Shown here: positions 1 through 64,000 of the stretch, in pieces
Numbering within the stretch: position 1 is the stretch's first letter
Layout of the letters: the number at the start of each line of letters is the position of its first letter
From: Escherichia phage pinkbiff
Sequence record: MN850603.1
Strand: one strand, 5' to 3'
DNA: 64,000 nucleotides
The notes under the pieces: generated by a model
Seen by the model: the letters and a program-made list of their open reading frames with translations, nothing else
Database searches by the model: none
What the model was told of the DNA's origin: nothing
Made by a program: the position numbers and the translations under genes

Positions 1-733
1 TTGAAACGCCAACTGCTTCATACTCTTCAATCTGTACTTTATATTTCCACGGTACATAAGCATTAAGTAATGGTGAACGACCTTCTGGGTTTCCATATTC
101 ATCATCATACTTAAACAGCATGAATTTAGCTCGTGGAAGTTTTCTTGTTAATGGTCTCTCTCCAAGATTAATTGCTCCAGCAATATGTGAAACATTTCTC
201 AGATTTTGTCTGACACCAGTAACTTTTCTAAAGTCTTCATCAAAATACCACTTATCCAGTGTTGATTGGTTTCTGATTGGTAATTTAGCCCATCCAATTA
301 GACCATCATCAAATTTTGACTGGTACTTTCCTTTTTTACCCTGTCGCTTCTTATAAACTTTCTCGTTAACACAGAACCCATAAGTGCAGAATGACATTAC
401 AGAATTAATAAAATCTGCCCAATCATGCTCCATGTCATCCATTAAAGAATTAAAGAAGTCTGCTCTTTCAAGCATTTTAGGGTCTTGCTCTTTTCCCTTT
501 GGAGGTACGAATCTCCAGTTGACTTTTCTGACAAACATCTTAATAATATTTACAGATGCTGCTACAGCAGGGTCACGCATCATTAATTGGAAAGTTTTAA
601 TACTTTCAGGGAACCTTAGTGCCTGACGAGGTTCTTCATAGATTCTTCCATTCTTAACCTTCAGACCCAAAGAACCTACTTCACCCATTCTAAATGGTGG
701 TAAGCTTTCTTGTGTTTCTGTAATATCTGCCAT
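1..733 (-). CDS. putative portal protein, N-terminal part (gene continues past window start)
   Basis: Minus-strand frame open from ATG at 733 (SD AGGTGAGAAG upstream) to the window edge; sits directly downstream of large terminase in the same orientation. Portal call rests on gene order only. Confidence 0.4.
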   Translation of the reverse strand, partial: MADITETQESLPPFRMGEVGSLGLKVKNGRIYEEPRQALRFPESIKTFQLMMRDPAVAASVNIIKMFVRKVNWRFVPPKGKEQDPKMLERADFFNSLMDDMEHDWADFINSVMSFCTYGFCVNEKVYKKRQGKKGKYQSKFDDGLIGWAKLPIRNQSTLDKWYFDEDFRKVTGVRQNLRNVSHIAGAINLGERPLTRKLPRAKFMLFKYDDEYGNPEGRSPLLNAYVPWKYKVQIEEYEAVGVS

Positions 734-749
734 TCTTCTCACCTAGCTA

Positions 750-2351
750 TCAACGTCTAAGCCCCTCATATGGATTTCCTCTCACTAAGTCTGTGTGAGC
801 ACCCATTGATGGTGGCTTGAATAATTTAACTTCGTTAAGACTGTTGAAAGCATCACTGGTAGCATCCACTTGGTCATCTTTAGTTTTGCCATCACCACAA
901 AAGCCTTCAAGCTCTTGAAAGTAAGCTTCATTCCAACTACCTCTCAAGACTTTTACAAGTCCAGCTTCAGAAGCAGCAGAAAATCCCGCAAAGCGGGTAA
1001 CTTTATCTTTATTTGTTGGTTTAGCTCTTGCACGATAGCCTTTCTCGGAAAGTTTCCTGATGAGTGATGTTGCGTAGGATTTACCAGCAGCGCCTGGGTC
1101 TTGAGGGATAAAAATACCAGTTCGCTTACCGTCACTTTCAGCAGTCAAATTAATTTGTGTTTCGACTCCAGAGGGTCTATCTCTAAATCTTACTACATCA
1201 ATGATATAATAGCAACCGTCTTTTTTAGATTTACCCATCTTAACACCTGCTGTCCAGTCTGGATTAGGGTTAACCTCAGATGGTAAAGTTGCTGCTAAGT
1301 CCCATGCTCTAACATCAAATACATCTTCTGGGAGTGAATCAACAATCTCACACCATTGTCTTTGCCAATAGTTTGAACCTTCTGCACGAGCCTTCCAGTT
1401 ACCGAAACGAAGTCTTGCAACGTTTACAGGTGTGTTGTTTTCAAGCTTACCGCGATACTTTGGCTCTAAGAAGTCAAGAATTGGGTTATCATCAATCGTA
1501 CCAGAGATGAAGGTGTATGTTTGAGGAATCTCAAGAGGGAACATTTCAAGAATCTTGTCTCTCTCCCAATCAGAAACCATCACACCATCATTCATTACAT
1601 ACCAACGAATACGACCACACTTTTCAGGGTCTGGGTAACCTTCTTCATCTAAGAATGGTTCTACCCAATCGTAAATAAAGTGGTCTCTATCTGGGTTCAT
1701 GGAAATCTTCATGTATGAATCACCTTCAGCACCAGAACGTAGACGAGTTTGTAGGTATGAAATCTGTGAAGCAGAGAAGTGTGTACCTTCGTCAAAGTAA
1801 ATAGCTGAGTATTCAATACCCTGATGACCTTCAGCGTGCTTTTCAAGTTCTAGGTAGGTAAACTTGATAGTTGCCCCAGAAGGGAATGTGATAGTCATTT
1901 TCTGCTCGTGAGGAATCCCACCAAACTTACCAAATAGTTTCTTTGCAGCAGGCCATAAACCACCTTGTAACTGTGTTGTATTTCGACGGAAATATACAGC
2001 ATTATAGTTAGGGTCTTCAATAAATCTTAAAGAGTCCATTAACAATGCGGCAGTTTTACCAGCACCAGCAGCACCACCATAGAGAACCAAGTCAGCATTA
2101 GTATTTAAAAAGACCTCTTGAGAACCCGGCTGAGGGGCTACATAGTTCTTATCAGTCATCAATTTGAAGATAAGTCTAACTTGGTCTGGTGTGTATCTTA
2201 ATAAAGTCAGAATTTGAGTTGGAAGGAATTTAGAGGGGTCTTTACCGAATGATTTGATAATTTCTTTTACTTCATCAGAAAGCCCCAACTCTCCAGCTAG
2301 GACTTTCCTAACATCTTCCACTCGCTTCTGCTTAACAGCATTTAAGTCCAT
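750..2351 (-). CDS. terL: terminase large subunit
   Basis: Walker A GGAAGAGKT near N-terminus, about 530 aa; ATG at 2351 preceded by GGAGGTG. Track ORF starts at an upstream TTG (2366). Confidence 0.88.
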   Translation of the reverse strand: MDLNAVKQKRVEDVRKVLAGELGLSDEVKEIIKSFGKDPSKFLPTQILTLLRYTPDQVRLIFKLMTDKNYVAPQPGSQEVFLNTNADLVLYGGAAGAGKTAALLMDSLRFIEDPNYNAVYFRRNTTQLQGGLWPAAKKLFGKFGGIPHEQKMTITFPSGATIKFTYLELEKHAEGHQGIEYSAIYFDEGTHFSASQISYLQTRLRSGAEGDSYMKISMNPDRDHFIYDWVEPFLDEEGYPDPEKCGRIRWYVMNDGVMVSDWERDKILEMFPLEIPQTYTFISGTIDDNPILDFLEPKYRGKLENNTPVNVARLRFGNWKARAEGSNYWQRQWCEIVDSLPEDVFDVRAWDLAATLPSEVNPNPDWTAGVKMGKSKKDGCYYIIDVVRFRDRPSGVETQINLTAESDGKRTGIFIPQDPGAAGKSYATSLIRKLSEKGYRARAKPTNKDKVTRFAGFSAASEAGLVKVLRGSWNEAYFQELEGFCGDGKTKDDQVDATSDAFNSLNEVKLFKPPSMGAHTDLVRGNPYEGLRR

Positions 2352-2372
2352 TAAGCACCTCCGCAAATAGAA

Positions 2373-2573
2373 TTATTCAGAGTCTGTAGCAGTCTCTTCT
2401 TTCTTAACTTCGAACTTTGCATCAACAGCATCAAGAAGTGCATCCATAGATGCTTCTTTAATATCAATACCTGTTGCTACAGACAGTCTATCTGCAATTG
2501 CCATGATAGTATTCTGCATAAACTCTAACTTCTTGTTAGCTTCATAAAGTTCTTTATAAACGTTCTCGCTCAT
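2373..2573 (-). CDS. hypothetical small protein (66 aa)
   Basis: ATG at 2573 with GGAGAAAA SD; directly upstream of terL. Track ORF is longer (TTG at 2648). Confidence 0.5.
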   Translation of the reverse strand: MSENVYKELYEANKKLEFMQNTIMAIADRLSVATGIDIKEASMDALLDAVDAKFEVKKEETATDSE

Positions 2574-2795
2574 TATGTTTTCTCCAAATAATAAATCTCG
2601 TTTCCCCTTAAAAAAGACGGCACGGAGACCGTCAAGGAGAAACCACAATGTACGTCAGAGACATACTGTATAAGTCTTCCTATAAAGTATAACTCTGTAA
2701 AAAAGCCCTGTCTAAAAATACTCTTCGGTAGCGAAAGGAAGAATACTTATAGCAGGGCATTATTATTATTTTAATTGAGAGAGAGTAAAATAACT

Positions 2796-2871
2796 TGGAG
2801 AATCCGAAGGGACTTGAACCCTTATAAACCTGTTTTGCAGACAGGCACATAGCCATTTCTGTCACGGATTC
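2796..2871 (-). tRNA. tRNA-Cys (GCA)
   Basis: Manual cloverleaf: T-loop TTCAAGT, 7-bp acceptor stem, encoded CCA, anticodon loop CTGCAAA. Confidence 0.75.
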
Positions 2872-2875
2872 AAAT

Positions 2876-2968
2876 TGGAGGAAGATACCAGACTTGAACT
2901 GGTACACCGATTTCTCAGCTACTGGCAGTTTAGCAAACTGCTCCCTTACCTTTTAGGGTTAATCTTCC
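2876..2968 (-). tRNA. tRNA-Ser (GCU), type II
   Basis: 93 nt, long variable arm, T-loop TTCAAGT, CCA encoded, anticodon loop TTGCTAA. Confidence 0.75.
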
Positions 2969-2969
2969 A

Positions 2970-3704
2970 TTATTTCTGCAATGCGTTCTTCATTTCTGGT
3001 GTTGCAATAGAATCGATTACACCAGTTTTACAAGCATCATCAAACCAGTCTGGTAAGATACCTGCTAAGAACCCATTGATATTCGTTTTAAGGTACTCTG
3101 CAATAAGGGCAGCTTCTTCTTCAATCATCTGCACAACTTCATCTGCATAAGCTGTAATCTTTGAAATACCTTCATTAATCTTACTAACAGCTTGGTTAGC
3201 TAAATCAGAAATAGTATCAAGACCTTTATCAATAGCATCCTGTAAGTCACTTAACACATCATTAACACCATCTAGTGTACTGTTAATCGTATCCATAGCT
3301 TTTTGACCATACTCTGTAGCAACACCCATAATACCACTAAACGGTGTACAGCCAACTTGCTCTCCTGCTGCACCCATAACATTGGAATAACCTTTTGCTA
3401 CCTGCATACGTGATGAGAACTCATCAATGGACTTTTGACCGTAATCTGTCAGCGTCTTAGTAGTTGATGTAGTGCTTGTCAGACTCGTTGTAAAGCCATT
3501 AAGCAGAACTGTTGTAAGTCCAGCAGCAACAAGCTTATCCTTTACTGTAGGGTCTGATACAGAGCTAATAGAGTTTACAAGTGATGTAGAGGCAGCTACG
3601 GTTCCACCGAGAACTGCTGCACCAGTAATAAGGGGATTAGAAAACCCTCTACCGGTTTTTAAGAGATTGAAAATCTCCTTACCTTGTTCTGTCATCTCTT
3701 TCAT
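2970..3704 (-). CDS. hypothetical protein (244 aa) embedded in tRNA cluster
   Basis: Long minus ORF; start set to ATG at 3704 because the track start (3767) would overlap the next tRNA. Thr/Ser-rich low-complexity stretches; no motif recognised. Confidence 0.55.
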   Translation of the reverse strand: MKEMTEQGKEIFNLLKTGRGFSNPLITGAAVLGGTVAASTSLVNSISSVSDPTVKDKLVAAGLTTVLLNGFTTSLTSTTSTTKTLTDYGQKSIDEFSSRMQVAKGYSNVMGAAGEQVGCTPFSGIMGVATEYGQKAMDTINSTLDGVNDVLSDLQDAIDKGLDTISDLANQAVSKINEGISKITAYADEVVQMIEEEAALIAEYLKTNINGFLAGILPDWFDDACKTGVIDSIATPEMKNALQK

Positions 3705-3720
3705 TAAGCACCTTTGAAAT

Positions 3721-3796
3721 TGGTAGTCCAGTGGGATTTGAACCCTATTCTCATGTTTTTCAGACACGCGCTTTAACCATATAAGCTACTTGGACT
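3721..3796 (-). tRNA. tRNA-Phe (GAA)
   Basis: T-loop TTCAAAT, CCA encoded, anticodon stem-loop CGTGT-CTGAAAA-ACATG; acceptor/T-stem pairing imperfect, ends approximate. Confidence 0.6.
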
Positions 3797-3802
3797 ATAA
3801 AT

Positions 3803-3878
3803 TGGGGTGACCTACGGGATTTGAACCCGTATAGACCATGTTCACAGCATGGGTCATTACCATTTATGATAAGGCCAC
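3803..3878 (-). tRNA. tRNA-His (GUG)
   Basis: T-loop TTCAAAT, 7-bp acceptor with one G-U, CCA encoded, anticodon loop CTGTGAA. Confidence 0.75.
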
Positions 3879-3909
3879 ATTTAAGGCCTCTCGTAAGAAC
3901 CCTTAGAAG

Positions 3910-3985
3910 TGGCAGCGGCATAAGGATTTGAACCTTAATAGGACAGCTTCAGAGACTGCTGCATTGCCAGTTATGCTATACCGCT
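3910..3985 (-). tRNA. tRNA-Gln (CUG)
   Basis: D-stem GCAT/ATGC, T-loop TTCAAAT, CCA encoded, anticodon loop CTCTGAA. Confidence 0.65.
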
Positions 3986-3990
3986 AAATT

Positions 3991-4069
3991 TGGTACTCCA
4001 TATCGGATTCGAACCGATACATAACACAGATTTTAAGTCTGGCCTCTCTGCCAATTGGAGTAATGGAGC
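3991..4069 (-). tRNA. tRNA with anticodon UAA (Leu-type anticodon; short variable arm)
   Basis: T-arm ATCGG-TTCGAAT-CCGAT, 7-bp acceptor, A73, CCA; anticodon loop CTTAAAA. 79 nt with no long variable arm, so isotype needs confirmation. Confidence 0.55.
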
Positions 4070-4071
4070 AT

Positions 4072-4147
4072 TGGCGGGGGATGTTGGAATTGAACCAACT
4101 TCTTCGATTTCAAAGACCGAGGTTTTAACCTTGTAAACTAATCCCCT
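4072..4147 (-). tRNA. tRNA-Gln (UUG)
   Basis: T-arm GTTGG-TTCAATT-CCAAC, D-arm GTTT/AAAC, anticodon loop CTTTGAA; 1:72 unpaired. Confidence 0.7.
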
Positions 4148-4155
4148 TTAAATCT

Positions 4156-4713
4156 TTACTTTCTCAGTGGATGAATAAAGAATGCCAACATAACTCTTTC
4201 CCTTGAGAATGCTCTTTCTTCTGGGACAACACTTTTTAGTTTCCATCCAACATAGATTCTCCAGTAAAACTGTTTACCAAAGACTTTAATTGACGGAATA
4301 AAAGCGAATAATCCCCAAGCATTGTTGTTCCACATTAGGAGATAACCTGTCTGATTATCTTCGGGGTCAGAACTTACGTTGATATTACCTTTCCACTTAG
4401 TAACATCTTTTACATCTCTTCCTAATACATGGTAAGAGAAGTTATAAGCTTTGTTTCTCCAGAGCCATCCGACTCTCTGCATGTAGACACCCAGCTTACC
4501 AATCTTTCTAATCTTAGCCCATCTTTTAACGTGACCCTCATCACCATCAATTGGGTTGTCATATGTCTCCATCCATCTGAACCCGAAAGGTAAGTGTCCT
4601 TTCTTCTCACTGTAGAATGGAACTACAAAAGGTGCTAAGATAACTGCTAAGATTGCTGCAAATGGCTCTAACAAAGCTAAGAAAATCCATGAAGCATACT
4701 TCAAATATCTCAT
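4156..4713 (-). CDS. hypothetical membrane protein (185 aa)
   Basis: ATG at 4713 with AAGAGG SD; hydrophobic N-terminal segment. Confidence 0.6.
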   Translation of the reverse strand: MRYLKYASWIFLALLEPFAAILAVILAPFVVPFYSEKKGHLPFGFRWMETYDNPIDGDEGHVKRWAKIRKIGKLGVYMQRVGWLWRNKAYNFSYHVLGRDVKDVTKWKGNINVSSDPEDNQTGYLLMWNNNAWGLFAFIPSIKVFGKQFYWRIYVGWKLKSVVPEERAFSRERVMLAFFIHPLRK

Positions 4714-4732
4714 CTAAATAGCCTCTTTAAAT

Positions 4733-4808
4733 TGGCGCAGGATAAGGGATTCGAACCCCTATTAACAGCTTCGTAGACTGTTGCTCTATCCATTTGAACT
4801 AATCCTGC
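4733..4808 (-). tRNA. tRNA-Arg (ACG)
   Basis: T-loop TTCGAAT, 7-bp acceptor, CCA encoded, anticodon stem-loop ACAGT-CTACGAA-GCTGT. Confidence 0.75.
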
Positions 4809-4922
4809 TTACCTACGAGAACACCATACAGTTTTTCACAAACTTTGTTTTTACGTCTGTTTAGGTATGACGCTCTAAACTTTTTTGCGATGGAGTTATT
4901 ACTCATGGTGCTCTCCTCAAAT

Positions 4923-5000
4923 TGGTGTTCCAAGACGGATTCGAACCGTCACTAATACAAGGTTTGAGCTTGCATCCTCTGCCAATTGGGATACTGGAAC
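4923..5000 (-). tRNA. tRNA with anticodon CAA (Leu-type anticodon; short variable arm)
   Basis: T-arm GACGG-TTCGAAT-CCGTC, acceptor 7 bp, A73, CCA; anticodon loop CTCAAAC; 78 nt. Confidence 0.55.
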
Positions 5001-5001
5001 A

Positions 5002-5076
5002 TGGTACTCACTAAAGGACTTGAACCTTTTTCTTCATCTTGTAAGGGTGATGTTTTACCATATAAACTAAGCGAGT
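5002..5076 (-). tRNA. tRNA-Val (UAC)
   Basis: T-loop TTCAAGT, acceptor 7 bp incl. G-U, CCA encoded, anticodon loop CTTACAA. Confidence 0.7.
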
Positions 5077-5171
5077 GTGAAAGAGGTCTGAAGTTGTGCC
5101 GCTAACTCAACTCCGTGGAATTTGTTACGGTCTTCAGTTGACACCAGCGGTCTTTCACTTGACCTCTGAAT
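5077..5171 (-). other. unassigned structured spacer (tRNA-like/ncRNA candidate)
   Basis: 95-nt gap between tRNA-Val and tRNA-Thr flanked by complementary ends (agaggtc ... gacctct); no canonical T-loop found. Confidence 0.25.
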
Positions 5172-5247
5172 TGGTGCTCCCACAAGGATTCGAACCCTGA
5201 TAAGTTGCTTACAAGGCAACCGTAATAGCCAATTATACGATAGGAGC
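5172..5247 (-). tRNA. tRNA-Thr (UGU)
   Basis: T-loop TTCGAAT, CCA encoded, perfect anticodon stem GTTGC/GCAAC with loop CTTGTAA. Confidence 0.78.
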
Positions 5248-5254
5248 ATTAATT

Positions 5255-5329
5255 TGGAGCATCCAGAGGGAATCGAACCCTCAACCTCAGTTTGGAAGAC
5301 TGTAATTTTCCCGTTTAAACTATGGATGC
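5255..5329 (-). tRNA. tRNA-Gly (UCC)
   Basis: T-arm GAGGG-TTCGATT-CCCTC, acceptor GCATCCA/TGGATGC, CCA encoded, anticodon loop CTTCCAA. Confidence 0.78.
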
Positions 5330-5335
5330 ACTAAT

Positions 5336-5411
5336 TGGTGGAGAAGCAGGGAATTGAACCCTGTACTTAAGTTTGCAAAACTTATGTTTTAACCATGTAA
5401 ACTACATCCCC
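5336..5411 (-). tRNA. tRNA-Ala (UGC)
   Basis: Acceptor stem with G3:U70 (Ala identity pair), A73, CCA; anticodon stem TAAGT/ACTTA with loop TTTGCAA. Confidence 0.8.
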
Positions 5412-5417
5412 AATGTC

Positions 5418-5493
5418 TGGTACAGGTGGAGGGAATTGAACCCGTCGTCTTACTGATTAAGAGTCAGCCGCATAACCATTTTGCTACACCTGC
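5418..5493 (-). tRNA. tRNA-Lys (CUU)
   Basis: T-loop TTCAATT, CCA encoded, anticodon loop CTCTTAA; T-stem has two mismatches. Confidence 0.65.
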
Positions 5494-5500
5494 ATTAATT

Positions 5501-5578
5501 TGGTGGGAGACAAGGGATTCGAACCCTCAAACATCTCGTTCTAAGCGAGATAGGTTTACCAATTACCATCAATCTCCC
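5501..5578 (-). tRNA. tRNA with anticodon UAG (Leu-type anticodon; short variable arm)
   Basis: T-arm GAGGG-TTCGAAT-CCCTT, acceptor 7 bp, A73, CCA; anticodon stem TCTCG/CGAGA with loop CTTAGAA; non-canonical D region. Confidence 0.55.
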
Positions 5579-5833
5579 ATTAAATCTTTTTAGAGAACTT
5601 CTAAGAACCTAAGCAACAAGGTTCCACAACAAGCTGTAATAACCTTAGAAGCCCTCTAAAAAGACCTAAAAAGGTCTTTGCATAGTCTTGTTTAATCCGG
5701 TGACTAGAACCTTTGGAGAGCTTGATATTATCTCTTCTCCGTGACACCTACTAGGTGTTTTATCAGTGTGTACGACAATACACGAGGGATACCAAAGCAA
5801 CATCCGAATGAAGCTTGGCTTTAAATCTTATTA

Positions 5834-5923
5834 GGCGGTAAGTAAAGGAGTCGAACCCTCACCGTATCTCTACAGTGGCAACTGTTTTCAAGACAGTTTG
5901 GCTACCATTAGCCGCTACCTACC
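5834..5923 (-). tRNA. tRNA-Ser (UGA), type II
   Basis: About 88 nt, long variable arm, T-loop TTCGACT, perfect anticodon stem ACTGT/ACAGT with loop CTTGAAA; 3' end reads GCC-T, so CCA not fully encoded. Confidence 0.7.
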
Positions 5924-5936
5924 CCTAATAAGACTT

Positions 5937-6019
5937 TGGCATGGGACGGAGGAGTTGAACCCCTTTGAAACGGTTTTGGAGGCCGTTGCTCATGCCTTAG
6001 AGTCTTAACATCGTCCCAT
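5937..6019 (-). tRNA. tRNA-Trp (CCA) candidate, atypical D region
   Basis: Perfect 7-bp acceptor ATGGGAC/GTCCCAT, T-loop TTCAACT, CCA encoded, anticodon loop CTCCAAA; 83 nt with an over-long D region. Confidence 0.5.
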
Positions 6020-6160
6020 ACTATAATTCGAAGCTTACCGTATTATCTCAACACTGTAAAGCTCCTTCTCAGGTTATTTACATGTTCTGGAAACATGAGA
6101 TACAGACCACCTCCCTACAGGAAGACCCGCTTAGGTCGTCTAAGTAATCTGCTAACTAAT

Positions 6161-6237
6161 TGGCACACCCTACAGGATTCGAACCTGTAACTCAATGATT
6201 AGAAGTCATTTGCTCTGTCCAGTTGAACTAAGGGTGC
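6161..6237 (-). tRNA. tRNA-Arg (UCU)
   Basis: D-arm GTTC/GAGC, anticodon stem AATGA/TCATT with loop CTTCTAA, T-loop TTCGAAT, CCA encoded. Confidence 0.78.
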
Positions 6238-6573
6238 ATTAATCTTTAAAGACTCTCTTAGAAAGCCCTTAAAGATGCCCACCTTATTAATCATACCGTG
6301 GGCTAGTACGCCAAATTCTTTGATGAGGGATTGGAAGACCTCACTGGTGTTTAGCCTATCAAGCTACTGCCAGAAAAACATTGTCGTTTGCATTTATTTT
6401 AAATTTGCAAAATAGACGCTACGCAACGAAAACTATTCAGAATATGTACAACAAATTTCCCCACATTGTGTTACGTCTAACACTCATGTATTGGTGTTTG
6501 AATTATACATATTATGAAGTATTTTAGTTACTATAAAGTAGTCACATCTCAATGTCAACAACTTTATTGAAAT

Positions 6574-6649
6574 TGGTACTGGTAGGTGGAATCGAACCAC
6601 CGATGTTCCCTTATCAGGGGAGTGTTATAACCTTCTTAACTATACCAGC
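6574..6649 (-). tRNA. tRNA-Ile (GAU)
   Basis: T-arm GGTGG-TTCGATT-CCACC, CCA encoded, anticodon loop CTGATAA. Confidence 0.72.
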
Positions 6650-6650
6650 T

Positions 6651-6727
6651 TGGAGGTTCAGATGGGAATCGAACCCACATTCATAGGGTTTATGAGACCC
6701 TTGCATTACCTTATCTGCGACTGAACC
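6651..6727 (-). tRNA. tRNA-Met (CAU), elongator-like
   Basis: Perfect acceptor GGTTCAG/CTGAACC, anticodon stem AGGGT/ACCCT with loop CTCATAA, T-loop TTCGATT, CCA encoded. Confidence 0.75.
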
Positions 6728-6731
6728 ATAT

Positions 6732-6807
6732 TGGTAGAAGTGGAGGGATTCGAACCCATCGCCTGTCAGATTAAAAGTCTGCCGCATCACCATTCTGCTA
6801 CACTTCC
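6732..6807 (-). tRNA. tRNA-Lys (UUU)
   Basis: Anticodon loop CTTTTAA, T-loop TTCGAAT, CCA encoded; T-stem imperfect. Confidence 0.68.
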
Positions 6808-6810
6808 ATT

Positions 6811-6956
6811 AAATTATCTTTGTAGATAAGCTACCCAGACTTGCTTAAGGTCTGTAGCGATGTGCCTTTTTGGGTTTAAATCTAGAATTTACCCTTTCAC
6901 CCTTTGTGGTCGCATACTCACAGGTAAGCTTAATAACTTATCTACAAAGATAATTA
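6811..6956. repeat. 18-bp perfect inverted repeat flanking about 108 nt inside the tRNA cluster
   Basis: attatctttgtagataag (6813-6830) and its reverse complement cttatctacaaagataat (6938-6955); no tRNA fold found between them. Confidence 0.6.
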
Positions 6957-7004
6957 CCAGACCGTTGTTTATCATCTTAAGTGCTACCATTACACCAACT
7001 CGAC

Positions 7005-7035
7005 CTCTGCCGAGTGAAGGAATCGAACCTTCTCC
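7005..7035 (-). other. isolated tRNA T-arm-like element (possible tRNA remnant)
   Basis: GAAGG-TTCGATT-CCTTC T-arm followed by a 7-nt acceptor-like strand, but no matching 5' half in the expected position. Confidence 0.3.
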
Positions 7036-7239
7036 TTTTCTTTACCGAGAAATAGATTGTTTAAGTTTTGCTGTAAACGGTCTTCTGTAAATTTGTTGAG
7101 CCAGACCAAGTTTTAAATTTTTTTCAAAATTGAATTGGCTTGAAAATATCATACGTACTTGCTGTATTTGGTCTTCTGCCCCTTTAAAGAATACTCGTAA
7201 GAACTCTTTAAGGGAGGGGCTAAATAGCCCTCTCAAAAT

Positions 7240-7317
7240 TGGCGGTTACGAAGGGATTTGAACCCTCATCATCTCCCGTGACAGGGGAGTATTTTAACCA
7301 AATTAAACTACATAACC
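7240..7317 (-). tRNA. tRNA-Asp (GUC)
   Basis: Perfect anticodon stem CTCCC/GGGAG with loop CTGTCAC, T-loop TTCAAAT, CCA encoded. Confidence 0.75.
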
Positions 7318-7322
7318 TTTAT

Positions 7323-7410
7323 TGGTGTGCCGTGTAGGAGTCGAACCTACCGAGTCTCAATGACAAGGGATTTACAGTCCCCACCGCTACCATCTACGGG
7401 ATAACGACAC
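7323..7410 (-). tRNA. tRNA-Tyr (GUA), type II
   Basis: 88 nt, long variable arm, anticodon stem GGGGA/TCCCT with loop CTGTAAA, T-loop TTCGACT, CCA encoded. Confidence 0.72.
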
Positions 7411-7478
7411 ATTTAATTTCTATTCAGGCTAAGGACTTGCACCTTACAAATCGGTGAGCAATCGCTTCTCTCCTAAAT
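7411..7478 (-). other. unassigned 68-nt spacer with variant T-arm-like hairpin
   Basis: AAGG-TGCAAGT-CCTT hairpin but no complete cloverleaf. Confidence 0.2.
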
Positions 7479-7479
7479 T

Positions 7480-7556
7480 TGGCGGTTAGTCAGGGATTCG
7501 AACCCTGTGCCATTCGCTTAACAGGCGACCGCACATACCTTATGTGCTTCCTAACC
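7480..7556 (-). tRNA. tRNA-Asn (GUU)
   Basis: D-arm GCAC/GTGC, T-arm CAGGG-TTCGAAT-CCCTG, CCA encoded, anticodon loop CTGTTAA. Confidence 0.72.
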
Positions 7557-7639
7557 ATGTTTAGTATTACCAGACCGTATCTTTCAATTTTTCCGCTAAA
7601 AATTTAATAAATATTGCTGTAAACGGTCTTCTGTAAATT

Positions 7640-7716
7640 TGGAGGCGGGTGCAGGAGTCGAACCTGCCGATACCATGCTAATGAGACATGTGAGACGCCC
7701 TTTCTCTATACCCGCA
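7640..7716 (-). tRNA. tRNA-Met (CAU), second copy (initiator or Ile2-type possible)
   Basis: T-loop TTCGACT, CCA encoded, anticodon loop CTCATTA, 1:72 unpaired (T:C). Confidence 0.6.
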
Positions 7717-7806
7717 ATTCTTAATGACCAGACCAAATATCTTCTTTGTCCGATTTCGTGTCAGATGAGTAGATTAAGTTTGCTGTAATTGGTCTTCTGT
7801 CAAAAC

Positions 7807-7884
7807 TGGCGTTCCAGAAGGGATTTGAACCCTCAAATATCCACTTTGAAAGAGTGGTGACTTTACCATTTTGTCTACTGGAAC
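7807..7884 (-). tRNA. tRNA-Glu (UUC)
   Basis: Perfect acceptor GTTCCAG/CTGGAAC, anticodon stem CCACT/AGTGG with loop CTTTCAA, T-loop TTCAAAT, CCA encoded. Confidence 0.75.
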
Positions 7885-7891
7885 ATTAATT

Positions 7892-7968
7892 TGGTCTCTG
7901 TTGGAGGACTTGAACCTCCGGCCTTACCGCCCCAAACGGAACGCTCTACCAAGCTGAGCTAAACAGAG
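7892..7968 (-). tRNA. tRNA-Pro (UGG)
   Basis: Canonical D-arm GCTC-AGCTTGGTA-GAGC, T-arm GGAGG-TTCAAGT-CCTCC, CCA encoded, anticodon loop TTTGGGG. Confidence 0.75.
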
Positions 7969-8086
7969 ATAAACTTTTCAAACTCTATGTAACCACTTTA
8001 ACATTATTTTTTAGTGATTGTCAAGAACTTTTTTAAAATATTTTTCAGTATCTTAGAAAAGCTCTCATTTCGTTTCTATGTAGAAC

Positions 8087-8115
8087 ATATTAAAGGGTAT
8101 CAAACACATTGTCAA
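8087..8115 (-). promoter_or_regulatory. near-consensus sigma70-type promoter reading into the tRNA cluster
   Basis: Minus strand reads TTGACA (8115-8110), 17-nt spacer, TAATAT (8092-8087); overlaps an inverted repeat aaagggtat/atacccttt; about 120 nt upstream of tRNA-Pro. Confidence 0.5.
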
Positions 8116-8133
8116 TACCCTTTTTAAAACTTT

Positions 8134-9549
8134 TTACCAGATGTAACGGTCAATCATTACTGCTTTGAGCATTACACTGATTGGGTCAAACTTCTCACCA
8201 CCAAGCAAAGCTTTTAAAGTGGCTGGAGAGAAACCAGATACCATTGCTACACCGTTATCCTTAACAGACACTTCGCAAGTACCATTACGGTTTGCTAAGT
8301 ACCAGAATACCAGTTGTGGCATTTCGTATCCAGCTTTCTTGTACTTACTCTGAATTGCTTCAAAGTTTGTACGACCGTTAGCTCCATCAACCTGATTGAA
8401 CTCCATATCAGAGAAGATGATAAGCTTACTTGGCATATCTTTCTGAGTCAAGTTGTTTCTTTTACCTACCTCAAGAATGCGGTCAAAAGCTGCCTGTAAG
8501 TTAGTTGAGCCATATTCAACGTGTCGCATCACCTGACGATGACGGTTTCGTAAATCACCACTCAGTTCAATGAAGTGAGGGTTTGTTGAATAAACCATCA
8601 ACTCATCCTTAAAGCAACCTGTATTGCGTTCTGCTACATACAAGGCAAGTGATACGCCAATATCAAGGGCAGTGATTGAACCAAGATTCACCCAAGACAT
8701 TGAGCTTGAAACATCAGTCATACACAAGATGTTCTCACCTTCTGCCATCCAGTTTGGTAGTGCTTTCCACTGCTCATTGGCAACATCTGCATTACCATGC
8801 TTGATAGACTTAATCACATCGTATGGATAAACAGCACCAGCGTTAATCTTAGACTCACCCTTTGAGAGTGATTCGATGTAAGCTTTGTAACGTTCTCCAT
8901 CTTTGCGGTTAAAGAGCTTTTGGTAACGTGCAGCAGCGAGTGAAGGAATCTTGCTGTAGTCAATCTTACCAAACTCATTAGCAGAGATTTTTTGCTCAAC
9001 CGTATCAGACAGTGCAGATAACAGTGTGCGGTACTCTTTCTCACTCAAGTTGGCAAACTTGCAGAAACGTTTTACAAACTGCTTATGACGTGGTTTGACT
9101 CGTGGTAACCACTTAGCTGCCAAACCTGCTGTTGCAGGGTCTAGTAATGCTGCCTCTAAATGTTTGAAGGCATCCGTCTCGAAACGAGTACCTACGAAGA
9201 TTTTGAAGTCATCAAAACGACCAAGTTCTGCAATCTTATCCATAATGCGAAGAACCTGTGTAGGCTCTAAAACTTTATCTTCAATTGCTTGAAGTAAAAC
9301 AGTTCGGAAAGCTTTACGCTCACCCATACCTTCCCGTACATCTCGCATATGCAGTAAAATACGAACTGCAACATCAACATCCTCATGCAAAGCTTTGTAG
9401 AACAGGTCTGGTAAGATTTCTACATTGCTACGGCTTGAGCCAGCGGCTTTGTAAAAGTCTACCAGAGCAGACATTGATGAAGTATGGTTTACAGCACCAT
9501 TTTCAGTCCGACCTGCATGAAGGTGTGCATGTTTAAATAACTCGCTCAT
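8134..9549 (-). CDS. vWA-domain protein with MIDAS motif (471 aa); Ro60/TROVE-like architecture possible
   Basis: ATG at 9549 with GGAGAG SD; C-terminal region carries DxSxS (DVSSSMS) and a downstream SDMEF, typical of von Willebrand A metal-ion-dependent adhesion sites; helical N-terminal 280 aa. Confidence 0.7.
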   Translation of the reverse strand: MSELFKHAHLHAGRTENGAVNHTSSMSALVDFYKAAGSSRSNVEILPDLFYKALHEDVDVAVRILLHMRDVREGMGERKAFRTVLLQAIEDKVLEPTQVLRIMDKIAELGRFDDFKIFVGTRFETDAFKHLEAALLDPATAGLAAKWLPRVKPRHKQFVKRFCKFANLSEKEYRTLLSALSDTVEQKISANEFGKIDYSKIPSLAAARYQKLFNRKDGERYKAYIESLSKGESKINAGAVYPYDVIKSIKHGNADVANEQWKALPNWMAEGENILCMTDVSSSMSWVNLGSITALDIGVSLALYVAERNTGCFKDELMVYSTNPHFIELSGDLRNRHRQVMRHVEYGSTNLQAAFDRILEVGKRNNLTQKDMPSKLIIFSDMEFNQVDGANGRTNFEAIQSKYKKAGYEMPQLVFWYLANRNGTCEVSVKDNGVAMVSGFSPATLKALLGGEKFDPISVMLKAVMIDRYIW

Positions 9550-9628
9550 ATTTACTCTCCTCTCTCGTTGTTGTTTGATGTGACAGACTTTAGAGCAACT
9601 TTGTAGAGTCTGTCAACACCTTTTAAAA

Positions 9629-10000
9629 TTATTTTTTGAGAGTCGCTACAGCAGAAAACGTTGGTTTGTTATCTGTCTGGGTTTGACCACCATTATCGGG
9701 GGTCTTCTTAGTGTCTGCTGCAATCGCTTTCATCTCACCTGCTGAGTGGGTCATGATAGTTTTACCAGCTTCCATCATCGACTTCAGGTTTACATCGTCA
9801 GTCGTCAAACCGAACTCTGCAAGCTTAGCAGCATCCCTTGTAACAATCGCCTCAAACAACTTTGCAGCAAACTCAGCAGAATTATCAATGGTCAGTTGAG
9901 CTTTTACGAGTGAGCTTTTGTTACGAGAGCCTTTTGGTCTTCCAGATGGGTTTCCAGACTGGCCTTTTTTAAACTGGCCTTTGTTTGTTCTGTTTTTCAT
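9629..10000 (-). CDS. hypothetical basic protein (123 aa)
   Basis: ATG at 10000 with AAGAGG SD; N-terminal Gly/Lys/Arg-rich segment. Confidence 0.6.
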   Translation of the reverse strand: MKNRTNKGQFKKGQSGNPSGRPKGSRNKSSLVKAQLTIDNSAEFAAKLFEAIVTRDAAKLAEFGLTTDDVNLKSMMEAGKTIMTHSAGEMKAIAADTKKTPDNGGQTQTDNKPTFSAVATLKK

Positions 10001-10175
10001 TGGTATGCCTCTTATAAGACCTCTTAAAAGGCTTTTAAGATAAAAGATAGATATCCAGAAAGATATCTGTTTAAATAGCCTTTTTAGAGGAACCTTTTAA
10101 GTTATCTTCTAAGTATTTATAAGCCTACACCTTGTCAAGTACTTTGTCAACAACTTTTTTAACTTGCAATAGTTC

Positions 10176-10204
10176 TTGACTTGTTGTATGGATTACTGTA
10201 CCAT
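10176..10204 (+). promoter_or_regulatory. candidate promoter for the plus-strand operon
   Basis: TTGACT (10176-10181), 17-nt spacer, TACCAT (10199-10204), about 45 nt upstream of the first plus-strand ORF. Confidence 0.3.
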
Positions 10205-10249
10205 CTTACTTAAAGCTGTAGGTCTGCCTTGTTCTACAAAGGAGACTTA

Positions 10250-10411
10250 ATGAGGAAATCAAATAAACCGAAGAAAGGTAAGAATACCAATCACTGTAAG
10301 GAATCAAAAAGGGTAGAATTAATCTACTATTCATCCTCTGAAATTGGTCTGTACCTGTTCTTTCAAAATTACAGAAGACAAGAGGATTATCTATGTGTAG
10401 TTCCCAATTAG
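10250..10411 (+). CDS. hypothetical small basic protein (53 aa)
   Basis: ATG at 10250 preceded by AAGGAGA; track ORF starts at an upstream TTG. Confidence 0.4.
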   Translation: MRKSNKPKKGKNTNHCKESKRVELIYYSSSEIGLYLFFQNYRRQEDYLCVVPN

Positions 10412-10626
10412 AAATCGCAGATATTATAGACTTATATCAAACTGCAAAGAGTCATGGCTATATAACCTCAATTGGAAAGAATAGTCACTATGATGCTTTG
10501 ACTGGAATGTATTTCAGGGCAATGGCTCAATCTAGTGAACAACACTTAGTGGTTTCTTCCAGTGAGTTTACTTCGTTTCTCTATTGCAGCAAAATTATAA
10601 ATCGCAGGAGAACTGAAAAATGTTAA
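10393..10626 (+). CDS. hypothetical protein (77 aa)
   Basis: ATG with AAGAGGA SD; overlaps neighbours by a few nt (operon-like packing). Confidence 0.5.
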   Translation: MCSSQLEIADIIDLYQTAKSHGYITSIGKNSHYDALTGMYFRAMAQSSEQHLVVSSSEFTSFLYCSKIINRRRTEKC

Positions 10627-11210
10627 CAGTAAGTTTTAATTACAATAGTGATGGCTCTGTATCAATTAACTCACCATATGCAAATGACCTACTTAAAGAG
10701 CTAGTCAGTCAGTGTGAGCGGGGTCTTCACTATGTTCAAAATTCTTTTAAACAGAAGACTATTGCTAATAACTTGATGCGTGTAACAGTGACGGCATCGA
10801 ATCCAAACTATGACTTTGATAGTGAAAGTCCATACTCATTAGTTGCGCTTGGAGAGTCCAGCCAATTCAAACTTGTTTGCCACGACTCAGAAACATTCCT
10901 TAAGGTATTTTCCAACCTTACCCATAATAATAAGTACAGCTACGTTGATGGTAGTGTAAACTTCTATCCAGCAAACTATACATGTTTGTTGACTGATAAT
11001 ATGAGAAAAAGTAAGCAAGAACCTACAGAAATTTCATTTGATGTGAACTCTAGTCCAGACGCAGAAACAAGTAAGAACTTTGATATGAGTTACGCATTGT
11101 CACTTAGTAAGAAATCCGAGTTCATTGATTATGTCAATGGATTTGGTTTTAAGTTTGATGAGAGTATGAATCTTAAAAAACTTAAGAACCTACTTAAGAC
11201 TAAAGCTTAA
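10620..11210 (+). CDS. hypothetical protein (196 aa)
   Basis: ATG 10620 with AGGAGA SD. Confidence 0.6.
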   Translation: MLTVSFNYNSDGSVSINSPYANDLLKELVSQCERGLHYVQNSFKQKTIANNLMRVTVTASNPNYDFDSESPYSLVALGESSQFKLVCHDSETFLKVFSNLTHNNKYSYVDGSVNFYPANYTCLLTDNMRKSKQEPTEISFDVNSSPDAETSKNFDMSYALSLSKKSEFIDYVNGFGFKFDESMNLKKLKNLLKTKA

Positions 11211-11257
11211 GTGTGAATAGGGGCTGATGCCCCTTTAACTATTTATAAGGATATTTA

Positions 11258-11629
11258 ATGAAAGCTAAGAGTGCAAAAGACTTTTATTGCTTCCTACAAT
11301 CCTATATCAATTCCGTGCAAAATGGTGAAAGGTACAACCTTAATGATGTTATCCCAACACCTTTGACATGGAGACTCAGCAAATGGCCTGAAGAAGATAT
11401 TACACCAACAAGCGAACAACGCACCTACAAACCTGAAATCAATATTCCAGACTCTGAGAATCTACTATATCCAATGTTCCATATTGTTGGTCTTGGAAGA
11501 TTCCTTATGGATATCCAGTATGTAATTGGTAAGGGTTATAAGGTTAAAGGTATTGTTGTTGGTGATGTATCTCCACATCACAAAGGTTATTTTAGACTAA
11601 ACGCACATTTAGAGGCTAAAAAGAAATGA
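11258..11629 (+). CDS. hypothetical protein (123 aa), paralog of the N-terminal domain of the next gene
   Basis: ATG with AAGGA SD; shares a conserved motif (W-P-E-x-D-I ... F-x-M-D-x-Q-Y) with residues 1-120 of the 11626..13011 product. Confidence 0.6.
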   Translation: MKAKSAKDFYCFLQSYINSVQNGERYNLNDVIPTPLTWRLSKWPEEDITPTSEQRTYKPEINIPDSENLLYPMFHIVGLGRFLMDIQYVIGKGYKVKGIVVGDVSPHHKGYFRLNAHLEAKKK

Positions 11630-13011
11630 TTAAAGCAAAGACTTACCCAGACTTCAAAGAGTTTGTGAAGGGCTTCATTGCAAACGTAAAAGCTGGTAAG
11701 AGATATGATTTTAGAGCATATCAAGAGGCTATTTTACCGCTTACCTATAGTTCGTATTGGCCTGAAGCTGATATTGCAGAAGTTGAGGAGTTTGACTACA
11801 AACCAGACTACAAAGTTCCATTTAGTGATGAGTTGCTTTACAGCATTGGTGCTCAAATGAGAACTTCTGACTTCTTCATGGACTTACAATATGCAATTAT
11901 CAATGGTAAAGACGTTGACACAATTTATTGTGAATGGCTGGCAAGAGTTAAACCATTCTCAATGTTGAATGCTAAGTTGAAGGATGCTATCAAGCCACCA
12001 GCAATCACTCAGCAACCAACCAATCAAACAGTAAATGAAGGTGACACACTTACCCTAAGTGTTATTGCAACTAATGCCACTGGATATCAATGGAAAAAGG
12101 GTGGTGAGGATATCACTAGCGCCACATCTGCAACCTACACAAAACAGTCTGTAGCACCTTCTGATGCAGGTTCATACACTTGTGTTGTATCTGGAGAGGC
12201 TGGAACAAGTGTTACCTCAGATGCGGCAACAGTTACTGTCAACGCACTGCCTGTGATTACACAGCAACCTTCTAGCCAGACCATCAATGAGGGTGGGAAC
12301 ATTAACTTGGAAGTGACTGCAACAGGTGCAACAGGTTATCAGTGGAAGAAAGATGGCTCTGACATCCCTTCAGCTACAGAGGCTACCTATAGCAAGTCTG
12401 GTGCGCTGCCAGCAGATGCAGGTTCATACACTTGCGTTGTAACAGGTGCAGGTGGTTCTGTTACTTCTAGCCCTGCAACTGTCACGGTAAATGCTTTGCC
12501 AGTTATTACCAAGCAGCCAACCAATCAGGTAGTTAATGAGGGTAGCTCTTTGACACTGAGTGTTGAGGCGACAGGTGCGGAAGGTTATCAGTGGAAAAAG
12601 GACGATGTGAACATCCCTAGTGCAACTGGTGCGACTTACACGAAAGCTAACGCAGTTCCTGACGATGCTGGTTCATATACCTGTGTAGTTACTGGTGCTG
12701 GTGGTACAACAGTCACATCTAATGCTGCAACAGTTACTGTGAATGCACTTCCGGTAATCACTCAACAGCCAACCAATCAAGAAACCAATGAAGGTGAGAC
12801 CTTAACGCTGAATGTTGTAGCAACAGGTGCAACAGGTTACCAGTGGAAGAAAGGTGAGGAAGACATCCTCGATGCAACTACTGCAACTTACACCAAAGAA
12901 GGTGCAACCGCTGCTGATTCAGGAAGCTACACCTGTGTAGTTACTGGTGCAGGTGGCTCTGTAACATCTAATGCAGCAACAGTTACTGTTAACCCAGCAG
13001 GGGAGGCATAA
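11626..13011 (+). CDS. Ig-like (I-set-type) tandem-repeat protein (461 aa)
   Basis: N-terminal paralog domain followed by four tandem repeats of about 84 aa, each with P-V-I-T-Q-Q-P ... G-Y-Q-W-K-K ... A-G-S-Y-T-C-V-V. Confidence 0.75.
   Translation: MIKAKTYPDFKEFVKGFIANVKAGKRYDFRAYQEAILPLTYSSYWPEADIAEVEEFDYKPDYKVPFSDELLYSIGAQMRTSDFFMDLQYAIINGKDVDTIYCEWLARVKPFSMLNAKLKDAIKPPAITQQPTNQTVNEGDTLTLSVIATNATGYQWKKGGEDITSATSATYTKQSVAPSDAGSYTCVVSGEAGTSVTSDAATVTVNALPVITQQPSSQTINEGGNINLEVTATGATGYQWKKDGSDIPSATEATYSKSGALPADAGSYTCVVTGAGGSVTSSPATVTVNALPVITKQPTNQVVNEGSSLTLSVEATGAEGYQWKKDDVNIPSATGATYTKANAVPDDAGSYTCVVTGAGGTTVTSNAATVTVNALPVITQQPTNQETNEGETLTLNVVATGATGYQWKKGEEDILDATTATYTKEGATAADSGSYTCVVTGAGGSVTSNAATVTVNPAGEA
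11995..13005 (+). repeat. four tandem direct repeats of about 250 bp each (encode the Ig-like domains)
   Basis: Near-periodic recurrence of ...gttactgt(c/g)aa(c/t)gca(c/t)t(g/t)cc(t/a/g)gt(g/a/t)at(t/c)ac... and ggtta(t/c)cagtggaa(a/g)aa at about 250-bp spacing. Confidence 0.75.
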
Positions 13012-13475
13012 TGCAACTCTCAAGAAAAGGCTTAGATGCTATTAAGTTCTTTGAAGGTCTGAAGTTAGAGGCTTACGAAGACTCTGCCGGAATCCCAACA
13101 ATCGGGTATGGTACAATCCGTATTGACGGAAAACCTGTTAAGATGGGTATGAAAATTACTGCTGAACAAGCTGAACAGTATCTTCTCGCAGATGTTGAAA
13201 AGTTCGTTGCAGCAGTGAACAAATCCATCAAGGTTCCAACTTCCCAGAATGAGTTTGACGCACTTGTAAGTGAAACATACAACATTGGCATCACAGCTAT
13301 GCAGGACTCTACATTTATTAAGCGCCACAACGATGGCAATAAGGTAGGTTGTGCAGAAGCTATGCAATGGTGGAACAAGGTTACAGTCAAAGGTAAGAAG
13401 GTCACTTCAAACGGTCTTAAAAACAGACGTAGAATGGAAGCTGACATTTATCTTGACAGTGTATATCCAAAGTAA
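13011..13475 (+). CDS. endolysin, T4-lysozyme-like (GH24)
   Basis: N-terminal F-E-G-L-K-L-E-A-Y-E-D-S-A-G-I-P-T-I-G-Y-G-T matches the Glu/Asp/Thr catalytic region of T4-type lysozymes; GGGGAGG SD. Confidence 0.85.
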   Translation: MQLSRKGLDAIKFFEGLKLEAYEDSAGIPTIGYGTIRIDGKPVKMGMKITAEQAEQYLLADVEKFVAAVNKSIKVPTSQNEFDALVSETYNIGITAMQDSTFIKRHNDGNKVGCAEAMQWWNKVTVKGKKVTSNGLKNRRRMEADIYLDSVYPK

Positions 13476-13484
13476 TATCTTCAT

Positions 13485-13512
13485 AGGCTCCTTCGGGAGC
13501 CTTTTTTATTTT
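13485..13512 (+). terminator. rho-independent terminator
   Basis: aggctcc-ttcg-ggagcct hairpin followed by TTTTTTATTTT. Confidence 0.7.
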
Positions 13513-13526
13513 CTAAGGAGAAAACT

Positions 13527-13925
13527 ATGAAACTTTGGGCTAGTGACTTTGGGACTTTTAAGTACACTCGTGATGGTTCAATGGTGAGAATTATTGGCAG
13601 CCAGATTGTAGTAAGGGGTGATGAGGTCTGTACAAAGTTCACTGTAGAGTTAGCTGAGCTATCACCTATTACCCGTGCTAAGAATGGGTTTTTCAGGTTC
13701 GAGATTTACAAAGTAGATGAGTACGGTCGGTTCAACCCTCTTGGAGAAAGTGGATTAGATATTATTTCTGAACACCCATTGACAGCAGAGCAATTGTCAG
13801 GTTATTATAAAACTCTACTTGAAAGAGAGTTAGCAACCCACGAGTGTGAAGCAAAATATCACATAGAGCGTTGTGAAACACTCAAAGAAAAGATAAAACT
13901 AGCAGAGAGAGGTTTTTATGAATAA
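13527..13925 (+). CDS. hypothetical protein (132 aa)
   Basis: ATG with AAGGAG SD. Confidence 0.6.
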   Translation: MKLWASDFGTFKYTRDGSMVRIIGSQIVVRGDEVCTKFTVELAELSPITRAKNGFFRFEIYKVDEYGRFNPLGESGLDIISEHPLTAEQLSGYYKTLLERELATHECEAKYHIERCETLKEKIKLAERGFYE

Positions 13926-14313
13926 TAACAGTCATATTCACGTTAAAGTTGATGTCAGCCGTTACAGCGAAAATGAGGAACTAGACCTGCAAGATGCTAT
14001 TCTCTTTGAGAAGAATGGTAATCTCCATCTGCATTTCGAAGGTACAAACACATATCTCCACAGATGTCGAGATGATGCAGATGGTTGCCCTGTTTTTGCT
14101 TGGTATAATTTAGAGTTCCCTCTTTACGCAATCCACTACCCAGATGGTGGAGAAGACTGGACAACTCAGTCAATTTTTGATGAGCTTAACGGTGTTCCGG
14201 TTGAGCAAGAAGAGCAAGAGCCTGTTGAACTGACCTTCACCTTCGTCAAAGAAGAAACGGTTGGTGATTTGTCAGTAACTGAAGCTATTCAGGTAACACA
14301 GGTCATTCGCTAA
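13918..14313 (+). CDS. hypothetical protein (131 aa)
   Basis: Start overlaps the stop of the previous gene. Confidence 0.55.
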   Translation: MNNNSHIHVKVDVSRYSENEELDLQDAILFEKNGNLHLHFEGTNTYLHRCRDDADGCPVFAWYNLEFPLYAIHYPDGGEDWTTQSIFDELNGVPVEQEEQEPVELTFTFVKEETVGDLSVTEAIQVTQVIR

Positions 14314-14606
14314 TGAGTAAAGTACAGGTTATTTTCCCTATTTGTGACTTCTCACTAGAGCGTGAACTTGACCTGTACGAAGAAATTACTGACGAAATTA
14401 TCTGGTCTGTTGTAGAAGAGGCTATCAAGAAACTATATGGTGGCCTCTTAAACCCATCAAGCAAAAAGCTCAATACTAAACAAGTAGCTGACCCATATGT
14501 TTCATATGATGCCTACAACAAACCTTTTGAAAATACCTGCTTTGACCTTATGGTAGGCAATAACAAAGTCAACTATTTCTTCGTCAGAGAGTTTAACGAT
14601 GAGTAA
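14313..14606 (+). CDS. hypothetical protein (97 aa)
   Basis: Start overlaps the stop of the previous gene. Confidence 0.55.
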   Translation: MSKVQVIFPICDFSLERELDLYEEITDEIIWSVVEEAIKKLYGGLLNPSSKKLNTKQVADPYVSYDAYNKPFENTCFDLMVGNNKVNYFFVREFNDE

Positions 14607-14943
14607 GCTCCATGTCACAGTTTACAAAAACTTCTCAGATATCAAAGAGTCTTTAACAAATAAGCTTGACTTACAACGTAAAAGGCTCTTTTTAATGTAT
14701 GACATAGACAACTACAACCATCCTAAAGAGTTCAACTACAAAGATGGTACAAAGGTTGTCGAATTTGAAGATTCTGTGACGGTGTATGTCAAATATGACT
14801 TACCAGCAAAGTACATAGGGATGTTAGAGTATTACATATTCAAACATACAGGTATGCGTGGTGAAGCTGTCAAGATATCTTCTATAGAAGTTTTTGAGAA
14901 ACCTAACACACAACTTAAAAAGTATTTAATGAGGAAACTGTAA
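14599..14943 (+). CDS. hypothetical protein (114 aa)
   Basis: Start overlaps the stop of the previous gene. Confidence 0.55.
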   Translation: MSKLHVTVYKNFSDIKESLTNKLDLQRKRLFLMYDIDNYNHPKEFNYKDGTKVVEFEDSVTVYVKYDLPAKYIGMLEYYIFKHTGMRGEAVKISSIEVFEKPNTQLKKYLMRKL

Positions 14944-15524
14944 TGTCCGAAGAGCAACAGGATATCATTCCACAAGTAACGCTTGTACAACACTTTGGAA
15001 ATATTGAAGGGTGTGTTGCACTTTTTCAACCAAGCATCAACTCTCCTGCAAAAGTTTGCAAACTAACTATGAATGTTAACAACATCAGTGTTTGCCTTGT
15101 TGATGAAGTTCAATATTTCAAGTTTAATGACAGAGAGGTTGATGCTGCACTATTGAAGTACCGAGCAAGCCTAGAAAAAGACATCGACCACAAAGAACTT
15201 GTAACACTGTTTGGTGACCTTCACAAGCTTCTTGAAAAGGTTATTAAGCGCACATATTACATGAACAATGGTTCAATCATCACCACTTTGATTTCACCAT
15301 GTATTTCAGAGCCGATTTTAACTGATGACGGTGGATACTACGTGGTAGCATCAGCAGATTCTGATTGGTGGATGAAGAACACAGCACTTAAAACAGTGAT
15401 TGAGGCTATCCGTGAGCACATCCCCTCATTTAGCCCGTGGAAAGGTAAAAGTGATGATTTTATCGCACTATTGAGTGAAGAGAGCAACAAGCGCAGTGCA
15501 TTACTGCCTAAAAAATACTCTTGA
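14943..15524 (+). CDS. hypothetical protein (193 aa)
   Basis: ATGTCC start overlapping the previous stop. Confidence 0.55.
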   Translation: MSEEQQDIIPQVTLVQHFGNIEGCVALFQPSINSPAKVCKLTMNVNNISVCLVDEVQYFKFNDREVDAALLKYRASLEKDIDHKELVTLFGDLHKLLEKVIKRTYYMNNGSIITTLISPCISEPILTDDGGYYVVASADSDWWMKNTALKTVIEAIREHIPSFSPWKGKSDDFIALLSEESNKRSALLPKKYS

Positions 15525-15607
15525 CCGAATATACAAAACTGATTATGATGGGAGCTATCGAGAGGTAGTTCCCTTTTTAGTTTCTAGAGAAGAGACATGG
15601 TAAAAGA

Positions 15608-15826
15608 ATGAAAAAGTTAACTACAGTTGAAGATTACTACAAACTTTCCCTGTTAGAACAGTATCGCAGAAACCAGAATATCAGAAAATGCTATGGTAAA
15701 CACGCTGAGGGTGATTTTTACCATTGCTATGATGCAGATTTAAAAGGCGTAACACCTAGAGGGAAAGTCCTGCAAAGACTTGTTAACCTTGAGTGGAACA
15801 AACGATTGAGAGGGGTTGGAAAATGA
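15608..15826 (+). CDS. hypothetical protein (72 aa)
   Basis: ATG with AAGAA/GGTAAAAG upstream. Confidence 0.5.
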   Translation: MKKLTTVEDYYKLSLLEQYRRNQNIRKCYGKHAEGDFYHCYDADLKGVTPRGKVLQRLVNLEWNKRLRGVGK

Positions 15827-16326
15827 TTTACGAAGAAAGATATAAGATAGATTACCAGAAGACTGGTCATCATGTCTCCCTAAGAGTAACCAAACCAAAT
15901 GGAGACACCGGTATCATAGCACATTTTGGTGGTGATTATTGGTATGGTACTGGTTGCTTTGAAGGCTACAGTCAAGAATACTTGAAAGCTTTCTACAGAG
16001 ACTTTACAAACGACTACAATAGGGTTGTTGACGAAAAGAATAAGTGCATTAAGCATGAACACCATGCCAGAGGCTGCCTGAGTATTATTATGGTACTGGC
16101 ATTCTTCTTAGCAACGTTACTGGCAGTATCAGCAATCAGCTACATAGCTCAAGATTTAACCATTACACAGATTACTGCAAAGCTACATGATATCTGGTAC
16201 TTGTATGCTGTCCCTTTAGCTGGTATCATCATCTCACTAATAAGATTCAGAGTTCATAAGAAACGACTTAAGGATTCTGAGGTTAAACTTGAAGAGGTAA
16301 GTAAAGAATGCAACCTACAATTATAG
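15823..16326 (+). CDS. hypothetical membrane protein (167 aa)
   Basis: ATG at 15823 (ATGA overlap with previous stop, GAGAGGGG SD); two hydrophobic helices in the C-terminal half. Track ORF starts at GTG 15793. Confidence 0.55.
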   Translation: MIYEERYKIDYQKTGHHVSLRVTKPNGDTGIIAHFGGDYWYGTGCFEGYSQEYLKAFYRDFTNDYNRVVDEKNKCIKHEHHARGCLSIIMVLAFFLATLLAVSAISYIAQDLTITQITAKLHDIWYLYAVPLAGIIISLIRFRVHKKRLKDSEVKLEEVSKECNLQL

Positions 16327-16402
16327 CTGTATGTGTTCGTTTTGCAATCGCTGAAATGATTAACAAGGCAATCTTAAAAGATGCCTATGGAGAGACTAAG
16401 TA

Positions 16403-16627
16403 ATGATTAAGACACCTGTACCAATTTTTGGATTTCCTTCTATTGAAGAGTTCAAAGTCTATCTTGACAAAAACTTCTACAACGAGCAGCCTGTTACTTT
16501 GCTGAAGAGTGACTTATCAGAGCTTCTTGATATGGTTATCAAGGCAACTCCTGAGAAGGAACCTGAGCAGAAAGCTGAGAAGAAGACTAGTAAGAAATCC
16601 GATAAGAAGACTGAAAAGTCTGAGTAA
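16403..16627 (+). CDS. hypothetical protein (74 aa), Lys/Glu-rich tail
   Basis: ATG with GGAGAGA SD. Confidence 0.5.
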   Translation: MIKTPVPIFGFPSIEEFKVYLDKNFYNEQPVTLLKSDLSELLDMVIKATPEKEPEQKAEKKTSKKSDKKTEKSE

Positions 16628-16679
16628 TAACTTAGGGGTTACTTGATAGCCCCTTTGTAGAAACTTAGAAGGTAGCGAA

Positions 16680-17144
16680 ATGAAAATTAAAGTAGTAGTT
16701 CAAAAAGCAATGCTTAACAATTCAACTAAAGACGAAATGTACAAAGAGATTTGTGATAAGTTGAATTGTTCAAGACATGCTGCTAAGGTTCTTGTACATT
16801 GTTTTATCTGGGAATGCTCAGAGGCTTATATGCAATATGTAGCGTTTGAAAGTTCTCACTTACTAGGTGATGTAGAAGCTGGTGAGAAGCTAAAAGAACC
16901 TGAGATGAAAACAGTTCCTAAAGTTGGTAATGTATACCCTCTTAAAGATTTCAAGACCGGAAAGATTGTTGCAAAAGGTGTAGTAGAATCTGTTTATCAC
17001 GATGGTAAATACTTACTTAAAATATTTGAGTATGATAGCCACTACACACACTTATGTGGGATTACATTCTTAGTAACAGAAGAAGACCTCATTAAGAACA
17101 ATGGCAACAAGTTTGCAGTCCCAGCTTACCAAGTTTTACGATAA
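16680..17144 (+). CDS. hypothetical protein (154 aa)
   Basis: ATG with GAAGG SD. Confidence 0.55.
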   Translation: MKIKVVVQKAMLNNSTKDEMYKEICDKLNCSRHAAKVLVHCFIWECSEAYMQYVAFESSHLLGDVEAGEKLKEPEMKTVPKVGNVYPLKDFKTGKIVAKGVVESVYHDGKYLLKIFEYDSHYTHLCGITFLVTEEDLIKNNGNKFAVPAYQVLR

Positions 17145-17157
17145 TGGTGTGATAGAT

Positions 17158-17706
17158 ATGGAAAAAGATAACTTAAAAGGTGTTGAAGATAACTACCTAG
17201 TACTTGATTGGAATGATATTCGGGAAGCACTATCTGAAGAAAGCCTTGACCTGCTAGAGCAACTTATCTTCTCAGTACGCCATACCAGAGGTATTGTAAA
17301 CGGTAAAGAGCCACTTGAAGGAATCTTTGTAGAGAAGTCTTATCCGTTCTATGAAGATACTTTGCAGAAAGTTAAAATGTACTTTAAACAGAAGAACCGT
17401 AAAGTGGTCACTATGGTATCTCTTGGTGGACAGAGTATGTCTATTATGGAAGATATCAACCCTAAGAGACCAAGTAAGGGTGTATGTATAAAAATCACAG
17501 GTCATGAAGAGTATGTCTCAGCAAGTGATTTTAGTGTGTTCTGTAATGGTTCTGCTGTCTTTAAGGGGTTTCACTATGAAATCCGAGTGTACCCAATCAA
17601 GGGAGATGATATCATGATGCAGATATTTGATAACAACAATGGATTCACTCATTTTTATCAGACAACCAAGTCATCATTAAAAACAGTTTTAGAAAACCTG
17701 ATTTAA
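17158..17706 (+). CDS. hypothetical protein (182 aa)
   Basis: First ATG after the previous stop; track ORF begins earlier in an overlapping frame. Confidence 0.5.
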   Translation: MEKDNLKGVEDNYLVLDWNDIREALSEESLDLLEQLIFSVRHTRGIVNGKEPLEGIFVEKSYPFYEDTLQKVKMYFKQKNRKVVTMVSLGGQSMSIMEDINPKRPSKGVCIKITGHEEYVSASDFSVFCNGSAVFKGFHYEIRVYPIKGDDIMMQIFDNNNGFTHFYQTTKSSLKTVLENLI

Positions 17707-17715
17707 AATATCTTA

Positions 17716-17744
17716 AGAGCCTCCTTAATTGGGGGCTTTTTATT
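17716..17744 (+). terminator. rho-independent terminator ending the plus-strand operon
   Basis: agagcctcc-ttaatt-gggggct hairpin followed by TTTTTATT. Confidence 0.7.
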
Positions 17745-17749
17745 GAGTA

Positions 17750-19330
17750 AAATTTACGAAATTTATATTTTTATAAAATTTTATCGGTTGTCCCAACCTC
17801 TGGGTCACCATCATATGTGAATAAAATATCTATCCTTCTTAACAGCCTTCTTAATCTTACTCTCTATGTAGTTATATAGTACTATATAGTATCTTAGTAA
17901 CTATCTAGTGGTCTTAATAGCCCTCTGTATAACCCTTCTAACAAGCCCTCTAACAAGCCTTCTAAACACTCTTCTAACAAGCCTTCTTAACAACCTATAC
18001 AATCACCTTAATCATCCATCTACACCCTCTTAGAAGCTCCTATACACCTCTTAATCTCTAGGTTACCTATGTTACCCTCTATAGGTGTTCACTAGGTATT
18101 ACTAAGCCTCTATATAGACTGTTTTAACAAACTTAACAGGAATATCTTTACAGACCTTATCTCACAAGGTCTAACACGGTACTAACAAGGTATCTTATAA
18201 GCCTGTTTCTACCTGTATTTTTAAAATACTGTCTAGGTAATTATTCAGAATTTTAAAATTTTTATAAAATAGAGCTATCAAGTCATTTTTTAGGGTCTTT
18301 GAAGGAACTGAAAAATATCTGTCTAGGATGTATATCTGCTTGGTAGCCCTTAACAGCTCCCTTACAAGTACTTTGCAGAATTTTAAAATATCATTAACAG
18401 TTTCTTAACAGTTCTCACATCTTCTTAACAACTCTTCAAAGGTCTTAACAGATTCTTAACAGAACTAACAAGGGCTTAACAGTTTTCTAGGGATTGGTAA
18501 CAATACCAATTAACAAGTACTGAATAGGCTTTACAGAATCTTAACAGATGACTAACAAGAGCTAACAAGTTAATTTTAAAGAGTTATTTTGTTAAGATAA
18601 TTAACAAGTTCCTAACAAGTGTTTAATCTTTTTAACAAGCTATTAACATGGTCACTACTCTTTTCTTATCGTTCCCTTTCCTTTCTTAGTGACTTCTTAA
18701 ACATACCTCTTAAAAGCTCTTAAAAGCTCTTTATAGGCTCTTTTAAGTCCCTCCCTAGTATTTACCCCTCAACTGTATGGATAGCTCTTTATAGGGCTTT
18801 ACAGGAGCTTTTAAGGCTATGCCAAAGGTTCTTACAAGGTTTTTACGTGGTCTTAACAGAGATTTAACAAGGTGCTAACAAGAATAACTATGTAGGGTTT
18901 GTTAAGAAAATGTTAAAAAAATGTTAAGGGGGCTAGCATTTACGTAACTTTTAAGCTACTTCAAAGTAACTTTATAACCCCTATAACATGCTTTTTAATA
19001 GCTATCAAGGGGTTTGTTTAATCATTCACAAGATACTAGCCAGCCTATAAGCTTTCACCCTTATAAGATTCTTTTAAGGCTCTGGGAAGCTTTATAAAGG
19101 GCTTTTAAGGGTGAGGTAATGCAATCCCTTAAGTTAGGTTAATAAGGCCGTTATAGGGCTTTATAGAGCGTTTAAATGGTTGCCCTTCCCTTTCGGGTTA
19201 TGGGCTTATATTTAAGTTGATTTGATAAGAGGTTATAGAGTAGACTATAGAGTTATTGCTTTTTAAGGTCTAGTAAGATTCTGGAAAGGAAAGGGAAAGG
19301 GTTTGTATAAGGATTCGATAGACGTAAAAA
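17750..19330. repeat. 1.6 kb non-coding iteron-rich region (over 30 copies of CTTAACAG / CTAACAAG-type motifs plus CTTTTAAG / CTTTATAG motifs; AT-rich blocks)
   Basis: No ORF of any size with SD; dense short direct repeats at roughly 8-12 bp spacing (e.g. 17935-17995, 18395-18660, 18850-18880); bounded by convergent terminators. Confidence 0.8.
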
Positions 19331-19388
19331 AGCCCCTATGAGATAGATTCTATCGAATCCATTTTGAGTAGGGGCTGTTCAGGTATCT
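19329..19388 (-). terminator. rho-independent terminator ending the minus-strand small-gene array
   Basis: Minus strand: AGCCCCTA ... TAGGGGCT stem (30-nt loop, itself an inverted repeat) followed by TTTTTT. Confidence 0.55.
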
Positions 19389-19414
19389 GGGGCTATTTAG
19401 CCCCGTTGCGTCGA

Positions 19415-19663
19415 TTAGTTGTAACCTTGTTTGCTGTAGTACAGGGAGACAATCAAATCACCCCAGTAATGATAGTGATGCTCATCGTTTATGGCCTCTT
19501 TTACGGCATCTTTCCAGAAGTCATCAATAGGGTTATAGTCTGGGATAACTTGCTTGATAACTGTCTTCACTAAGGAAAAGCATTCATCAGTTCCGCCGAT
19601 ATCAAATTTAACGTCCAGAGTATAACAGCCATAAGCATTTACAGTAGCGCGGATAGTTGCCAT
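19415..19663 (-). CDS. hypothetical small protein (82 aa), cassette gene 1
   Basis: ATG at 19663 directly preceded by the conserved cassette ...CTAGGAGATTCAAAAATG. Confidence 0.6.
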   Translation of the reverse strand: MATIRATVNAYGCYTLDVKFDIGGTDECFSLVKTVIKQVIPDYNPIDDFWKDAVKEAINDEHHYHYWGDLIVSLYYSKQGYN

Positions 19664-19739
19664 TTTTGAATCTCCTAGTTTAAGGGTTTTATTTTAGTGG
19701 GGAAGTTCATTCCCTCCCCGTTGATTGACAATTTACAGA
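19664..19739 (-). repeat. conserved intergenic cassette, variant A (GGGGAGG hairpin)
   Basis: Minus strand: CTGTAAATTGTCAATCAACGGGGAGGGAATGAACTTCCCCACTAAAATAAAACCCTTAAACTAGGAGATTCAAAAATG; embeds the upstream gene's stop codon and this gene's SD and start. Confidence 0.8.
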
Positions 19740-20263
19740 TTTTTGATTGTCTCGTCAATATCTTTTTCAATATCTTTTAAAGTTTTTTCTAAGTTCTTGA
19801 TATTGAACGTTAAACCTTCACCGATGGTTTTAGCGTAACCGTTAGGTCGATGGTCGTAAAGCTCGATATCTTCCACATCGGATAAGTTTACTCTTTCACC
19901 GTTTGAAGCGTAAGCCATTGAAACAGTATTTACAGGGGCTTTATAAAACTTGTTTAAGGTCTTGATTGAACGCTCATAAGCCATTTTATAGCTATTTAAA
20001 AGGTTTTTAACGTGGCTATGAACGTTTTTGCACTCATCCAAGTAAATCCCTAAGAATAGCGGTAATAATTCTGCTACAGCTTGCATAAAGTGAGAGACTA
20101 CAACGGTTGCAGCATTGCGACGATGAACGTAATAAGCCCCGTTTTCTGATTTGGTGATGGTTGCGAAGTGTACACCATTGCAGCGAAATTCGTAGGTATC
20201 TTTGACAGGCTTTGACATTACAGCATTTGAACGAATATAGTTGATGGCTTTGAACTTGTTCAT
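19733..20263 (-). CDS. hypothetical protein (176 aa), cassette gene 2
   Basis: True start is the ATG after the AGGAGA SD (20263); the track N-terminal extension MTSPLNKTLKLGDSKM is a translation of the cassette. Confidence 0.6.
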   Translation of the reverse strand: MNKFKAINYIRSNAVMSKPVKDTYEFRCNGVHFATITKSENGAYYVHRRNAATVVVSHFMQAVAELLPLFLGIYLDECKNVHSHVKNLLNSYKMAYERSIKTLNKFYKAPVNTVSMAYASNGERVNLSDVEDIELYDHRPNGYAKTIGEGLTFNIKNLEKTLKDIEKDIDETIKNL

Positions 20264-20335
20264 TTTTGAATCTCCTAGTTTAAGGGTTTTATTTAGTGGG
20301 GAGGTCATCCATCCCGTTGATTAGTAATTTACTTG
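20264..20335 (-). repeat. conserved intergenic cassette, variant A (degenerate hairpin)
   Basis: Same TIR block (CTAGGAGATTCAAAAATG) and GGGGAGG-type hairpin with substitutions. Confidence 0.7.
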
Positions 20336-20423
20336 TTTTGATAGCTGATTGCAAGCAATTTTTTAAGCTTATCTATAAAGAACCTTTTAAGTGAATCCCT
20401 TTTAGAATAAACCCCCTCGAACA

Positions 20424-20452
20424 ACATTACCAATGTCAATAGGTATTGTCAA
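20424..20452 (-). promoter_or_regulatory. sigma70-type promoter inside the small-gene array
   Basis: Minus strand reads TTGACA (20452-20447), 17-nt spacer, TAATGT (20429-20424). Confidence 0.45.
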
Positions 20453-20484
20453 CACTTTTTTAAAAGTTTTTTATAAGTTATTGA

Positions 20485-20826
20485 TTAACTGATGGATATT
20501 TTTTCAGGTTTTACATAGTTGGCACGTTGGATTTTTAGCAGGTCATCCCAGATTAGTGCGGCAATATGAGCATAACCGGATTCACGTAGAAGCTTCATTG
20601 CTTTACTTCTCGTTTCAAATCGGTTTGCATAGTACTCACTATTCAGAGTTGTTTTCTTCCCTTCATTGTCTACATGAATAATCTGCATTACTTTGAAGGG
20701 GCTTACATCCTCGCCTTTATTCCATTGCTCAAAGTATTTTAGGCACTGCATAGGTGTCATCTTATCACTTACTTGAGTTGACCAAGATGAATCCGGTTTA
20801 TTGGTAATTACAGTTACGTGAGCCAT
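20485..20826 (-). CDS. hypothetical protein (113 aa), cassette gene 3
   Basis: Start at ATG 20826 after the conserved SD; track ORF carries the cassette-derived N-terminal extension. Confidence 0.6.
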   Translation of the reverse strand: MAHVTVITNKPDSSWSTQVSDKMTPMQCLKYFEQWNKGEDVSPFKVMQIIHVDNEGKKTTLNSEYYANRFETRSKAMKLLRESGYAHIAALIWDDLLKIQRANYVKPEKISIS

Positions 20827-20899
20827 TTTTGAATCTCCTAGTTTAAGGGTTTTATTTAGTGGGGAGGTCATTCCCTCCCCGTTGATTGACAATTTACAG
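20827..20899 (-). repeat. conserved intergenic cassette, variant A
   Basis: Near-identical to 19664-19739. Confidence 0.8.
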
Positions 20900-20916
20900 A
20901 CTTTTATCAGGCTTGT

Positions 20917-21150
20917 CTAGTCTTTTTCAATGATAATTTCATATTGACCATCAACACTATCAAAATAAATGCCGTCGTCGTCTTCTGTCTTAAAGTAGCA
21001 TTGAATATCATCACTTGCGGGGTAGTCTTGCCTTGCTATCTGGCAAACTTGAATAGCATTTTCTTTACTTCCTGTAAACTCCTCAAGCCCTTTAAAATCG
21101 CATGAATGACCATTACAGATGGAAAGGATGAGATAAATGGTTGTAAGCAT
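20917..21150 (-). CDS. hypothetical small secreted/membrane protein (77 aa)
   Basis: Hydrophobic N-terminus; preceded by its own hairpin (agcccct-acaa-ggggct) rather than the standard cassette. Confidence 0.5.
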   Translation of the reverse strand: MLTTIYLILSICNGHSCDFKGLEEFTGSKENAIQVCQIARQDYPASDDIQCYFKTEDDDGIYFDSVDGQYEIIIEKD

Positions 21151-21215
21151 GACTTAAGCCCTCTAAAAGCCCCTACAAGGGGCTAATTAGTGTTTATAAG
21201 GTGATTATATAGGTT

Positions 21216-21758
21216 TTAGAAAAAGCTCTTTAAATCTCTCTCTGTGATGTTTCCTGTCAGTGTGTCCATGATGTCACAAAAAACCTGAATACTGTCCGAC
21301 TGTTGAACGCTTTTAGCAAGAAGTTCCAGAGACTCATCAAGATAGTTTAAATTTGGGTTATCCAGTGAAGGAAGACAAAAAGGCGAAAACATCGCATTAA
21401 ACTCGGTTACGTAAACCTTTTTAATCCAACTTGCATCAAAGTACTCTGTAAAACTTGCCACGCCAGACATATTATCACAAGAATAATCATCATTCAGCTC
21501 ATCCTCTGGAATATCAAGTTCCAAGATAACAATATTTTGAGTTTTCATCTGGAAAGCTGCGGTGATAGCGGCATTGCCTAATGCTTGCTGGATACCTTCA
21601 GATGCTATCTCTTCCGCATCGTCGCCATAGATTTTATTTTCTGGATATACGTAAAAATTCCCATCCATATCCGAACAATTCCATGCGCCTGATGGTTTAT
21701 CGCCGTTATTAATCAGGTTGAGGAAGTTTTCTTGAGTAGTACCGTGAAAGCATTTCAT
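21216..21758 (-). CDS. hypothetical protein (180 aa), cassette gene
   Basis: ATG 21758 preceded by the conserved TIR. Confidence 0.6.
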   Translation of the reverse strand: MKCFHGTTQENFLNLINNGDKPSGAWNCSDMDGNFYVYPENKIYGDDAEEIASEGIQQALGNAAITAAFQMKTQNIVILELDIPEDELNDDYSCDNMSGVASFTEYFDASWIKKVYVTEFNAMFSPFCLPSLDNPNLNYLDESLELLAKSVQQSDSIQVFCDIMDTLTGNITERDLKSFF

Positions 21759-21845
21759 TTTTGAATCTCCTAGTTTAAGGATTGAGTGGTAAAGCTCTTT
21801 ATCTGGGGCTTAAGATATCAACTTTTAAGCCCCCTGTAAAGTACT
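21759..21845 (-). repeat. conserved intergenic cassette, variant B (GGGGCTTAA hairpin)
   Basis: Minus strand: CTGTAAAGTACTTTACAGGGGGCTTAAAAGTTGATATCTTAAGCCCCAGATAAAGAGCTTTACCACTCAATCCTTAAACTAGGAGATTCAAAAATG. Confidence 0.8.
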
Positions 21846-22049
21846 TTATCGGTTATTTTTGACAACTTTTAAAACAGCACGGTAACCTAAGCAATAGGAA
21901 TCACCGAAGAGCGACCGACCCATGAAGGAGTCCTCTGTAATATCTTTCGCCGTGACGGTTTTTTCTACGCCGTGAAAAAGAACTACATCCCCGGCTTTAA
22001 TGTCTTTGATGTGTGTGGTTTCAATGGTTAAGCCGTTAATAATAGCCAT
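21846..22049 (-). CDS. hypothetical small protein (67 aa), cassette gene
   Basis: Start at ATG 22049 after the conserved SD; track ORF has the cassette-derived extension. Confidence 0.55.
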   Translation of the reverse strand: MAIINGLTIETTHIKDIKAGDVVLFHGVEKTVTAKDITEDSFMGRSLFGDSYCLGYRAVLKVVKNNR

Positions 22050-22125
22050 TTTTGAATCTCCTAGTTTAAGGGTTTTATTTAGTGGGGGGCTGGTCATTCC
22101 CTCCCCGTTGATGTGTAACTTAATA
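22050..22125 (-). repeat. conserved intergenic cassette, variant A
   Basis: GGGGAGGGAATGACCAGCCCCCC hairpin variant plus conserved TIR; a TTGACA -35-like hexamer lies just upstream (22147-22142, minus). Confidence 0.75.
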
Positions 22126-22156
22126 TATATATAAAAACCAGTGTCAACAAAAATTT

Positions 22157-22561
22157 TTAAAGTTCTGCATAAATTGCATCACAGATATTACGGAAGTCGT
22201 GATTTGACAAATTACGCTGCAACCAAGTGGCGAAAAAGTCAGCGATTGCATAATTAGCATCATACTCGACGGATAGCCATACTTTTACGGCGAATCTGAA
22301 CATTTTTAAATCAAGCTCTTTATTCATTACCTTAGATTTGCCCAACATGTCAGCCATTTCATATTGCGCACCGTCTAGCGTGATACCTGCTGCAACGTCA
22401 GTTAATGAGTTTTTCACGTTTTCAACGTCTAAGATAACACTTTGAATCTTCCCAATAATGTTGTGCAATGTTTCATCAGGTGCTGATGATGTCAGAACAT
22501 TAATCCGGTTAACTGTCAAACGTGCTTTTAAGATTGATAACTCACGGTTATTAATAGCCAT
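22157..22561 (-). CDS. hypothetical protein (134 aa), cassette gene
   Basis: ATG 22561 preceded by the variant B cassette. Confidence 0.6.
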   Translation of the reverse strand: MAINNRELSILKARLTVNRINVLTSSAPDETLHNIIGKIQSVILDVENVKNSLTDVAAGITLDGAQYEMADMLGKSKVMNKELDLKMFRFAVKVWLSVEYDANYAIADFFATWLQRNLSNHDFRNICDAIYAEL

Positions 22562-22648
22562 TTTTGAATCTCCAATTTAGGATTTAGTGGTAAAGCTCTT
22601 TATCTGGGGCTTACTTTATCGAACTATAAGCCCCCTGTAAAGTACTTT
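22562..22648 (-). repeat. conserved intergenic cassette, variant B
   Basis: ctggggcttactttatcgaactataagccccctgtaaagtac on + strand. Confidence 0.75.
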
Positions 22649-22921
22649 TTATACTAAATGCAGTTTTTTACCTTTTACTATGATGTAACTTGATGCGCTA
22701 TTACTTTGCACATCTTGATAAATTCTACGCAAACGGCCTTTATAGTATACTTTCCAACTGGTTGGAATCTTTTTCCCGTATCCTGTAGCAGTTTTTTGCA
22801 GTCCTGCAAGTTGCCAATCTAAGATATGTTGTTCGGCTTGTAAATCCTCGAAGTGCATTACACCGTTCACATAGTGACGAAGGGTTACGTTTAAGGTGCG
22901 ACCGTTGTTAGTAGTATACAT
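22649..22921 (-). CDS. hypothetical protein (90 aa), cassette gene
   Basis: ATG 22921 preceded by the variant A cassette. Confidence 0.6.
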   Translation of the reverse strand: MYTTNNGRTLNVTLRHYVNGVMHFEDLQAEQHILDWQLAGLQKTATGYGKKIPTSWKVYYKGRLRRIYQDVQSNSASSYIIVKGKKLHLV

Positions 22922-22995
22922 TTTGAATCTCCTAGTTTAAGGACTTTGTTTAGTGGGGAGGTCATTACCTCCCGTTGATTAGTAATTTACTTGTT
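22922..22995 (-). repeat. conserved intergenic cassette, variant A
   Basis: GGGGAGG...CCTCCC hairpin plus conserved TIR. Confidence 0.75.
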
Positions 22996-23340
22996 TTAAA
23001 AACCAAAATCAAGAGAAATTTTTCGTTTGCTCAATTCTTGAACAATTACAGTGTAATAGTCTTTCAAATCACTGACATTTAAAGCATTTATCAGAGAATT
23101 ATAATCATCAACTAACTGAAAATTATCTTTGAAGATGTCACTTATCTGATAGGTTTTCGCTTTATATCTGAAGCTCATCTCTAGCCGCTTTATTTGCTCA
23201 TCACTGAGGCGCCCTAGAAAGCTTTCTACAAGGCTATTACTAACCTGCTGTGTGATTGCCTTATTTGCTAGATTATAGGCTTTATATGCCTTATATAGCG
23301 CGAAAATGGCAATGATTGCAGTGATACCAGTCATTAACAT
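22996..23340 (-). CDS. hypothetical membrane protein (114 aa)
   Basis: N-terminal transmembrane helix; own SD GAGGAAA; no standard cassette upstream. Confidence 0.55.
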   Translation of the reverse strand: MLMTGITAIIAIFALYKAYKAYNLANKAITQQVSNSLVESFLGRLSDEQIKRLEMSFRYKAKTYQISDIFKDNFQLVDDYNSLINALNVSDLKDYYTVIVQELSKRKISLDFGF

Positions 23341-23413
23341 GGTGTTTCCTCTTTACGTGATACTTTGCCATTTACAGTTATCTCATAGGATTCTAATAAA
23401 TCGCTTTTAGACT

Positions 23414-23629
23414 TTACAGGACTTTTAAAAGTATCATCATAGATATTAACTTGCAATACAGGTTTTTATACTCCCTGCAACTGTTCCATAAGCAAATCAC
23501 TACACGACGGCCTTTTATTTTGCCGTGTAACCATTCCATAACATCATGATTATTCCTTGATGTTTCAATGAAATCAATTTTGTTGAGTAATTTGCTTAGA
23601 TTTTCACGCACTTGATTTGATAATTTCAT
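23414..23629 (-). CDS. hypothetical small protein (71 aa), cassette gene
   Basis: ATG 23629 preceded by the variant B cassette. Confidence 0.55.
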   Translation of the reverse strand: MKLSNQVRENLSKLLNKIDFIETSRNNHDVMEWLHGKIKGRRVVICLWNSCREYKNLYCKLISMMILLKVL

Positions 23630-23721
23630 TTTAGAATCTCCTAGTTTAAGGGCTTTATTTGATAAATCTCTTTATCTGGGGCTATCCTACCAGCTTGATA
23701 ACCCCGTGTAAAGAAATCTAT
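23630..23721 (-). repeat. conserved intergenic cassette, variant B (diverged)
   Basis: tctttatctggggctatcc...ccccgtgtaaag plus conserved TIR. Confidence 0.7.
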
Positions 23722-24234
23722 TTAGTTCTTAAAGATATTCATCACTGAATCTTTTAGTGATTCCAAACGTTCTAATACTTCAGATTCTGCGTCTGAATTG
23801 TTCACCTCTTCTTTTAGTCTATCCTCTAAATCAACGCCGTCGCTATAGCACCAATCGAAAGCGTAACCAATAAAAAAGCTGTCTAAAACCGTTTTACCGT
23901 TTTCATCTACAACTTTTGCGGCTAGAAGGTATTCTGAAGCCTCTAAATCCCTTTCTAGTTCTCTTTGTAAGCTGATATAAGCCTCTTTTGAAGGGTTTTC
24001 CCGGCCTTGTTTTGCATAGTCGCTTGAAAGCTGTTTAAGGCTGTAATGTAAAGGGATTGCATATTTAAAAGCACCATAACGATAGTTGGGGTTTTTAATA
24101 GTCACACCGCCTTTATGGTCATCTGTAAACTTCCAATAATCAAGATTATAGCTTGATTCGTAGCAATTTACCGCTTCGTAGATGATGGAAAATTTTTCTT
24201 TTACAACTTCAAAGGTAGCGTCTACAGTTTTCAT
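23722..24234 (-). CDS. hypothetical protein (170 aa), cassette gene
   Basis: ATG 24234 preceded by the variant B cassette. Confidence 0.6.
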   Translation of the reverse strand: MKTVDATFEVVKEKFSIIYEAVNCYESSYNLDYWKFTDDHKGGVTIKNPNYRYGAFKYAIPLHYSLKQLSSDYAKQGRENPSKEAYISLQRELERDLEASEYLLAAKVVDENGKTVLDSFFIGYAFDWCYSDGVDLEDRLKEEVNNSDAESEVLERLESLKDSVMNIFKN

Positions 24235-24319
24235 TTTTGAATCTCCAGTTTAGGATTAAGTGGTAAAGCTCTTTATCTGGGGCTTAAGATATCAACTTTT
24301 AAGCCCCCTGTAAAGTACT
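24235..24319 (-). repeat. conserved intergenic cassette, variant B
   Basis: Nearly identical to 21759-21845. Confidence 0.8.
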
Positions 24320-24613
24320 TTATTTGTTAATTTTCAGCTTTGCATAACCTCTCATTGTACGAATGGGGGATGTTAATGCTACGCGTCTAATGTATGCCTT
24401 TTTCGTGTATACATTTGTCTTCCCGATAGTGTTTACACATGTAAAAAGGTTTATCGGTGAATTTTTTAACTTCAAATGTTTATCAACCTTTACGCCCCAT
24501 CTTACAGCGGATTGTTTTCCGTTGTCAACCACTTTCCCGCCTAACTTTTTCGCCATGATGCGAGCGTCATCACGAGTTTTTGCAGGAATTACAACGTTTT
24601 TGATAATAGCCAT
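24320..24613 (-). CDS. hypothetical protein (97 aa), cassette gene
   Basis: ATG 24613 preceded by the variant A cassette. Confidence 0.6.
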   Translation of the reverse strand: MAIIKNVVIPAKTRDDARIMAKKLGGKVVDNGKQSAVRWGVKVDKHLKLKNSPINLFTCVNTIGKTNVYTKKAYIRRVALTSPIRTMRGYAKLKINK

Positions 24614-24685
24614 TTTTGAATCTCCTAGTTTAAGGGTTTTTATTTAGTGGGGAAGTCATTTCCTCCCCGTTGATGCAAATACTAG
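24614..24685 (-). repeat. conserved intergenic cassette, variant A
   Basis: GGGGAAGTCATTTCCTCCCC hairpin plus conserved TIR. Confidence 0.8.
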
Positions 24686-24870
24686 ATAACCCCGTTCGAA
24701 TAGTCAAGAAAAATTTTAAAAATATTTTTGGCAAAATTGTAATGAAACGGGTGCGCGCGACTACCACAAAACAGAGCTACAATCAAGAATTATTTTTCAA
24801 TCCGCTACAAATTTTTCTGTTGACTTTTCTTTTCGGATGTGGTAGCCTTGTGAGAAATGGCGACATCCCT

Positions 24871-25070
24871 ACCTGCACCCACCTACCTGCACAATTCTAA
24901 AATGATTTTTCTTGCCCGACCTGATTTTTCTCTGCACGTTTTGAAAATGAAAAAGCTCTTTGGAGATTACCTGCACAGTTTGAAAATGAATTTTCTCTTT
25001 GGAGTTCAAAATTCTCTCTACAGATTTCTCTATAGAAATATACCTGCACAATTCTGAAATGAAAAAGCCC
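24871..25070. repeat. array of 4-5 direct repeats, consensus CCTGCACARTTYTRAAATGAAWWAG
   Basis: Copies at about 24886, 24932, 24969 and 25042 (partial at 24871) in a 480-bp ORF-free interval. Confidence 0.7.
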
Positions 25071-25135
25071 TCCTTACCTGAAAAATTTACCAGATAAGAA
25101 AGGCTTAGTCTATTGTGAGTATTTTACAGAGTTTC

Positions 25136-25921
25136 TTAGTTCTTTGCGTCTAAGAAGGTAAGCTCTGGTGAAGAGAAGATTAACTCGATATCCTCATCAG
25201 TTCTCGCATAGATATAAGTATCTGCATCACTGCCAAATGTTACTGCAATCCTGTGATTGCTCTTCGACAGGTGGGTAACTAGAGCGTTACTTAGAGACAT
25301 CTTTTCAACCGGAGGGTTACTTTGATGTATCTTACCTTTTCTTCGTCTGAAAAGGGTAACTGCATTATCCGTGAACACTGCTACACCTGCAAAGTATTCT
25401 GGTTCACAGTAGTTCTTCCAACCTGAGAGTAACTTGTGGTACATCTCTCCTTCATAGACATACAGATAAACATCTACACTCTTCATGACCTGATTGATGA
25501 TAACTGTGACAGCTTGAGGGTCGAGTCCACCGATACCTGCACCAATCATAGGTAGACCGACTTTCTTCAACTGGTTAACTTCACAGTATCTGTTAAGCTG
25601 TTTCAAAGATGACTCTAAAGCACTGTATCGTGCATCTTTACCAGTCTTAAGCTGAGTGTAAAGGTTAGCTATACGGCCTTGTTTTAAACGTGCTACAGAG
25701 GAATTACCCAGTAAATTTTCACAGGGTTTGTGTCCTATACCACCTGCATATAGATAAACTTCTGTATCGGTCTCATATGCTTTTGGGTAAAGTTTAGAAA
25801 TCTTGTCAGCGATACCTGCACCCATTAAATTCATACAGTTGCAACCGTGACCGATGATGTCAAACTTACCTTTATCAAATGCGGAAAAGATATCACCGTT
25901 GATAATTTTTACAATACCCAT
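25136..25921 (-). CDS. macro-domain protein (ADP-ribose binding/processing), 261 aa
   Basis: N-terminus G-D-I-F ... D-I-I-G-H-G-C-N-C-M-N-L-M-G-A-G-I-A matches the macro-domain glycine-rich ADP-ribose pocket; extra C-terminal domain of about 100 aa. Confidence 0.7.
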   Translation of the reverse strand: MGIVKIINGDIFSAFDKGKFDIIGHGCNCMNLMGAGIADKISKLYPKAYETDTEVYLYAGGIGHKPCENLLGNSSVARLKQGRIANLYTQLKTGKDARYSALESSLKQLNRYCEVNQLKKVGLPMIGAGIGGLDPQAVTVIINQVMKSVDVYLYVYEGEMYHKLLSGWKNYCEPEYFAGVAVFTDNAVTLFRRRKGKIHQSNPPVEKMSLSNALVTHLSKSNHRIAVTFGSDADTYIYARTDEDIELIFSSPELTFLDAKN

Positions 25922-25922
25922 A

Positions 25923-26123
25923 CTAATAATGCTCCCAACGTTGCATGTCTTCGGATGGTTTTACACGGTTACCCTCATGGTCTACATAACCTGCACCACA
26001 ACCTTCACAGATAACTGGCATAGCTGAACCAGCTTCAAACTCTTCTTTGGTGAAGAGACCTTTCAAGTCCCCTGTATCAACACCAAAATGTTCTATTGCA
26101 CACTTCTTGCAGAAATCAGCCAT
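25923..26123 (-). CDS. small zinc-ribbon-like protein (66 aa)
   Basis: ATG 26123 with AAGAGG SD; CxxC ... CxxC pattern. Confidence 0.5.
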   Translation of the reverse strand: MADFCKKCAIEHFGVDTGDLKGLFTKEEFEAGSAMPVICEGCGAGYVDHEGNRVKPSEDMQRWEHY

Positions 26124-26343
26124 GAATAATTGCCTCTTGAATGATGATACCTTTACCACAACGGCTTTTAAAGTCTTCCAATGGTTGGGAGATGAAGCCA
26201 CGCAAGCAATCACTAAATACTAAGTTTTTCCTGTAGGCTATCACATCGTTTGCTGTAAACGGGATGACTTCATTTCTTCCAATGAATACTGCTGACCGGA
26301 TGAGTTTCCGTGTCTTTTTATCTCTGGCTAGAATTACTCTCAT
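26116..26343 (-). CDS. hypothetical protein (75 aa)
   Basis: ATG 26343; overlaps the downstream start by 8 nt. Confidence 0.5.
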   Translation of the reverse strand: MRVILARDKKTRKLIRSAVFIGRNEVIPFTANDVIAYRKNLVFSDCLRGFISQPLEDFKSRCGKGIIIQEAIIHG

Positions 26344-26644
26344 AATTTACCTTCTCAGTTAGCTCATATAAATCAACATGCTCAATACTATCAATGTTGA
26401 TATCAATCTTTTTGAAGCGTTCTATCACTTCGTTGTCAGTCATCCATATCAGACACCAATGATTCTGAATGGATTCTTCAAGAAGGTCAACACAATCTTT
26501 AAAAGTTTTTGTATCACTTCTTGTGCCTACTACTGCGATTGTTCCATATAGCCACTTACCATTGCCATAAGTTACTTGTGCTACGCCAACTTCTTTATCT
26601 TTCTCGTAGTAAACGGCTACAAAGTCTCTTCCATTAATCTGCAT
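26318..26644 (-). CDS. hypothetical protein (108 aa)
   Basis: ATG 26644. Confidence 0.5.
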   Translation of the reverse strand: MQINGRDFVAVYYEKDKEVGVAQVTYGNGKWLYGTIAVVGTRSDTKTFKDCVDLLEESIQNHWCLIWMTDNEVIERFKKIDINIDSIEHVDLYELTEKVNYESNSSQR

Positions 26645-26646
26645 AG

Positions 26647-26916
26647 TTACTTCCTCGTTTTGAGAACTGCTAAGATTTCTTTAGAGTCTGGTAAGAACCA
26701 TGTGTAGTGATTCTCTTTGATTTCTGGATGAGTGTCAACCTTTATTTTGCAGTCTTTACCGACATGCTTAAGCTGTGCTGTGACACCTTGCATAAAGATA
26801 TGACACATCACATTATCCATAATGGTTGGTATGAAGTCAATTCGCATATAAGTTTCTTTTGGTCGTGGTAACAGTAAGTAACCTTCTACATAGAAAGTAT
26901 CTTCATTCTCTGTCAT
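26647..26916 (-). CDS. hypothetical protein (89 aa)
   Basis: ATG 26916. Confidence 0.5.
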   Translation of the reverse strand: MTENEDTFYVEGYLLLPRPKETYMRIDFIPTIMDNVMCHIFMQGVTAQLKHVGKDCKIKVDTHPEIKENHYTWFLPDSKEILAVLKTRK

Positions 26917-27182
26917 TGCTGCTTATTCCCTAATAAAATCATGTCAATAAGGTTGTTAGCTTTGATTGTGCACTGGTAAAAGCCGTCACGATAGAACTCA
27001 AGGGCTGCTGCTACATCACTGCCTGTGTTGCCTTTGATGATATACCGTGATTCTTCTTGAGTGTACTTATCACTCTCACTTACTTGGGAGTTTTTGAATG
27101 TACTGCTCACTTTGTTCGTTGAACACCCTGACATAGTTATCAGTAACACAAACATTATAAAACTCTGGCTTAGTTTTTTCAT
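26913..27182 (-). CDS. putative o-spanin-like lipoprotein (89 aa)
   Basis: Signal peptide ending in lipobox-like L-I-T-M-S-G-C; starts inside the upstream gene in another frame (Rz1-like overlapped arrangement). Confidence 0.45.
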   Translation of the reverse strand: MKKLSQSFIMFVLLITMSGCSTNKVSSTFKNSQVSESDKYTQEESRYIIKGNTGSDVAAALEFYRDGFYQCTIKANNLIDMILLGNKQQ

Positions 27183-27423
27183 ATGTTAGTACCTCTTTTG
27201 TATGCTTATTCTTAGCAAGCACATCCTTCAAATCATTTTTGTAATTGGTGCTCAATGTTACTAATCCTTCCTGATAAGCATCTTTAGCAACACTTATGAG
27301 CTTTTGATTGTTTAGCTCAGTTTCAGCAACTTGATAGTCTCTGTAAGAGTATCCTCCCCAGACACCTGCCCCAACTAAGAAAACAATTATGAAAGTAGCT
27401 TGACAGAACTCTTTAAATGTCAT
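27076..27423 (-). CDS. putative i-spanin-like protein (115 aa)
   Basis: N-terminal transmembrane helix then a polar periplasmic-type domain; its 3' 107 nt overlap the lipoprotein gene. Confidence 0.45.
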   Translation of the reverse strand: MTFKEFCQATFIIVFLVGAGVWGGYSYRDYQVAETELNNQKLISVAKDAYQEGLVTLSTNYKNDLKDVLAKNKHTKEVLTYEKTKPEFYNVCVTDNYVRVFNEQSEQYIQKLPSK

Positions 27424-27439
27424 TTAACAATCTCCTGAA

Positions 27440-27464
27440 ATGAAAAAGGCTCCCGAAGGAGCCT
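27440..27464 (-). terminator. rho-independent terminator
   Basis: Minus strand: GGCTCC-TTCG-GGAGCC followed by TTTTTCATTT. Confidence 0.65.
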
Positions 27465-27475
27465 GTATCTTAACC

Positions 27476-27940
27476 TTAACCGAGGACTTTAGCAAGGACA
27501 TTTGCAGCCATCGAAGAAGCTTTTGCAGCAGCAGCTACCCCAGCTTTGATAGCGTTATCCTTGATAGCAGATACCGTTGCAGCATCAGTAAAGAGATAAG
27601 TAGTTGTTTTAGAACCACTTGTAAAGGAAAGCATGAGAGCAGTTTCCAGATTGAAAGAGCGATACGGAGCACCTTCTTTAACGATACCTTCAGCACCTAA
27701 CTCTGAGGCCATACCCATATCATAGATAGTCATCAGGTTTTCTTTGTGTGCTGTCGTTGAGCCAGAACCTTTTACGTGTTTCTTAACATTCAAAAGAGCA
27801 CGATACTCCCGGATGTTACCGTCTGCTTTTACATTGACAGCACGGAAGATTTTACCCTCAAAGTTGCTCTTGATAATGTTACGAACTACTTCAGATTTGT
27901 TTGCTGTAACGTCCAGTGCTACCGTGATAATGTTGTTCAT
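27476..27940 (-). CDS. hypothetical protein (154 aa)
   Basis: ATG 27940; no motif recognised. Confidence 0.55.
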   Translation of the reverse strand: MNNIITVALDVTANKSEVVRNIIKSNFEGKIFRAVNVKADGNIREYRALLNVKKHVKGSGSTTAHKENLMTIYDMGMASELGAEGIVKEGAPYRSFNLETALMLSFTSGSKTTTYLFTDAATVSAIKDNAIKAGVAAAAKASSMAANVLAKVLG

Positions 27941-27950
27941 AAGTTTTCTC

Positions 27951-28646
27951 TCAATGTTTAACTAACATGGTTTTGATGTGTGGAAGGATTCTATTCACTT
28001 TCTGCACATTCTTCTCTGTATCTTCTATAAAACATACTATATTAAAGTAAGGCAGAATGCAAGACTGAATCATCCTCACTTTCAAACTTTCTGCACTTAT
28101 AGAGTTAGTTCCAAAACCACGCATAAAAAGCATATAATCATGCTCTGTGTTATGCCTTAAAAACATCTCAGTAGGTATTCTCTGAGATTCGCCTCTCGCT
28201 GTCAAGAGTCCAACGGCAGCATGATTAGCAATTGCATCAATGATATTGAAAACATACGTTGGTTTTGCTCTTACAGAGTCAAGAAGATTAGTGTACTGTG
28301 AAAATGAACCATCAGTCAATTCCGTTGAACAATCTTCGTGATTAAAATTTGTAAGAACTCCATCAATATCTGCTAAGATAAGATTACCTTTCTCTACAAG
28401 GTCTTTGTTGACTATGACTAAACTATCACGTTTTACACCTATGGATTGTCCAGTCTCTTTGTCCACAACGTTCACAATTGGTTCTGATGTGTGGAACTCT
28501 TCAAGTGAACATACAACTTCTCTTGCGGTGTCTTCAAAATCCCTGCACTGTTCTGGAGTCCATACACAGGAATCAAGACCTAACTCATGAGGGTGTAAGT
28601 CATAAGCATGGCACAATACTTCATCAAACTTTCTTAATTTTTTCAT
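27951..28646 (-). CDS. hypothetical protein with HAD-like motif (231 aa)
   Basis: Internal L-I-L-A-D-I-D-G-V-L-T resembles HAD phosphatase motif I, and G-L-L-T-A-R motif II; assignment tentative. Confidence 0.45.
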   Translation of the reverse strand: MKKLRKFDEVLCHAYDLHPHELGLDSCVWTPEQCRDFEDTAREVVCSLEEFHTSEPIVNVVDKETGQSIGVKRDSLVIVNKDLVEKGNLILADIDGVLTNFNHEDCSTELTDGSFSQYTNLLDSVRAKPTYVFNIIDAIANHAAVGLLTARGESQRIPTEMFLRHNTEHDYMLFMRGFGTNSISAESLKVRMIQSCILPYFNIVCFIEDTEKNVQKVNRILPHIKTMLVKH

Positions 28647-29172
28647 GATTTACCTTAGAAATGTTTGTTGCAAATTCACATTGAGCGATGACTTTCATAT
28701 TGTTATAGACATCTTGAGAGTATTTCTTAGCTTTAGGAATTTTGTATGAATACCCAGCATTGTATGATGCTAAAACTTTTTGTAAAGTCTTCTTTGACTT
28801 TGGTTGACCGTGTACCTTAGTCCAAAATTCAAGCTCTTTGTGTGTTTCCTTTGCAGCATAGTCAAAATCTTTTAAGAGTTTCTTTTTAGCCACATTAGGA
28901 CTGATTTTGTTACGCTTTACAACAGTCTTCAAGTGATTCTGGAAGATACCATAATCATGTGTCTTTTTATTCTCTACCTTCAGACCTAACCCTGACTCTT
29001 GTAAGGCTATAGCAGCTAGAGTGATACCCCAACCTTTACCCATGTTATTCTCACCATACTGGTAAGCTTTTAACATGTTTACTTTTTGGCTAATTGATAG
29101 CTCTGGGCAGTCAACTGCATAAGATAAGTGTGCTGTAAACATTAAGCACAAACCTAGAATCAATTTCTTCAT
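28624..29172 (-). CDS. secreted lytic-transglycosylase-like protein (182 aa)
   Basis: Signal peptide (MKKLILGLCLMFTAHLSYA); Q-E-S-G-L-G ... Y-G-I-F-Q resembles the SLT/GH23 catalytic Glu-Ser and YG-x-x-Q motifs. Confidence 0.5.
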   Translation of the reverse strand: MKKLILGLCLMFTAHLSYAVDCPELSISQKVNMLKAYQYGENNMGKGWGITLAAIALQESGLGLKVENKKTHDYGIFQNHLKTVVKRNKISPNVAKKKLLKDFDYAAKETHKELEFWTKVHGQPKSKKTLQKVLASYNAGYSYKIPKAKKYSQDVYNNMKVIAQCEFATNISKVNHEKIKKV

Positions 29173-29231
29173 TGGTTCTCCTGTTTAGTTTATCGTGACA
29201 ACAATTATACAGCACTCTGCACAAAATACAA

Positions 29232-29260
29232 ATAAAAAAGGCCGCCGAAGCAGCCTTTTA
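29232..29260 (-). terminator. rho-independent terminator (A-run/T-run on both sides)
   Basis: Minus strand: GGCTGC-TTCG-GCGGCC followed by TTTTTTATTTG. Confidence 0.65.
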
Positions 29261-29272
29261 AGAAATTACTTA

Positions 29273-30382
29273 TTAGATTTCACGTTTACGTTGGGAGATT
29301 AGTTCACCAGCAGTGCCAACGATGATATGCAAAGCTTCAGTCTTGCCATCCCATTCTTTCAGCACTTTACGTTGATTATCAACGATTGCTGCAACTTCAT
29401 AACGAGACGAACGCATCTTCATATCGTTGTAATCAGTTGGAACAGATACAACATCTCGTGGATGGACACGAACCTTCAGGATTGTATCACCTGAGAAGCA
29501 ACGAACATAATCCCAAGCACCAACGTGAAGACCCTGAGAGCAAGTCACGTTACGGTTATTATCAACCATCCAACGTGGCATTTCTACAATGTTACCCAAA
29601 TCATTAGGTACTCTGTAGGTGTGGGAGTCAACCAGCTTGCCTTCATGAGTAGAGACTTTCTTCCAACCAATGATGTAGCCTTCTTCATCAATTTCAACAT
29701 CAAGGTGAGATACGAATCCCCAAAGTTGTTCTACAGAATCTTTAGATGGGTTTTCCATCAGTTTTTCGAAGAACATCACAAGGCGTTCAAAACCCTTATC
29801 TCCAGTCTTCATCATGTGAAGAATACGGTCAACCAGAGTAGAACGCATCTCAACAGCACCGTAGAATAACTTGTCACCTTTGATGGTGATAGCACCCTGA
29901 GTGAAGTTTTCGATAGACTTACGAATGTTCATCAGTTCGAAAGCTTTCTTATACTCACCTGATACAACAGCCATCACGATTTCTTTGTAGTTCGGATGGG
30001 TAGATTCAACGATTTCAGAATCTGCACCGAAAGTCATGATAACAGAGTCGCCAGTAATCATGTACTCAATCTGGTTGCCATTCTGCATAGCTTCATGCAG
30101 TTTATTTACCGGAGCTTTCTGTACAGGCTCTTTAACAACCTTTTCAACTGGTTTGTCAGCTTTCTTTTTAACTGATTTAGCAACTTGCTTCAAAGTCTTC
30201 GTAGCTGGTTTAGAAGCTACCTTTTTCTTACCTTTTAAGGTTGCTTCATGACGCTCTACAGCACGACCAACTGAACGGGTTGAAGTATTGAACTTCTGTG
30301 CAATAGCTGTTTTAGTCAGCTTACCTTCTTTAACCAGTTCGTAAATTTCTGCGTCAATCTGTGCTTTAGTTTTAGTAGTCAT
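29273..30382 (-). CDS. rIIB: rIIB-like protein (369 aa), N-terminal HTH and Lys-rich linker
   Basis: Sits directly downstream of the rIIA-like gene; HTH-like segment T-K-T-A-I-A-Q-K-F-N-T-S-T-R-S-V-G-R-A-V. rIIB assignment is by synteny and size only. Confidence 0.4.
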   Translation of the reverse strand: MTTKTKAQIDAEIYELVKEGKLTKTAIAQKFNTSTRSVGRAVERHEATLKGKKKVASKPATKTLKQVAKSVKKKADKPVEKVVKEPVQKAPVNKLHEAMQNGNQIEYMITGDSVIMTFGADSEIVESTHPNYKEIVMAVVSGEYKKAFELMNIRKSIENFTQGAITIKGDKLFYGAVEMRSTLVDRILHMMKTGDKGFERLVMFFEKLMENPSKDSVEQLWGFVSHLDVEIDEEGYIIGWKKVSTHEGKLVDSHTYRVPNDLGNIVEMPRWMVDNNRNVTCSQGLHVGAWDYVRCFSGDTILKVRVHPRDVVSVPTDYNDMKMRSSRYEVAAIVDNQRKVLKEWDGKTEALHIIVGTAGELISQRKREI

Positions 30383-30461
30383 CTTATTACTCTCTCTTGT
30401 TAGTTAATAAATCATTTTGTAAGGCTATTCTAAGGGGCTTCGAAGCCCCTTGTCAAACACT

Positions 30462-32828
30462 TTAATCGTAAATTGTAGTTCCTTCTGGAACACACTTCAC
30501 ATCAAAACCTAAGAACTTACTCACTTCGATGGGTGACACTTTATTCCAATCTAAATGAGAAAGCAAGAAGTTTTCTTGTTTTCTTTTTGAAAGATAGTTT
30601 GTCAGTTTGATAACCATGCGGTCACCCGCTTTCTTAATCTTTTTGTACAGTTTTGTATCATTGTCAAGGCATGACTTCAAATCCTGAAGAACACTGATAG
30701 TGTAAGTGTATGCAAACGGTGCAGCAACGTATTGGATTTTACCAAACATTGCCTCTACAGCCTCTTCATTACCTTCTAGGAAGATAGTTTTGTTTGTGTC
30801 TCGTGAATAGCAATAACCACGAGAAATCTTCCTGTTATTGAACGTAAAGTTTCTGGCAATAATCCAACTGCTTGTCAGGTCTAGGACACCATTCATATAG
30901 ATACGTGTCATATACCTGTTGTGATTAATCCAGTGAACATCAGTTAAGCTGTCATTCAAGAGCTTCTCATCTACTTCAATCCAGTCTTCTGGTATCTTTT
31001 TCCAATTTGCTTTTCGGAAAACATAGACTGTCTTCCCTATAACATTAGCAACTGACTTAGCTACATCTTCTGGAGATGAGCAAAAACATTTGCCATCAAC
31101 TGTGTCGCCTACTGCCTTAATGTAAAGCTGAGGTTCCTCAATTGTGTCTAAGTCTTCTGACACCTCTGTGTATGAGGCTACAGACTCTGCTGGAACTGCT
31201 TTCCAGAGTTTTACAACACCCCTCACAGCTTCTTTACGCTGATAATGGTGTTCCTTATCAGACATCTTCACAATCTTTAACAAACTTTTATCAAGTTTAT
31301 GTAGGTTGATTAAATCATCTAACTCTTTTTCAGTCGAGAATACAAACACAATACCATTGTATCTGTGGAACAGGCTTGACTCGTTAGCGTAGTCTCGACA
31401 TGCACCACGCAGAATCTGATTGCGGCCTACAGTCTTCTCAGTGCCATTTTTATTACGACGGTCATTAATCACGAACAAAAACTGTTCAATTTGGCTTTTA
31501 CGCATTGCACCAAAGATATTGAACATACTTGCCTCTTGAGTGTAGGAAAGTGCTGTTGCACGAATCTTACTCTCTAAAGAGTTGAACTTGACATAAGCAA
31601 CTGGATTATAAAGATAATCCACTTTAGGGATATTGTTCCCGTTCCTATCAACCTTGATATTACCTTTACCGTCACGTTCATAAATGACTGAGCCGTCTTC
31701 TGCGTAGATAATCCCACGACGAATGTTTAGTAATTCTTCTTCCAGAGAATCAAGCTTAACACCTCCCCACTCTAGCTTTGGACACACAGCATTAAACATC
31801 TCTCGTGAGTTCAAACGTAACTCAGCATAAGCCTGTGCAGCATCCATGAGTGTAGGTTGGCTATTAACTTTCTTGATAACATCCTTTGTAATTGCTTCAG
31901 TTATCTTTTTAGTAGCCTCAATGATAACATTTTTTGTCGTATCATTCATCTGCAATGCTTCACGAGAAGCTGCAATAGCAACTGAGCCAATAGGCATGTA
32001 GATGTTTACAAGGTCTACGCTCCTACGGAAAAATTCTGGCAAGACTTTGAAGAAATCATCACCAAGTAATGCTTCCATGTTAACAGGGTATGCAATGTTA
32101 CCCATCACCACATTAAACTCTGTCCTGTTACCACTAGAACGCCAGCTTTGCTTATGAATCATGGCATCATAAACACCTTCTTCACGGGCAATGACGTTCA
32201 TATCTGCTAATACATCGTCATACTCGATATTGCTTTCTGGTTTTACAGCAAAGTATGAGTATACGTGACCAGCTTCTTCAAAGAATTTTGAGATACGATG
32301 GTCAGCAACTGCTACACGTACAGCTAAGCCATTAGGTTCCTTTGTTGGGTTGGTAGTCAGCTTAGTCACTTGAGGAATACCATTCTCAAGATAAACAGAG
32401 TACTTATTAACAACACCGTCAACATAGCTAGACACTGTGAATGACTGAGCAATTGCAAATGGAGATTTTGAGCCGATACCCATTGCACCAATGTAATCAT
32501 TAGAGTCATTCTTCGTAGAAGCCCCGTAGTTTAGGTACAAACTCATAACTTTATCATGAGTCAATCCAGTTCCAAAATCACGGACTTCAAAGTAAGGCTC
32601 AAAACGAGTAGGTAAATGCACATGGAACGGGATATTCTCTTTTCCAGCTTCTTTCTGAGCATCTACTGCGTTACATGACAGTTCACGAATCACTGCCCTT
32701 TCTTTAAAGGTATATACACCAGAACTCAGAAGGCTGAACATTTCAGGTGTCATTGTAATCTGTGCTTGAGACGTCTCTAAAGAAGTTGAACTCTTAATCA
32801 CTTCTGCGTGGTCGTTTACCATGCGCAT
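30462..32828 (-). CDS. rIIA: rIIA-like protein with GHKL-type ATPase fold (788 aa)
   Basis: N-terminal Bergerat-fold motifs (E-L-S-C-N-A-V-D-A ... D-F-G-T-G-L ... G-A-M-G-I-G-S-K-S) as in T4 rIIA; size and pairing with a downstream partner gene. Confidence 0.6.
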   Translation of the reverse strand: MRMVNDHAEVIKSSTSLETSQAQITMTPEMFSLLSSGVYTFKERAVIRELSCNAVDAQKEAGKENIPFHVHLPTRFEPYFEVRDFGTGLTHDKVMSLYLNYGASTKNDSNDYIGAMGIGSKSPFAIAQSFTVSSYVDGVVNKYSVYLENGIPQVTKLTTNPTKEPNGLAVRVAVADHRISKFFEEAGHVYSYFAVKPESNIEYDDVLADMNVIAREEGVYDAMIHKQSWRSSGNRTEFNVVMGNIAYPVNMEALLGDDFFKVLPEFFRRSVDLVNIYMPIGSVAIAASREALQMNDTTKNVIIEATKKITEAITKDVIKKVNSQPTLMDAAQAYAELRLNSREMFNAVCPKLEWGGVKLDSLEEELLNIRRGIIYAEDGSVIYERDGKGNIKVDRNGNNIPKVDYLYNPVAYVKFNSLESKIRATALSYTQEASMFNIFGAMRKSQIEQFLFVINDRRNKNGTEKTVGRNQILRGACRDYANESSLFHRYNGIVFVFSTEKELDDLINLHKLDKSLLKIVKMSDKEHHYQRKEAVRGVVKLWKAVPAESVASYTEVSEDLDTIEEPQLYIKAVGDTVDGKCFCSSPEDVAKSVANVIGKTVYVFRKANWKKIPEDWIEVDEKLLNDSLTDVHWINHNRYMTRIYMNGVLDLTSSWIIARNFTFNNRKISRGYCYSRDTNKTIFLEGNEEAVEAMFGKIQYVAAPFAYTYTISVLQDLKSCLDNDTKLYKKIKKAGDRMVIKLTNYLSKRKQENFLLSHLDWNKVSPIEVSKFLGFDVKCVPEGTTIYD

Positions 32829-32856
32829 AATACTTTCCTCTCAGTTTACTGTTAAA

Positions 32857-33033
32857 TTACTTATTAAACATTTTACCAGAACCACCACACATAGGGCAAC
32901 ATCCTGCCCTTGTGTACCCCTCTCCATTACAGTAGTCACATTTTTTGTGCTCTGCAAAGTACTTACAAAGGAGGTAAACAAATACTGCTACACTACCAAG
33001 TGACAGTAAAATTTCTATCCAATATGCTTGCAT
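32857..33033 (-). CDS. small membrane-anchored zinc-ribbon protein (58 aa)
   Basis: Not in the track (under 60 aa); ATG 33033 with GAGAGGTGAG SD; TM helix then C-x2-C ... C-x2-C. Confidence 0.4.
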   Translation of the reverse strand: MQAYWIEILLSLGSVAVFVYLLCKYFAEHKKCDYCNGEGYTRAGCCPMCGGSGKMFNK

Positions 33034-33350
33034 GACTCACCTCTCATATTCTTGTAAAGGATAAAGCTTCTGTCATGGACAATACTTGTAGACACTGCAA
33101 AGTTACTTTCAAGCATCTGTTTGTTTGGATTGTAGAAGCTCTCTTTAAACTCGTCAAGTGCAAATTGGTGATGTTGCGGAAGACCTTTTACGCAGACCTT
33201 TATTGTGATTGCTGCTGCGACCTTGCCAGTCAGTTCTTCTTTAGCTGCTACCAAGATTTTGTTAAGGAACTTATGACCATCTTCAGGCTTCTTGATGTTC
33301 TCCCAACGTTCTTCTAAGACAATGTTGATGTTCATCTCTTTGATTTTCAT
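33015..33350 (-). CDS. hypothetical protein (111 aa)
   Basis: ATG 33350. Confidence 0.5.
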   Translation of the reverse strand: MKIKEMNINIVLEERWENIKKPEDGHKFLNKILVAAKEELTGKVAAAITIKVCVKGLPQHHQFALDEFKESFYNPNKQMLESNFAVSTSIVHDRSFILYKNMRGESCKHIG

Positions 33351-33364
33351 AGTTTTCTCCAGAA

Positions 33365-33390
33365 ATTAAAAAGGCTCCCGTAGGAGCCTC
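33365..33390 (-). terminator. rho-independent terminator
   Basis: Minus strand: GGCTCC-TACG-GGAGCC followed by TTTTTAATTT. Confidence 0.65.
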
Positions 33391-33403
33391 TTATCATATA
33401 CTT

Positions 33404-41791: not shown

Positions 41792-42988
41792 ACCCATCGG
41801 GGAAATTACCTTGCCAGAACGCTCAAAAGCCTCTGCTACAGCACCATGACCAGATACACTTAAGAAATCTGGATACATAGCTTTAGAGCAACACTCAATA
41901 GCTTTTTCAAACAACCTTGCTTGGCATACATCAAGCTTATGTCTCGTTTCTTCATAGATATACACAAGTTTAGGGAACACAACAGGTTTTTTGCTTTTTC
42001 CTTGCCCGTTCATCCTTACGTTAAGGATTGTATTGGCAATCATAAACTGAAGACGGTTATCTTCATTGTGCATATCTGGTTCCAACAGACCAAATGTCAG
42101 AGTAGTAAATGCAAAATCACCGCGACTGCAAGGAACAGTGTTAAGTTTCATTTCAAGAGATTGGAAACCTTGTGTTAACTCATTCTGTAATTGCTCCATT
42201 ACGTAATTATAGTGTTGCTCTTTAGGGATTCCGTACTCTTCAGCTTTCTCTGAGTGGTACACTAAAGACTTCTTAGCATACGGTACAAGTACCTTATCAA
42301 TCTCTGCTAAAGTAAAGCCACCAAATTGCTGTGCAGTTGCTGAAAGAACTACATCACCAATAACCTGTAAGGCTGACAGCACAGACTTCGGTTCACAGTA
42401 TTCAATGCCAGACATTTCAAAGCCACCTTTCAGCACTTTACCAATGTCAAACAGGCAACAGTTGATACCACCAAAAATTAGGTCTCTTAAATCATGGATA
42501 TAGATAAACCCTTTTTCAATGGCTTCAAGTTCCTCTGGTGTTAAATGGTACTGTTTAAAGATTTCTTTAGTCAGGTAACCACGAATAATTGAACCTTTTG
42601 TAGAAATTAAACTGCTGTCAAAATTAGCATTCTCTCTGTCACCTAAGAAGAGTGTATCTCTGGTCTTCTGGTAAAGCTCATCCCAATTTTGAGCAACTTC
42701 TTTACGGTAATTTCTATATGTTGAGTAAGACTCATAAATCTCGTGATTGACTTCTGCCAAAGCCCCTTCAACAATACTGTGAATATCATTTACAGAAACT
42801 AGCAAATTATTCTGCTTAGTGGACTTTACCAGAATCCTCATAAATGCTGACTCAAGAGCTTGGGTAACATCTGGTGGAAGCTCTTTATAACCAACCCTGT
42901 TAGCTGACTTTGTGACTGCTGCTAAAACTTTTTTGATATCAGGTTCTTCGAGTGAGCCATTCTTTTTAATAATCTGTACTTTGTTCAT
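41792..42988 (-). CDS. nrdD: anaerobic ribonucleotide reductase (class III), exon 1 / N-terminal part
   Basis: About 399 aa; with exon 2 gives about 714 aa, the size of a class III RNR; reading frame ends ...K-V-I-S-P-M-G then stop. Confidence 0.75.
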
Positions 42989-43004
42989 TATTGCCCCTTT
43001 ACAT

Positions 43005-43030
43005 GCTAAAAAGGTCTCCGAAGAGACCCT
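43005..43030 (-). terminator. rho-independent terminator-like hairpin
   Basis: Minus strand: GGGTCTC-TTCG-GAGACC followed by TTTTTAGC. Confidence 0.5.
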
Positions 43031-43036
43031 TTCATT

Positions 43037-43243
43037 TTAAATCTTTTTAGAAAACTTCGCAAAGAGTTCTCTTAGTTTTTCAGTGATACCTAACTGTATC
43101 TCTAATATTTCAAAGATAACCCATAGTAACATGGCTCCAAACAATGAACCTTGTTCAAAGTCAGTAAATAGGTTAACAATAAGCATACCAATTACAATAG
43201 CTGGTGCATCAACAACCAAACCTTCCCAAATGCGTTTAAGCAT
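43037..43243 (-). CDS. hypothetical membrane protein (68 aa)
   Basis: ATG 43243; hydrophobic. Confidence 0.5.
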   Translation of the reverse strand: MLKRIWEGLVVDAPAIVIGMLIVNLFTDFEQGSLFGAMLLWVIFEILEIQLGITEKLRELFAKFSKKI

Positions 43244-43478
43244 TATTCACCTCTGCCATAAGATTCTGTAGCGTCCCAACAGGTTTTAGGTTTTGTCCAT
43301 CAGTTTTCATGATGAATGGCATCTGACGAACTGGCATCTGTGCAATATCCATTAGTTCTGATAGCTCATAGTCCTGCCCTAACATTCTCACAACATGGTC
43401 AATACCACGAGCTTTTGCAAAATTCTTTGCAGTCTCACACTGAGGGCATCCAGTTTTGGAGTAAATTACATAAGTCAT
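43236..43478 (-). CDS. glutaredoxin/NrdH-like redoxin (80 aa)
   Basis: C-P-Q-C active-site motif near the N-terminus; directly downstream of nrdB. Confidence 0.72.
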   Translation of the reverse strand: MTYVIYSKTGCPQCETAKNFAKARGIDHVVRMLGQDYELSELMDIAQMPVRQMPFIMKTDGQNLKPVGTLQNLMAEVNNA

Positions 43479-44551
43479 TAAGGAACCTCTAAAAATCCAC
43501 TATTCAAATCATCTACAACAGTATTCAATAGGTACGCACCGTTCTGTTGCTCCTGATTAGCATTCTGCTCTTTATCAATTTCCATCTTCTTAATCATATA
43601 CTTCAAAGGTGGTTCTTTAGGAGCTACAAAATCTCTTGGAATGCCAAACATATCATACAGTGGTGCAGCATTATAGTAAACCCACTCATGAAGAAGCTTT
43701 GTATTTAAGCCAACTACAGCACGCCCTTCAGAGAAGATATAATACGACCATTTTTCTTCACTTTCAACTACTTCATCTAAGATTACTTTAATCTCTGGAA
43801 GAATTTGTTGAAAAGCTTTCTGCCACTCATCATCTCTTAAAGTTTCTTTTAAAACTTCAATATCAATTTTAGTGTGAAGAATTTCGTCAAGCATAATTTT
43901 CTGGACAGCTTGAGCAATACCCTGAAATTTATCTTGAGCATCAAGTGCAAAGGTACATGCAAAGGATGCCATAAAAGATATACCTTCAAGTGCAGTCACT
44001 GCAAACAGACCTTTTAGAATCACTTTATGGAAGTGTAAAGGGTCTTTGTCCAAAAGTGAGTCACGCACATAACTCAGCCGATAGTTTATACCTTCATCCA
44101 GTAATTCTTCAAGAACACGATTCACAGTTTTTAATCGGTCTTGCACAGCAACATTCTGGTTAATCTCATCTAAGATTGTTTCAGGGTTTTTAATACATTG
44201 TCTTACAATCTCTGAGTAAGTAAGAGCATGTAGGTTTTCAATCTCAGACTGCTTCATAATTGCAGTTGCATAGATGTCGTCAGAGATAAAGGGTGCAAAG
44301 GCAAATGCCAAGCTCTTAGCAACTTGAGTGTCTGCTTCCCATTGCCACTTAAGAATCTCAAGCATTACACCTGACATTGATGCTGGGACACTCTCAAAAT
44401 CAAGACGTGATTGTTCAAAAGGGAACTCATCTTCTGACCAATCTTGTGCTTTTTGTTGTTTATAAAGTTCAAAGATTTTTGGGTAGTGCTTATTGAGTGA
44501 GTCAAAAGTTTTTCTCTCACCACCTAAAAAGATTGGGTGCTGGTTAATCAT
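43478..44551 (-). CDS. nrdB: ribonucleotide reductase small (beta) subunit
   Basis: About 357 aa from ATG 44551 (AAGGAGA SD); ferritin-like helical protein adjacent to nrdA. Confidence 0.85.
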   Translation of the reverse strand: MINQHPIFLGGERKTFDSLNKHYPKIFELYKQQKAQDWSEDEFPFEQSRLDFESVPASMSGVMLEILKWQWEADTQVAKSLAFAFAPFISDDIYATAIMKQSEIENLHALTYSEIVRQCIKNPETILDEINQNVAVQDRLKTVNRVLEELLDEGINYRLSYVRDSLLDKDPLHFHKVILKGLFAVTALEGISFMASFACTFALDAQDKFQGIAQAVQKIMLDEILHTKIDIEVLKETLRDDEWQKAFQQILPEIKVILDEVVESEEKWSYYIFSEGRAVVGLNTKLLHEWVYYNAAPLYDMFGIPRDFVAPKEPPLKYMIKKMEIDKEQNANQEQQNGAYLLNTVVDDLNSGFLEVP

Positions 44552-44805
44552 AGCGTGATTTCTCCTTTCTTTATCATTTCTAAGGCTTGTTTTCTGTCTA
44601 AAACTTCCCAATTTTCTTTGTTGAACATCTCATAAGGTCTTGCGTAGATTTTACCATCTGCTGTAGAGATGTAAGAGATACCAGCAACCCATGAGTCATC
44701 CTTTTGTTTTATCATCATATCTGTGCTACTCACATAGTACATCGTTTTCCGAGGCTTGTGGAGCAAGTATATAGGTCGCTCATGTTTTTCTATTAAATCT
44801 TTCAT
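44548..44805 (-). CDS. hypothetical protein (85 aa) between nrdA and nrdB
   Basis: ATG 44805 with GGAGAG SD; the longer track ORF would overlap the nrdA 3' end. Confidence 0.45.
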   Translation of the reverse strand: MKDLIEKHERPIYLLHKPRKTMYYVSSTDMMIKQKDDSWVAGISYISTADGKIYARPYEMFNKENWEVLDRKQALEMIKKGEITL

Positions 44806-44860
44806 GGTCTCTCCAAAGTTATTTTTAGAGGGTCTTTTACGACCCTCATAGTTATTAAAA

Positions 44861-47095
44861 CTAAACACCACAGCCCTCGCAATAAGCATCTTGCAGTGCA
44901 GATTTACCTACACCAATGCGACTGTTAAGGTAGTACATGGTTTTCATACCTACCGAGTTGGCATAAATCATGTACTTCAAAGCTTGAGCCAATGATACCT
45001 TCTTAGACTTTGCATAGTCAACATAGAAGTCTGAAGAGATAGCCTGACCAGTGAACTTTTGAACAATTGCATAACAATCAATCATATCAAAGGTGTCAAT
45101 ATCCCAAGCAATTTCATAGACATACTTCAGTTCTTCATAATCTGGAACAATAAACAGTACGTTACCAGTTGCAGACTTTTTAGTTAAAATAAAGTCACGA
45201 ATTGGGTACAAGCCATTTGTCGTATTAGTTGCTAGTGAAGAACTCTCATTAGGCATGTAAGCTTCTAATACAGAGTTTCGGATTCCACCATTCTCTTTGA
45301 TACGTTGTGCTAAGTCATCCCAATCATATCTTAGTTTTGCATCATGCTTTTCATCAATCTTCTTGTTAGCTGTCTTTGGAGGAACCCAGCCTTCAGGATA
45401 CTTAGTGAACTTCATGTACTCTGGAACACCACGCTCTTTAGCAAGTCTCAGAGAGGCTTCATGCAGATAGTAAGAGTGCATCTCTGCAAGTTCATGAAGC
45501 TTCGTCTTACCTGCTCGTGAAGAGTAGTTCACGTAGTTCTTCGCAAGGTAATGAGCCACATTTGTAAGGCCAATCCCAACAGAACGACGCTTCTGAACAT
45601 GGTTACGCATCGACGGATACGGATAATCCATAAGGTCAATAACGGAGTCAACCATTGCAAGAGCATAATAAGCAACGTCAGCGTATTCATCTTCTGAAAT
45701 TCTCCCTGCAACCAAACTAGCTAGGAAGCAAAGAGCCACCTCACCATCCTCTTTCACAGCATCGTCTCTGTAAAGGTCTGTCTCTTTCTCAAAACCATAC
45801 ACTGGCAACACAATTTCCATACAAAGATTTGACATCTTCAATGGTTCTTTAAATGGTGTATGTGTGTTTGCATTGTTAGTGAAGAATGGATACACACGAC
45901 CTGTAGCATAACGCTGTTGAATAAACAGCTTAGCAATTTCACGAGCCTTGACTCGTCTGTGCTTAACTCCTGAATGTACTGCGTGACCAACTGCCATAGC
46001 AAACTCATCAGCAGATGCTGTGTAGAACATGTCATAGAGTTTTGGTGCATCTTTGTAAGAGAATAGCAACCAATCTGTATCATACTGAACACACTGCCAG
46101 AAATAATCGTTTGTGCCGAATGAGTAGTCCATCTCATTAATACGTTTAGAAGGAACCGTTGTAGGGTGCTTCAAACGCAGTAAATCTTCAATCTGCGGGT
46201 CTAGAGCAGTGTAGAAGTTATTAGCTGAACCACCACGACTCTTCTGTTTGTTTGCCTCTACAGATGAACGTACAAGCTTATAATAAGGCAGCTTACCCAT
46301 GTGTTCAATAGTATTTTGACGGATGCCATCACCAATAGTGCGAGTCTCCATCAGCATCCCAATACCAGCTTGCTTTGTGGTCATGTCATAGGCAACCTTT
46401 GCAGCAATACCTAGAGATTCAGCAGTATCATTCGCCTTAATCAAACAGCATGACGCATAACCTGATTTAGTAGCTCTTAAACCGTTTAAATAAGGTGTAG
46501 GAGCATTAATCTTCAGGTCAGATAGATAAGTGTACAGCTTGATAACATCTTGCAGTCTACGGTGCTTTGGTTGCTTCTCAAAGGCTTTCATAGCCATACC
46601 CATAAACATAAATTGCGGTGACTCAAAAAGTCTTCCCGTTTTAATATCACGGATACCATACTTGTCTCTGAACTGTTTCAAGACTGCATAACCGTAAGAG
46701 ATATCTTTTGAGTGTACGATGTAACCTTGCAGGTATTCAAGCTCTTCCTGTGAATAGTCCATCTTCTCCCAAAGTCCCGCCCTCTCCATGTTTTTAACGA
46801 AGGTAACCAGCGTAGGAACCTTAGTAAAGCCTCCAAAGGCTTCTTTGTAGATAATACCCAAAAGCAGTCGTCCAGCCATATCTGAGTACTCTTGAGTTTG
46901 TTTATCAACACAAACATCAATCATGGCTTGGTGCATCTCTTTTGTAGTGCAACCCTCATAGACACGTTTCATGGCTTCCATAGTGACTTCTGACCAGATA
47001 ATTCCACGCTTATCTGCCCATGATGCCCATTTATTCAGTCTTTCTGGGTCAAAGCTTACTACTGTACCATTTGATTTTTTAATTGTCTTAATCAT
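44861..47095 (-). CDS. nrdA: ribonucleotide reductase large (alpha) subunit, class I
   Basis: 744 aa; N-terminal ATP-cone-like region, C-terminal Y-x-x-x-C-E-G-C tail with the redox cysteine pair. Confidence 0.88.
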   Translation of the reverse strand: MIKTIKKSNGTVVSFDPERLNKWASWADKRGIIWSEVTMEAMKRVYEGCTTKEMHQAMIDVCVDKQTQEYSDMAGRLLLGIIYKEAFGGFTKVPTLVTFVKNMERAGLWEKMDYSQEELEYLQGYIVHSKDISYGYAVLKQFRDKYGIRDIKTGRLFESPQFMFMGMAMKAFEKQPKHRRLQDVIKLYTYLSDLKINAPTPYLNGLRATKSGYASCCLIKANDTAESLGIAAKVAYDMTTKQAGIGMLMETRTIGDGIRQNTIEHMGKLPYYKLVRSSVEANKQKSRGGSANNFYTALDPQIEDLLRLKHPTTVPSKRINEMDYSFGTNDYFWQCVQYDTDWLLFSYKDAPKLYDMFYTASADEFAMAVGHAVHSGVKHRRVKAREIAKLFIQQRYATGRVYPFFTNNANTHTPFKEPLKMSNLCMEIVLPVYGFEKETDLYRDDAVKEDGEVALCFLASLVAGRISEDEYADVAYYALAMVDSVIDLMDYPYPSMRNHVQKRRSVGIGLTNVAHYLAKNYVNYSSRAGKTKLHELAEMHSYYLHEASLRLAKERGVPEYMKFTKYPEGWVPPKTANKKIDEKHDAKLRYDWDDLAQRIKENGGIRNSVLEAYMPNESSSLATNTTNGLYPIRDFILTKKSATGNVLFIVPDYEELKYVYEIAWDIDTFDMIDCYAIVQKFTGQAISSDFYVDYAKSKKVSLAQALKYMIYANSVGMKTMYYLNSRIGVGKSALQDAYCEGCGV

Positions 47096-47109
47096 TTTTG
47101 AATCCTACA

Positions 47110-47137
47110 GATGAAAAGAGCCTCCGAAGAGGCTCCC
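47110..47137 (-). terminator. rho-independent terminator
   Basis: Minus strand: GAGCCTC-TTCG-GAGGCTC followed by TTTTCATCTG. Confidence 0.6.
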
Positions 47138-47141
47138 TAGT

Positions 47142-47480
47142 TTAAATCTTGAAAATTTGCTCATTCTGCCACATATCGTAAAACTTATCACTTACCTTTG
47201 TGACTGAAGAAGTGTGCATACAATTCAGGGAGAACCATGATGATGTATTATCATCCATAATTGTTTCAAGTTTTTGTGTAACGTTCACATCCATGTCTGC
47301 AACAACGTAATTACCTCGCATCTTGCAAACAACTCTTCCAAACAAGATTGCACTTCTACCTCTTCGGTCATCACAGTACATAACTGTGTCTCCGTGCTTA
47401 ACGTCTTGTCCGATGCTGTCAACACCTAGCTTAACACCTGAGATAATGTCATCATAAGATAGCTTTTTTGCTTTAGACAC
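47142..47480 (-). CDS. hypothetical protein (112 aa)
   Basis: GTG start per track. Confidence 0.45.
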   Translation of the reverse strand: MSKAKKLSYDDIISGVKLGVDSIGQDVKHGDTVMYCDDRRGRSAILFGRVVCKMRGNYVVADMDVNVTQKLETIMDDNTSSWFSLNCMHTSSVTKVSDKFYDMWQNEQIFKI

Positions 47481-47796
47481 GGTATTTCTCCAAGTTTCTT
47501 TTTAGATACAACCAACCATAGTCAGTCCTTTCTACACCCATAAAGAGTGGAGCCATCACAACTTTACCGAAAGTATTCCTGTGTTGGCAGATTTCAAAGG
47601 AATACTCTTTCTCAATATCAATCCCGTATTTGTACAGGACTGCTTTTAAAACTTGTTCATTGTCCAGAAGTGTATCTGGAGTCTCACCATATTTTTCTAG
47701 TAACGGGTCATTCATAAACACCGTCATAGAAATATTGTAGTTTGAGAAGTGACTCTTCTGAGCCACACCCTCTTTATTAATGTTCTGTGAATCCAT
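47473..47796 (-). CDS. hypothetical protein (107 aa)
   Basis: ATG 47796 with AAGGGG SD. Confidence 0.5.
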   Translation of the reverse strand: MDSQNINKEGVAQKSHFSNYNISMTVFMNDPLLEKYGETPDTLLDNEQVLKAVLYKYGIDIEKEYSFEICQHRNTFGKVVMAPLFMGVERTDYGWLYLKRNLEKYRV

Positions 47797-48532
47797 TATA
47801 ACCAACCCCTTTTAACCAGCACTTCAGGTTATTAGCATCATAATTCAGTTTCGGGTATGAGGTTACATGGAACTGCTCACCATCATAATAGACAATATCT
47901 GCAATCCATAGTCCATTCTCTTTACAGAAGTCTTTATCTGCTTTAGAGGTAATTGGATTAACTTCTACAAAACCATCTACACCCAAATCCTTTAAGCTAC
48001 CTACAATACCTTTGCAGATAACGCATGTCTCAGATACTACCACAAAAAGTTCTTGGCTTTCAAGTTCTACAATGTATTCACCAAGCTGTACTTTAGGGAG
48101 ATTTGATTGCTTCATAATCTTCCCATCGGCTGCACGAACAATCGCATACCACTCTTTACCATCAACTACTGACATTCTGATAATACACTCTTGACCAGTA
48201 CGCTTCTCAATGTCTGCAAGACGTTTTAAAGCTTCTTCATAGTCATCTGTGTACTTCAGGTCATTATTATGGCAAACAGCTTTCATAGCACCATTATGGT
48301 CATGTTGTGACAGATAAATCAAGCCGTCAAGAACATATTGTAAATCTGCCTGAGCATCCAGTGTCTCAATGGGGTCTTTCTCTTCAATTGCTTTTACAAG
48401 CTCTTTTGCTTCTTCAAGCATACACAGAGATTGAGATTTTAAAGATTCCCAATACTCATCACTGTAAGGTTGCTTTTGAGTGTTTCCACAACGAAGGTTC
48501 CAGTTTTTTACTGATTCTCTTGAGTTAAACAT
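47777..48532 (-). CDS. hypothetical protein (251 aa)
   Basis: ATG 48532. Confidence 0.55.
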   Translation of the reverse strand: MFNSRESVKNWNLRCGNTQKQPYSDEYWESLKSQSLCMLEEAKELVKAIEEKDPIETLDAQADLQYVLDGLIYLSQHDHNGAMKAVCHNNDLKYTDDYEEALKRLADIEKRTGQECIIRMSVVDGKEWYAIVRAADGKIMKQSNLPKVQLGEYIVELESQELFVVVSETCVICKGIVGSLKDLGVDGFVEVNPITSKADKDFCKENGLWIADIVYYDGEQFHVTSYPKLNYDANNLKCWLKGVGYNGFTEH

Positions 48533-48756
48533 TCGGACTCCTTAAAATATTTGTTAACCTTTAGCTCTCGTGTTTCAATATATTCTAGATGCTCACGTAG
48601 CTCTTGACGTTTAAGCATTAGGTGCTGCATTTGAGATTCAACAGATTCAACTTCTTTAATTATTGACTCTCTAGCATTTGCAAGGATGCGCTCAAGTTCT
48701 TCAATCTTGCTGTCAACTTTTGCTACATGGCTCACAGCTTTACTTTTGTTAAACAT
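48508..48756 (-). CDS. hypothetical coiled-coil protein (82 aa)
   Basis: ATG 48756 with GAGAGAGAA SD. Confidence 0.5.
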   Translation of the reverse strand: MFNKSKAVSHVAKVDSKIEELERILANARESIIKEVESVESQMQHLMLKRQELREHLEYIETRELKVNKYFKESECLTQENQ

Positions 48757-48777
48757 TTTATTCTCTCTCAATAGTTA

Positions 48778-49278
48778 TCAAGCACAATTTGCTTTCATTA
48801 CCTTATGGATTCTTTTTTCAGCATCTTCATAAGTTTCTTTAGTAATAAACTTAATTGCTGCAATATTGGCATTGTAGAAGAGTCTGAGCTTCGAGTCAAT
48901 CCTTTTTGTCATTACATCGAACTTATGTTGAAGGTTTGCTTCTCCATAAACTAGGCCACCTTTTGTGTAGTAGGTTTGGATAATGTAAAAGTCAAAAGAT
49001 TCCTTTCCAAAGCTTTCAATATCTTTTTTAATATACTCAGAAGAAGTCTCGTAAGTCATCCAATCACTTTCCTTAGTGACTACCTTCTTTCGAGTCTTCC
49101 CAGCAACTTTTCTTTTGGTCACACTGTTAAGCTGTTTTTTACCCAAATAGTACTGTCCAGTCTTTTTGCAGTACACTAGGTAGACAAAACCAAAGTGCTT
49201 TGCTGGGTCAACTTCACCACATAGTGAAATCCAATGTCCATATTCAGGGCAATTGCCAAAACCTTTTATTTTTCTCAT
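48778..49278 (-). CDS. possible GIY-YIG-type homing endonuclease (166 aa)
   Basis: G-F-V-Y-L-V-Y-C-K-K-T-G-Q-Y-Y-L-G-K-K resembles the GIY ... YIG core; adjacent to an HNH endonuclease. Confidence 0.4.
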   Translation of the reverse strand: MRKIKGFGNCPEYGHWISLCGEVDPAKHFGFVYLVYCKKTGQYYLGKKQLNSVTKRKVAGKTRKKVVTKESDWMTYETSSEYIKKDIESFGKESFDFYIIQTYYTKGGLVYGEANLQHKFDVMTKRIDSKLRLFYNANIAAIKFITKETYEDAEKRIHKVMKANCA

Positions 49279-49781
49279 TCATCACCTTTATTAGCAAACT
49301 CTTTGTGTAAACGTTGACGTTCCCTATTTACAACCTCTGCTGCTTCATCAATAGTGTCATAGTTGCCGAAGAAGTAGACCCTCTTCTTAAAAGTTATCTG
49401 TGTAGACCACTTACCATACTGTTTTTTGTAGTACACACCTTTAACACCTGATTTATTGTTCTTATTGAGCAATCTATTACATTGGTTCTCTGATAACGTA
49501 CATGCTCTAAGATTTACCCAACGGTTATCTAGTGTTACATGATTTTTATGGTCAACACACTCAGGGAGGTAACCATCCATATACAGAACAGCTAGTGTAT
49601 GTGCATAATAGCCCTTACCAAACAAATAAATTCTGGTGTAACCTTTTAAGTTTGTACCTGCAACAGAGCCAATTTTTGTGTGTCTAGCAGACTTCTTAAT
49701 CCAAGTAAAGACCCCTGTTTCGGGGTCATAGTGTAGGTATTCTTTAAGAGTTTGTTGGGTTAACATTTGGTGTCCATCCAT
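49275..49781 (-). CDS. HNH homing endonuclease with AP2-type domain (168 aa)
   Basis: V-D-H-K-N-H ... N-L-R-A-C-T-L-S-E-N, C-terminal K-S-G-V-K-G-V ... F-x-x-x-D-E-A; overlaps the 3' end of the FEN gene. Confidence 0.78.
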   Translation of the reverse strand: MDGHQMLTQQTLKEYLHYDPETGVFTWIKKSARHTKIGSVAGTNLKGYTRIYLFGKGYYAHTLAVLYMDGYLPECVDHKNHVTLDNRWVNLRACTLSENQCNRLLNKNNKSGVKGVYYKKQYGKWSTQITFKKRVYFFGNYDTIDEAAEVVNRERQRLHKEFANKGDE

Positions 49782-50790
49782 ACTTGTCGAAAGTGAAATC
49801 GTCTTTCTTGTTTCTTTCCTGATAAGCTAAGAAAAAGTGTTGCTGCATTAACTCTAAAGGTGTTCTGGTAATTGTTTGACCATCCCACGAGACATAAGTG
49901 TATGACTCTTTCTTAGCATAAAGCTCATAAATTGCATCAAGACACTCTTTATAAGTGGTTTTACCCTCAAGGGCTTTCATTATAGTAACCTTGCCAACAC
50001 CCTTTAAGCCAAAATAATTATCCGCATTATCACCAGCCACGGCTTGATAGCAAAGAAATTTAAAACCTACCCCAACTGTCTTCTTAGCTTTTGGTGTCGA
50101 TTTTATTGGGCAATCCCAAATTTCACCTACGTTGTTGTCAGCAATGAAAATCAAAGGTGACTTTTCATAGGTCATATCAATGCAGTAAGTCCCTTCAGCT
50201 TGGCGAAGGTCTTTATCAATACTCATTAAGGCAGCCTTTTTTCCCATTTTTTCAGCTTTAGCAATAACGATAGAGTCAGCTTCAAATCCATCAAGAATCA
50301 ATTTGAACTCTGGTCTTGACAGAAGATACTCACGACAAGCAACTAAGTGTGTTGGTGTGACAGCATCTTTGCGGTTACCTTGATATTGGTGCTCAAGACC
50401 TTTAATGTCTTTATGTTTATGCACACCTTTCTCTGTTAAATAACCCACCCAAGTTCTATCTTTACCAACAACCTTAAGCCATTCCTGAAGAACCTGTTGA
50501 GTAGCCATGATAGCTTCTTTTTCACTCTTAGCTTCTTTCCAAGTCTGTCTTTCCCATTCATCTTCATCAAATGTCAGGCCAAGTTCTTCCACAAGGATTC
50601 TCTGGTCTGCTAACCATCTTGCAGCATCTTTCGCATTATCAAATGGCTCAGACTCTTCTGCTGTGAGTTTATTGACATATTTATACTTTGCTTTCTCAAC
50701 TACACAAGCACCTTTATAGGCAATACTGTCAGAGTCAATAAAGACATGTGTAACTGAATCGGGAAGTTTTGTTAATGTGTACTTCTCCAT
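49744..50790 (-). CDS. 5'-3' exonuclease / flap endonuclease (RNase H-like)
   Basis: PIN-like N-terminus (H-V-F-I-D-S-D-S-I-A-Y) and H3TH motif G-D-N-A-D-N-Y-F-G-L-K-G-V-G-K. Confidence 0.78.
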   Translation of the reverse strand: MEKYTLTKLPDSVTHVFIDSDSIAYKGACVVEKAKYKYVNKLTAEESEPFDNAKDAARWLADQRILVEELGLTFDEDEWERQTWKEAKSEKEAIMATQQVLQEWLKVVGKDRTWVGYLTEKGVHKHKDIKGLEHQYQGNRKDAVTPTHLVACREYLLSRPEFKLILDGFEADSIVIAKAEKMGKKAALMSIDKDLRQAEGTYCIDMTYEKSPLIFIADNNVGEIWDCPIKSTPKAKKTVGVGFKFLCYQAVAGDNADNYFGLKGVGKVTIMKALEGKTTYKECLDAIYELYAKKESYTYVSWDGQTITRTPLELMQQHFFLAYQERNKKDDFTFDKYGWTPNVNPTNS

Positions 50791-50852
50791 TATGGCTCTC
50801 CATATGAAAAAGCCCCATACTGAGTACAGGGCTTTAAAGTAACTTTTAGAGA

Positions 50853-51710
50853 TTAATCTTCTGTATCGAAGTCTTCATCTTCTTCGTCATCTGGGTCTGG
50901 CAAATCTTCATCATCACCATCATCAGAATCATTCGAAGATTTATGGTCTGTTGCGTCTTCTTCAGTGATTTCACCGTTATCTTCAACACCGTCAAGACCA
51001 AGCATAGCCAGTTCATCTTCATCCAGTTCAGGCTCACCATTAGCACCGTTACCACCAGTGTAAGGTACAAGAGTGTCAATGATAAACTGTTCCTGAATAG
51101 GTTTTGTCAGAACATTGTTCTCAAAAGTGTAGAAGTGAGTAGAAAGAATCACACTACCAAAAGAACCGTTGCCAACTGCAATATCTGGATGAATTACATC
51201 ATAGTTCTTGTCATCTTCATGTTTATCAGATGCTTGAGCTTTGATTTTCTTCATCGGCTGCTTAACAGCTACACGCTTACCATTTACTTCTTCAATCAGC
51301 ATTACAGGGAATGACTGTTTAGCTGTCCATACAGCACCATCTTTATAAGCTGCTGCACGACTTACTTTCAAGATGTAGTAAGTGTCTGCTTCAAAAGGTG
51401 GTTTACAACCAAACTTCTCTTCGAAGTCGTCTGCATCAACTGCTTCAGTGGTAACTTTATCCCAACCCTCTGGGTTTTTCTTAGACTTAGTAAACTCTTT
51501 AAACAGTTTGTTACCGTCTTCTGCCAGAATTGATACACTGTAGTTACAATCTTTTCCTGGGAATTTCTTGTCAATAGATTTACCTTTACCCGGACGTGGT
51601 GAAGTGTTCAGGTAATAAAACCAGACATCTTTCAGCAGGTAACGCAGAGTTTGACGTTCAGTACCGTTGTACTTCTCTACCGGAGCTTTCATTTTAACAA
51701 CTTTAGACAT
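50853..51710 (-). CDS. single-stranded DNA-binding protein candidate (285 aa)
   Basis: Very acidic C-terminal tail (D/E-rich, ...D-E-E-D-E-D-F-D-T-E-D) as in phage SSBs; in the replication block. Confidence 0.5.
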   Translation of the reverse strand: MSKVVKMKAPVEKYNGTERQTLRYLLKDVWFYYLNTSPRPGKGKSIDKKFPGKDCNYSVSILAEDGNKLFKEFTKSKKNPEGWDKVTTEAVDADDFEEKFGCKPPFEADTYYILKVSRAAAYKDGAVWTAKQSFPVMLIEEVNGKRVAVKQPMKKIKAQASDKHEDDKNYDVIHPDIAVGNGSFGSVILSTHFYTFENNVLTKPIQEQFIIDTLVPYTGGNGANGEPELDEDELAMLGLDGVEDNGEITEEDATDHKSSNDSDDGDDEDLPDPDDEEDEDFDTED

Positions 51711-51782
51711 TATTTAAACCTCTATCTCAATTTATGAAGAGTACCAATTCTAATTTGTTGATACTCTATTGTCAAATACTAA

Positions 51783-51932
51783 TTACTGGAAGTTGTGCTT
51801 ATCTTTAGAAGCTGCTTTACGTGCAGTTTTTCCAGTTCTTACACGTTTCTCTTCATAGTACTTTGCTGGTTTTCCAGCAGTGGCTTTTAAGGAATCCCCA
51901 AAAACTTTTTCAAATGCTTTAGAGTGTTTCAT
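51783..51932 (-). CDS. small basic protein (49 aa)
   Basis: Not in the track; ATG 51932 with GGAGAA SD; Lys/Arg-rich. Confidence 0.35.
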   Translation of the reverse strand: MKHSKAFEKVFGDSLKATAGKPAKYYEEKRVRTGKTARKAASKDKHNFQ

Positions 51933-52210
51933 GATATTCTCCGATATACTTGATATTCAAACACATTTTCTTTCATTATAAACAGCCAACCAATATTATG
52001 TTCAGGTATAGTAATAGTGACTGTGGTAATACTGTGATGGAACTTTTCTTCTACCTCAACACCGCCATCACATTTCATGTAGAGCATTCTATAGAACCTA
52101 TCAATCTTTGTCAAACACTCTTCCTGAAATTTATTTAAACTTTTTTCTTCAAAGAAGGGTGTGAACCCCTCTCTTTTATAACTATCACTCAGTTTCGAAT
52201 GGGCAGTCAT
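51929..52210 (-). CDS. hypothetical protein (93 aa)
   Basis: ATG 52210 with GAGGA SD; track starts at GTG 52222. Confidence 0.5.
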   Translation of the reverse strand: MTAHSKLSDSYKREGFTPFFEEKSLNKFQEECLTKIDRFYRMLYMKCDGGVEVEEKFHHSITTVTITIPEHNIGWLFIMKENVFEYQVYRRIS

Positions 52211-54170
52211 CTGCATCCTCACTTAATACAGGTGGAATCGTTGAGCTTTGACGCTGCTCTTCAGTATAGACTTCACCAGTCTCACGGTCAAACACTTCAT
52301 CCTCATAATGTGGCAAAGAGTCATCGTAATGGTCTTCCGCTTCACCAATACCAAACTGTTGGCGAATATTTTCTGCTGCACCATCAATGTCAACTCCACA
52401 ACCCGATGCTTTGATAAGACGTCCTGTATCTGGATTGTACCAAGTATGACCAGCAATACCTGTTGACTTACCATGACGACGACATTTAGTTAGCTTGATT
52501 TTTGTCAAGTTTTTCTTAACAGGGTCTGGGTCAACCTTGTTACGCATTAACAGGATGTTGTTCATAGAAATCTGGAAATACGCACCAGAGCCTTTAATAT
52601 CCTCTTCAGAGATATCCCCACCTTCAGAGTTAGCCTTCTGACCACCTGCACTCTTACGAACGTGACAGACGTTCACCTGTGCATACTGGTAGCGTTTGCA
52701 ACGACGCAATAGCTCAGACAAAACTTCCTCTTCATCCGTATCTGAACGTGACAGAGCCAACGTAATAGGGTCAAGAATAATAATCTTACAGTCTAAACTA
52801 TTAACAAGATAGTCAACAAATTCCAGCAAGTTATCTTGGTCAATTGCCCCTTGATGGTCAACGATGTGGATACGACGACCTTTAGACAGTTCTGCGTGTG
52901 CCTCCTTCAATTCATCCCAATCACGTTCATCATAAGGAATCTCAGAAATCTGCTTGCTAAGGTGGATTGCACAGAGCATCTCCATCAACTCTTCATAGGT
53001 ATCTTCTACAGGAATTACACCAATATTGTAATCGGTATCTTTCCAAGCAGTATAAATCATTTCACGAGTGTATGCTGATTTACCCACTGAAGATGGTGCT
53101 GCCAGCGTTGTAATCTCACCTAAACCGTAACCGCCATAAGTCAGCCTGTTCAAATCTCCGAAAGATTCTGGGAAAGGAATCAATGGAATCTGACCACGAT
53201 TCTTCATTGCCTCAAAACCATCTGCGAAGTTCTTGATACCAGCAGGACAGTAACGAGGTGCATTGTAGATACGCTGCTTAAATCCTTCCAGAACTGTATC
53301 TTTCTCTTTATAGAACTTTGTCCACCATTCATTAAGGTCTTTTACACCTTCTGGATACTGGAATAAACGAACCTTCTCAATAGGTAGGATACCAGCAGCT
53401 TCTTTGGTAGCTTTAGCACCTGCTTCATCGTTATCAAAGCACAAGTAAATCTCATCAAATGATGTGATGTACTGATAGTTGTCTTTGATAGACTTAATGT
53501 TTGCACCCGATGGAACAGATACGTGACAGTAATTCTTACGACGAGATTTGTCCTTAATCGCAAGAGAAGTCATATAGATTGCTGTCGCACATTCCATCTC
53601 ACCTTCCCAGATGAATAGACGGTTACCCCCTTCTGGAGCAATCCATGAACCGAACATTGCCAGTTCACCTTTAATGTCTCCAACACCACCTGAGAAGTCT
53701 TTTAACTTACCACGTAGGTGCTCTTTTGGATGGTCTTCTGGATAACGGTGACGAACACGGTAGCCAACATGTTCTAACTTACCATCTTCATTGCGTTTGT
53801 AAGTTGGGTAGAAATGTGCGTCAATTTCACCATCGCTGTCAATGTCTACCTTGATACCTAAACGCTCAAGAACTTTTGCAGGAATCTTCCTGTCTTTTAA
53901 GTCCATTGCTTCAAGGTTTTCTTTTACATCGTCTAAATCCATTCCACGGAAAGTACGGTTTTTATTGTCTGAACCAGTAGAATAAGTGCTCACGATTTGT
54001 CCTTTATCAAAGTCCCACTCTGGGAAACCTTTGTTACAACTAAAGCAAGTCATCGAATAAGAATCATCGTCATGATGATAGATTGAACCAGCATCTGATG
54101 AACCACAACGTGGACATGCACAATGACCAATAAACTGACCAGCCTCTTTCAATTTACGACCTTTAGACAT
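52185..54170 (-). CDS. DNA primase-helicase (zinc ribbon, TOPRIM, DnaB-like helicase)
   Basis: N-terminal C-P-R-C ... C-F-S-C zinc ribbon, TOPRIM D-N-D-E-A-G, Walker A G-L-G-E-I-T-T-L-A-A-P-S-S-V-G-K-S. Confidence 0.85.
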   Translation of the reverse strand: MSKGRKLKEAGQFIGHCACPRCGSSDAGSIYHHDDDSYSMTCFSCNKGFPEWDFDKGQIVSTYSTGSDNKNRTFRGMDLDDVKENLEAMDLKDRKIPAKVLERLGIKVDIDSDGEIDAHFYPTYKRNEDGKLEHVGYRVRHRYPEDHPKEHLRGKLKDFSGGVGDIKGELAMFGSWIAPEGGNRLFIWEGEMECATAIYMTSLAIKDKSRRKNYCHVSVPSGANIKSIKDNYQYITSFDEIYLCFDNDEAGAKATKEAAGILPIEKVRLFQYPEGVKDLNEWWTKFYKEKDTVLEGFKQRIYNAPRYCPAGIKNFADGFEAMKNRGQIPLIPFPESFGDLNRLTYGGYGLGEITTLAAPSSVGKSAYTREMIYTAWKDTDYNIGVIPVEDTYEELMEMLCAIHLSKQISEIPYDERDWDELKEAHAELSKGRRIHIVDHQGAIDQDNLLEFVDYLVNSLDCKIIILDPITLALSRSDTDEEEVLSELLRRCKRYQYAQVNVCHVRKSAGGQKANSEGGDISEEDIKGSGAYFQISMNNILLMRNKVDPDPVKKNLTKIKLTKCRRHGKSTGIAGHTWYNPDTGRLIKASGCGVDIDGAAENIRQQFGIGEAEDHYDDSLPHYEDEVFDRETGEVYTEEQRQSSTIPPVLSEDADDCPFETE

Positions 54171-54363
54171 TAGCACCTCTTCGTTGTAGTTCTGCTTTTA
54201 ATCCATTTTCAATCTTGTCCAGTTCATGAATTTCATCTGCAATCTCTTTCCTTCGTGATTCAACTCTCTTAAGACGTTCAATCATTACCTCATTGGAAAG
54301 AGATGAGAGTTCCACTAAACGGTGGTCAATAACTTTAAAATTGTCTTTTACTCTCATCTTCAT
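54163..54363 (-). CDS. hypothetical coiled-coil protein (66 aa)
   Basis: ATG 54363. Confidence 0.5.
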   Translation of the reverse strand: MKMRVKDNFKVIDHRLVELSSLSNEVMIERLKRVESRRKEIADEIHELDKIENGLKAELQRRGANV

Positions 54364-54371
54364 TCTCTCTT

Positions 54372-55115
54372 TTAAATCTTCAGGATGGCTCTTAGTTTGC
54401 TCTCAAGGTCTTCAAGAGTACCATTATTATGAATAATGTCACGCGCATATTTGGTAGAAATCCCATTTTCTGAAACATGTGATGAAACTTTATCCATATT
54501 GTTTCTTTTTACTTCAATAGTTTGGTGTGCAAATCTACTCAGCCATTCAGCTTCAGAGTCAAATCTTAAATCACTGATTAAAACAACACCCTCTTGATTT
54601 CTAAGTGAACAAATATCAAAGAAGTTTACCATTCGTTTTTCGAGGTCTTTAGCCCAGAACTTGTCACCCATAACTTTACGGATAACTTCAGTGCCCCAAA
54701 TCTGTTGAATTTGTCTTGATGAGAATTTATACTTGTTGCTAAATCCCAGGCGTGTTAATAGGGTCGGTTTAGCAACCTTCTTAAGCTCCATGATTAATCG
54801 TCCGGTTAGTTCTGACATAAGCTTAAAATCCATATGGTAACGTTCACCTTTGAAGGTAAACTCCATAGCTTCAGTCACTTTGAACATCAGTTCAGGATAT
54901 GATAAGTCAAAAACCTGTGGAGTCTCTTTAGTTTCACCATACAGGTCATTCCAAGTCAGGTCAAATATCCTTGATGCAGATAGCTTAAGGTTGTCTGCAT
55001 AGGCCATTACTGCAACATTGTAGCCGTATTCATCCTCTAAGATATTTTTCACAATAGAACATGAGGTGTCTTTTCCAGAACGTGCCTTTCCAGTAAATGC
55101 GATAATATTACTCAT
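54372..55115 (-). CDS. deoxynucleoside monophosphate kinase-like P-loop kinase
   Basis: N-terminal I-I-A-F-T-G-K-A-R-S-G-K-D-T P-loop as in T4-type dNMP kinases. Confidence 0.62.
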   Translation of the reverse strand: MSNIIAFTGKARSGKDTSCSIVKNILEDEYGYNVAVMAYADNLKLSASRIFDLTWNDLYGETKETPQVFDLSYPELMFKVTEAMEFTFKGERYHMDFKLMSELTGRLIMELKKVAKPTLLTRLGFSNKYKFSSRQIQQIWGTEVIRKVMGDKFWAKDLEKRMVNFFDICSLRNQEGVVLISDLRFDSEAEWLSRFAHQTIEVKRNNMDKVSSHVSENGISTKYARDIIHNNGTLEDLESKLRAILKI

Positions 55116-55142
55116 TTTATCCCCATTAATTACTAAAAAGCC

Positions 55143-55170
55143 CCCAACTAAGGAGGCTTGTAAAATTTAT
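55143..55170 (-). terminator. rho-independent terminator
   Basis: Minus strand: AGCCTCC-TTAGTT-GGGGGCT followed by TTTTTAGT (same stem as the 17716 terminator). Confidence 0.6.
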
Positions 55171-55176
55171 AAAGAC

Positions 55177-55977
55177 TTAGTGCAGTTGCTCAGCAGACTC
55201 TTTTTCAGCCATAGCTGAGAGTTGCTTCACAAAATCATCACCGAAGTTAATGCGTAGTTTCTCTTCAATGATGGAAGCACCAATGTTCACCAAAACATCA
55301 TTGATTGCTTGCATACTGACACCACCAGTCATCTCCTCAATGAACTCAATACTCACACCCATCATCTGTGACAGTTGGACTAGCGCAACGATATTCATCA
55401 TCGTAGAGATAGCTGGAATCATCAGTGCAACTTTCACCTGAAGTGGTTCGATGTCAGCTACAGAGTCATTCTCAACAGCTTCTTCCAAAGACTCTTTAGT
55501 TTGCTGGATAATCTCTTTGATTCGTGGGTTTAATTCTTCTACGCCCCAATCAAGTTTTTCATATCGTGAAAGTTTCTCTTCCATGCGCTTCTCAAGAACA
55601 GCCATAACAGCACTCGTTGATGAGATAAGCATATCAATAATGAAATCAGTGTCCTTAGTCAGCAACAGCTCCTTATCTTCATCTGACATTCTGATATAGT
55701 CATTCTTTTGCATTTCATAAAAAATGAACTCAGCAAGTGCATCAACACCAACCGCAATAGATGCCAGAGCAAGTTTAGTGTCTGTCAACATCATATTAAC
55801 CTGTTCTGCAAAAGCACCGTTATCAGACTTGTCTTTAGGTAAGTTATAGCTTGCAGGCATAAACTGTTCTGTGTAGTTATTACCACGAAGAATCATAGCC
55901 ATGCTTTCTACGGCATTGATTAAAAATGCTTCGTCAATACCTTTTTCTTCAAGCATCTTTTCTACATCGGTATTCAT
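55177..55977 (-). CDS. hypothetical protein (266 aa)
   Basis: ATG 55977. Confidence 0.55.
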   Translation of the reverse strand: MNTDVEKMLEEKGIDEAFLINAVESMAMILRGNNYTEQFMPASYNLPKDKSDNGAFAEQVNMMLTDTKLALASIAVGVDALAEFIFYEMQKNDYIRMSDEDKELLLTKDTDFIIDMLISSTSAVMAVLEKRMEEKLSRYEKLDWGVEELNPRIKEIIQQTKESLEEAVENDSVADIEPLQVKVALMIPAISTMMNIVALVQLSQMMGVSIEFIEEMTGGVSMQAINDVLVNIGASIIEEKLRINFGDDFVKQLSAMAEKESAEQLH

Positions 55978-55978
55978 A

Positions 55979-56401
55979 TTATTTCTCTCTCAGTTGGTTA
56001 AGTTTCTTTCTAGAACATTTTAAGTTTTCGGATGAAGAAAAGTCAAGTGTCTTTTCAGAACGTGGATAATAGTGCCTATCCCAAGAAGTTTCAACATCGT
56101 TAATCAGTGACGCTAGATTACACAGGTCTGTACCACTTTGCAACCTCTTTTTAAGAGAATCTAGTAAAGCAACTGTGTCTTTAGCTTTACGTCTCGCTGT
56201 AGCAACATCTTTCATATGCTCAAATACAGAGCATTTTAAGTCATCTTCATAGTTTTCAGACAACTCTATTTCATGTTGTATATCAACCATTCTCCTGTGA
56301 TGGTGAGCATATTCCCGTTGAGCAGCAATGTCAAGTTCTTCCAACTTCTGCAAAGCTCTAACAAAGTCAGCTATGTCTGGGTGAACAAACATTTTCTGCA
56401 T
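55979..56401 (-). CDS. hypothetical protein (140 aa)
   Basis: ATG 56401. Confidence 0.55.
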   Translation of the reverse strand: MQKMFVHPDIADFVRALQKLEELDIAAQREYAHHHRRMVDIQHEIELSENYEDDLKCSVFEHMKDVATARRKAKDTVALLDSLKKRLQSGTDLCNLASLINDVETSWDRHYYPRSEKTLDFSSSENLKCSRKKLNQLREK

Positions 56402-56658
56402 GTAAGCCTCTTTTAAGTAACTATTAAGTTTTAATCTTTTATCTTAACGTATTCTATACGTTATACTTTAAAGCTTTTTAAAAGCTATTAAATAATCTTT
56501 TAAGAGTTTTAAAGTATCTGTATAGTTAAACTGTTAAGTAACCTTTTAAGTAAAAACCCACTTCGCAAAGATTAACACCTTGTCAAGTACATTGTCAACT
56601 TGCTTTTTATAATTTTTTGCAGTAATGTATGAGGTTAATGATTTTAGAGGGAGTAAAA

Positions 56659-59358
56659 ATGGAAAACGTAGATTTTAAAAACTTACATTTGGTTGGTGAT
56701 ACAGAAACTGATGGTTTACTCCTTGAGTTCACTAAAGTGCACGTAATGGCTTTCGCAGACTATAAATCTGACGAGGAAGAGCCACCTGTATGGGTCTTTA
56801 CAGATGAACCTATCCTCGGTCACAAGTACACTAAGTACATCAAAGGTGGTTTACGTGAAGGTGTTGAATTTGCGTTAAAGGCAAAACGTCTTTGCATTCA
56901 TAATGGTCTCGGTTATGACTGGTGGGTTTTCAATCACATTGCACCTGATTTATGGAACTTTGATAATCCAAAGTGTAAACCGTGGAGTAATTTCTTTCAG
57001 GACTCTCTTATCCAGTCTCGTGTTCAGTGGATGGATAGGCCAACCCCAAAGGGTTATAAAGGTGCTCATGGTTTGGCTGCATGGGGTGCTCGTGTTGGTG
57101 TCCGTAAACCAGAGATTGAACATTGGGGTGTGTGGAATGCAGAAATCTTCACTCGTGTTGTAGAAGATATCCGTATTAATGCCAAAACTAAACGGGCACT
57201 TGATAACGAGTATCTCAAGCTTAAGAAGTGTGGTATAGACACTTATGAGACTTACATGCGAGCTAAAGAGACATCTTTCTGGATGAGCCAGCAAGCTATC
57301 AATGGTTGGAAAGCTGATAAAGAGCTTATGGAGTTCCATGTAAAGGAACTTGACAAGTTGACTAATGAGCTTGCTTCAGAGGTTGAACCACATCTTCCTC
57401 CAACTATTAAGACCAAAGGTAAAGTCACTGGAGAAGAGTTTGCAAAAGCTTGGAATGAGTATGTTGAAACATTCGGTCATGCAGATGGACTGAAGAGAAT
57501 TACCAAGTACCCTAAAACAAAGTATCGTCAGCAGGTACGTAACGGTGAGATGCAGACATACGAAATCAAGCCATTTGGTAAGCCAACTACAAAGATTTTT
57601 AACATTGAAAAGAGAAATTGCTATACACCAACCAACTCTGTAACTGGTGAAGAGTACAAGGAAGGCTTTGTAGCAATGAAGGATGCTCGTGCAATTTGCA
57701 ATGAGTTGAATGCAAAGATTGGCAAGAAATGCAAAGACTGGAAGCCAGTAAAAACAGTCAAGACTGTGAAGTACTATAACAGTCACGTTGTCAATCACTT
57801 TGAACTTGAGTCAAGTCGCTACACAGGTTTGATTGATGCACCATATACACCAATTGAGTTTGAAGTTTCTCGTATGACTCAGGTAGCAGTTGTTAAAGAC
57901 TACTTGAAATCAGTTGGTTGGATTCCAGATGACTGGAACTACAAGAAAGACTCAGACGGTCGCCCTGTCAAAGTTTGTCGTTTCAAAGACAATAAAAAGA
58001 TGATTACAAAACACCCTAAGTGGCAGGAAATGGTTGAGCGGTGTGGTTTGAGTTATGTTGAACATGAAGGTGTCCAGTATATTGAGCATAACTGGTCTGT
58101 GAAGAAATACACAGATTTGCTTGAGCCTTGCTTAATCCGTACTTCACCAAAACTTACTGAATCATCTTATGATACGATTGAAGGTGAGCTTGGACAGAAG
58201 ATTGCTAAATACTACACTTTGATGCACCGACGCAGAACTATTGAGAACTCAAAGGATGATGAAAAAGGTTGGTTGAACCAGATTCGTCCTGATGGTCGCC
58301 TTAGTGCTGGTGCAATGGTGTTTGGTACTTCAACTGGACGTATGACACAATATGGTATTGTAAACGTACCGTCTGGTGCTGCTGTCTATGGAGCACCTAT
58401 GAGGGAGGTGTGGACTTGTGAAGATGGTACAGATATCATCTCCGTAGACCAAAACTCAGCCCAGCTAGTTCTTCTTTGTAACTTTATGGGTGATGAAGAC
58501 TTCACTAAAGCGGTAACTGAGGGTAAAGAGTCAGTAGAGTTCACTAAGCAAGATGATGGTAGATACTACTGTAAACATCTTGACAAGTATCTTAACCCAG
58601 AAACTGACAAGTATCTGCGTTATGATGCTGAAAATGACCTCTATGAAGTCTACACAGGGACTGATGCGCATACACTGAACAGTATTTACTTTGGTCTTAA
58701 CAAAGAAGAGGATATTGTTCGTTGCAGGGAGACACAGGATGAGGAACTTCTCCACGAGATTACAAAAGGTCGTAAGAAGAGCAAAAATGGCATCTACGCC
58801 CTGTTATTTGGAGCCGGAGACGAGAAGTTTGCAAAAACTATCAAGGCATCATCTACGGAAGAGGGTGCATTGACTAAACAAACTTACTTTGTGCGTCTAC
58901 CTAAGATTAAAAAGCTGCTTGATAGACTAGAGGAAGACTTCAAAGCAACTAAGAAAGCACTTGAAGAGGTTTTCGGAAAGACTTCTGCAATTGCAAAAGG
59001 TGGCTATATCAAGGTTGCTGGGGCGTGGTTATGGTGTAAATCTCCACATAAGTTATTGAATTACACACTTATGGGCAGTGAGGCGCAGGTGCAGAATGAG
59101 GGTATTAACTTGGCTAACAGGGAGTTAACAGAGCGCAAGCTTACAGTTCTAAATGGTAGGAAGCCAGCTATTGGTGCTAGGTGGGTCTGTAGTTACCACG
59201 ATGAGGTCTCTTTAGAGGTTCCAACCAAAGATGTACCTGATGTTAAGGAGATTATTGATAGAATGTATGGTCAAGCATCAAAAAATCTTGGATTAAAGAG
59301 TAAGACGCTTGTTACAGGCACTGGTAAGGTAGGTAAGACATGGTACGCCGTACACTAA
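56659..59358 (+). CDS. DNA polymerase, family A, with 3'-5' exonuclease domain
   Basis: Exo I L-V-G-D-T-E-T-D-G; motif B-like R-K-K-S-K-N-G-I-Y-A-L-L-F-G-A-G; motif C Y-H-D-E; ATG 56659 with GAGGGAG SD. Confidence 0.88.
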   Translation: MENVDFKNLHLVGDTETDGLLLEFTKVHVMAFADYKSDEEEPPVWVFTDEPILGHKYTKYIKGGLREGVEFALKAKRLCIHNGLGYDWWVFNHIAPDLWNFDNPKCKPWSNFFQDSLIQSRVQWMDRPTPKGYKGAHGLAAWGARVGVRKPEIEHWGVWNAEIFTRVVEDIRINAKTKRALDNEYLKLKKCGIDTYETYMRAKETSFWMSQQAINGWKADKELMEFHVKELDKLTNELASEVEPHLPPTIKTKGKVTGEEFAKAWNEYVETFGHADGLKRITKYPKTKYRQQVRNGEMQTYEIKPFGKPTTKIFNIEKRNCYTPTNSVTGEEYKEGFVAMKDARAICNELNAKIGKKCKDWKPVKTVKTVKYYNSHVVNHFELESSRYTGLIDAPYTPIEFEVSRMTQVAVVKDYLKSVGWIPDDWNYKKDSDGRPVKVCRFKDNKKMITKHPKWQEMVERCGLSYVEHEGVQYIEHNWSVKKYTDLLEPCLIRTSPKLTESSYDTIEGELGQKIAKYYTLMHRRRTIENSKDDEKGWLNQIRPDGRLSAGAMVFGTSTGRMTQYGIVNVPSGAAVYGAPMREVWTCEDGTDIISVDQNSAQLVLLCNFMGDEDFTKAVTEGKESVEFTKQDDGRYYCKHLDKYLNPETDKYLRYDAENDLYEVYTGTDAHTLNSIYFGLNKEEDIVRCRETQDEELLHEITKGRKKSKNGIYALLFGAGDEKFAKTIKASSTEEGALTKQTYFVRLPKIKKLLDRLEEDFKATKKALEEVFGKTSAIAKGGYIKVAGAWLWCKSPHKLLNYTLMGSEAQVQNEGINLANRELTERKLTVLNGRKPAIGARWVCSYHDEVSLEVPTKDVPDVKEIIDRMYGQASKNLGLKSKTLVTGTGKVGKTWYAVH

Positions 59359-59843
59359 CACTTCAAGACTACAAGGATAATTCTATTTACGACCCCGACA
59401 AAGGGGTCTTCTACAACAAGTATGACAGGAATAGACAAGCTAAAGCTGGGCAGATTGCAGGAGGTGCTGATGCTTACGGTTACAAAGTACTTAAATTCAA
59501 AGATGTCGTAATAAAAATTCATCACCTCGTTTGGTGGTTCGAACATGGTTACAAACCCACTAAGATGATAGACCACATTGATGGTAACAGAAGTAATAAT
59601 CACATTTCTAATCTTAGGGAGACTGATAAATACGGAAATGCTCAAAATAGAGTAAAGCAGACGACTAACAAATCAGGTTACAAGGGTGTATATTACTTTA
59701 AAGACTGCAATAAGTGGAGGGCAGCTATAACATGTAGAGGTAAAAGGACATCACTTGGTTTATTTGACACCCCTGAAGAAGCCCATAAAGCTTACTGTGA
59801 AGCTGCTATTAAACTCCACGGAGAGTTTGCAAAACTAAGTTGA
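59340..59843 (+). CDS. HNH homing endonuclease with AP2-type domain (167 aa)
   Basis: I-D-H-I-D-G-N-R-S-N-N-H-I-S-N-L-R, C-terminal K-S-G-Y-K-G-V ... F-D-T-P-E-E-A; overlaps the last 19 nt of the polymerase gene. Confidence 0.8.
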   Translation: MVRRTLTLQDYKDNSIYDPDKGVFYNKYDRNRQAKAGQIAGGADAYGYKVLKFKDVVIKIHHLVWWFEHGYKPTKMIDHIDGNRSNNHISNLRETDKYGNAQNRVKQTTNKSGYKGVYYFKDCNKWRAAITCRGKRTSLGLFDTPEEAHKAYCEAAIKLHGEFAKLS

Positions 59844-59894
59844 CAAGGTTCTCATGGAAGAGTACCTTATACTACATCTTATATAGGAGGGCTT

Positions 59895-60104
59895 ATGAGC
59901 CACCGTGGAAGAACCCATGCAGCGATGATGAAAGGTGCTTCAAAGGAAACTATCAAGAACCGTAAGCAGAAGTTGTTTGAGAGAATGAACAGGTTAATTG
60001 ACAATTCATCTCTTTCAGGTTCTGAGAAGGTTTTCTTGAAAGGTAATCTGAAAAGTATTGCACAAGAACTTATTGACATTGAGTATTGGAGACATCAAAA
60101 ATGA
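59895..60104 (+). CDS. hypothetical protein (69 aa)
   Basis: ATG with strong SD AGGAGGG. Confidence 0.55.
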   Translation: MSHRGRTHAAMMKGASKETIKNRKQKLFERMNRLIDNSSLSGSEKVFLKGNLKSIAQELIDIEYWRHQK

Positions 60105-60313
60105 CACTTGCAGACGTTATTCAGCAACTTCATGACAATTGCTATACTCCAGAGTTGATACAGGAGATGTCCATTGTAGTGATGCCTAGTAAGTTCGTAA
60201 AAGGTTTTAATGGTGACTCTTTAAGGTCTGCACACATCCTTATTGTTGACGGTAAGATTGCAAGAGACCGCACAGGAGTCCTTAAGGGTGAACGTATTAG
60301 TATTGGCCTCTGA
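60101..60313 (+). CDS. hypothetical protein (70 aa)
   Basis: ATGA overlap with previous stop; GGAGACA SD. Confidence 0.5.
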   Translation: MTLADVIQQLHDNCYTPELIQEMSIVVMPSKFVKGFNGDSLRSAHILIVDGKIARDRTGVLKGERISIGL

Positions 60314-60499
60314 GTATTGTGGATACCAAAATGAAACGCAAAGTAAAATTATTTAGTTTATATGGAAGAGTCGGTAAAGGTTTTGATTGGCAACTGCTAC
60401 GTTCAGATGTTAAAAGCAACGAGTTAGCACAGCTTATTATATACTACCGACGCACATACAGAGAAGTAGAACATCGTGAACAGTAATAGGAGAAGTGTT

Positions 60500-60736
60500 A
60501 TGTGGAAAGCAGTAATTGTGCTTGGTGTTATTTTTCTATCTGGCTGCAACCCTTCTTATGAAGATAAAAATGCTTCTTACAGCCTCCCACCAGAGATGCA
60601 GGATTGCAGAGTATACAAGTTACATGGTGATGCTATAAGCAGAGATATTGTTGTTGTCAGATGTCCAAACTCTCAAACAACAACATCTTACAGCTATGGC
60701 AAAAATGGACAATCACATACTACGGTTATTGAGTAA
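60500..60736 (+). CDS. putative lipoprotein (78 aa)
   Basis: Signal peptide with lipobox F-L-S-G-C; AGGAGA SD. Confidence 0.55.
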   Translation: MWKAVIVLGVIFLSGCNPSYEDKNASYSLPPEMQDCRVYKLHGDAISRDIVVVRCPNSQTTTSYSYGKNGQSHTTVIE

Positions 60737-60746
60737 GGTTTTCACG

Positions 60747-60953
60747 ATGGAAGTCCTAGTAAACTATATCTATCGTTATGATGTTGTTCACTCCACTACA
60801 ACCGTAGCTCAAGGTAATCCAATAGTTCCACGAGAAGGTGAGCTTGTTCGCATTGATGGTTGGACTTACACCGTGGAAAGCATCATTCATAAGTTTGATG
60901 TTGCTGGTGATGTTCAAGTTATTGACGTAGAAATTGGTGGTAAGAGAAAATGA
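60747..60953 (+). CDS. hypothetical protein (68 aa)
   Basis: First ATG after the lipoprotein stop. Confidence 0.45.
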   Translation: MEVLVNYIYRYDVVHSTTTVAQGNPIVPREGELVRIDGWTYTVESIIHKFDVAGDVQVIDVEIGGKRK

Positions 60954-61168
60954 CTGTAGAGGATAAATTTAAGAACGCAGTTCTTACAGAAGATGGTGAG
61001 CTTGAAACATTCATTCTTCGTGTTGATGGTAAGCTATTCCGGTGTCGCTGTGGGTCAAACTGTTTCCATAAACCAGATAAAAATGACTTAGAGCTTTACG
61101 CATGTAACGCTTGCAATACTTGGTATCACTCAGAGGTTAAAAATGACAACACTGTACAAACAAAATAA
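60950..61168 (+). CDS. small zinc-finger protein (72 aa)
   Basis: C-R-C-G ... C-N-A-C cysteine pairs; ATGA overlap. Confidence 0.5.
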   Translation: MTVEDKFKNAVLTEDGELETFILRVDGKLFRCRCGSNCFHKPDKNDLELYACNACNTWYHSEVKNDNTVQTK

Positions 61169-62246
61169 AGACGGTTCCTTCAACGTCTGGTCATGTGTTG
61201 CTGTAGGTGACAAAGTTATTACAACCTACGGTAAAGAAAATGGCAAGATGATGTTTGAAGAGTATACAGCAGAACCTAAAAACATCGGTAAAAAGAATGA
61301 GCGTAACGCTGAACAGCAAGCTCTCTTTGAAGTTGCTGCTAAGTATAAAAAGCAAGTTGACCGCAAGGGTTACGCTTACACAAAAGAGTCTGCACAGAAC
61401 ACTGAAAAGGTAGGTGTACAGCTTGCTCACGATGCTGCAAAGGTTAGCCATGCAAAGTATCTGAAGTTCCCTGCTGATGCTCAACCGAAGTTTGATGGTG
61501 TTCGTTGTAGAATTTCAAGACACTTGAGCATTGGTAGTGTATTTACAGCATACTCTCGTGAGAATACTGTTTATAAAATTCCCACTGAGCTAATACCTGA
61601 CATTATGGCAATGTTGAGGCTTCATAAAGATGTTGATGAATTTGATGGTGAGATTTATGCTCATGGGTGGGACTTAGAAGATATTGTCTCTATGATTAAA
61701 AATGAAGACAATCCTGACCGACATCTACTCAAGTTTTACTGGTACGATATCTGTGACAGTACTAAGACGTGGCCTGAGCGTAGAGATATTATTGAGACTT
61801 CACCATTGAATGATTTTAGAGACGGCTGTAAAGTTGTTCCTGTTAAATCTCGTCGTGTAAATTCTTGGGAAGAGTTTGACGAAGCTCATGATAAGTGGGT
61901 TGAAGCTAAGTTTGAAGGTGCAATGTACCGTTCAATCTCTGAAGACTCCTTCTATGAGTGTTGTCACCGTTCATACTTCTTGATTAAGCACAAGAAGATG
62001 CACACTGAAGAGTTTAAAGTGACTGGTGTCAAGACCGATAAGCGTGGTCATGGTAAGTTCGTTGTAGAGACTCTTCCTAACGTCTTTGTAGACGTCTCAT
62101 GGAAGACTACCCATGAGAAGAAACAGTATCTTGCTGAGCACCCTGATGAGTTTATCGGGAAGCCTTTAACGGTTCAGTTCCAGAAGATGACTCGTAAGGG
62201 GTCTCTGCTGTTCCCTGTTGGGTTAGTTATTAGGGATTATGAATAG
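61143..62246 (+). CDS. ATP-dependent DNA ligase
   Basis: Adenylation motif I P-K-F-D-G-V-R; about 367 aa. Confidence 0.82.
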   Translation: MTTLYKQNKDGSFNVWSCVAVGDKVITTYGKENGKMMFEEYTAEPKNIGKKNERNAEQQALFEVAAKYKKQVDRKGYAYTKESAQNTEKVGVQLAHDAAKVSHAKYLKFPADAQPKFDGVRCRISRHLSIGSVFTAYSRENTVYKIPTELIPDIMAMLRLHKDVDEFDGEIYAHGWDLEDIVSMIKNEDNPDRHLLKFYWYDICDSTKTWPERRDIIETSPLNDFRDGCKVVPVKSRRVNSWEEFDEAHDKWVEAKFEGAMYRSISEDSFYECCHRSYFLIKHKKMHTEEFKVTGVKTDKRGHGKFVVETLPNVFVDVSWKTTHEKKQYLAEHPDEFIGKPLTVQFQKMTRKGSLLFPVGLVIRDYE

Positions 62247-62439
62247 TGAAAAGAGAGATTATCAAGTTTACAAATCCGGGGAGTTGTTGTCCGGTTCATG
62301 ATAAGTATCCTAGTAATACTTACAAGAATAGGCGCTCTGTTAAGAAGAGGTCACTCTTTATCAAGAAAGAGCATAGGCATGTGAGGCGGGTCGTTAAGCA
62401 AAATCTTCATAAAACTTCATTAGAAAGTTGTTGACATAG

Positions 62440-62800
62440 GAAATTTGGTGAGTATACTGAGCAGCATAAACCAACGGGTACTCACCAGCATCACTTAAGA
62501 GTTTTTTGAAAAGGGTTTTTAAGTGATGTTCGGTATAGTCAGGTACTGTGCTGCTTGGTGAGGTGCGGCTAGGTCAGGTAAGACATGGTATGTCGAGGTG
62601 TTGTGGGGTCTGGTCAGGTATGGGTAGTTAGTCTCAGCTACATTAAAATGAGACTTACCTTTTTAAAAGGTCTTTAAATAGGGTCTTTTAATAAGGTCTG
62701 GTCGTGTCCGGTTCGGTAGTGTTGGGCTTGGCTTGGTCTGGTCTGGTAAGGGTGGATGGTAGTAGCCACGTTAAAAATCTACCAAGTTTCTAAAGAGTCT
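62440..62800. repeat. non-coding region with short direct repeats (GGTCAGGTAAG / GGTCTGGTCAGG-type) and a block also found at 63919-64000
   Basis: Repeats at about 62575, 62603, 62745; block ttttaaaaggtctttaa(a/g)(t/g)agggtcttttaataaggt at 62662-62700 recurs at 63920-63958. Confidence 0.6.
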
Positions 62801-62841
62801 TCTATTGAGGGTTCTTTACAAACAACTTAACAATCAACTAA

Positions 62842-63447
<606 letters not shown>

Positions 63448-63449
63448 TT

Positions 63450-63890
63450 ATGAATACAAAAGCATTAGCAGCAAAGTTTAGTTACGGTGACACTGTATCA
63501 CACTCTGAGATGGATACCTTCTTAGGTATTGTGAAGCCAACTTATCAAGGTGACATTGTTAAGTACGAAGATGAAATGAAGGCTTATGCGCTTACACGTC
63601 TAAACCGACTTGAGAAGTTTATTGAGAAGCTTCTTAAAGAAGAGAAGATTTATCTGGTTGCTTCAATGGGTGTTGGTTATCGTGTGGTTGAACCTAAGCA
63701 TCAAGCAACTATTGCAAAACGTAAAATGTCTGGTAAGATTGGTCGAGCTTTAAAGCAAGCCACTCAAGCAATTGAGAATGTGAACACTATGGCACTTAGC
63801 CATCAAGAACGTTCACGACTAATTGAACAGCAAAACCATTTAGCTGCTATGAAAGCTAACATTAACAAGCAACGTAGAAAGCCTTTCTAA
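63450..63890 (+). CDS. hypothetical protein (146 aa)
   Basis: ATG with GAAGGTAA SD. Confidence 0.55.
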   Translation: MNTKALAAKFSYGDTVSHSEMDTFLGIVKPTYQGDIVKYEDEMKAYALTRLNRLEKFIEKLLKEEKIYLVASMGVGYRVVEPKHQATIAKRKMSGKIGRALKQATQAIENVNTMALSHQERSRLIEQQNHLAAMKANINKQRRKPF

Positions 63891-63899
63891 GTTGACTAG

Positions 63900-63926
63900 G
63901 CAGCCTCTTCGGAGGCTCCTTTTTAA
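63900..63926 (+). terminator. rho-independent terminator
   Basis: gcctc-ttcg-gaggc hairpin followed by TCCTTTTT. Confidence 0.6.
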
Positions 63927-64000
63927 AAGGTCTTTAAGAGGGTCTTTTAATAAGGTATGGTTCGGTCAGGTAAGGTTAGGCGCTGTAAGGTGCGGTCTGG

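Follow-up and report, generated by a model that had tools for sequence, protein, structure and literature searches.

A two-domain macro protein of Felix O1-type phages carries an orphan C-terminal domain and may act in counterdefense

The DNA examined here, a 64,000-nucleotide stretch from Escherichia phage pinkbiff (MN850603.1) that we refer to as the window, comes from a Felixounavirus (Felix O1-type phage). Its minus strand carries a gene whose product joins a macro enzyme of a known counterdefense family to an orphan C-terminal domain, and this gene occurs as two swappable alleles. We tentatively propose, with somewhat less than even confidence, that the protein would be a C1''-acting ADP-ribose hydrolase serving in counterdefense. 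Most likely it would convert ADPR-1''-P to ADPR for use by the phage pathway NARP1, and possibly it would reverse the action of DarT2 as well. Felix O1-like phages are in wide use for Salmonella and E. coli typing, biocontrol, and therapy.

Gene Organization

In the preliminary description, an open reading frame was reported at 25136-25921 without a strand. It is real, is located on the minus strand, and encodes a protein of 261 amino acids with two domains (aa 1-156, macro; aa ~157-261, C-terminal). The features of this locus are as follows:

25136..25921, minus strand: macro-domain gene, from the ORF list, with an ATG start and 261 codons plus a stop
25454..25921, minus strand: macro domain (aa 1-156), assigned to the Poa1p-like / Tk.4-Adpp type from Pfam PF01661, AF2 and Foldseek, identity to Tk.4, and alignment
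25139..25453, minus strand: C-terminal region (aa 157-261), an orphan domain in which a linker helix is followed by a six-stranded beta domain with one helix
25172-25399, minus strand: core of the C-terminal domain (aa ~175-250), within aa 157-261
25065..25106, minus strand: terminator-like hairpin and T-run, 30 nt past the macro stop codon, from a consensus scan (pattern match only)

The gene is the final cistron in a series of small, closely packed minus-strand genes, and its start codon directly adjoins the stop of the upstream ORF. An upstream CxxC mini-ORF was considered as a conserved partner and rejected, as it is kept only among close relatives. The tRNA cluster is the sole match from an Rfam search, which returned none for the spacer downstream of the macro gene. 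Approximately 200 relatives carry the gene, with existing annotations that read “phosphatase” or “macro domain protein,” and some GenBank records label it O-acetyl-ADP-ribose deacetylase. The FO1a gp13 protein is 98.5% identical to the one described here.

The N-Terminal Domain Has a Predicted Macro Fold with a Gln-Type Active Site

Residues 25-141 match the Pfam Macro profile PF01661 with 32.6 bits (gathering cutoff 22; E 8.4e-8; profile positions 2-117 of 118). The AlphaFold2 model of the 261-aa protein has a pLDDT of 86.7 and a pTM of 0.87, and Foldseek comparison with the PDB matches aa 1-156 to the macro domains of TARG1 and DarG (E 9e-10; target-normalized TM 0.82). There are 236 matches at E <= 0.001, and the best 50 of these 236 are all macro domains, with TARG1 ranked first. 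A three-layer alpha/beta/alpha macro fold is thereby predicted with confidence for the N-terminal domain. The macro-domain call of the preliminary description stands, given that the motifs it quoted are present, PF01661 scores above its cutoff, and the modeled fold is confident.

The GDIF motif occupies aa 9-12, GHGCNCMNLMGAGIA spans aa 24-38, and a second glycine-rich loop, PMIGAGIGGLD, is formed by aa 124-134. In the alignment, the ligand-binding loops of TARG1 and DarG correspond to D10, N28, the MGAGIA stretch (aa 33-38), and the IGAGIGGLD stretch (aa 126-134). Among 19 two-domain homologs, the invariant features are D10, H25, N28, the MGAGIA loop, NLYTQ, and PxIGAGIGGLD. Two codons specify the active-site positions that are compared below:

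25838..25840, minus strand: codon for N28 in the HGCNC motif, from the MAFFT alignment, invariant in the 19 two-domain homologs
25652..25654, minus strand: codon for Q90 in the invariant NLYTQ motif, from alignments

In the MAFFT alignment, N28 is matched with the catalytic Asn of PhiKZ AdfM (N23) and of Taq DarG (N22). Three independent alignments put Q90 at the position of the catalytic Lys in DarG (K80), PhiKZ AdfM (K78), and TARG1 (K84). Gln is also present at this position in T4 Tk.4, in Gary Adpp, and in every NARP1-associated macro protein examined. Of the TARG1 catalytic residues, K84 is matched by Q90 and D125 by G131. The preliminary description had named the loss of catalytic or binding residues as evidence that would count against it, and here the alignments give a divided answer: the predicted ADP-ribose-binding residues and the catalytic Asn are kept, and Gln stands in place of the DarG/TARG1 catalytic Lys.

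The Protein Is Assigned to the Phage Tk.4/Adpp Family

PHROG 335 covers the full length of the protein (aa 1-260; E 8.8e-112), and this family also takes in T4 Tk.4-like proteins (9.7e-72) and the Chester Adpp, a Vibrio Adpp orthologue (8.5e-51). By alignment, the protein has the HxCNC and N-x-Y/H-x-Q motifs, with Gln replacing the DarG Lys. On these sequence grounds, we assign it to the Poa1p-like phage Tk.4/Adpp family, PHROG 335. The HMM search for the macro subfamily that the preliminary description had suggested thus returned PHROG 335, with DarG models far below cutoff. Specifically, NCBIfam NF048014 (DarG) gives 48.3 bits against a cutoff of 250, and the PADLOC DarG model gives 47.5 bits, compared to 137.8 and 132.9 bits, respectively, for the positive control PhiKZ gp104. 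As it has Gln (Q90) instead of the catalytic Lys, the protein is not a DarG/TARG1-type glycohydrolase, and no darT partner was found with the macro gene. Within its family, the protein has the highest DarG-HMM score and the most DarG-like loop 2 (GAGIGGLD).

The protein is 35% identical to T4 Tk.4 (NP_049723) across the whole macro domain, with about 79-80 bits. Both proteins fall in PHROG 335, share the HGCNC, NLYTQ, and PxIGxGIxxG motifs, and carry Gln at the DarG-Lys position; that tk.4 is an early, non-essential phage gene is counted as a further likeness. In contrast, the 155 aa of Tk.4 form one domain only, and NARP1 is absent from T4. Compared with Tk.4, 10 additional residues are inserted at aa ~55-70 of the Felix O1 protein, its loop 2 has a DarG-like GGLD rather than the GKGNW/GGDW of the Tk.4 comparison, and a C-terminal domain of ~100 aa is added. 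Tk.4, also termed “AdfM,” is needed for T4 to resist DarTG2: among HIDEN-SEQ hits for DarTG2, only its gene reaches significance, a clean knockout sensitizes T4, and the phage set used was without any Felixounavirus (bioRxiv 10.1101/2025.11.20.689424). The accessible part of the PhageMaP report does not mention the macro orthologue of phage Bas63, and the defense panel described there is without DarTG and aRES.

Identity to the NARP1-associated macro proteins is 27-30% (52-74 bits), with the JG004 member at 74 bits and Gary Adpp (KNV71_gp137) at 27% identity and 52 bits; between Tk.4 and Gary Adpp, identity is 35-39%. Gary Adpp is likewise a PHROG 335 protein with a Gln-type active site, is accompanied by Adps and Namat in its genome, and resembles the present case in a host range that overlaps aRES-carrying bacteria. 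It differs in being a single domain of 158 aa that is encoded between Adps and Namat, whereas the Felix O1 macro gene lies 14 genes downstream, has the extra domain, and is missed by a “within two genes” rule. Purified Gary Adpp converts ADPR-1P to ADPR, a three-gene operon needs Adpp against aRES, and such a macro gene is present in 15% of NARP1 operons (bioRxiv 10.64898/2026.01.28.702374).

Neither phylogeny nor motif states served as an arbiter between the Adpp and AdfM roles. In the tree, both fall within one clade, to which the two-domain clade is sister, and phylogeny is therefore uninformative on this point. Similarly, the HGCNC/HQCNC and YTQ/YGQ states do not discriminate, because NARP1-adjacent proteins from Acinetobacter and Aeromonas have the T4/Felix states. 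The bit score of the Felix O1 protein is nearer to T4 Tk.4 (80) than to Gary Adpp (52), an observation that runs against the explanation we favor, though the JG004 member reaches 74.

Human TARG1/OARD1 (PDB 4J5R) is the best structural match and has an identical MGAGIA phosphate-binding loop. Yeast Poa1p (PDB 6LFQ) and Bacteroides BT1257 (PDB 2AFC/2FG1) share the HxCN(C/D) motif and the glycine loops, and in these proteins the DarG/TARG1 Lys is again not conserved (Gln in BT1257). However, both are cellular, single-domain proteins whose similarity is very weak (E 0.009-0.14). The DarG macro domain (PDB 5M31/5M3E/5M3I) and PhiKZ gp104 AdfM have in common with the Felix O1 protein the macro fold (TM ~0.8), the catalytic Asn, and the loop 2 sequence GxGxGGLD, and DarG has the same arrangement of an N-terminal macro domain followed by a C-terminal domain. 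In contrast, the catalytic Lys of DarG and PhiKZ AdfM (Cell Rep 2026, PMC13309987) is Gln in the Felix O1 protein, DarG HMMs give 48 bits for the latter compared to 133-138 for PhiKZ AdfM, and the DarT-binding domain of DarG is unrelated to the Felix O1 C-terminal domain.

NARP1 Is Encoded in the Same Genome

The preliminary description remarked on a NAMPT/Prs pair in the same genome as the macro gene. This pair is present in the window and is NARP1 itself, composed of Adps and Namat:

35700..36596, minus strand: Adps (annotated Prs-like), the first enzyme of NARP1 (Pfam Pribosyltran and Pribosyl_synth; PHROG 619)
33404..35185, minus strand: Namat (annotated NAMPT-like), the second enzyme of NARP1 (Pfam NAPRTase and NAMPT_N; PHROG 448)

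NARP1 was defined by genes 79-80 of Bas63, a Felixounavirus that is the experimentally validated NARP1 prototype and the model phage of its discovery. The macro orthologue in Bas63 would be roughly gene 94, some 14 genes beyond gene 80. In the published definition of NARP1-AP, Adps and Namat are found in one genome, as they are here, and the macro gene is located inside the NARP1 operon or within two genes of it. The macro gene described herein is farther away. Its start is 7.5 kb from the end of Namat and ~14 genes downstream, and the intervening genes include rIIA, rIIB, and genes for a lysin, a Pnkp-like protein, and a spanin. Because it is 14 genes and 7.5 kb away behind a terminator-like site, the macro gene falls outside the operonic NARP1-AP layout. 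That it is unlinked to NARP1 and sits behind a terminator-like site of its own is an observation against our preferred explanation. The NARP1-AP paper lists no Felix O1-like phage in its Table S1 and mentions neither Bas63 nor Felix (bioRxiv 10.64898/2026.01.28.702374).

Adps at an identity of at least 60% is present in 252 phage records, compared to 256 records with the full-length macro protein, and relatives at 33-40% identity retain the gene order of NARP1, rIIA/B, Pnkp, and macro. The co-occurrence of NARP1 and the macro gene reflects shared descent within one subfamily and is therefore not independent evidence of a link between them. Within this order, the Pnkp-like gene (27951-28646) is situated 2 kb upstream of the macro gene, and its synteny extends to distant relatives. 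The bacteria from which aRES was cloned (E. coli, Klebsiella, and Enterobacter) either serve as hosts for Felix O1-type phages or are closely related to such hosts.

An Orphan C-Terminal Domain and Two Exchangeable Alleles

The extra C-terminal domain claimed in the preliminary description has proved to be genuine. It is kept in homologs as low as 33% identity, is predicted confidently as a separate fold (pLDDT 79 when modeled alone), and is under purifying selection, yet it is evolving 2-3 times faster than the macro domain (dN/dS of 0.19 versus 0.07). No Pfam, PDB, or viral fold match was found for this domain, and an exhaustive profile search with its alignment recovered the same macro fusion alone as homologs. 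Matches of this profile to beta-propeller and repeat proteins were rejected as homologs because they reflect a common generic hairpin pattern. Full-length DarG HMMs (338 and 329 positions) aligned with the macro part only (4-151 and 17-146) and with nothing at aa 160-261. The C-terminus found in Erwinia Kolesnikvirus is equal in length and has no detectable homology to this domain.

Nucleic-acid binding was considered on the basis of charge and rejected: homologs of the domain have net charges between -5 and +4, and thus it is not consistently basic. Its only invariant residues are one Pro and one Gly. The domain is not a second enzyme, because it is without conserved polar residues. We infer that it would be a fast-evolving binding module that steers the enzyme to a partner or substrate.

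The macro gene exists as two discrete alleles, 41% identical, on near-identical backbones. The difference extends slightly beyond the gene:

24650..26350, no strand assigned: divergent island (sliding identity); besides the macro gene, it takes in the repeat spacer downstream and portions of two small ORFs upstream

The island was delimited by the sliding identity of L036 and L037 to the window, with L012 as a control. It is swapped for a ~50-65% identical version in genomes that are otherwise 95-100% identical. The alternative allele is carried by 13 cultured phages; finno and BPS17L1 are examples of its carriers, and in one record it is annotated as a “high-affinity ADP-ribose binding module.” For a phosphatase of small molecules, an added domain would be unnecessary, and such a role does not readily account for the fast-evolving appendage or the allele replacement. 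Both of these features suggest an arms race with a macromolecular partner and count against the explanation we favor.

Proposed Function and Its Alternatives

The suggestion in the preliminary description that the protein processes ADP-ribose in counterdefense gains support from homology, as both relevant activities have been reported within PHROG 335 (Tk.4 and Gary Adpp). This family is assigned two counterdefense roles, namely action against DarTG2 (T4) and ADPR-1P phosphatase activity (Vibrio phages). Under the explanation we favor, the macro domain would be a catalytically competent hydrolase that removes a substituent on ADP-ribose C1'', most likely acting as an Adpp encoded in trans. A host RES-type NAD+ phosphorylase (aRES) would convert NAD+ into nicotinamide and ADPR-1''-phosphate, the macro domain would take the phosphate off to yield ADPR, and the phage Adps and Namat enzymes of NARP1 would then remake NAD+ from that ADPR. 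Phosphorylated by-products that arise as ADPR-PP decays could be recycled by the macro enzyme too. In addition, the same active site may strip DarT2-type ADP-ribose off DNA thymidine, as inferred for T4 Tk.4. If the macro gene indeed provides Adpp in trans, then the prototype NARP1 phage already has the extended pathway, the published value of 15% of NARP1 phages with the phosphatase is an underestimate, and adjacency-based searches overlook accessory counterdefense genes. A two-domain member with two natural alleles is also a handy system for questions of bifunctionality and specificity.

It is possible, if somewhat unlikely, that the protein instead works like the T4-type AdfM, wherein the macro domain removes DarT2 ADP-ribose from ssDNA thymidines to shield replication and the C-terminal domain binds DNA, the replisome, or DarT2. 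T4 Tk.4, which at 35% identity is among the closest characterized homologs, is needed against DarTG2, and the family-top DarG-HMM score, the DarG-like loop 2, the DarG-like layout of a macro plus a C-terminal domain, and the absence of linkage to NARP1 all point in this direction. Moreover, allele replacement and a fast-evolving C-terminus suit an arms race with a protein toxin. However, this protein has Gln in place of the catalytic Lys that DarG and PhiKZ AdfM cannot do without, the DarG-model score is 48 bits versus 138 for PhiKZ AdfM and a cutoff of 250, and the C-terminal domain is unlike that of DarG and not consistently basic. Furthermore, the support from T4 Tk.4 is purely genetic, with DNA de-ADP-ribosylation unreported for Gln-type members. 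We consider rather improbable an “orphan antitoxin” independent of DarG, in which the macro domain erases the aRES and/or DarT2 product, the C-terminal domain blocks the host enzyme, and the alleles are specificity variants for host enzyme variants.

Other C1''-linked ADP-ribose compounds seem unlikely substrates, among them the immune signal His-ADPR of Thoeris II, RNA or protein ADP-ribosylated by other host toxins, and O-acetyl-ADP-ribose, from which the ADPR product would pass to NARP1. The macro domain of ThsA binds His-ADPR, TARG1 as the best structural match is active on several substrates, and NARP1 recruits varied feeders, including Adpp and the RyDEP glycosidase (cADPR signals). However, there is no report of a phage macrodomain that cleaves His-ADPR or cADPR signals, the deacetylase label in some GenBank records that would favor O-acetyl-ADP-ribose is an automatic transfer, and both characterized family members indicate other functions. 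It is quite improbable that the protein is a noncatalytic ADP-ribose binder, serving as a sponge or as a reader of ADP-ribosylated targets with the C-terminal domain as an effector. The catalytic Lys and Asp of DarG/TARG1 are missing, as such a binder might have it, and the “binding module” label of the alternative allele would agree, but the Gln-type family has an active enzyme in Gary Adpp, the catalytic N28 and H25 are invariant, and a domain whose invariant residues are one Pro and one Gly is a poor candidate for an effector enzyme. Least probable of all would be RNA-repair housekeeping, in which Poa1p-like disposal of ADPR-1''-phosphate/Appr>p from a 2'-phosphotransferase accompanies tRNA repair with the Pnkp-like gene. 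Homology to Poa1p and the syntenic Pnkp-like gene 2 kb upstream speak for this role; against it, no Tpt1/KptA-type phosphotransferase or RNA ligase is found beside the macro gene, to our knowledge T4-type repair creates no 2'-phosphate junctions, and allele replacement is atypical of housekeeping genes.

As a minor point of nomenclature, the name AdfM is common to two unrelated macro subfamilies.

A Predicted Gln-Type Macro Enzyme in Felix O1-Like Phages

The window derives from a Felix O1-like myovirus of the genus Felixounavirus, and the 4-kb stretch round the macro gene shares 92-95% nucleotide identity with many Salmonella, Escherichia, and Shigella phages. The gene and its immediate neighbor are arranged as follows:

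25136..25921, minus strand: macro gene, ATG start, 261 aa
25923-26126, minus strand: small Cys-rich ORF (CxxC...CxxC), translationally abutting the macro gene start

The macro gene is the final cistron in a packed run of small genes, with a terminator-like hairpin on its 3' side. Its product is 98.5% identical to FO1a gp13, and the full-length gene occurs in about 200 Felixounavirus records, labeled “phosphatase,” “macro domain protein,” “O-acetyl-ADP-ribose deacetylase,” or “hypothetical protein.” Because it is already annotated, the presence of a macro domain is not new, and the family of this domain is already known. The new features are the two-domain architecture, whose tail is an orphan that evolves fast; the absence of linkage to the prototype NARP1 (the gene pair encoding Adps and Namat); and a two-allele polymorphism.

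The preliminary description had recognized an N-terminal macro domain from its glycine-rich motifs, and this observation is confirmed. GDIF occupies aa 9-12 and GHGCNCMNLMGAGIA aa 24-38, and the Pfam Macro model scores 32.6 bits against a gathering threshold of 22. An AlphaFold2 model built with 19 homologues is confident (pLDDT 86.7, pTM 0.87), and Foldseek matches residues 1-156 to solved macro domains, with TARG1 ranked first, followed by DarG and by macro domains of alphaviruses and coronaviruses. The fold has an intact ADP-ribose pocket and retains the catalytic Asn (N28, equivalent to N23 of PhiKZ gp104).

PhiKZ gp104 (L004:22518-23006), which has been shown biochemically to de-ADP-ribosylate DNA (PMC13309987), matches DarG with an E value of 1e-24 and holds its catalytic Lys in an FPTK motif. 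In three independent alignments, this Lys (DarG K80, PhiKZ K78, TARG1 K84) is instead matched by an invariant Gln, Q90 (NLYTQ), in the pinkbiff protein, and TARG1 D125 aligns with G131. Gln is also present at this position in T4 Tk.4, Vibrio phage Gary Adpp, BT1257, and every NARP1-associated macro protein examined. Scores from a controlled scan against curated DarG models are listed below; neither model aligns to the pinkbiff protein outside its macro part.

Scores against DarG models, in bits (NCBIfam, cutoff 250; PADLOC)
PhiKZ gp104: 138; 133
Pinkbiff macro protein: 48; 47.5
Gary Adpp: 35; 45
Tk.4-like: 28; 27.5

Given the Lys-to-Gln change, the sub-cutoff DarG scores, and the confinement of the DarG alignments to the macro part, we classify the protein as a putative Poa1p-like, Gln-type macro enzyme rather than a DarG-type enzyme. 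The loss of catalytic or binding residues that would have refuted the preliminary description is not seen: the binding residues are intact, and proteins with the Gln-type site include a proven enzyme. Loop 2 of the two-domain clade (GAGIGGLD) is nearer to that of DarG (GxGNGGLD) than to those of Tk.4 or Adpp. The name AdfM has been given to members of two different macro subfamilies: PhiKZ gp104 is DarG-type with the catalytic Lys, and T4 Tk.4 is Poa1p-like with Gln.

An Orphan, Fast-Evolving C-Terminal Domain

The extra C-terminal domain that had been proposed is borne out by the structural model, in which aa ~157-261 comprise a linker helix and, after it, a beta domain of six strands and one helix. 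This region has no Pfam match, and among viral predicted structures its sole match is the orthologue from phage SUSP2. When 1.84 billion representative proteins were searched with a profile, only the same macro fusion was recovered; matches to beta-propeller repeat proteins were rejected as spurious. Among 79 related viral loci, the domain occurs only in the fusion.

Divergence is much more rapid in the C-terminal domain than in the macro domain. Pairwise identity averages 30% versus 58%, and the invariant positions are one Pro and one Gly, compared to 38 in the macro domain. Among 19 distinct close sequences, dN/dS is 0.19 for the C-terminal domain and 0.07 for the macro domain, indicating purifying selection. 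The lack of conserved polar residues makes an enzymatic role improbable, and we infer that the domain is a binding or targeting module. Net charge rules out a consistently basic domain.

Erwinia phage vEam_PM_6 (Kolesnikvirus) encodes a syntenic 260-aa “phosphatase” (L008:13998-14780) whose macro domain is 40% identical to that of the pinkbiff protein. Homology between its C-terminal ~100 aa, a tail of the same length, and the Felix O1 C-terminal domain was not detected; either replacement or divergence past recognition accounts for this tail. A metagenomic protein of 339 aa (P0024) carries a related macro domain fused to Pfam PF20274, another architecture in the same macro family.

Two Alleles on One Backbone

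Two IMG/VR genomes (L036 and L037) match the window at 95-100% identity on either flank but drop to ~50-65% nucleotide identity from ~26,350 to 24,650, whereas a control genome maintains 94-100% identity throughout the macro gene. Besides the macro gene, this divergent island takes in portions of two small ORFs upstream and a repeat spacer downstream. The Cys-rich ORF at 25923-26126, possibly a zinc ribbon, lies partly within it and is kept in close relatives only. Identity to the replacement protein is 41% overall, with 53% in the macro domain and 18% in the C-terminal domain.

The alternative allele is present in 13 cultured Felixounavirus records, with none at 60%-95% identity; thus, two discrete allele classes circulate on one backbone. 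Genes engaged in host-virus conflict commonly show this pattern. LR699048 (VpaE1_ev035), an evolved derivative to judge by its name, carries the alternative allele (95.7% to protein P0009), whereas the parental KM657822 (VpaE1) and LR597663 (VpaE1_ev78) carry the main allele. These variants suggest that the island is exchangeable by recombination over short timescales. Within the island, a family of direct repeats of ~30-35 nt (24884-25077; consensus about TACCTGCACAATTCTGAAAATGA...) lies in the ~520-nt gene-free spacer that follows the macro gene. The repeats have no Rfam match and might serve as promoters or terminators.

Relationship to NARP1 and Possible Function

The NAMPT/Prs pair noted in the preliminary description is indeed encoded in the same genome:

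35700-36596, minus strand: Prs-like ORF (Adps)
35200-35691, minus strand: HNH homing endonuclease (HNH_3 and AP2-like domain), between Adps and Namat
33404-35185, minus strand: NAMPT-like ORF (Namat)

The endonuclease gene interrupts the NARP1 operon, whose two genes lie only ~50 nt apart in most of the related IMG/VR loci. In Felixounavirus Bas63, orthologous genes 79-80 are Adps and Namat, constituting NARP1, which makes NAD+ from ADPR and nicotinamide, as independently confirmed by PhageMaP. The start of the macro gene lies 7.5 kb (~14 genes) downstream of NARP1, beyond rIIA, rIIB, lysin, Pnkp-like, and spanin genes. The published count of NARP1-associated macro genes covers those within two genes of NARP1 only, and Table S1 of that report includes no Felix O1-like, Salmonella, or Escherichia phages (bioRxiv 10.64898/2026.01.28.702374). 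Adps homologues of at least 60% identity are present in 252 phage records, compared with 256 for the full-length macro protein, and the NARP1-to-macro synteny extends to metagenomic relatives (33-36% identity) and Erwinia Kolesnikvirus. This co-occurrence is real, yet it reflects common descent in one subfamily.

PHROG 335 (“phosphatase”) covers the entire macro protein (E 8.8e-112) and also includes two recently characterized proteins, T4 Tk.4 and Gary Adpp, so this one sequence family carries two published counter-defense functions. The gene tk.4, between vs and tk.3 in the T4 reference record (NP_049723; L088:3426-3890), was the sole significant DarTG2 growth hit, confirmed by a clean knockout, and was named AdfM (HIDEN-SEQ, bioRxiv 10.1101/2025.11.20.689424). 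The gene for Gary Adpp sits between those for Adps and Namat, and the purified protein converts ADPR-1''-phosphate to ADPR, by which NARP1 beats aRES, a RES-domain NAD+ phosphorylase (bioRxiv 10.64898/2026.01.28.702374). The Chester Adpp orthologue lies in an operon ordered Prs-like, macro, NAMPT-like. T4 Tk.4 is 35% identical to the pinkbiff protein (79 bits) and 35-39% identical to Gary Adpp.

Pairwise comparisons within the family
Pinkbiff versus Tk.4-like: 80 bits, 35% identity
Pinkbiff versus NARP1-associated JG004: 74 bits, 30% identity
Pinkbiff versus Gary Adpp: 52 bits, 27% identity
Tk.4-like versus Gary Adpp: 85 bits, 39% identity

In a neighbor-joining tree, the two-domain clade is sister to a clade holding both Tk.4 and Gary Adpp; therefore, phylogeny cannot choose between the two functions. 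A literature search found no published experiments on any Felix O1-like orthologue. We tentatively favor a role in trans like that of Adpp, whereby the enzyme would convert ADPR-1''-phosphate, its presumed substrate, to ADPR that would feed NARP1 and counter aRES. This preference arises because ADPR-1''-phosphate phosphatase is the sole biochemical activity shown for the Gln-type family and Poa1p, unrelated phages repeatedly recruit this family to NARP1, NARP1 by itself is defenseless against aRES, and aRES is present in enterobacterial hosts. A T4-type role against DarTG2 is nearly as likely, albeit doubtful when taken singly. The Adpp-like and anti-DarTG2 roles are compatible because both reactions cut a substituent off ribose C1'', and the protein is quite probably a counter-defense C1''-ADPR hydrolase of some kind.

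Felix O1-type macro genes are also found in GU169904 (Staphylococcus phage SA1; 95% nucleotide identity) and MG065668 (Campylobacter phage A126; 86%), which are probably mixed or misassigned assemblies rather than true phage genes of those hosts. Elsewhere in the window, ARAGORN identifies 26 tRNA genes clustered at 2796-7968 on the minus strand, 24 of which also exceed the Rfam threshold; such a cluster is typical of Felix O1-like phages.

What the first reader, a model, noticed from the sequence alone, without database searches (positions are those of the whole stretch)
26913..27423. Overlapped spanin-like gene pair located far from the endolysin
A 115-aa protein with an N-terminal TM anchor overlaps by 107 nt, in a different frame, an 89-aa lipoprotein with a lipobox. 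This mirrors the Rz/Rz1 overlapped spanin architecture, but the pair lies about 14 kb from the GH24 endolysin and on the opposite strand. A secreted SLT-like protein (28624-29172) is nearby.
Basis: inference. Interest (0 to 1): 0.4.

Follow-up and report, generated by a model that had tools for sequence, protein, structure and literature searches.

The report
Felix O1-type overlapped spanin genes
The two overlapping genes are the inner- and outer-membrane spanin genes of a Felix O1-like phage, which break the host outer membrane at lysis; both the genes and their distance from the endolysin are already published, so the finding is correct but ordinary.

Summary
On the minus strand, 27076..27423 encodes a 115-aa protein with an N-terminal membrane anchor. 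26913..27182 encodes an 89-aa lipoprotein precursor (lipobox MSGC, Cys20, Ser at +2). It starts inside the first gene in the +1 frame, with a 107-nt overlap.

The window is a Felixounavirus, 96-97% identical to Escherichia phage garuso and Felix O1. Both frames are under purifying selection: against phage Moogle, third-codon-position differences fall from 49-61% in the single-coding parts to 8% in the overlap.

The same overlapped pair occurs in four Ounavirinae genera. It also occurs in phages Solent, phi_270 and 2207-N35, immediately downstream of holin and endolysin genes.

The spanin interpretation is therefore well supported, but it is not new:
- GenBank records already label these genes i-spanin and o-spanin.
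- Kongari et al. 2018 list Felix O1 among the overlapped two-component spanins.
- The genome papers for Moogle and Meda state that lysis genes of Felix O1-like phages are scattered rather than in a cassette.

One small correction: lambda Rz/Rz1 is the embedded class, whereas this pair is the overlapped class. No lysis experiment on this spanin family was found.

The nearby secreted SLT-like protein is a T4 Vs.1 homologue with weak but plausible transglycosylase motifs. Nothing links it to lysis.

The parts
27076..27423 (-). i-spanin gene (115 aa). It has an N-terminal transmembrane anchor at about residues 6-26. The periplasmic domain carries the conserved motif EK..N.C...Y...FN and one periplasmic Cys (C92).
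   Evidence: ORF list; hydropathy; phrog_1152 Rz-like spanin E=1.1e-41; 100% identical to proteins annotated i-spanin, e.g. phage finno; invariant columns G24, E82, K83, N90, C92, Y97, N102 in 8 divergent homologues.
26913..27182 (-). o-spanin gene (89-aa precursor). The signal peptidase II signal is MKKLSQSFIMFVLLITMSGC, with the lipidated Cys20 at codon 27123..27125. Ser at +2 predicts outer-membrane sorting. The mature part is 70 aa, contains no proline, and has one further Cys (C71).
   Evidence: phrog_4180 E=2.2e-50, phrog_2425 E=7.6e-10, phrog_456 Rz-like spanin E=3.4e-4; 100% identical to the ORF labelled o-spanin in vB_EcoM_ESCO45; C20 and C71 invariant in 8 homologues.
27076..27182 (-). 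107-nt dual-coding overlap. It encodes the i-spanin C-terminus and the o-spanin signal peptide, with the o-spanin in the +1 frame.
   Evidence: Third-position divergence against Moogle is 3/36 here, compared with 39/80 and 33/54 in the flanking single-coding parts.
27431..27436 (-). Shine-Dalgarno sequence AGGAGA of the i-spanin, 7 nt before the ATG.
   Evidence: An RBS is annotated at the equivalent place in Moogle.
27192..27197 (-). Shine-Dalgarno sequence AAGAGG of the o-spanin, 9 nt before ATG 27182. It supports the 89-aa start over the downstream in-frame start candidates at 27155, 27149 and 27134.
   Evidence: An RBS is annotated at the equivalent place in Moogle.
27442..27464 (-). Intrinsic-terminator-like hairpin, AGGCTCC-TTCG-GGAGCCT followed by TTTTT. 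It lies between the upstream 154-aa gene and the i-spanin RBS.
   Evidence: A terminator is annotated at the same position before the phiEa21-4 i-spanin.
13011..13475 (+). GH24 endolysin, the partner lysis gene, in a convergent transcription unit 13.4 kb away.
   Evidence: Pfam PF00959 E=2.5e-40; phrog_7 endolysin E=1.1e-56; equivalent to Felix O1 gp35 lysin (PMC3185647 supplementary Table 1).

Best explanation
These are the two subunits of the Felix O1-type two-component spanin, in the overlapped gene arrangement.

Inferred from sequence: the 115-aa i-spanin is anchored in the inner membrane by its N-terminal helix and extends a mostly helical domain into the periplasm. The 89-aa o-spanin precursor is exported. 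It is lipidated on Cys20, cleaved by signal peptidase II, and sorted to the inner leaflet of the outer membrane, because residue +2 is Ser rather than Asp.

Inferred from the lambda Rz/Rz1 model: the two C-terminal regions bind each other, and the conserved periplasmic cysteines (C92 in the i-spanin, C71 in the o-spanin) probably form homodimer disulfides. The resulting complex spans the periplasm through the peptidoglycan mesh. When the GH24 endolysin at 13011..13475 degrades the wall, the complexes become free to collapse and fuse the inner and outer membranes. This removes the last barrier to phage release.

The genes sit in the rIIA-rIIB-Vs.1-polynucleotide kinase transcription unit, not beside the endolysin. 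This placement is the normal, conserved layout of Ounavirinae.
For: - Topology signals.
- Family assignment: phrog_1152 'Rz-like spanin', E=1.1e-41.
- Dual-frame purifying selection in the overlap.
- The same overlapped +1 architecture, lipobox and cysteines in Moogle, SUSP1, phiEa21-4 (137-nt overlap) and Solent.
- Homologues of both proteins lie immediately downstream of holin and endolysin in Solent, phi_270 and 2207-N35.
- Curated i-/o-spanin annotation with RBS in Moogle and SUSP1.
- Felix01, FO1a and UAB_phi87 are listed under 'Overlapped' two-component spanins in Kongari 2018.
- Lysis genes are described as scattered in Felix O1-like phages.
- Felix O1 ORF6 is transcribed, by RT-PCR.
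- It is the only such pair in the window.
Against: - I found no experiment on this spanin family: no lysis phenotype, no lipid labelling, no complementation.
- There is no detectable sequence similarity to T4 PseT.3/PseT.2, and no Pfam family above threshold, so homology to the tested lambda and T4 prototypes is not shown.
- The mature o-spanin has no proline, unlike lambda Rz1.
- The coiled-coil character of the i-spanin could not be confirmed, because the AlphaFold2 single-sequence model has pLDDT 46.9.
- The lipobox has Met at -3, which is less common than Leu, Ile or Val.
- A terminator-like hairpin sits directly upstream, and the expression timing is unknown.
Confidence: 0.9

Rival explanations
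1. The pair is an envelope module unrelated to lysis. One example would be a superinfection-exclusion or receptor-masking lipoprotein (like T5 Llp or Cor) with a membrane partner, expressed early together with rIIA and rIIB.
For: - The genes lie in the presumed early transcription unit with rIIA, rIIB and polynucleotide kinase, 13.4 kb from the endolysin.
- PHROGs leaves the lipoprotein families phrog_4180 and phrog_2425 unnamed.
- There is no functional test in the literature I searched.
Against: - Homologues of both proteins sit in canonical holin-endolysin-spanin cassettes in three unrelated phage groups.
- The +1 overlapped TMD-protein/lipoprotein architecture, conserved over about 30% protein identity, is the spanin signature.
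- T4 spanins are likewise next to pseT and far from genes e and t.
Confidence: 0.06
2. Only the 115-aa gene is real, and the 89-aa overlapping ORF is a chance reading frame with a fortuitous lipobox.
For: - Several GenBank records leave it unannotated, start it at Met17 (garuso), or label the wrong ORFs (vB_Si_35FD).
- Felix O1 ORF7 was not tested by RT-PCR.
Against: - Third-position variation collapses in the overlap, 3/36 against 39/80 and 33/54.
- The part of the ORF outside the overlap shows a coding pattern, with differences of 10, 5 and 33 out of 54 at codon positions 1, 2 and 3.
- The ORF, its lipobox Cys and its second Cys are conserved down to 29-35% identity.
- It has its own AAGAGG ribosome-binding site.
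Confidence: 0.01
3. The spanin pair and the nearby secreted Vs.1/SLT-like protein (28624..29172) form one functional lysis module. In this module a Sec-exported transglycosylase replaces or supplements the holin-endolysin route.
For: - The protein has a signal-peptide-like N-terminus plus E59-S60, G75-IFQ and Y137-NAG motifs, with a weak Pfam SLT match.
- It is labelled 'putative lysin' in garuso.
- No holin is named by PHROGs in the window, and none was identified in Meda.
Against: - The SLT match is below Pfam's cut-off.
- There is no PDB sequence match, and the structure model is unusable.
- Two genes and a terminator separate it from the spanins.
- In phiEa21-4, several additional genes lie between the polynucleotide kinase region and the spanins.
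- From my own knowledge, T4 carries the homologue Vs.1, yet its lysis depends on genes e and t.
- A conventional cytoplasmic GH24 endolysin is present.
Confidence: 0.03

Closest known systems
Felix O1 ORF6/ORF7 (NP_944790/NP_944791) and their Felixounavirus orthologues, e.g. the i-/o-spanin genes of garuso, finno and ESCO45; catalogued as an overlapped two-component spanin in Kongari et al. 2018
   Same: Essentially the same genes. The i-spanin is 100% identical to that of finno and others. The o-spanin is 100% identical to that of ESCO45 and 98.9% to Felix O1. The 107-nt overlap and the neighbouring genes are the same.
   Different: Nothing of substance. Only the database labels differ: hypothetical protein, a truncated start, or the label placed on the wrong ORF.
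Spanin pairs of Sashavirus Solent, Klebsiella phage phi_270 and Proteus phage 2207-N35 (phrog_1152 plus phrog_2425)
   Same: The same two protein families, the same +1 overlapped arrangement, and the same conserved cysteines and C-terminal motifs.
   Different: In those phages the pair is the last element of a holin-endolysin cassette. Here it is 13.4 kb from the endolysin on the other strand.
Phage T4 PseT.3 / PseT.2 spanins
   Same: A two-component spanin located away from the endolysin (e) and the holin (t), and within one gene of the polynucleotide kinase gene. Here the kinase gene is 27951..28646, one gene upstream of the pair.
   Different: The T4 genes are in the separated arrangement, not overlapped. 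They are upstream rather than downstream of the kinase gene. They belong to different PHROG families (739 and 812), with no significant pairwise similarity.
Lambda Rz / Rz1
   Same: A type II inner-membrane protein plus an outer-membrane lipoprotein, encoded in different frames of shared DNA. Each subunit has periplasmic cysteines. The presumed role is outer-membrane disruption as the last step of lysis.
   Different: Lambda Rz1 is wholly embedded in Rz, is proline-rich, and lies in the S-R-Rz cassette. Here the o-spanin runs past the end of the i-spanin gene, has no proline, shows no detectable sequence homology, and lies outside any cassette.

Membership tests
Two-component spanin (i-spanin + o-spanin), overlapped class | The i-spanin is a small protein with a single N-terminal transmembrane domain and the rest in the periplasm. 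| tested here: met
   One hydrophobic segment at residues 6-24 (Kyte-Doolittle 1.75 over 19 residues, 2.9 over 11) and no other. The N-in/C-out orientation is inferred, not tested.
Two-component spanin (i-spanin + o-spanin), overlapped class | The i-spanin periplasmic domain is predominantly alpha-helical or coiled-coil. | tested here: inconclusive
   The AlphaFold2 single-sequence model is all-helical (H3-36, H42-71, H75-84, H86-110), but its mean pLDDT is 46.9. No coiled-coil predictor was available.
Two-component spanin (i-spanin + o-spanin), overlapped class | The o-spanin has a signal peptidase II signal sequence with a lipobox Cys. | tested here: met
   MKKLSQSFIMFVLLITMSGC matches both [ILMFTV][^REKD][GAS]C and PROSITE PS51257. 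The Cys is invariant in 8 homologues. Actual processing cannot be tested here.
Two-component spanin (i-spanin + o-spanin), overlapped class | The o-spanin has an outer-membrane sorting signal, i.e. no Asp at +2 after the lipidated Cys. | tested here: met
   The residues after the Cys are C-S-T-N. Position +2 is Ser or Thr in all 8 homologues.
Two-component spanin (i-spanin + o-spanin), overlapped class | The o-spanin gene starts inside the i-spanin gene in another frame and extends beyond its stop codon. | tested here: met
   The overlap is 107 nt in the +1 frame. Dual-coding constraint is shown.
Two-component spanin (i-spanin + o-spanin), overlapped class | At least one subunit has a periplasmic cysteine available for intermolecular disulfides. 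This holds for 507 of 528 catalogued systems. | tested here: met
   i-spanin C92 and o-spanin C71 are both invariant in the alignments. The statistic comes from PMC6139136.
Two-component spanin (i-spanin + o-spanin), overlapped class | Genetic linkage to a holin and an endolysin. This is usual but not required. | tested here: not met
   The pair is 13,438 nt from the endolysin, on the opposite strand. Linkage is not a defining feature: T4 and the Bcep781-like phages also lack it. Homologues are linked in Solent, phi_270 and 2207-N35.
Two-component spanin (i-spanin + o-spanin), overlapped class | The pair is required for outer-membrane disruption. Mutants give a spherical-cell lysis defect in Mg2+, and the pair complements lambda Rz/Rz1 mutants. 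| not testable with these tools
   No experimental report for this family was found in the literature searches.
Lambda Rz / Rz1 sequence families (Pfam) and T4 PseT.3 / PseT.2 families | Significant sequence similarity to the prototype proteins. | tested here: not met
   No Pfam family is above threshold for either protein. BLASTP against T4 PseT.3 gave no alignment. Against PseT.2 only the signal peptide aligned, E=0.04. T4 belongs to phrog_739/812; this pair belongs to phrog_1152/4180.
Family 1 lytic transglycosylase (SLT domain), for the neighbouring 182-aa protein at 28624..29172 | An SLT-domain profile match above threshold, with the catalytic Glu-Ser, GLMQ-like and AYNAG-like motifs. | tested here: inconclusive
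   Pfam SLT E=6.3e-4, 19.7 bits, below the 21.3 cut-off. The motifs E59-S60, G75-I-F-Q78 and Y137-N-A-G140 are visible in the sequence; reading them as SLT motifs rests on my own knowledge. There was no PDB sequence hit, and the model has pLDDT 47.8.

The most novel reading that the evidence does not exclude
The rIIB-proximal cluster works as a Sec-dependent envelope-breaching module that partly substitutes for a classical holin. The cluster comprises the Sec-exported Vs.1-like putative transglycosylase at 28624..29172 and the spanin pair behind a conserved terminator. This would explain why no holin has been identified in Felix O1-like phages. A milder variant: the conserved terminator immediately upstream of the i-spanin, seen here and in phiEa21-4, doses or delays spanin expression from an early transcript.
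Probability: 0.04. Interest if true: 0.5.

Novelty: already known. Interest (0 to 1): 0.08.

Why it matters
The finding adds little. It recovers a correctly recognisable but already catalogued lysis gene pair in one of the best-known Salmonella/E. coli phage genera.

Its practical value is limited to annotation hygiene. Many Felixounavirus GenBank records still call the o-spanin hypothetical, start it at Met17 without a signal peptide, or place the spanin labels on the wrong ORFs. PHROGs v4 also leaves the o-spanin families phrog_4180 and phrog_2425 unnamed.

The open biological questions in this genus lie outside the finding. They are the identity of the holin, the role of the Vs.1-like secreted protein, and when the spanins are expressed.

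Tried and rejected
- **AlphaFold2 on single sequences.** The i-spanin model has pLDDT 46.9 and the SLT-like protein model has pLDDT 47.8. Both are too poor for fold searches, so none were run.
- **PDB sequence search for the SLT-like protein.** No hit up to E=1.
- **NCBIfam for the spanins and their neighbours.** Only sub-threshold matches appeared, for example to lipoprotein signal peptides.
- **Homology to the T4 spanins.** I tested this because both pairs lie next to a polynucleotide kinase gene. It was rejected: no alignment, and different PHROG families.
- **Search for a holin among small TMD proteins of the window.** None matched a named holin family. The best-looking candidate, 43037..43243, is labelled only 'membrane protein' in other records.
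- **tRNA scan between the endolysin and the spanins.** None were found. The 26-tRNA cluster is at 2796..7968.
- **First T4 fetch, at 136-148 kb.** It missed pseT. Another fetch, at 160-166.5 kb, did not contain vs.1.
- **Large protein-database searches.** I did not run them, because the answer was already settled by annotated phage records and the literature.

Full report
**What the window is.** The 4-kb region around the finding is 95-97% identical to more than 200 Felixounavirus genomes, including Escherichia phage garuso (96.7%) and Salmonella phage Felix O1 (95.8%). The window has 39% G+C. On the minus strand, the gene order around the finding runs:
- rIIA
- rIIB
- a Vs.1-like 182-aa protein
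- polynucleotide kinase
- a 154-aa protein of unknown function
- the two genes of the finding
- a macro-domain/Tk.4-like protein

This is the Felix O1 order, ORF1 to ORF13.

**Checking the observation.**
- ORF 27076..27423(-) encodes 115 aa with one hydrophobic segment near the N-terminus, FCQATFIIVFLVGAGVWGG.
- ORF 26913..27182(-) encodes 89 aa beginning MKKLSQSFIMFVLLITMSGC|STN. This has a positively charged n-region, a hydrophobic core and a lipobox ending in Cys20. It matches both the lipobox pattern used for spanin annotation and PROSITE PS51257.
- Residue +2 is Ser, so by the E. coli Lol rule (established knowledge) the mature lipoprotein should go to the outer membrane.
- The second ORF begins inside the first in the +1 frame. 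They share 107 nt.
- Each ORF has its own Shine-Dalgarno sequence at proper spacing, AGGAGA-7 nt-ATG and AAGAGG-9 nt-ATG. This favours the 89-aa start over the downstream in-frame start candidates.
- The GH24 endolysin is at 13011..13475(+), 13,438 nt away in a convergent transcription unit.

**Is the overlap more than chance?** Yes. The 511-nt locus aligns without gaps to Citrobacter phage Moogle and Escherichia phage SUSP1, which belong to other genera of Ounavirinae.

| Region | Third-codon-position differences vs Moogle |
|---|---|
| i-spanin only | 39/80 |
| o-spanin only | 33/54 |
| Overlap | 3/36 |

This is the pattern expected when both frames are under purifying selection.

At much greater distance, with 27-35% protein identity, the same TMD-protein/lipoprotein pair in the +1 overlapped arrangement is found in Erwinia phage phiEa21-4 (137-nt overlap), Salmonella phage Solent, Klebsiella phage phi_270, Proteus phage 2207-N35 and Kuravirus SU10. 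Across these eight sequences several residues are invariant. In the o-spanin they include the lipobox Cys and a second Cys (C71). In the i-spanin they include a periplasmic Cys (C92) within the motif EK..N.C...Y...FN.

A strict lipoprotein-signal scan of the whole window found only this ORF and one unrelated ORF at 60500..60736.

**What it is.**
- The 115-aa protein matches PHROG 1152, 'Rz-like spanin', over its full length (E=1.1e-41).
- The lipoprotein matches the unnamed phrog_4180 and phrog_2425, and weakly matches the spanin family phrog_456.
- Positional evidence from relatives is the strongest independent functional support. In Solent the homologous pair closes a holin-endolysin-holin-i-spanin-o-spanin cassette.
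- In phi_270 and 2207-N35, phrog_1152 members with an overlapped lipoprotein ORF follow directly after genes that match holin and endolysin PHROGs.
- The inferred mechanism is therefore the standard spanin one, taken from the lambda Rz/Rz1 model summarised in Kongari et al. 2018 (PMC6139136). An inner-membrane subunit and an outer-membrane lipoprotein subunit form a periplasm-spanning complex. The complex is held in check by the peptidoglycan meshwork and disrupts the outer membrane once the endolysin has degraded the wall.
- Shown here: the signals, the architecture, the selection on both frames, and the family membership.
- Inferred: membrane topology, complex formation, disulfide bonding and the lytic role.

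**Comparison with what is known.** This is not new.
- The same genes are labelled i-spanin and o-spanin in garuso, finno, Moogle, SUSP1, ESCO45 and others. They are labelled 'Rz-like spanin' in the Felix O1 RefSeq record.
- Kongari et al. 2018 list '(Felix01, FO1a, UAB_phi87)' among the overlapped two-component spanins.
  - The Meda announcement says the same and adds that no holin was identified (PMC6486253).
  - The Felix O1 genome paper notes the absence of a holin-lysin cassette and compares this with T4 (PMC3185647). That 2010 paper did not yet recognise ORF6 and ORF7 as spanins. It listed ORF6 as a membrane protein that is transcribed, and ORF7 as not tested.
- T4 is the classical precedent for spanins separated from the endolysin. 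PseT.3 and PseT.2 lie next to pseT, far from genes e and t. The Felix O1-type pair is also within one gene of a polynucleotide kinase gene. However, the proteins show no detectable similarity to the T4 ones, so the shared neighbourhood may be coincidental.
Lambda Rz/Rz1 is the embedded class and this pair is the overlapped class. The pair is also not a sequence homologue of Rz/Rz1 as far as Pfam can tell.

**The neighbouring SLT-like protein.** ORF 28624..29172(-) has a Sec-type signal peptide. It has motifs resembling the Glu-Ser, GLMQ and AYNAG motifs of family 1 lytic transglycosylases; that reading rests on my own knowledge. Its Pfam SLT match is below the cut-off. It is the Felix O1 ORF3/T4 Vs.1 homologue, and some records call it 'putative lysin'. 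A PDB sequence search found nothing, and the structure model was unusable. Nothing ties it functionally to the spanins.

**Weaknesses of the conclusion.**
- I found no experimental work on this spanin family.
- The helical or coiled-coil nature of the i-spanin could not be confirmed, because the model was of low confidence.
- The mature o-spanin contains no proline, unlike Rz1.
- The lipobox has Met at -3.
- A terminator-like hairpin lies 20 nt upstream of the i-spanin start. It is conserved in position in phiEa21-4, and the expression timing is unknown.

None of these points argues for a different function.

**Verdict.** The finding is already known. Interest is low.

Noticed in passing
window 28624..29172 (-): A 182-aa protein with a Sec-type signal peptide (MKKLILGLCLMFTAHLSYA|VD) and lytic-transglycosylase-like motifs (E59-S60, G75-IFQ78, Y137-NAG140). 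Its Pfam SLT match is sub-threshold, and it falls in phrog_600 (unknown function). It is the homologue of T4-type Vs.1. Its role is unknown.
   Followed up: partly
window 27442..27464 (-); L006 2246..2265: An intrinsic-terminator hairpin sits about 20 nt upstream of the i-spanin start codon, leaving no room for a promoter between them. A terminator is annotated at the same position in Erwinia phage phiEa21-4. Spanin transcription must therefore depend on read-through or on an unrecognised promoter.
   Followed up: partly
window 60500..60736 (+): This is the only other predicted lipoprotein in the window (MWKAVIVLGVIFLSGC|NPSY..., 78 aa, phrog_902, unknown function). It has no adjacent TMD partner and no C-terminal TMD, so it is not a spanin. 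It might be a superinfection-exclusion-type lipoprotein.
   Followed up: partly
window 43037..43243 (-), 39704..40090 (-), 39501..39716 (-), 15793..16326 (+), 22996..23340 (-): These are small proteins with one or two transmembrane segments, and none matches a named holin family. The 68-aa protein at 43037..43243 has two TMDs and a charged C-terminus, which is holin-like. Other records call it only 'membrane protein'. The holin of Felix O1-like phages remains unidentified.
   Followed up: partly
L001 2414..2635; L002 1148..1611; L008 2766..2939; L013 and L014 near 2000..2250: Database annotation of the o-spanin is inconsistent. garuso starts it at Met17, which removes the signal peptide. vB_Si_35FD puts 'o-spanin' on the next gene downstream and 'i-spanin' on a truncated o-spanin ORF. 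SU10 annotates only the C-terminal 57 aa. phi_270 and 2207-N35 do not annotate it at all. PHROGs v4 leaves phrog_4180 and phrog_2425 unnamed.
   Followed up: yes
window 26913..26916 (-): The o-spanin stop codon overlaps the start codon of the next gene (ATGA). That gene is 26647..26916, 89 aa, phrog_4391, function unknown. The overlap suggests translational coupling of the spanins to a conserved gene of unknown function.
   Followed up: no
window 11626..13011 (+): The tail protein immediately upstream of the endolysin is 461 aa with four Ig-like domains. Felix O1 gp36 is listed as 294 aa. This phage therefore has an Ig-domain extension or fusion.
   Followed up: no
window 2796..7968 (-): A cluster of 26 tRNA genes.
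   Followed up: no

Follow-up and report, generated by a model that had tools for sequence, protein, structure and literature searches.

Genes for a Probable rIIA/rIIB Counter-Defence Module in the Felixounavirus Escherichia Phage Pinkbiff

Introduction

[quoted passage not shown] Escherichia phage pinkbiff, the source of the DNA analysed here, is a Felixounavirus, one of the Felix O1-like myoviruses that infect E. coli and Salmonella. The window, i.e., the whole stretch of 64,000 nucleotides that was studied (sequence record MN850603.1), raises the question of whether two neighbouring genes of this phage form an rII module, and, if so, at which step such a module might interfere with host defences. 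An earlier note, made from the sequence alone, had described the two genes as encoding a GHKL-type ATPase resembling rIIA, followed by a protein with a helix-turn-helix (HTH) and a Lys-rich linker in the position of rIIB, and had ascribed to the pair a role in resistance to exclusion systems.

Results

Identification of the gene pair

Both ORFs described in the earlier note, of 788 and 369 aa, were found on the minus strand, at positions 30462–32828 (rIIA) and 29273–30382 (rIIB), and, according to the ORF list, they are separated by a gap of 79 nt. Profile searches against the rIIA/rIIB families matched the first product to phrog_612 (RIIA) over its full length (E-value, 3e-189; residues 1–770 aligned to profile positions 1–716 of 725) and the second to phrog_609 (RIIB; E-value, 3e-88). 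The same families are the best PHROG hits of T4 rIIA (phrog_612; E-value, 9e-250) and T4 rIIB, respectively. In BLASTP, residues 11–339 of the 369 in rIIB align with residues 13–312 of the 312 in T4 rIIB (35% identity; E-value, 6e-61), while rIIA shares 32% identity with T4 rIIA over residues 24–317 (E-value, 3e-37; hhalign probability, 100%, E-value, 3.9e-57). The latter alignment is confined to the N-terminal ~320 residues, the C-terminal half of the protein being too divergent for pairwise detection. The assignment of the ATPase to the rIIA family was upheld, other GHKL models scoring far below their cut-offs; that of the downstream protein to rIIB was upheld as well.

The arrangement of rIIA directly upstream of rIIB on one strand is common to phages T4, Bas63, SUSP1, and adrianh. 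At the DNA level, the pair is 97.7% identical to that of adrianh, where it is labelled rIIA/rIIB; the annotated records among the matches listed (276 matching records) bear the same labels, and the record of Felix O1 (AF320576) carries a 'putative RIIB' entry. The rIIA/rIIB identity of the two genes is thus already known from the public records of this phage group. Homologues of rIIA/rIIB were found in ~2,900 of 50,697 phage records (~6%). Based on these comparisons, the pair is considered, with a probability of about 0.9, to be an rIIA/rIIB module, that is, a putative two-protein counter-defence device that would allow the phage to complete infection of hosts with abortive-infection systems.

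The rIIA protein

The rIIA protein is a soluble protein of ~89 kDa, and no transmembrane helix was found in either rIIA or rIIB. Residues ~18–325 (positions 31854–32777, minus strand) comprise an intact Bergerat (GHKL) ATPase domain, followed by a 'transducer-like' one of the kind known from Hsp90, MutL, MORC, and topo II. The N, G1 and G2 boxes are present together with the Bergerat fold, PF13589 is assigned to homologues of rIIA, and all of the ATP-binding motifs, including the motif-I glutamate E49, are invariant. The invariant E49 and the glycine-rich loops suggest that rIIA binds and hydrolyses ATP.

The solved folds closest to rIIA are those of TRAP1/Hsp90, topo II, MORC3, and MutL. The Pfam search of rIIA found no domain, and phmmer against PDB sequences gave no match; the GHKL relation was revealed only by profile and fold searches. 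The NCBIfam matches (HSP90, sacsin, and the restriction-enzyme GHKL BbrUII) had E-values of 3e-11 or worse and lay far below the cut-offs, and PADLOC matched rIIA to the GHKL part of TmtA only, giving nothing for rIIB. Membership of rIIA in the Hsp90, MutL, MORC, or topoisomerase families proper was rejected, as no model score exceeded the curated cut-off (NCBIfam HSP90, 42.5 bits versus a cut-off of 455). With the GHL/MORC branch as a whole (Hsp90/TRAP1, MutL, topo II/GyrB, MORC), rIIA shares the Bergerat motifs and the architecture of an ATPase joined to a transducer, whereas its C-terminal half is unrelated to that branch, and client, DNA-gate, and endonuclease domains are absent.

The rIIB protein

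The rIIB protein (~42 kDa) starts with an HTH domain, which a polybasic, disordered linker joins to a conserved domain at the C-terminus. The N-terminal three-helix HTH domain (residues ~5–51; positions 30230–30370, minus strand) resembles sigma region 4 and the DNA-binding domains of LuxR/DeoR. A profile search of rIIB gave weak HTH matches only (E-values of at least 0.018), and the sole phmmer match in PDB, E2F4, was dismissed as a chance hit (E-value, 0.56). The linker (residues ~52–93; positions 30104–30229, minus strand) is predicted to be disordered, with residues 54–89 having pLDDT values below 50 and being modelled as disordered, and it is indeed rich in Lys, as the earlier note had claimed (29% Lys and a pI of 10.2 for residues 46–100). 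Both its length and its sequence differ between relatives.

The remaining part of the protein (residues 94–369; positions 29276–30103, minus strand) is a conserved globular region that defines the family, and in many relatives the alignment begins only at about residue 100–130. Residues F204, G235, and P308, as well as the motif C281-x2-G284-x-H286, are invariant in 81 sequences; in T4 rIIB the motif appears as TCSRGLHV. The assignment to PF26926 was read from the precomputed labels of homologues that are 78–95% identical to rIIB of the window. Comparison of the C-terminal domain with solved structures yielded no match, and an ADP-ribosyltransferase fold was rejected, as the combination of a significant structural match and the catalytic motif was not found.

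Selection and mosaic alleles

Both rIIA and rIIB are under strong purifying selection, with dN/dS values of 0.03–0.26 for the two genes in comparison with three relatives and of 0.03–0.13 for rIIA. The last ~135 residues of rIIB represent an allele other than that of Bas63, with a dS of ~1.05 in this segment versus 0.02–0.17 elsewhere in the gene. Positive selection in the C-terminus was considered and rejected: since dN/dS is 0.24 there and dS is likewise high, the segment is better explained as an imported allele than by a dN/dS above 1. Among Felix O1-like phages, the rIIB alleles are mosaic in their middle and C-terminal segments, and all four combinations are seen.

It might also be speculated, although this is regarded as unlikely, that the C-terminal domain of rIIB, with its invariant Cys-x4-His, is the real effector of the module, its fold being a new one that serves catalysis or ligand binding, and that allele swapping reflects an arms race with host systems that sense rIIB. 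The arms-race reading is modelled on the CARD/gasdermin system that senses rIIB of T6; if it were true, rIIB alleles would differ in their counter-defence or trigger spectra.

Comparison with experimentally studied rII modules

Bas63 (Escherichia phage JohannRWettstein) has the same genus, gene order, and neighbours as the phage of the window. Its genes bas63_0084/0085 (g84/g85), labelled 'membrane integrity protector rIIA/rIIB', encode proteins identical to those of the window at 777 of 788 (99%) residues for rIIA and 324 of 368 (88%) for rIIB. The two phages differ in that the window has no orthologue of bas63_0081 but does have an additional HNH gene close to the pair. Deletion of either g84 or g85 lowered the plating efficiency of Bas63 on hosts with QatABCD, a system that includes a nuclease and a QueC-like enzyme, by 1e4–1e5, and complementation largely restored it (bioRxiv 10.1101/2024.10.10.617714). 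As the C-terminal allele of rIIB differs between the two phages (88% identity overall), this result is not surely transferable to rIIB of the window.

SUSP1 (Ounavirinae, Suspvirus) belongs to the same subfamily and shows the same synteny, but represents another genus. Its rIIB is 82% identical to that of the window and has a C-terminal allele of the same type, whereas its rIIA is much more divergent (63% identity), above all in the C-terminal half (dN 0.44). Knock-down of rII in SUSP1, T4, N4, and other phages made them sensitive to RexAB of lambda, and divergent rII modules, including that of SUSP1, were needed against RexAB and dispensable without it (PMC11879866). In T4, each of the two genes is conditionally essential, being needed on RexAB (bioRxiv 10.1101/2025.11.20.689424). 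The T4 pair corresponds to that of the window in PHROG families, gene order, and the domain plan of both proteins, and the two pairs have in common the GHKL motifs and the 'TCSxGLHV' core of rIIB; on the other hand, rIIA and rIIB of the window are 63 and 57 residues longer than those of T4, and the identity is only 32% and 35%, respectively. Expression of T6 rIIB alone is toxic and sets off a CARD/gasdermin system, as would be expected if this system directly senses the protein or what it does.

The anti-exclusion role put forward in the earlier note is backed by experiments on close relatives, namely SUSP1 (RexAB) and Bas63 (QatABCD), and the range of defences countered by rII is wider than Rex alone. 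For the window itself, the finding matters little, and its value is contextual. Since QatABCD, which is unrelated to RexAB, was shown to be a second defence that rII of a Felixounavirus (Bas63) counters, the group offers a convenient small-genome model for rII. The question for such a model is how one GHKL ATPase and one HTH protein act against mechanistically different abortive-infection systems.

Discussion

A tentative answer is that rIIA and rIIB may work as a single complex on the sensing step of these systems, and not on the membrane effector. In such a complex, rIIA would be a dimerising clamp driven by ATP, and the HTH and polybasic linker of rIIB would tether it either to DNA or to the inner membrane, which is anionic. 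The complex would mask or remodel phage DNA-protein intermediates that are detected by DNA-binding sensors such as RexA, and this masking would prevent depolarising or nucleolytic effectors from being activated. The focus on DNA derives in part from the finding that RexA binds DNA and that mutations altering this binding abolish the exclusion of T4 rII (PMC11077077). It also derives from the nearest structural relatives of rIIA, among which are MutL, MORC, and topo II, all of them DNA clamps.

Alternatively, although this reading is likewise held with considerable doubt, rIIA and rIIB could be peripheral proteins of the inner membrane that directly block or counterbalance ion leakage via effectors such as RexB (perhaps also QatB), or that time lysis. 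In the classical literature, the T4 rII proteins are called membrane-associated, a property no less compatible with action at the membrane than with action on DNA. The database labels 'RIIA/RIIB lysis inhibitor' and 'membrane integrity protector' agree with such a location; however, 'lysis inhibitor' is a historical name, derived from the T4 plaque phenotype. The polybasic linker of rIIB could bind anionic lipids. In addition, RexB is a membrane ion channel (PMC12894663), and membrane depolarisation by QatB was proposed by the PhageMaP authors (bioRxiv 10.1101/2024.10.10.617714). Against a membrane-level role, neither protein has a transmembrane segment, rIIB starts with an HTH, which is a typical DNA-binding module, the proteins structurally related to rIIA have DNA or client proteins as their targets, and QatABCD possesses the nuclease and the QueC-like enzyme mentioned above.

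It is rather improbable that rIIB is mainly a transcription factor which tunes phage or host expression, with resistance to exclusion arising indirectly. The likeness of its HTH to sigma region 4 and LuxR/DeoR would suit such a role, and Iyer et al. (2021) count rIIB among phage-specific transcription factors (PMC7824862). However, it is the C-terminal domain and not the HTH that defines the family, many relatives being alignable only from about residue 100–130; moreover, T6 rIIB on its own is toxic and triggers the CARD/gasdermin system, and rIIA is equally required.

Even less credible is the possibility that the 788-aa protein belongs to another GHKL family, as an Hsp90-like chaperone, a MutL/MORC-like DNA clamp, or a topoisomerase ATPase subunit, that it serves phage replication as a housekeeping protein, and that its gene adjoins an rIIB-like one by chance. 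Its nearest solved folds (TRAP1/Hsp90, topo II, MORC3, MutL), the weak NCBIfam HSP90 and sacsin matches, and the PADLOC match to the GHKL part of TmtA might be quoted in favour; yet the NCBIfam matches are far under the cut-offs (42 bits versus 455 for HSP90), the match to phrog_612, which also holds T4 rIIA, is full-length (E-value, 3e-189), BLASTP aligns the protein with T4 rIIA (E-value, 3e-37), and what was recovered of the orthologue in Bas63 was a conditional role, against QatABCD, and not a general requirement. Finally, the view that rIIA and rIIB are relics in decay that no longer serve any function, favoured by nothing except their dispensability in defence-free laboratory hosts, is refuted by the selection analysis (dN/dS of 0.03–0.26 against three relatives), and stands against intact frames, invariant catalytic motifs, and homologues in ~2,900 of the 50,697 phage records.

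Regulatory elements and neighbouring genes

The rIIA–rIIB intergenic region contains a promoter-like site, TTGACA-18 nt-TAGAAT (positions 30427–30456, minus strand), that matches 11 of the 12 consensus positions and has a GC hairpin, GGGGCTTCGAAGCCCC, inside its spacer. The hexamers and the hairpin stem are kept in adrianh, Bas63, and SUSP1. As the pattern occurs once in the window versus 1.06 matches expected by chance, a promoter-like function is suggested by the position and conservation of the site only. A hairpin resembling an intrinsic terminator lies 14 nt past the rIIB stop codon (positions 29236–29259, minus strand); 5 of the 10 bp in its stem are GC pairs, and the T-run TTTTTTATTT comes next.

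Upstream of rIIA, a small ORF encoding a membrane and zinc-ribbon protein is found. It was considered as a counterpart of T4 rIIA.1, i.e., as a conserved third component of the module, and rejected, the two being unrelated (phrog_3931 versus phrog_1683/PF24210). The rIIA/rIIB pair is also adjoined by NAD-salvage counter-defence genes.

The rIIA/rIIB Locus and Its Family Assignment

The two ORFs described in an earlier note as an rIIA/rIIB-like pair are present at 30462..32828 (rIIA, 788 aa) and 29273..30382 (rIIB, 369 aa), adjacent to each other on the minus strand and separated by a gap of 79 nt. Megablast search with the 3,556-bp rII region matched 276 phage records, the best match being Escherichia phage adrianh (Felixounavirus, Ounavirinae; 97.7% identity, 100% coverage). 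This rIIA/rIIB pair is known and has been annotated before: it carries this annotation in adrianh and in the other listed matches with informative annotation, and the Felix O1 record (AF320576) has an entry "putative RIIB" with 95.7% identity to rIIB of the window. The neighborhood is collinear across the window, adrianh, Escherichia phage JohannRWettstein (Bas63), and SUSP1 (Suspvirus), with the local gene order PRPP synthetase, NAMPT, small ORFs, rIIA, rIIB, SLT-like protein, polynucleotide kinase, and spanins.

The proposed family membership was supported both by profiles and by direct BLASTP matches. The best PHROGs of rIIA (phrog_612 "RIIA"; E-value, 3 × 10−189, full length) and rIIB (phrog_609 "RIIB"; E-value, 3 × 10−88) are also those of T4 rIIA (E-value, 9 × 10−250) and T4 rIIB (E-value, 6.6 × 10−111). 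In BLASTP, rIIA residues 24–317 share 32% identity with T4 rIIA (E-value, 3 × 10−37), and rIIB shares 35% identity with nearly all of T4 rIIB (residues 11–339, N-terminal region included; E-value, 6 × 10−61). Profile-to-sequence alignment of rIIA with T4 rIIA gave an E-value of 3.9 × 10−57, and no pairwise alignment to T4 rIIA was obtained for the C-terminal half of rIIA. Of 50,697 phage records, 2,925 contain a homologue of rIIA and 2,907 one of rIIB.

The pairwise identity of the window rIIA to T4 rIIA covers the N-terminal 300 residues only. A "high sequence homology (>80%)" to T4 RIIA/B is stated for the Bas63 counterparts, g84 and g85 (bioRxiv 10.1101/2024.10.10.617714), whereas the window proteins share 99% and 88% identity with those of Bas63 but only 32% and 35% with T4 rIIA and rIIB.

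Domain Architecture of rIIA and rIIB

In an alignment of 72 sequences, the invariant columns of rIIA are exactly the Bergerat motifs, i.e., the N (E49-x3-N53-x2-D56), G1 (D84-x-G86-x-G88), and G2 (G114-x2-G117-x-G119) boxes, together with K121, which bears out the GHKL/Bergerat ATPase N-terminus noted earlier. Also invariant are R289/E290, located toward the end of the second domain, which may provide the gamma-phosphate "switch" residue. Based on these motifs, the match of the rIIA family profile to the TRAP1/Hsp90 N-terminal domain (E-value, 1.4 × 10−5), the presence of PF13589 (HATPase_c_3) on several homologues, and the AlphaFold2 model (mean pLDDT, 87), the N-terminal ~325 residues of rIIA are a two-domain ATPase and transducer-like module of the GHL/MORC branch. 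By sequence score, rIIA falls outside the cellular GHL/MORC families (HSP90 model, 42 bits vs. a cut-off of 455), and no transmembrane helix is predicted in it (maximum KD19, 1.29).

The AlphaFold2 model of rIIB has a mean pLDDT of 85.9, with residues 54–89 disordered (pLDDT below 50), and no transmembrane helix is predicted. The HTH and Lys-rich linker attributed to this protein were both recovered: Lys accounts for 29% of residues 46–100, and HTH matches are found in relatives (HTH_23 and HTH_Tnp_ISL3 in 17/81 each, other HTH families in fewer), although the Pfam match of the window rIIB itself is sub-threshold. The conserved core spans residues ~94–369, with F204, G235, V273, C281, G284, H286, and P308 invariant.

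Selection and Mosaicism

Nei-Gojobori dN/dS values against adrianh, Bas63, and SUSP1 are 0.03–0.13 for rIIA and 0.08–0.26 for rIIB, and such low values show both genes to be functional and under purifying selection. While rIIA is at least 95% identical in 213 records, rIIB spans 80 to 100%. Compared with Bas63, dS along rIIB is 0.015 in residues 1–100, 0.17 in 101–235, and 1.05 in 236–369. Since dN/dS in the last segment is 0.24, it is an imported allele and not a product of positive selection; the window carries the SUSP1-type C-terminal allele. Among cluster representatives of Felix O1-like phages, the mid-segment (~113–155) and C-terminal (~236–369) variants occur in all four combinations, indicating that rIIB alleles have been shuffled by recombination.

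Function in Relatives and Proposed Mechanism

Bas63 (MZ501086), a member of the same genus, has rIIA and rIIB identical to those of the window at 777/788 and 324/368 residues, respectively; in SUSP1 the identities are 63% and 82%. Deletion of g84 or g85 in Bas63 is reported to reduce plating on QatABCD, a bacterial defense system, by 1e4–1e5, with complementation largely rescuing it (PhageMaP, bioRxiv 10.1101/2024.10.10.617714). When rIIA or rIIB was knocked down by CRISPRi-ART in T4, MM02, EdH4, SUSP1, and N4, plating dropped only on cells expressing RexAB, the lambda exclusion system (PMC11879866), and HIDEN-SEQ confirmed both T4 genes as conditionally essential on RexAB (10.1101/2025.11.20.689424). 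In relatives, each rII gene has been shown to be needed against RexAB or QatABCD and to be otherwise dispensable. These experiments (SUSP1, T4, N4, and others against RexAB; Bas63 against QatABCD) back the role against exclusion systems suggested in the earlier note, whose observation and interpretation were both correct. The RIIA/RIIB orthologues of Bas37 are among the genes labelled in the clinical-isolate fitness plots of the HIDEN-SEQ study (10.1101/2025.11.20.689424). Conversely, a CARD/NLR-gasdermin system is set off by T6 rIIB on its own (10.1101/2023.05.28.542683).

According to the literature, the mechanism of rII action is not established (PMC12894663). RexA binds DNA, and mutations altering its DNA binding abolish T4 rII exclusion (PMC11077077). 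The window pair itself displays its identity, domain architecture, intact ATPase motifs, lack of predicted transmembrane helices, and purifying selection; beyond this, rIIA and rIIB would act as one ATP-dependent complex blocking sensor activation. The HTH and polybasic linker of rIIB would bring the rIIA clamp to DNA or the membrane-proximal nucleoid, where the clamp would mask the signal read by RexA-like sensors. This version, with targeting by rIIB and signal masking, is favored tentatively (probability of roughly 0.3), and the classical membrane-level model of rII action is about equally likely.

Putative Regulatory Sites and Neighboring Genes

The rIIA–rIIB intergenic region contains a promoter-like site on the minus strand (TTGACA-18-TAGAAT, 30456..30427) with a GC hairpin, GGGGCTTCGAAGCCCC, in its 18-nt spacer. 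The hexamers and hairpin stem are kept in adrianh, Bas63, and SUSP1, and the loop varies; one match of such a pattern in 64 kb is no more than expected by chance. The site may serve rIIB as attenuator and promoter in one. A strong terminator-like hairpin with a T-run (29259..29236, minus strand) lies 14 nt past the rIIB end.

Genes for NAMPT (nicotinamide phosphoribosyltransferase, 33404–35185) and PRPP synthetase (ribose-phosphate pyrophosphokinase, about 35703–36581) are located just upstream of rII on the minus strand. In Bas63, g79 and g80 are reported to be co-essential in Sir2-HerA defense and to counter multiple defense systems (PhageMaP, 10.1101/2024.10.10.617714); going by the locus-tag numbers, they would correspond to PRPP synthetase and NAMPT. 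If so, ~29.2–36.6 kb of the window would be a counter-defense gene cluster. An HNH/AP2 homing-endonuclease gene (35200–35691, minus strand) is inserted between the two; SUSP1 agp076, which occupies this site, shares 94% identity with it, but in adrianh and Bas63 the gene is absent from that site. The flanking PRPP synthetase shares only 77% identity with that of Bas63, compared to 97% for NAMPT, a difference that may have arisen by co-conversion with the endonuclease. Two more distant paralogues are found at about 49293–49748 and 59388–59834.

The product of a 58-aa ORF (32857–33033, minus strand), 28 nt upstream of rIIA, has a single N-terminal helix of strong hydrophobicity (KD19, 2.1) and, after it, two CxxCxGxG motifs (CDYCNGEG and CPMCGGSG) resembling a DnaJ-type zinc ribbon. 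The ORF matches phrog_3931, labelled as unknown function (E-value, 8 × 10−34), with only a sub-threshold match to Pfam DnaJ_CXXCXGXG, and is kept at the same place in Bas63 (bas63_0083, 98% identity) and SUSP1 (agp080, 47%). T4 rIIA.1, considered as its counterpart, is an unrelated gene and was rejected. Between NAMPT and a 111-aa ORF lies a variable slot (33351–33420), in which the window has no homologue of bas63_0081/adrianh_53 (114 aa) or SUSP1 agp078 and retains only a promoter-like site (33420..33393, 11/12 matches) and a terminator-like hairpin (33392..33369).

Immediately past the rIIB terminator, a minus-strand gene with its own promoter-like sequence (28624–29172) encodes a 182-aa protein that has a signal-like hydrophobic segment at its N-terminus and matches SLT transglycosylase below the threshold (E-value, 6 × 10−4). 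The protein matches phrog_600, labelled as unknown function, and is annotated as "putative lysin" in adrianh.
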